Source: Escherichia coli (lineage in GTDB: Bacteria; Pseudomonadota; Gammaproteobacteria; Enterobacterales; Enterobacteriaceae). From it: a stretch of DNA of 758 nt. Where the stretch lies: assembly GCF_003334305.1 (NCBI RefSeq), contig NZ_QOWS01000070.1, one strand, 5' to 3'. Numbering within the stretch: the stretch's first letter is position 1; every line of letters starts with the position of its first letter. Of the stretch, positions 1 through 758 are shown one piece after another. The notes below the pieces were generated by a model, which worked only from the letters and a program-made list of their open reading frames with translations, was not told the origin of the DNA and searched no databases. The translations under genes and the position numbers were made by a program.

Positions 1-758
1 ATCCCGACGGGTGTGATACGGACGGACGACGAGCGGACCCACCACTACCACTACGACAGCCAGCACCGCCTGGTGTTCCACACGCGGATACAGCATGGCG
101 AGCCACTGGTCGAGAGCCGCTACCTCTACGACCCGCTGGGACGGCGAATGGCGAAACGGGTATGGCGGCGGGAGCGTGACCTGACGGGGTGGATGTCGCT
201 GTCGCGTAAACCGGAGGAGACATGGTACGGCTGGGACGGCGACAGGCTGACGACGGTACAGACCGACACCACGCGTATCCAGACGGTATACCAGCCGGGG
301 AGCTTCACGCCGCTCATCCGGGTCGAGACAGAGAACGGCGAGCGGGAGAAAGCGCAGCGCCGCAGCCTGGCGGAGAAGTTACAGCAGGAAGGGAGCGAAG
401 ACGGTCACGGTGTGGTGTTCCCGGCTGAACTGGTGGGGCTGCTGGACAGGCTGGAGGGGGAAATCCGGGCAAACTGCGTGAGCAGTGAAAGCCGCCAGTG
501 GCTTGCGCAGTGCGGGCTGACGGTGGAGCGGCTGGCGGCACAGATAGAGCCGGTTTATTTGCCTGAGCGAAAAATACATCTTTATCACTGTGACCACCGG
601 GGCCTGCCGCTGGCGCTTATCAGTGAAGACGGCAATACGGCGTGGAGCGCGGAATATGATGAATGGGGCAACCAGCTTAATGAGGAGAACCCGCATCACC
701 TGCACCAGCCGTACCGGCTGCCGGGGCAGCAGTATGATAAGGAGTCGGGGCTGTACTA
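1..758 (+). CDS. Rhs-family polymorphic toxin protein, conserved core (YD-repeat) region; internal fragment, partial at both ends (RhsA-D-like; paralogue cannot be assigned from this window)
   Basis: Seen in sequence: frame +1 is open across all 252 complete codons with no stop. The translation contains repeated YD-type motifs ([29 protein letters not shown]) and the characteristic end-of-core block [31 protein letters not shown] followed by [18 protein letters not shown]. From memory this closely matches E. coli RhsA/B/C core sequence just upstream of the core/toxin junction; no database search was possible. Codon usage is strongly GC3-biased (ctg, ccg, cgg, ggc), consistent with a real reading frame. 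The ORF track missed it only because the fragment has no in-window start codon. Confidence 0.93.
46..75 (+). repeat. YD-repeat unit (protein-level) within Rhs core: [10 protein letters not shown]
   Basis: Translated frame +1; matches the Y-x-YD-x-x-x-R-L pattern of Rhs/YD repeats. Confidence 0.6.
121..159 (+). repeat. YD-repeat unit (protein-level): [13 protein letters not shown]
   Basis: Translated frame +1; a near-canonical YD repeat (Y-x-YD-x-x-G-R) as found in Rhs, teneurin and TcC-type proteins. Confidence 0.7.
223..255 (+). repeat. Degenerate YD-like repeat unit (protein-level): [11 protein letters not shown]
   Basis: Translated frame +1; a W-D-G-D-R-L variant of the YD/GR-L repeat pattern, which is commonly degenerate within Rhs cores. 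Confidence 0.5.
583..672 (+). other. Conserved Rhs end-of-core motif block: [30 protein letters not shown]
   Basis: Translated frame +1; the Y-H-x-D-H-x-G-x-P ... W ... YD-x-W-G pattern is the hallmark conserved block near the C-terminal end of Rhs/YD-repeat shells. Confidence 0.8.
706..758 (+). repeat. Final YD-repeat of the core (truncated by window end): [18 protein letters not shown]
   Basis: Translated frame +1; the R-x-P-G-Q-x-YD-x-E-x-G-L-x-Y pattern, which in Rhs proteins immediately precedes the RYYDP...DPxGL core/toxin junction. The window ends inside this unit. Confidence 0.75.

Follow-up and report, generated by a model that had tools for sequence, protein, structure and literature searches.

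Identity and anatomy of the window

The window, by which we mean the whole 758-nucleotide stretch of Escherichia coli DNA analyzed here, almost certainly derives from the interior of an E. coli Rhs core gene, namely from the 3' part of a clade I core of the rhsD/E type, read in frame +1. That it encodes Rhs core is certain; that it derives from an intact toxin gene is not certain from the window. Frame +1 was open from end to end, as the original prediction had claimed, with 252 codons and no stop; the remaining five frames contained 6, 13, 10, 5, and 1 stops, and in mononucleotide shuffles of the sequence (n = 20,000) frame 1 was fully open in just 0.025%. The GC content at the three codon positions of frame +1 was 68/42/78%, which is typical for a GC-rich coding frame.

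Sequence models placed this translation firmly within the family. The NCBIfam model RHS_core (NF041261) matched amino acids 1-252, i.e., the whole translation, at profile positions 966-1217 of 1261 (E = 4.8e-161, 538 bits); the whole-protein cut-off of this equivalog model, 2000 bits, is out of reach for a fragment of 252 amino acids. A YD repeat (TIGR01643) was recognized at amino acids 7-31 with 23.3 bits (cut-off, 15.8), and the Pfam domain "RHS" (PF03527) was recognized at amino acids 192-228. Together with the 100% DNA identity to annotated genes described below, these three matches support the earlier claim that the window lies wholly inside an Rhs/YD-repeat core, and nothing counts against the assignment to the Rhs family. 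Two ways of verifying that claim had been proposed, a search of the frame +1 translation with Pfam RHS_repeat (PF05593) and a search with an Rhs core model. The former returned no significant match on the window translation (E = 4.6 and 10) and, used alone, would have given a false negative. The latter succeeded with RHS_core and fell short with the Rhs-associated core model TIGR03696 (Rhs_assc_core), which scored 17.8 bits against a cut-off of 32.5 because just its first 31 positions fall inside the window. The features recognized were as follows.

1..758, + strand: internal fragment of an Rhs core CDS (clade I, rhsD/E-type), from reading frame, family match, and exact DNA identity
1..333, + strand: last YD-repeat beta-strands of the shell (amino acids 1-111), from TIGR01643, alignment to solved shells, and beta-strands in an AlphaFold2 (AF2) model
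334..567, + strand: helical insert of about 78 amino acids (112-189), from the gap in the alignment to solved shells and AF2 helices
574..684, + strand: Pfam PF03527 "RHS protein" domain (amino acids 192-228), E = 3.3e-17
655..758, + strand: Rhs-associated core domain (TIGR03696), first 31 positions, from a match below cut-off
379..705, - strand: antisense open reading frame (ORF) of 108 amino acids, the longest in the mechanical ORF list; 40-42 residue changes versus 22-23 in frame +1; not a gene

The first of the shell segments, amino acids 1-111, aligned to residues 892-982 of Tse5 and residues 1090-1177 of Photorhabdus Rhs1. At the other end, the hyperconserved end of the core (655..758) precedes the C-terminal region with the plug and autoprotease, and two DPxGL motifs sit 50-130 nt beyond the end of the window. 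The window itself contains no toxin, catalytic motif, or signals of its own.

An intact gene linked to a type VI secretion system

Exact copies of the window were found at two kinds of chromosomal locus. In E. coli O103:H2 12009, the window equals codons 971-1222, in the same frame, of an intact CDS for a protein of 1,415 amino acids (WP_000509150.1), and in strain C3 it likewise equals codons 971-1222 of an intact 1,415-amino-acid CDS linked to a type VI secretion system (T6SS). The gene order in both strains was tssF-tssE-tssC-tssB, Hcp, VgrG, Rhs, a YdcD-family gene, a yncO-like ORF, two ISAs1 pseudogenes, and yafV, with 628 bits for the VgrG of the T6SS cluster against TIGR03361 and 215 bits for YdcD against NF050020. 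This linkage to vgrG and hcp was present directly upstream of the T6SS-linked gene and absent at the second locus, next to ybbP, which is described below.

The full-length CDS matched RHS_core over profile positions 1-1261 with 2667.7 bits, above the 2000-bit cut-off, and TIGR03696 at amino acids 1189-1266 with 85.6 bits. YD repeats (TIGR01643) were found in 7 stretches (163.7 bits), and Pfam RHS_repeat gave 7 matches at E <= 0.001, the 1,415-amino-acid protein having been scanned against Pfam as two parts. The N terminus carried DUF6531 (E = 4.5e-19); the match to PAAR there was not significant (E = 0.33), with "KPAARQGD" readable in the same region. The motif pair DPIGL-17 aa-DPMGL marked the end of the core, which closes 130 nt past the window and is followed by an AT-rich tip of 149 amino acids in which Pfam DUF6973 was the sole match and no NCBIfam model was matched. 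Past the window, the sequence of this gene reads TTGAGAGGTGGATGG, which is of the in-frame type. GC content was 60-70% across the core, dropped to about 40% in the tip, and was lowest, at 26-30%, in ydcD. A GC-rich conserved core, an AT-rich variable tip, and a small downstream gene are the arrangement expected of an Rhs polymorphic toxin system, and it is the one seen here, the two loci that share the window having unrelated tips and different downstream genes.

A frameshifted copy at the ybbP locus

In strains 504838, KSC1031, ATCC 43896, and C3, the exact window was found between ybbP and ylbG-mnmH, which is the position of rhsD in K-12, and in all four the CDS at this locus is flagged by RefSeq as "frameshifted; missing C-terminus." Strains C3 and 2011C-4251 each carry both copies, the T6SS-linked one and the one at the ybbP locus, in a single genome. 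The lesion lies in a run of seven G (CTGGAGGGGGGGATGG) at 66-72 nt after the window end (L002 6824-6830); the equivalent run has six G in the K-12 orphan ylbH (L007 7167-7172) and in strain E110019 (L009 about 5035). The surrounding context at the ybbP locus is CTGGAG, then G6 or G7, then ATGG, followed by a ylbH-type tip. Sequences past the window were GGAGGGGGGATGG for the G6 allele, with the frame intact, and GGAGGGGGGGATGG for the frameshifted G7 allele. In G7 copies, translation of the shell frame gives DPIGLEGGMES... before a stop, and the +1 frame reads GGWSLYAYPLNPVNGIDPLGL and continues into the tip; this places the break between the two autocleavage motifs, and the second motif and the tip are left in a separate ORF of 151 amino acids. 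An exact 81-mer with G7 occurred in 411 complete-genome records versus 6 for G6 in the same background, so G7 is a real and common allele rather than a sequencing error. E110019 (G6) encodes an intact CDS of 1,403 amino acids at the ybbP locus, of which the window is codons 966-1217, in frame. G7 may be a fixed pseudogene lesion; a less likely reading is that slippage in the run of six or seven G serves to switch the joining of shell and toxin on and off. No NCBIfam model matched the tip at this locus, and the gene downstream of it belongs to the NF011298/YbbD family.

These observations bear on the one alternative of real weight, namely that the source of the window is a decayed rhs copy, the G7 allele at the ybbP locus, whose shell ORF ends without the catalytic motif and the toxin. 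We give this somewhat less than an even chance. It draws on the four strains in which the exact window lies in a frameshifted CDS and on the preponderance of G7 over G6 among complete genomes, but the same window is also found in the intact 1,415-amino-acid T6SS-linked gene and in the intact 1,403-amino-acid G6 allele of E110019. With identical copies in both intact and frameshifted genes, the window alone cannot distinguish a working gene from a broken one. Decay competes solely with the reading of the window as part of an intact gene, not with its reading as Rhs core, and the window holds nothing to separate intact from decayed. With a common allele frameshifted just downstream, a match to the Rhs core is consequently no proof of an active toxin.

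The arrangement of the ybbP locus also differed from that of K-12. In the window-bearing strains, the main rhs core joins directly to a tip/immunity pair (L002 6863-7790 versus L007 6950-8131). The same pair is the downstream orphan ylbH-ybbD in K-12; at their ybbP locus, the window-bearing strains have neither the K-12 rhsD tip nor ybbC. Such a direct joint is consistent with a deletion via recombination between the core and an orphan core fragment.

Mosaic structure and a shared tract

Comparison of the two paralogues of strain C3 revealed that the window lies within a 1,619-nt tract that is 100% identical between them (L005 4185-5803 = L006 4185-5803) and spans 816 nt to the left of the window and 45 nt to its right. 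Identity was 65-80% over CDS nt 1-2094 (apart from one 150-nt block at 93%) and 100% over CDS nt 2095-3713, i.e., the 1,619-nt tract; past its boundary the tips of the two loci are unrelated (31-45% identity). The identical tract is the product of recent gene conversion or C-terminal displacement. Because it is duplicated exactly in some genomes, extending the contig may require long reads, and the fragment is not assignable to one locus; short-read assemblies will collapse or break at this 1.6-kb tract.

Compared with K-12 rhsD, the first 2 kb showed 94-100% identity in the ybbP-locus copy and only 67-78% in the T6SS-linked copy (86% in one 200-nt block); over the last 1.6 kb of the core, both copies were 84-98% identical to it. 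The K-12 rhsE remnant begins near the mosaic junction, and across the tip it matches the T6SS-linked gene at 100% identity. Downstream, ydcD, the yncO-like antisense ORF, and the two ISAs1/H-repeat pseudogenes (L001 11322-14350) are colinear with K-12 rhsE-ydcD-yncO-yncI-ydcC (L008 4923-7953), which lies at another chromosomal site. Because its 5' 2.1 kb is divergent and its 3' core, tip, and downstream genes resemble rhsD/E, the T6SS-linked gene is a chimera in which the last 1.6 kb of the core, the tip, and the downstream immunity module are of the rhsD/E type; the window falls within the exchanged segment. The divergent 5' 2.1 kb would belong to the rhsG/H subfamily, reportedly mapped near min 5.3 by Wang, Zhao and Hill in 1998, and the T6SS-linked element would then be "RhsG." The name is ambiguous, as the RhsG and RhsH of a 2020 EHEC paper are other, short genes. 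Three E. coli rhs core subfamilies are known, as is the displacement of C termini through recombination within the conserved core (Jackson et al. 2009 and the wider literature on rhs). The chimera fits these published accounts of C-terminal displacement and core recombination among rhs genes, and events of this kind have thus already been described.

A helical insert before the C-terminal plug

The window encodes an insert, just before the C-terminal plug, that has no counterpart in the solved Rhs shells to which it aligned. Tse5 (8CP6) aligned to the window in two blocks, amino acids 8-110 and 177-252, with 21 residues between the blocks in the structure, and Photorhabdus Rhs1 (7Q97) aligned at amino acids 13-110 and 189-252, with 3 residues between them; the E. 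coli protein holds 66-78 residues in this place. No chain matched the insert in a sequence search of the PDB. An AF2 model of a 441-amino-acid fragment (protein residues 850-1290), built from 79 aligned sequences, was poor overall (mean pLDDT 52.8, pTM 0.32), and from it we used the secondary structure and the local confidence of the insert alone. The model predicted helices at window amino acids 114-117, 123-130, 142-156, 162-170, and 175-179 (pLDDT 75-89), with beta-strands on either side.

The insert is specific to the clade and is kept in enterobacterial clade I Rhs proteins, with examples from E. coli, Shigella, E. albertii, Salmonella, Citrobacter, and Pseudocitrobacter. It is also the most variable stretch between paralogues, with 14 of the 22 differences from RhsD falling in amino acids 126-192, and natural variants include a tandem duplication (P0117) and deletions (P0099 and P0021). 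That the insert is a functional module in its own right, for example, a toxin-exit gate or a docking site for a partner, rather than passive decoration of the surface, seems unlikely.

Distribution and homologues

A megablast search of 5,426 complete E. coli genomes detected relatives of the window in 3,725 of them, at a median of 3 places each. At least 99% identity to the window was seen in 58 records; the top 25 were all 100% identical, and all of them lay in genes annotated as "RHS element core protein." Among 5.8 billion proteins searched, 704 matched the window translation. Those listed came mostly from Escherichia, Shigella, Salmonella, Citrobacter, and Pseudocitrobacter, and nearly all came from Enterobacteriaceae. 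Among the 120 best of the 704, all named matches were Rhs except for P0103, which carries the label Acinetobacter baumannii, and P0116, an Rhs-VgrG chimera. All 120 were fragments of at most 440 amino acids, many from contigs of about 1 kb, and the representative of the 100%-identical protein cluster came from a contig of 1,157 nt.

P0103, from a 1,066-nt contig, showed 92% identity, and its label is probably due to contamination or mislabelling. P0116 is an ORF of 390 amino acids on a 4.8-Mb E. coli contig that reads as Rhs core up to "...EEEIRADRVSSE" and then as VgrG, with VgrG Pfam domains. The point at which it switches from Rhs to VgrG falls inside the helical insert, and its structure suggests a rearrangement that fused rhs to vgrG.

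Other frames, RNA elements, and repeats

The mechanical list held 8 ORFs of at least 20 amino acids, and none of the 8 was frame +1. This bore out the earlier claim that an ORF track misses the real frame. The reason given for it, the want of a start codon, was mistaken: frame +1 contains in-frame ATG triplets at nt 148 and 193, as well as 7 GTG and 1 TTG. Frame +1 is missing from the track because it has no stop and extends past both ends of the window.

That one of the ATG/GTG ORFs in another frame, for example, the 108-amino-acid antisense ORF (379-705) or a 68-amino-acid ORF (222-428), is the real gene and that frame +1 is open by chance is extremely improbable. These ORFs do exist, and GC-rich DNA (62.7% for the window) is poor in stop codons, but the RHS_core match, the bias toward third codon positions, and the rarity of open shuffles all argue for frame +1. 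Substitutions fell preferentially at third codon positions of frame +1, as seen for 36 of the 63 that separate the window from K-12 rhsD and 34 of the 61 that separate it from K-12 rhsE; they led to 22-23 residue changes in frame +1 versus 31-47 in any of the other five. Selection thus acts on frame +1, and the 108-amino-acid antisense ORF is a by-product of this GC-rich sense frame; the same substitution pattern ruled out the other alternative-frame ORFs as genes. RefSeq agrees, since the sole CDS annotated under the window was Rhs in 25 of the 25 exact-match records listed. At the protein level, the ORFs in alternative frames show no conservation. The practical bearing is mainly on annotation, as an ORF caller that requires a start and a stop within the window misses the only real gene here and reports spurious out-of-frame and antisense ORFs instead.

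The idea that a structured RNA or a repeat element overlaps the coding sequence has next to no probability. The sole Rfam match in the window at E <= 1 (mir-1207, nt 507-641, E = 0.004) scored 28 bits, far below the gathering score of 90, and we regard it as due to chance; the family is a eukaryotic microRNA. A repeat search found two direct repeats, both short, and an inverted repeat of 12 nt; these were two-copy, 12-18 nt long, and imperfect, which is what chance and the periodicity of YD repeats would produce.

A proposed mechanism

By analogy with characterized Rhs proteins, the Rhs core to which the window belongs would fold as a closed beta-shell around a variable C-terminal toxin. The C-terminal plug just past the window would be an aspartyl autoprotease that cuts after the second DPxGL motif, so that the toxin would be freed inside the shell, and the loaded shell might then ride the VgrG spike of the T6SS into a neighboring cell. 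The small downstream gene would be expected to encode an immunity protein. The contribution of the window to such a device would be the wall of the shell and the insert, with no catalytic residue.

Comparison with known systems

The closest named relatives in K-12 are RhsD (b0497) and the rhsE pseudogene (b1456), which aligned without gaps over the 758 nt, at the same position in the core, with 91.7% and 92.0% identity, respectively, and 22-23 amino acid differences of 252. They belong to the rhsDE subfamily of Hill and co-workers, which Jackson et al. 2009 call clade I. The window has no exact copy in K-12, where the context of a T6SS cluster is missing as well.

Beyond E. coli, the window aligned to the solved T6SS Rhs shells 8CP6 (E = 7e-16), 7Q97 (E = 9e-12), 8QJB-D, 8UXT, and 8H8A. 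The similarity to the shells of Rhs1 from Photorhabdus laumondii and Tse5 from Pseudomonas aeruginosa is distant (E = 1e-7 to 1e-16), and the regions concerned, residues 1090-1177 and 1181-1246 of 7Q97 and residues 892-982 and 1004-1076 of 8CP6, are the last turns of the beta-shell before the C-terminal plug. A DPXG-(18)-DPXG boundary between core and tip was described by Jackson et al. 2009, and in Photorhabdus Rhs1 the DPxGL motif pair carries a catalytic Asp and is followed by self-cleavage. The DPxGL pair of the full-length E. coli CDS, with its spacing of 17 residues, matches both the boundary of Jackson et al. and the pair after which Rhs1 cleaves itself. The N termini differ: E. coli has DUF6531 and a nonsignificant PAAR match, whereas Rhs1 has prePAAR-TMD-PAAR and an EagR chaperone.

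None of the ten PDB matches at E <= 0.01 was a TcB-TcC or teneurin chain. According to the literature, the cocoons of TcB-TcC ABC toxins and the YD shells of teneurins share the same YD-repeat shell and aspartyl autoprotease plug, but they are not close in sequence and use another delivery apparatus. Set beside these systems, the biology of the window is already known, being textbook rhs behavior in the best-studied host.

Follow-up and report, generated by a model that had tools for sequence, protein, structure and literature searches.

Rhs cocoons are major toxin containers of bacteria, whose loading onto the T6SS and opening in the target cell are open problems. RhsA of P. protegens (7Q97) and Rhs of S. 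bongori (8QJB-D) are described examples of the PAAR-Rhs architecture, with a cocoon, an N-plug and a C-terminal autoprotease plug. In Tse5 of P. aeruginosa, the plug was assigned to residues 1092-1168 (PMC10684867), while residues 1256-1267 of Tse15 from A. baumannii were published as a "solvent exposed exterior loop". Published lumen volumes of Rhs cocoons are about 25,000-35,000 cubic angstroms. T6SS Rhs surfaces were described in a structural study as 'very smooth and lack protrusions and structural decorations', and a preprint on Rhs cores reported that loop length differs most notably at the S. bongori loop 1312-1315. Cocoons with YD shells are also formed by TcB/TcC (BC) and teneurins, in which the shell carries extra domains. 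Here we describe a predicted helical segment in the shell of an E. coli Rhs protein, at a hairpin which is closed by a short turn in several of the solved structures.

The analysed stretch of E. coli DNA (758 nt, referred to here as the window) is open over its whole length in frame 1 of the + strand and encodes an internal part of a PAAR-Rhs toxin (Table 1), with protein residue numbers being window residue numbers plus 970. It showed 100% identity to genes annotated as 'RHS element core protein' in many complete E. coli genomes, and 3725 of the 5426 genomes carried window-related copies (median, 3 per genome). The matching CDS in E. coli O103:H2 12009 (L001:5091-9338) is directly preceded by tssB, tssC, Hcp and VgrG, and is thus linked to T6SS spike genes. 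K-12 RhsA is found without a T6SS spike-gene context. At the 3' side of the rhs gene in O103:H2 12009, a small YdcD-family gene overlaps the rhs stop codon, and ISAs1 transposase pseudogenes or IS remnants were observed beyond it.

The encoded protein matched the NCBIfam model NF041261 (RHS_core) with 2667.7 bits, at a cut-off of 2000, with aa 1-1266 aligned to positions 1-1261 of the 1261 in the profile, which covers the insertion region too. YD repeats (TIGR01643, E=2.8e-49) were detected in 6 stretches of the 1415-aa protein. A predicted autocleavage motif of the form PxxxxDPxGL (PIQVIDPMGL, aa 1257-1266) closes the Rhs-associated core domain, and the 149-aa AT-rich toxin tip that comes after aa 1266 carries PF22322. 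The region matched by TIGR03696, to which the Tse5 plug residues correspond in the alignment mapping, is assigned as the C-terminal plug and aspartyl autoprotease region. The protein passed every membership test that was run at the sequence level and is a textbook case of an Rhs core from E. coli. The GC content is about 0.65 in the core and drops to 0.28-0.43 further on, where the toxin tip and the YdcD-family gene lie (L001:8700-9900). Such a break between core and tip is the classic composition pattern of Rhs genes.

The first-pass annotation had singled out nt 325-582 (aa 1079-1164) as a charged segment that interrupts the YD-repeat array. We confirmed that these nucleotides encode 86 aa, from ETENGE to ERKIHL, and that YHCDH begins at nt 583, although the translation given at the time missed the final L. 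The segment had been described as lacking YD periodicity and as being rich in E, R, K, Q, L and A, and it turned out to be the compositional extreme of the core. When compared with the remaining core (taken as aa 300-1266), Y+D accounted for 3 of its 86 residues vs 134 of 881 (Fisher p=0.0017), E+R+K+Q+L+A for 57% vs 37% (p=0.0003), and G+Y+D+T for 14% vs 34% (p=9e-5). Of all 86-aa stretches in the core, the one beginning at aa 1075 has the highest ERKQLA content and the one beginning at aa 1068 has the lowest Y+D content; the two stretches lie on the segment. No YD-like motif ([YFW][DN]xx[GN]) was found between aa 1013 and the next one at aa 1189, and the segment is not a member of the YDxxGRL-type hairpin repeats, which have a period of about 21 residues.

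A recent foreign origin of the segment was rejected, as its GC content matches the core value. On the DNA level, two other candidates within the window were rejected. The only Rfam match, to the family mir-1207 (a eukaryotic miRNA) at nt 507-641 (+), reached 28 bits while the gathering score is 90, and was considered a chance match in GC-rich coding DNA. A 108-aa ORF at nt 379-705 on the - strand, together with other ORFs, was considered the usual by-product of GC-rich coding DNA, and no gene support for minus-strand ORFs was found in the window. The search for repeats in the window gave no meaningful ones, only short matches at chance level.

We mapped the strands that flank the segment by phmmer and profile searches against all PDB chains. 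Only about 3 residues connect these strands in P. protegens RhsA (7Q97) and in S. bongori Rhs (8QJB-D, 8qjc/8qjd). Roughly 7-16 residues lie between the equivalent strands of the Advenella VgrG-Rhs (8QJA), about 30 in Tse5 (8CP6, chain-B 983-1014) and about 40 in Tse15 (8UXT, 1243-1284). Since the joints at the aligned strands are short in the solved cores, the E. coli protein bears an insertion of about 80 residues at the tip of a hairpin, as the first-pass annotation had suspected. Aligned to solved Rhs, the true insertion covers approximately nt 328-573 (window aa 110-191), which is slightly narrower than nt 325-582, and nt 568-591 already encode the resuming beta-strand KIHLYHCD.

The strand PLIRVETE is the last shell strand ahead of the insertion. 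It aligned to strands ending at 1177 in 7q97, 957 in 8qjd, 982 in 8cp6_B and 1242 in 8uxt, with P1074 being invariant and L1075 and R1077 being conserved at least 86-100%. The downstream strand aligned from 1180 in 7q97, 961 in 8qjd, 1015 in 8cp6_B and 1283 in 8uxt. The S. bongori loop 1312-1315 corresponds to the E. coli insertion site. In Tse15, ...FVPLLQ (ending at 1242) and FTFYHCDQ (from about 1285) aligned with the E. coli flanking strands and mark the same site, while the comparison of the Tse15 stretch with the E. coli insertion demonstrated no sequence homology, leaving position alone in common.

Two cysteines were observed in this region. Cys1167 of YHCDH (nt 589-591) was invariant across all the insertion-bearing sequences aligned; it has an equivalent in Tse15 and the Advenella Rhs, and none in Tse5 (FHTDH) or in P. 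protegens RhsA (YHNDL). C1141, in the motif 'QCGL', is fixed among close relatives.

Table 1. Features of the window and of the predicted helical segment. Positions are nucleotides of the window; aa are residues of the full-length protein; AF2, AlphaFold2.
Feature	Position	Strand	Remarks
Window part of the gene	1..758	+	Internal aa 971-1222 of the 1415-aa PAAR-Rhs toxin, WP_000509150.1, RHS element core protein
Upstream beta-strand of the host hairpin, PLIRVETE	310..333	+	aa 1074-1081; AF2 strand, model 955-962
Helix a1, NGEREKA	334..354	+	aa 1082-1088; AF2; gapped in ~70% of distant homologues
Helix a2, LAEKLQQE	367..390	+	aa 1093-1100; AF2; L1093 at least 90% conserved across the family
Variable acidic loop	391..423	+	aa 1101-1111; lowest confidence of the AF2 models
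Helix a3, the longest	424..468	+	aa 1112-1126; AF2
Helix a4, SESRQWLAQ	484..510	+	aa 1132-1140; AF2; W1137 and L1138 conserved
Helix a5, VERLAA	523..540	+	aa 1145-1150; AF2
Return linker, QIEPVYLPE	541..567	+	aa 1151-1159; AF2 coil; length varies among homologues
Downstream beta-strand of the host hairpin, RKIHLYHC	568..591	+	aa 1160-1167; AF2 strand, model 1041-1048; runs into YHCDHRGLP
Pfam PF03527, 'RHS protein'	574..684	+	aa 1162-1198; E=8.7e-17
Start of the Rhs repeat-associated core, TIGR03696	655..758	+	aa 1189-1266; extends past the window end

An AlphaFold2 model of the core (aa 120-1300, from a 38-sequence alignment) showed a cocoon with a mean pLDDT of 80.7 and a pTM of 0.74. Tse5 was its best structural match in Foldseek (TM 0.75/0.81), with other Rhs structures next (7q97, E=1.7e-64), and the predicted fold is that of the beta-cocoon of T6SS Rhs toxins. 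The modelled shell consists of beta-hairpins except for aa 1082-1150, which are predicted to form five helices with a block pLDDT of 78-87. When the segment was modelled in isolation with its two flanking strands (44-sequence alignment), the same five helices were predicted with a mean pLDDT of 89.7, which points to an autonomously folding unit. Thus, the earlier view of the segment as helix-prone, and unlike the beta-hairpin repeats, agrees with both models.

The profile search aligned 'PELLQLRQAFAAEG' of Tse5 with helix a2. The conserved residues of helix a3 are L1118, L1121 and L1125, together with E1122 (at least 90%). The acidic loop reached a pLDDT of 57 in the core model and 78 in the isolated one. 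Its SEDGH part is an indel that is present only in a subset of homologues, with a gap frequency of 0.86-0.90 in distant ones, and 83-aa and 88-aa forms were observed. A Foldseek search of the isolated subdomain against the PDB revealed no similar fold (best E=0.92, TM 0.25), and among the best 50 matches in AFDB50 only Rhs proteins were found. The E. coli and Shigella Rhs models in the AlphaFold DB superposed at TM 0.8-0.93, including RhsD (P16919) at 0.83. No Pfam domain was detected across aa 1079-1161. Outside the segment, another helix was modelled at aa 255-270, followed by a low-confidence linker at aa 272-295 ahead of the shell; by analogy to other Rhs, aa 255-295 may represent the post-PAAR/anchor-helix and N-terminal cleavage region.

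An exhaustive phmmer search of 1.84 billion representatives yielded 2870 relatives of the window. Among the best 150 of these, the site is spanned by 73 and the insertion is kept in 73/73; named relative clusters include Salmonella enterica, Serratia silvae and Citrobacter farmeri. We also scanned one genome per species with a pattern that needs the Cys of YHCDH, so the scan is biased to the insertion-bearing clade and gives no fraction of Rhs proteins without the insertion. The loci found in this way belong to Enterobacterales (Escherichia, Pseudocitrobacter, Citrobacter, Trabulsiella, Yokenella, Buttiauxella, Rahnella, Hafnia, Serratia, Erwinia and others), to Comamonadaceae (Acidovorax, Paracidovorax, Diaphorobacter, Comamonas, Delftia and Lampropedia), and elsewhere to Ignatzschineria and some MAGs, with insertions of 74-117 aa. 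A word-indexed homologue search was less helpful: with the 86-aa segment alone it returned short E. coli, Shigella and Klebsiella fragments only, which are uninformative on distribution, and with the full protein it returned 120 near-identical E. coli sequences, which are of no use for alignment depth. The first-pass annotation had pointed to a comparable segment in E. coli RhsA-C and had taken it as a conserved lineage feature rather than a new one. Both points held, since K-12 RhsA has the insertion at the same place, and the lineage proved far wider than E. coli.

All 69 non-redundant versions (74-117 aa) retain the segment. Across them, the hydrophobic residues L1093, L1118, L1121, L1125, V/L1130, W1137, L1138, L1143, L1148 and L1152 are conserved, and the helix-like hydrophobic pattern, together with E1122, persists down to about 35% identity. 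Helix a1 and the acidic SEDGH loop, on the other hand, are gained or lost among versions. The segment is less conserved than its flanks, at which the median pairwise dN/dS of the Enterobacteriaceae copies was 0.15, vs 0.30 for the insertion. One sequence (L026) was anomalous in the flank, probably because of a local frameshift or misalignment, and the medians were unchanged. The ratios indicate that the insertion is under purifying selection, about twofold relaxed relative to the flanks; given its lower conservation, some of the segment may be dispensable. From the sequences compared, we consider the insertion to be an old, maintained part of the core in a broad clade, neither recent nor specific to E. 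coli.

Some individual records deserve mention. A 117-aa insertion in Trabulsiella odontotermitis (L031, NZ_JNGH01000101.1, ~6001-6744) has 'VDNLEAGLRRGELSEHNRQWLVQSGLTVEQLV' duplicated in tandem and in frame; the duplication is 34 aa long and covers helices a3-a5. In the representative proteins P0075 and P0113, early YD repeats (around aa 400-450 of the core) are fused straight to the insertion start, with one of the junctions reading '...KARHRSLAEVLQ', and these are either large internal deletions ending at the insertion boundary or assembly chimeras. Rhs fragments with 66-100% identity to the E. coli window were seen in records of Bacillota, Collinsella, Sporosarcina, Nanosynbacter and Flavobacterium MAGs and in Jeotgalibacillus, and a Delftia-like rhs copy was seen within a 'Nostoc' assembly. 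In all these out-of-place records (L003, L006, L018, L033, L044, L053 and L078), the rhs fragments are most likely the result of contamination or mis-binning.

Taken together, our preferred reading, to which we assign a probability of roughly 60%, is that of a helical subdomain of about 80 residues at the last ordinary shell hairpin, which is probably a decoration of the outer surface with a brace or docking role. The subdomain would be compact and alpha-helical, with five helices and one variable acidic loop, and would form an insertion in the tip of the final regular beta-hairpin that the shell of this T6SS PAAR-Rhs toxin has before its C-terminal plug/autoprotease domain, which lies one hairpin further downstream. 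The PLIRVE and KIHLYHCDH strands are expected to pair as in other Rhs cocoons, with the helices packing on their own hydrophobic core between the paired strands. It would be an ancient component of the GC-rich core that has been inherited vertically, present in a large Rhs clade (Enterobacterales, Comamonadaceae and others) and absent or much shorter in solved Rhs. Most likely it projects from the outer face of the cocoon, and is neither a plug nor a replacement of YD repeats.

The analysis shows the insertion, its predicted helical fold, its conservation under purifying selection and the lack of a match to a known fold. The exterior position and the role are what we infer, and for the position the closest analogy is Tse15, in which the published exterior loop falls within 1243-1284, the stretch that occupies the E. 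coli insertion site. The first-pass annotation had left it between decorating and plugging the shell. The Tse15 loop favours the former, and the latter is disfavoured since the plug-equivalent domain starts only at aa 1189, 25 residues past the segment end, so that the segment is not part of the C-terminal plug. Indels are tolerated in the segment, as are a variable, charged loop and the duplication of a34-aa block, typical of surface elements, which also argues for an external decoration. An interior location, at which the segment would line the lumen, touch the encapsulated toxin or add to the C-terminal plug, is quite unlikely. It would agree with the sequence adjacency to the inward-spiralling part that closes the shell, and inner-wall helices do occur elsewhere, as with the N-terminal anchor helix of P. 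protegens RhsA. However, besides the points above, space argues against it: the toxins encoded at 45 loci with the insertion have an ordinary length (median 138 aa, maximum 193 aa), with no reduction in insertion-bearing proteins, and a lumen of the published volume could hardly accommodate a further folded unit of about 9 kDa. The PDB copy searched contained no experimentally solved Rhs with the insertion.

We regard as very improbable that the segment is a neutral, largely disordered spacer, a loop grown by drift; its variable length, its conservation below that of the flanks and the several working Rhs proteins that are entirely without it would be expected from such a spacer, but five defined helices were predicted with high confidence, the heptad-like hydrophobic pattern is held to about 35% identity, the segment is in 69/69 family members, and a dN/dS of 0.30 is well below 1. 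It is hardly conceivable that there is no insertion and that degenerate YD repeats still make beta-hairpins here, as only the place of the segment in a YD-repeat protein speaks for it, whereas the segment lacks YD-like motifs, is extreme in composition, is predicted to be helical and is gapped against solved Rhs cores. Regular hairpins that align gap-free with canonical repeats were accordingly not what we found. The segment could also be an external functional module, which either docks a second Rhs molecule, a part of the T6SS or a factor of the target cell, or acts as a plug-side latch in cocoon opening and toxin release. A folded domain under purifying selection and retained across distant proteobacteria, with one polar residue (E1122) conserved at 90% or more, and one hairpin away from the C-terminal plug, fits such a module, and toxin exit from the cocoon is an open question in the Rhs field. 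We nevertheless hold it to be unlikely, as no result points to any partner, the conserved positions mostly form a hydrophobic core and no surface patch, the fold matches no known binding domain, and P. protegens RhsA, S. bongori Rhs and RhsP work without the subdomain, so the general mechanism does without it. The version in which a clade-specific external latch or docking module by the C-terminal plug binds a T6SS or target-cell partner, or controls cocoon opening, is improbable too; if true, it would provide a genetic handle on Rhs toxin release.

For the preferred reading, a surface subdomain, the role would probably be either structural, as a brace of the seam at which the strip of the shell bends inward into the C-terminal plug, or that of a docking surface for a partner. 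A putative brace or surface module at this inward-turning seam is the most economical role. Since Rhs effectors without the module are fully functional, it stands outside the general mechanism, and if it is only a brace or decoration, its description is a useful annotation. In Rhs alignments, the segment should be masked as an insertion and not treated as degenerate repeats.

All solved T6SS Rhs structures are without the subdomain or have only a stump of one, while the founding E. coli Rhs and a wide clade are predicted to bear a conserved folded module at the most length-variable loop of the shell. Given such a module in the E. coli-type clade, the solved Rhs set would not be fully representative. 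A helical insertion of the E. coli type was not described in the papers on Tse5, RhsA, Rhs1, Tse15, the S. bongori and Advenella Rhs or the P. gergoviae protein, and, in line with the first-pass annotation, we found no described function for it in the searchable literature. The E. coli-type clade therein appears to be an undiscussed exception to the smoothness of Rhs surfaces. The segment is already present in public sequence, in the family model and in AlphaFold models, so the object is known; the subdomain is undescribed, and its description is an annotation-level addition.

Compared with known systems, the window protein belongs to the same family as E. coli RhsA-D (NF041261; K-12 RhsA b3593, RhsD P16919), which have the same segment and show no structural difference from it, the description of the subdomain being the only addition. 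Tse5 (8CP6) is the closest solved structure, with 31% identity and TM 0.75/0.81, and also bears an insertion here, about 30 aa long, the start of which aligned to E. coli helix a2 in the profile search. However, this insertion is under half the E. coli length and is without the a3-a5 part, and FHTDH replaces YHCDH. Tse15 (8UXT/8UY4) has the same cocoon fold (Foldseek E=6e-63) and an extra stretch of about 40 aa at the same hairpin, which is half the E. coli length, partly disordered and without detectable sequence similarity to the E. coli helices; it also has an N-terminal helical clade domain in place of PAAR. The decorations of TcB/TcC and teneurins (beta-propeller, NHL and FN-plug) are located elsewhere and have an unrelated fold, and the overall similarity of these proteins to the query model is low (TM 0.2-0.5). 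P. protegens RhsA and S. bongori Rhs share the PAAR-Rhs architecture with the E. coli protein but have a tight turn of about 3 residues where the latter has about 80, and these structures, without the subdomain, underlie the statement that T6SS Rhs surfaces are smooth.

Follow-up and report, generated by a model that had tools for sequence, protein, structure and literature searches.

Introduction

Why should the core of a gene be so rich in G and C in hosts of about 50% G+C if the family to which it belongs is ancient? This puzzle is touched by a 758-nt stretch of Escherichia coli DNA (contig NZ_QOWS01000070.1 of assembly GCF_003334305.1), which we analysed at its full length and refer to as the window. 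Rhs elements consist by definition of a G+C-rich core and an A+T-rich extension, a description given as established (PMC2935791). The pairing of a GC-rich core with an AT-rich tip has been known since the 1990s, and nothing reported here is new in kind; it is the classical Rhs diagnostic and of practical use in finding orphan toxin cassettes and the junctions between core and tip. Whether the composition of the core is a relic or is actively maintained bears on how long the signatures of transfer persist compositionally, and also on biased gene conversion acting on bacterial repeat families.

An original prediction, made from the letters of the window alone, took it for part of a GC-rich, horizontally acquired enterobacterial Rhs core, compositionally atypical if its host is near 50% GC and modularly assembled with an AT-rich toxin tip.

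Results

The window is an internal part of an Rhs core

The window consists of one open frame (+1) with 252 complete codons and no stop, and its other five frames contain 1–13 stops each. It is identical (100%) to codons 971–1222 (nt 2911–3668) of a 1415-codon gene of E. coli O103:H2 12009 (NC_013353.1), which encodes the 1415-aa protein WP_000509150.1, annotated as 'RHS element core protein'. A megablast search of 5,426 complete E. coli genomes returned at least 30 records that match the full length of the window at 100% identity and 58 records at 99% identity or more. The annotation over the full-length 100% matches is always 'RHS element core protein'. Core copies related to the window are found in 3725 of the 5426 genomes, with a median of 3 copies per genome.

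Profile searches agree with this annotation. The open frame of the window (1..758, plus strand) matches positions 966–1217 of the 1261 positions of NF041261 RHS_core (E=4.8e-161). The product of the full gene scores 2667.7 bits against this NCBIfam equivalog, with aa 1–1266 aligned to profile positions 1–1261, compared to a curated cut-off of 2000 bits. The enterobacterial Rhs core that had been predicted is thus confirmed.

Several parts can be distinguished along the plus strand of the window. Positions 1..330 (window aa 1–110) encode the last YD-repeat strands of the Rhs shell, as indicated by TIGR01643 and by structure alignments. They are followed at 331..528 (aa 111–176) by a non-YD segment, which aligned to no solved structure and was followed in a cross-genus alignment. 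The Pfam RHS domain PF03527 occupies 574..684 (aa 192–228, E=3.3e-17), and the RHS repeat-associated core domain TIGR03696 starts at 655..758, where window aa 219–252 align to profile positions 1–31. In the full protein TIGR03696 covers aa 1189–1266 (85.6 bits, cut-off 32.5), which means that the domain runs about 130 nt beyond the window, as far as the core/tip boundary PIQVIDPMGL. This sequence, at aa 1257–1266 and about 100 nt 3' of the window, is the end of the core; the motif PxxxxDPxGL marks off the variable C-terminal toxin domains of Rhs proteins in Enterobacteriaceae (PMC3150448).

The repeats themselves are more visible in the full protein than in the window. TIGR01643 YD_repeat reaches 163.7 bits in 6 stretches over the full protein, compared to a marginal match at aa 7–31 of the window (E=6.5e-05; 23.3 bits with a cut-off of 15.8 bits; 0 stretches). 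Matches of Pfam RHS_repeat in the window are non-significant, and PF05593 repeats are present in the N-terminal part of the full protein. Tandem Repeats Finder detected no repeats in the window; in nucleotide sequence the YD repeats have degenerated too far. A search of both strands against Rfam returned only mir-1207, a eukaryotic miRNA, at 28 bits compared to a gathering score of 90 bits, which we rejected as a chance match.

Taken together, every testable mark of an Rhs core is present in the window, which comes from within the conserved core of an Rhs polymorphic-toxin gene of E. coli.

The window is compositionally atypical for its host

The G+C content of the window is 62.7%, in line with the 60% or more estimated by eye, and the count of 38 G+C in its first 60 nt is exact. 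By codon position, GC1 is 0.679, GC2 0.425 and GC3 0.782, the third positions being 50% G and 28% C, hence mostly G or C as was claimed. The richness is uneven: positions 1–550 have 65.3% GC and positions 551–758 have 55.8%, with a dip to 45% at 541–600, in the same place as a patch of sequence divergence described below.

As host baseline we used 186 kb of NC_013353.1, in four blocks from which the Rhs and ydcD genes were removed; this is a sample of the genome and not the whole of it, and 106 long ORFs in it served as gene proxies. The bulk GC of the sample is 51.2%, so that the assumption of a host near 50% GC holds for this E. coli. The host ORFs (n=106) have a mean GC of 0.526 and a mean GC3 of 0.579 (sd 0.092, maximum 0.741). 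Of 441 host windows with the same length of 252 codons, not one attains the GC or the GC3 of the window. The host therefore does not share the GC and GC3 of the window, and the core is GC-richer than its host, as the original prediction proposed. Because GC3 is broadly spread among host ORFs, the GC3 of the window exceeds the host mean by no more than about 2.2 sd. The host windows that rank highest are themselves accessory genes, namely tssH and a Flag-2 flhA pseudogene.

The core is GC-rich and the tip is AT-rich

The composition of the window is that of the whole core. Along the first ~3,750 nt of the gene, GC is 0.58–0.76 and GC3 0.56–0.88 nearly throughout, with a single GC dip inside the core to 0.52 at gene nt 3451–3600. 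In the tip the profile falls to a GC of 0.39–0.45 and a GC3 of 0.26–0.38. Averaged over each part, the 3.8-kb core has GC 0.634 and GC3 0.761, the 450-nt tip after PIQVIDPMGL has 0.409 and 0.287, and the downstream gene ydcD has 0.273 and 0.261. The AT-rich toxin tip that had been expected is thus present. The same combination of GC-rich core and AT-rich tip is found in K-12 rhsA and rhsD.

The locus also has the features by which the Hill laboratory defines an Rhs element (quoted in PMC2935791): a core of roughly 3.7 kb that is markedly richer in GC than the host and, continuing the ORF, an AT-rich extension. It is likewise accompanied by H-rpt sequences of the ISAs1 family and, downstream, by a small ORF (ydcD).

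The gene closes a T6SS cluster at an accessory locus

In O103 the rhs gene lies directly 3' of hcp and vgrG and closes a complete T6SS cluster. Downstream of it follow a ydcD-family gene (YdcD_fam, 215.5 bits), which overlaps the rhs gene at its end, then two ISAs1 (H-rpt) pseudogenes, yafV, ivy and fadE. The full protein carries DUF6531 at its N-terminus (E=4e-19), where the match to a PAAR motif is non-significant (E=0.31), and DUF6973 is the sole match of the tip (E=5e-12).

The site of this island in O103 is the aspV-yafV interval. In K-12 the same interval measures 2.4 kb and contains neither T6SS nor Rhs genes, although an ISAs1/H-rpt remnant of 280 nt (96% identity) is kept next to yafV. 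The T6SS-Rhs locus is thus accessory, and the difference from K-12 could reflect a gain in one lineage or a loss in the other. Presence/absence polymorphism at a conserved site and mobility-gene remnants, which together characterize a genomic island, are both observed.

The core is mosaic and decoupled from its tip

In gap-free alignments the window has a nucleotide identity of 91.7% to K-12 rhsD, 92.0% to the rhsE fragment and 78.5% to rhsA. The O103 locus aligns over 5 kb with the K-12 rhsE-ydcD-yncO-yncI-ydcC region, and the alignment has a sharp break in identity. On the core side of the break, which includes the window, identity to rhsE is 80–98% per 100 nt. The last mismatch between O103 and rhsE lies 14 nt past the end of the window, in codon 1228 (20772 in the O103 locus sequence). 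The next 893 nt (from 20773) are identical in O103 and K-12 rhsE, comprising the hyperconserved core end and the tip and reaching into ydcD, and the H-rpt regions of the two loci are 99–100% identical.

The near-identical tip, immunity-position gene ydcD and H-rpt on cores that are about 8% apart directly demonstrate the modular assembly that had been predicted: the same cassette stands at two loci on differing cores, and core and tip are therefore decoupled. Such a decoupling was proposed as 'C-terminal displacement' by Jackson et al. 2009 (PMC2935791).

The core, too, is composite. Over codons 1–700 the O103 core is 22–29% diverged from rhsD, compared to 2–13% over codons 700–1266. For the window and the 560 codons at the 3' side of the core, the divergence is 2–13% relative to rhsD and rhsE, compared to about 21% relative to rhsA. 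Core divergence is said to have been put by Wang et al. in 1998 at a few percent within a subfamily and at 22–29% between subfamilies. The split between the 5' and 3' divergence thus indicates a mosaic gene, in which the 3' core would be RhsD/E-like and the 5' part would belong to a different subfamily, as judged from a comparison with rhsA, rhsD and rhsE. K-12 rhsD and rhsE are 100% identical to each other over ~840 nt, which indicates intragenomic conversion.

Within the window, the patch at 541..600 (plus strand; GC 0.45, GC3 0.45) is the most divergent stretch relative to rhsD and rhsE, with 77–80% identity compared to 92–98% in its surroundings. It is probably a short recombination tract that was imported into the core.

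The GC3 excess recurs across genera, with possible amelioration

We extended the comparison to one genome per species in GTDB, scanning with an alignment of the segments from the three E. coli subfamilies; at each locus the homologous core segment was set against long ORFs flanking it. In 16 of the 19 loci, and in most of those from enterobacteria, the segment has a higher GC3 than its flanks, with a mean difference of +0.05 (Wilcoxon p=0.023), and for E. coli the difference is +0.17. The excess varies within a single genome, being +0.22 and +0.07 in Citrobacter youngae and +0.14 and +0.02 in Superficieibacter. The cores of Pseudomonas MRCP1333 and Curvibacter, both GC-rich hosts, have host-level GC3 and use the C-ending codons of the host. 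Tips fall below their flanks in all 18 loci compared (mean −0.37), including those in hosts of 66% GC. Across genera, core GC3 and flank GC3 are weakly correlated (Spearman coefficient 0.26, p=0.27); as the flanks are often islands themselves, this speaks neither for nor against a tracking of host composition.

The codon signature has a narrower distribution. An excess of CGG is present in most enterobacterial cores and absent in the GC-rich hosts. A bias of G over C at third positions occurs only in some cores (O103, rhsD and Yokenella) and is absent in rhsA and in the GC-rich hosts; G3/(G3+C3) is 0.59 in O103 and 0.49 in rhsA. The non-YD segment (window aa 111–176), with 65.7% GC and a GC3 of 0.80, does not differ in GC from the remainder of the core. 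The segment is a conserved feature of the Rhs cores of enterobacteria, and in the homologues of Pseudomonas, Burkholderia and Curvibacter it is short or absent.

Amelioration toward the composition of the host is suggested by polarised substitutions. A count that takes in the AT patch and a stretch of poor alignment gives 28 GC-to-AT changes versus 10 AT-to-GC changes (p=0.005); in well-aligned columns without the AT patch, which may represent a single event, the counts are 15 versus 9 and the difference is not significant (p=0.31). Third positions of the whole core give 129 versus 75, again toward GC loss, in a count that is exposed to the parsimony bias of skewed base composition and to the mosaicism of the core.

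These data bear on the possibility that the high GC3 is no relic but is kept up in situ by an active force, such as GC-biased gene conversion fuelled by frequent recombination among the several paralogous cores of a genome, or selection at synonymous sites on a long repetitive mRNA or DNA. According to Jackson et al. 2009, rhs is an ancient family in enterobacteria, gained and lost often and transferred laterally only on occasion, and its lineages are mostly older than the Enterobacteriaceae (PMC2935791). A purely relic foreign signature should consequently have faded in such a family, yet the excess recurs in those 16 of 19 loci, which belong to many genera. Intragenomic conversion does occur, as seen in the stretch shared by rhsD and rhsE and in the mosaic O103 core, and the cleaned polarised test reveals no significant loss of GC. 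If maintenance were true, it would reconcile the ancient and largely vertical phylogeny (Jackson et al. 2009) with a persistently atypical composition, and would make Rhs cores a natural test bed for bacterial biased gene conversion. On the other hand, all polarised counts lean to GC loss, and the excess differs between loci of one genome, for which different residence times are a better fit than a constant force. The G3-over-C3 flavour also differs between subfamilies, and GC-biased conversion would leave the enrichment of the codon ATA in the window unexplained. We consider active maintenance unlikely, and favour a composition inherited by the core lineage from an earlier background.

Synonymous codon choice accounts for most of the excess

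A composition inherited in this way should be distinguished from one that the encoded protein imposes. In a protein-conditioned test, the same 252 residues were re-encoded with the synonymous codon usage of the host in 5000 simulations. The re-encoded window has a GC of 55.5% and a GC3 of 0.575±0.029 (maximum 0.694), compared to the observed 62.8% and 0.782 (z=7.1). The GC excess over host genes amounts to 9.9 points, with ~2.6 points contributed by amino-acid composition and the rest by synonymous choice. About three quarters of the GC excess is thus synonymous codon choice.

This result bears directly on the proposal that the GC richness simply follows from the residues in which YD-repeat proteins are rich (Arg, Gly, Asp, Glu, His, Trp). 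The protein is indeed enriched in Arg, Glu, His, Tyr and Trp, and GC1 is raised in the window relative to the host ORFs, where it is 0.595. Amino-acid composition nevertheless accounts for no more than about a quarter of the excess and leaves the GC3 bias wholly unexplained, as no simulation of the 5000 exceeded 0.694. The re-encoding simulation thus rules it out as the main cause, and we regard this proposal as very improbable.

The codons used in the window favour G endings, unlike E. coli usage. CGG provides 52% of the Arg codons in the window compared to 11% in the host ORFs, GGG 42% compared to 17% for Gly, ACG 69% compared to 27% for Thr, and GAG 69% compared to 33% for Glu. For Ile, ATA is used in 4 of 9 cases (44%) compared to 7% in the host ORFs. 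A GC3 bias produced by translational selection in a highly expressed gene would be in accord with the enrichment of some preferred E. coli codons, namely CTG (69%), CCG (85%), GAC, CAC and TAC. However, the dominant Arg, Gly, Thr, Glu and Ile codons of the window are less used than their synonyms in the 106 host ORFs, and CGT, GGT and ACC, which are major codons, are underrepresented. The codon table thus rules out translational selection, to which we assign an extremely low probability.

An opposite-strand gene constraining the sequence deserves practically no credence and was rejected: frame −3 has 1 stop in 252 codons and holds a 108-aa antisense ORF, but the sense codons that would produce its stops (TTA, CTA and TCA) are nearly absent (1, 0 and 0 occurrences), no annotation lies over the antisense frame in annotated genomes, and the frame is open because of the GC3 bias, of which it is a consequence and not a cause.

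Discussion

Our results indicate that the raised GC and GC3 are inherited within the core lineage as its signature and belong neither to the encoded protein nor to the host. We consider it likely that the window derives from an Rhs core lineage shaped in a GC-rich background, which entered horizontally, has not equilibrated since and received its tip separately. According to this account, the cores would have evolved in a GC-richer genomic background, would have entered the Escherichia lineage by horizontal transfer, and would persist there as multi-copy accessory genes whose composition still falls short of host equilibrium. The AT-rich toxin tip and its immunity cassette would have a history separate from that of the core, and tips may be grafted onto cores via homologous recombination in the hyperconserved core end. 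In O103 the graft junction would then lie between 14 nt past the window end and the DPxGL motif.

From these comparisons we infer a GC-rich donor background and slow amelioration. Wang et al. 1998 (Hill laboratory; cited in PMC2935791) propose in their title and conclusion that the diversification of the cores took place in a GC-rich background and preceded their entry into E. coli. As to the horizontal acquisition put forward in the original prediction, the accessory locus and the atypical composition stand as observations, while the foreign origin of the core fits the data and takes its grounds from this literature. No donor lineage with a matching G3-rich codon usage was identified, which counts against the foreign-background account.

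Comparison with known systems

The closest relatives of the window are K-12 RhsD and RhsE, which form the RhsD-E subfamily in the naming of Wang, Zhao & Hill 1998 (cited in PMC2935791). They equal the window in GC (0.627), are close to it in GC3 (0.75–0.78) and share the PxxxxDPxGL boundary, and in the K-12 rhsE locus the likeness extends to the whole block of tip, ydcD and H-rpt. Unlike K-12 rhsD and rhsE, which are located at min 11 or min 33, the O103 gene sits in the aspV-yafV T6SS island, and the window carries an AT-rich divergent patch that they do not have. K-12 rhsE is also a truncated pseudogene, in contrast to the intact gene of O103 with its linkage to vgrG. K-12 RhsA, of the RhsA-B-C-F subfamily, has the same architecture as O103, with a core GC of 0.616 and GC3 of 0.72 and a tip GC of 0.40 and GC3 of 0.28. 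It differs from the window at third positions, where G and C are about equally frequent in rhsA and G far exceeds C in the window.

Among solved structures, residues 892–982 of Tse5 from P. aeruginosa (8cp6) align to window aa 8–110, and the Rhs cores of Salmonella bongori and other T6SS effectors (8qjd, 8qjb and 8qjc) align to window aa 38–109. The solved cocoon-forming effectors (8cp6, 7q97 and 8qjd) match the two ends of the window, where the final YD repeats and the beginning of the Rhs-associated core domain lie. Their sequence similarity to the window is distant, and the enterobacterial non-YD segment between these ends is about 45 residues longer than in Tse5 and the homologues of Pseudomonas.

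Finally, Serratia marcescens SMA1610, a clade II rhs, has a core of 67.7% GC compared to 46.4% in its tip, with a low-GC trough downstream (PMC2935791). It resembles the O103 locus in a core that is GC-richer than the tip and in the trough that follows. It differs in clade and host, and in carrying arrays of dissociated tips, compared to the single tip and ISAs1 remnants of O103.

Mosaic structure of the Rhs core

We compared the Rhs core of the E. coli O103:H2 12009 locus (L001, NC_013353.1) with that of K-12 rhsD (L006). The results show that the O103 core is a mosaic: codons 1-700 (L001 17091-19200) diverge from rhsD by 22-29%, the level found between subfamilies, while codons 700-1266 diverge by 2-13%. 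The 5' part may represent an RhsG-type core, which is the type expected at that map position.

Within K-12 itself, rhsD and the rhsE fragment (L048) share approximately 840 nt of core, corresponding to L001 19722-20560, that are 100% identical and flanked by divergent sequence on both sides. This combination indicates that gene conversion has recently acted within the K-12 genome, between rhsD and rhsE. The window, for its part, contains a short AT-richer patch (window 541-600; GC 0.45, GC3 0.45), which is also its most divergent stretch relative to K-12 rhsD and rhsE (77-80% identity). This patch is probably a short stretch introduced by recombination with an Rhs copy of lower GC.

A non-YD segment (window 331-528, aa 111-176), to which none of the solved Rhs structures aligns, separates the last YD repeats from the RHS domain. 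The segment is kept across enterobacterial Rhs cores at 78-87 residues (columns aa 105-190), whereas in Pseudomonas, Burkholderia and Curvibacter it has shrunk to 40 residues or fewer. Its GC content of 65.7% is the same as that of the remaining core; therefore, it is not a module acquired on its own. Trabulsiella odontotermitis (L022) has a stretch of about 34 aa duplicated inside the segment.

Base composition of toxin tips and host genes

AT-rich tips were present in all 18 loci examined. In the Pseudomonas and Curvibacter loci (L037, L038, L045), tip GC3 is approximately 0.36 as opposed to approximately 0.8 in the host genes, indicating that the AT-richness of the tips is not merely relative to enterobacterial cores.

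Among host genes in the background sample, the windows of highest GC3 (0.73-0.77) fall in tssH, encoding the T6SS ATPase (L001 1144-3909), and in a truncated flhA belonging to the Flag-2 cluster for lateral flagella (L001 33402-35141). Both are accessory-island genes.

E. coli-type fragments in foreign assemblies

Seven loci (L007, L010, L017, L023, L027, L034 and L041) carry E. coli-type Rhs fragments with up to 98-100% nucleotide identity to the window, on tiny contigs of 270-3,534 nt. Some of these contigs come from MAGs classified as Bacillota, Collinsella, Sporosarcina and Nanosynbacter, the others from assemblies of Jeotgalibacillus and Terrisporobacter, both with assembly coverage below 1x. 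The fragments almost certainly reflect contamination or misbinning rather than transfer.

Comparison with the K-12 loci

In O103, the Rhs-ydcD cassette is followed by an ISAs1/H-rpt remnant, whose final 280 nt (L001 24070-24349) correspond to the K-12 pseudogene yafF (L049 11099-11378). K-12 therefore holds a scar of the O103 island next to yafV, without the T6SS-Rhs block.

Finally, a sharp identity junction with K-12 rhsE begins 14 nt past the window end. Upstream of L001 20772, rhsE and the O103 core are approximately 92% identical, while downstream 893 nt are identical (L001 20772-21665), running through the tip into ydcD. The site of recombination falls within the hyperconserved end of the core, approximately 116 nt ahead of the DPxGL boundary, and the H-rpt regions of the O103 and K-12 rhsE loci are likewise 99-100% identical.

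Follow-up and report, generated by a model that had tools for sequence, protein, structure and literature searches.

Multiple copies of an Escherichia coli Rhs 3' core segment, candidate exchange between their loci, and a recurrent stand-alone contig

Identity of the sequence and its place in the Rhs core

The window, by which is meant the whole stretch of DNA analysed (758 nt), belongs to an Rhs polymorphic-toxin gene of E. coli, in which it makes up the 3' end of the conserved core; the gene is of a lineage common to the T6SS-linked (hcp-vgrG-rhs) and the rhsD and rhsE loci. ORF analysis found frame +1 open throughout and stops in all remaining frames, the other two forward frames being rich in them. 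The 252-aa translation matches NCBIfam profile NF041261 (RHS_core) over profile positions 966-1217 of 1261 (E=4.8e-161) at 538 bits, on a scale where the whole-protein cutoff of 2000 bits is beyond the reach of any 252-aa fragment. It also scores 23.3 bits against TIGR01643 (cutoff 15.8), and its matches to Pfam RHS_repeat are marginal only. In megablast searches the window DNA is 100% identical, over its full length, to genes in at least 30 complete E. coli genomes, and the full-length genes that contain it are annotated 'RHS element core protein'. The features are collected in Table 1.

Table 1. Features of the 758-nt window and of its two ends
Feature	Position	Strand	Evidence or remark
Rhs core ORF fragment, both ends open, frame 1	1..758	+	ORF analysis, megablast, NF041261
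YD-repeat unit, aa 7-31	19..93	+	TIGR01643 YD_repeat_2x, E=6.5e-5
Pfam 'RHS protein' PF03527, aa 192-228; opens the highly conserved block ending in DPxGL	574..684	+	i-Evalue 3.3e-17
Left contig end	1..1	.	Preceding base (position 0) is a T/C SNP separating Rhs copies
Right contig end	758..758	.	Position 759, next to it, is a T/C SNP among Rhs copies
8-substitution patch	307..358	.	Sole in-window differences between the two O121 RM8352 paralogues
Lineage-specific divergent patch, local GC dip	530..576	.	Typical of the T6SS-linked core; unlike D/E and A/B/C types

In E. coli O103:H2 12009 the window encodes residues 971-1222 of an Rhs protein 1415 aa long. The PxxxxDPxGL motif lies beyond it, at aa 1235-1244 of the full-length 12009 gene, where it reads ITPDPIGL. 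Similarity between copies collapses just past this motif, and GC content falls from 0.63-0.64 in the core to 0.41 in the tip. The original prediction had described the window as core directly upstream of the variable tip, and the codons for DPIGL do start only 49 nt past its end. A ydcD-family gene, putatively of the immunity type, overlaps the stop codon of the 12009 T6SS-linked Rhs gene. On the 5' side of the Rhs gene, hcp-vgrG is found directly adjacent at the T6SS-linked locus and vgrG at the rhsE locus; at the rhsD loci inspected, neither hcp nor vgrG was found 5' of the Rhs gene. The dip in GC after nt 540 was considered as a mark of foreign DNA or of a breakpoint and rejected, the segment being variable and slightly AT-richer in every subfamily.

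Copies of the segment in complete genomes

The window was matched by megablast in 3725 of 5426 complete E. coli genomes (69%), at 12712 places in all; per matched genome the median is 3 places and the highest number 7. The rhsA/B/C-type cores are largely missed by this search, so that the places counted are copies of one lineage. Carrier genomes typically hold two or three copies of 90-100% identity at dispersed loci.

In 12009 (NC_013353.1), where the copies were located by synteny with K-12, the window is present at 100% both in the hcp-vgrG-rhs gene of the T6SS cluster (record positions 266868-267625) and in the rhsD-locus gene downstream of ybbP (534633-535390), the two exact copies being direct repeats 268 kb apart. 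The vgrG-rhs pair at the rhsE locus of this genome carries it at 91.4% and the rhsC-locus gene at 79%. Assignment of the third megablast place in 12009 to the rhsC-locus copy was rejected, since the longest exact run there (25 nt) is too short to seed a match; the place is the rhsE-locus copy. The rhsD-locus copy of O121 RM8352 is 100% identical to the window and its T6SS-linked copy 98.9%. In K-12, rhsD and rhsE are 98.2% identical to each other over the window segment, with a 574-nt exact run. Copy number and identity are thus direct readings of the sequences, and they bear out the expectation of several copies at 90% identity or above: none of the genomes examined held the core as a single copy. 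The further claim that such copies are near-identical stands within one lineage and fails between lineages: cores of the rhsA/B/C type reach no more than 77-79% identity to the window, and their exact runs no more than 25 nt.

The window as a free-standing contig

An exact look-up of the 252-aa product identified the window as an entire contig, k141_46291 of ENA assembly ERZ27277744, 758 bases in length. The exact partial product is held under four GenBank accessions, all on 758-base contigs. Contigs of 762-876 nt encode partial Rhs proteins that fall into one 90%-identity cluster with this product; they represent the same segment at 100% amino acid identity, and one other stand-alone contig begins at the same residue as the window. 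Contig sizes in this protein cluster are 731-876 nt and ~1550-1580 nt; the longer ones map elsewhere in the core. The original prediction had warned of an assembly hazard, and the hazard extends to the window itself, which recurs as a free-standing 758-base contig in at least 20 samples.

A de Bruijn graph contig that is bounded by branch points is a maximal exact repeat, whatever the value of k. At the base that precedes the window (position 0), the two copies of 12009 and the rhsD-locus copy of strain 41 have T; C is present in the two copies of O121 RM8352, in rhsD and rhsE of K-12, in the vgrG-linked copy of 16-9255 and in the vgrG::rhs fusion of strain 41. At the base that follows it (position 759), the rhsD-locus copies of O121 and strain 41 have C, and all others compared have T. 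Around an identical 758 nt, the flanking pair (0/759) therefore takes four forms: T/T (12009, both copies), C/C (O121, rhsD locus), T/C (strain 41, rhsD locus) and C/T (16-9255, T6SS-linked copy). All four combinations of the two SNPs form a four-gamete pattern, which requires either exchange or recurrent mutation. Compared with each other, the T/T and C/C types match exactly over window positions 1-758 and no further. Because both neighbouring positions are copy-separating SNPs and the exact match of these two types coincides with the contig, the window is a unitig bounded either by a repeat or by variants. Unitigs of other lengths would result from the arrangements in O121, strain 41 and 16-9255.

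Contig status and boundary SNPs are matters of direct observation; the branch points in the window's own sample would, on the reading preferred here, stem from paralogues within a genome. They could instead come from co-assembled strains or from a lineage outside the complete genomes, because no sign of a second flank type appeared in any complete genome whose top hit to either of the flank-type queries (the window with 30-nt flanks) reached 99%. That the two ends reflect allelic variation between E. coli strains co-occurring in a mixed sample is thus a credible reading, although not the one we favour. The record name is in MEGAHIT style and comes from an ENA assembly, and T/T and C/C are found in different lineages, the former O103-like and ETEC, the latter O121, which match exactly over the window. 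Against this, the accessions of the 252-aa product are labelled simply Escherichia coli and the 758-base contig recurs from sample to sample; moreover, every window carrier examined has at least one further copy at 91% or more, so that paralogues would fragment the region in any case. A mixed sample would change the cause of the two ends and leave the conclusions on copy number and recombination unaffected.

The hazard also shows in deposited records of other kinds. Three small 'plasmid' records that bear Rhs sequence (NZ_CP034740.1, pL65-4, 6767 bp; CP048292.1, 7010 bp; NZ_OY757120.1, 7307 bp) belong to a class of 6.8-7.3 kb 'plasmids' that consist of fragmented Rhs ORFs, with pieces of both core and tip, and are typed as non-mobilizable; replication genes are absent from the two records inspected for them, pL65-4 and pN18EC0432-5. 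A 'phage' record of 1900 bp (OR845200.1) holds Rhs core, and a 19-kb Klebsiella oxytoca 'plasmid' (NZ_CP069916.1) holds a K-12-like rhsD. The possibility that the small 'plasmids' are excised circles, as in Jackson's model, was rejected for pL65-4, which is colinear with chromosomal rhs loci at 96.5%, not permuted, and devoid of a replication gene; it is a stray, error-rich chromosomal contig. The small 'plasmid' and 'phage' records in general are probably stray chromosomal contigs or contamination. The rhs genes also differ between two assemblies of EDL933 (PMC7216683).

Arrangement of the copies on the chromosome

The expression 'rearrangement hotspot' is a historical name, derived from a laboratory-selected crossover between rhsA and rhsB. 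That unequal crossover was recA-dependent and was selected via duplication of glyS (Lin, Capage and Hill 1984, as recounted in PMC2935791), and the direct-repeat orientation of the two exact 12009 copies makes duplications between them mechanistically possible. A true natural hotspot, yielding large duplications, deletions or inversions between the loci, is nevertheless improbable. In the 20 genomes that have both junction types (described below), the two copies lie in the same order and the same relative orientation, and their spacing is 266-272 kb in 18 genomes and ~307-308 kb in the other two. An apparent 1.6-Mb displacement of junction B in EC20017429 was rejected as a rearrangement, being accounted for by a third copy at the rhsE locus. 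As of Jackson 2009, no natural chromosomal rearrangement mediated by rhs had been reported, and Rhs diversity was put down there to the displacement of tips by homologous recombination within the core (PMC2935791). The evidence from sequence comparison likewise supports gene conversion and tip exchange as the probable outcome of recombination between the copies, not gross chromosomal rearrangement. Of the original prediction of a rearrangement hotspot, the part that would survive is thus local exchange; gross rearrangement between the copies was not seen in the 20 genomes.

A chimeric gene at the rhsD locus

The T6SS-linked and rhsD-locus cores of 12009 are 85% identical overall and 65-80% identical in their first 2.1 kb, and they have in common an exact tract of 1619 bp (L001 19185-20803). 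The tract starts 816 nt upstream of the window and ends 45 nt beyond it, 5 nt before the DPIGL codons. At 85% identity, the chance probability of such a run is ~1e-114. Over its 5' 2.1 kb, in turn, the rhsD-locus gene has ~100% identity with the copy at the rhsE locus, including exact runs of 648 and 1096 nt; the switch of partner falls within a 124-nt interval (L001 19061-19184), after which the rhsE-locus copy is only 87-97% identical over the codons of the tract. The 12009 rhsD-locus gene is a chimera, its 5' part matching the rhsE-locus copy and its 3' part the T6SS-linked copy, and both the mosaic structure and the breakpoints are read directly from the alignments. Between the O121 RM8352 copies the exact runs are 1062 and 400 bp, the 400-nt run ending exactly at window position 758.

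The minimal processing segment for homologous recombination in E. coli is roughly 25-30 bp, and the exact runs within single genomes (1619 bp in 12009, 1062 and 400 bp in O121, 574 bp in K-12) are far above this size. The tract that joins the two otherwise divergent 12009 cores would be an instance of the predicted use of the core as a homology arm. Strong purifying selection on a conserved protein segment, in place of recombination, could draw on the facts that the segment precedes the most conserved Rhs block (PF03527) and that all lineages are more alike there than in the 5' core, but it is exceedingly unlikely as the source of the identity: all 1619 nt agree, third codon positions included (GC3 0.78); the identity starts and stops abruptly against flanks of 65-80%; the rhsE-locus copy of the same genome departs from it over the same codons; and a switch of partner (D equal to E in the 5' part, D equal to G in the 3' part) is impossible through selection, so that the step-like profile and the partner switch effectively refute this explanation.

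Recombination between the cores being the preferred reading, its direction can also be addressed. The 530-576 patch is present, in its T6SS-linked form, in the rhsD-locus copies of 12009, O121 and strain 41, and the T6SS-type junction between 5' core and tract occurs at 99% or more in 293 genomes, against 33 for the rhsD-type junction. By this patch and these counts, the T6SS-linked copy is the probable donor and the copy at the rhsD locus the probable recipient, a polarity that is based on junction frequency and one diagnostic patch, not on phylogeny.

Annotation marks the chimeric gene of the rhsD locus as frameshifted and without its C-terminus both in 12009 (L008 16747-20521, NC_013353.1) and in strain 41 (L013 5129-8919); that of O121 RM8352 is intact and encodes 1396 aa (L011 5127-9317). 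Because of the frameshifts in 12009 and strain 41, the recipient of conversion may be a decaying gene in some lineages.

Probable tip exchange and the rhsE module

Past window position 772, the 12009 T6SS-linked gene and the K-12 rhsE locus are exactly identical for 892 nt. The run spans the end of the core, the entire tip and the start of ydcD, and beyond it the two loci remain colinear through copies of ISAs1/H-rpt. Because of this identity, one and the same tip module can be said to sit on different cores at different loci. Exchange of tips through the core, as the original prediction proposed, would explain why the tip and ydcD of the 12009 T6SS-linked locus are those of K-12 rhsE.

The rhsE locus itself varies among strains. 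In STEC strains it holds an intact vgrG-rhs pair (L021 17238-23621, NC_013353.1; L016 5156-11539, NZ_CP071711.1). In K-12, rhsE is present only as a 5'-truncated pseudogene (L006 2891-4939), a remnant that begins ~117 nt inside the 1619-bp tract. The K-12 rhsE module of tip, ydcD and ISAs1 is the module found at the 12009 T6SS-linked locus, and so occupies different loci in different strains.

A model for exchange among Rhs cores

Taken as a whole, the explanation that we consider very likely is that of a multi-copy Rhs 3' core that recombines between loci and, as a repeat, breaks assemblies. The dispersed copies have exact stretches in common, from hundreds of bp to over 1600 bp long, that reach the boundary between core and tip, and these would support homologous recombination of the RecA type and gene conversion. 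Exchange would homogenise the 3' core among the loci, and would re-pair delivery modules with C-terminal toxin tips. The same repeat would break de Bruijn graph assemblies, the window being a unitig with variant positions on both sides.

A more specific version of the model is put forward tentatively, as something we think somewhat unlikely. According to this version, the last ~1.6 kb of the core would be a cassette for exchange across subfamilies, passed one way from T6SS-linked Rhs genes to the orphan gene at the rhsD locus, in tracts that end within bases of DPxGL and with a turnover that differs between isolates of one clone. If it were correct, tips could be re-paired with other N-terminal delivery modules on epidemiological time scales. 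The K-12 rhsE remnant, similar in extent, would accord with a discrete unit of 3' core, tip, immunity gene and H-rpt.

The one candidate for such recent turnover, at the level of the clone, is O121:H19 16-9255, when compared with seven other O121 genomes. The T6SS-linked copy of this isolate (NZ_CP022407.1, L015 7031-7788) carries the rhsD-locus version of the 307-358 patch. RM8352, for which the sequence was compared, and six further O121 genomes, for which the state of the patch was taken from a 100% match to the O121 flank-type query, differ from 16-9255 at this patch. The rhsD-locus copy of 16-9255 (NZ_CP022407.1, L017) has several 1-nt indels and one 6-nt insertion. The patch in the T6SS-linked copy may be a very recent gene conversion or, given the indel errors in the other copy of this assembly, an artefact of long-read polishing between paralogues.

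Relation to known systems

K-12 rhsD and rhsE, of the RhsD-E subfamily, are 91.7% and 92.0% identical to the window, respectively, without indels. They differ from it by 61-63 substitutions, which include the dense lineage-specific patch at 530-576, and the exemplar genomes carry the window type in T6SS-linked and chimeric rhsD-locus genes, not in a K-12-type rhsD. The T6SS-linked copy of 12009 adjoins yafV, at ~5.3 min on the K-12 map, where RhsG was reportedly mapped. Its putative assignment to RhsG-H is by map position; the 65-80% identity of its 5' 2.1 kb to the D type fits a separate subfamily. Exchange between cores of different subfamilies was reportedly described by Wang, Zhao and Hill in 1998. 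Three such subfamilies of Rhs cores, ABCF, DE and GH, are distinguished (Wang, Zhao and Hill 1998, as given in PMC2935791).

The closest parallel for the proposed exchange is Salmonella Typhimurium LT2, in which the main rhs gene becomes joined to an orphan tip through recombination within a 522-bp, 95%-identical stretch of core just before DPxGL (Koskiniemi 2014, PMC3967940). There, too, the homology arm lies directly 5' of DPxGL and recombination swaps the tip that is expressed (PMC3967940). In Salmonella, however, the partners are adjacent, a main gene and a downstream orphan, and the event was observed experimentally, whereas the E. coli partners are full-length genes at least 268 kb apart, the exact tract is longer, and the event would be one reconstructed from sequence. 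By analogy, the putative mechanism matches that of LT2 as well as Jackson's displacement model (PMC2935791).

The rhsA-rhsB crossover of K-12 resembles the present case in the substrates of its recA-dependent recombination, which are dispersed direct repeats of Rhs core (as recounted in the review PMC2935791). It differs in the subfamily involved, that of rhsA and rhsB, which is 78-79% identical to the window and has exact runs of at most 16 nt in common with the D type, and in being a laboratory-selected duplication, whereas the variation around the window is natural. As an assembly product, the window is comparable to the unitigs of rRNA operons and IS elements: a short free-standing contig that recurs across assemblies and whose ends are graph branch points. 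Unlike these, its repeat is a family of protein-coding paralogues of graded identity, with the consequence that contig size varies by lineage.

Implications

The original prediction is borne out, each of its main claims being directly supported in one or more complete genomes. A multi-copy, recombining core is already well-known behaviour of Rhs elements, and no new principle is involved. What is added is chiefly that the window turns out to be the assembly artefact warned of, and that a probable conversion between loci can be traced to the base, with its end at the core/tip boundary. The locus would thereby furnish a clean, precisely bounded natural example of tip exchange by way of a homology arm, together with homogenisation of the core. 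In practical terms, the 758-base sequence has no unique place in a genome, two loci fitting equally well in strains of the 12009 type. As a result of this non-unique placement, short-read calls of variants, of gene presence and of toxin tips at Rhs loci are unreliable. Small Rhs contigs may also end up deposited as 'plasmids' or 'phages'.

State of the T6SS-linked locus in strain 41 and O121

The T6SS locus of strain 41 (NZ_CP076285.1, L014 9242-12122) has undergone a deletion of most of the Rhs core, by which vgrG is fused to the Rhs 3' end. The junction of the vgrG::rhs fusion lies ~29 nt upstream of the window start, and the product is annotated as a frameshifted VgrG; the fusion retains the entire window, at 98.2% identity. 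In the T6SS cluster of O121 RM8352 (NZ_CP028110.1, L012 8678-11073), tssG is split by an IS3-family element and tssK is frameshifted. Because of these two lesions, the linked Rhs toxin of the RM8352 lineage may be undeliverable.
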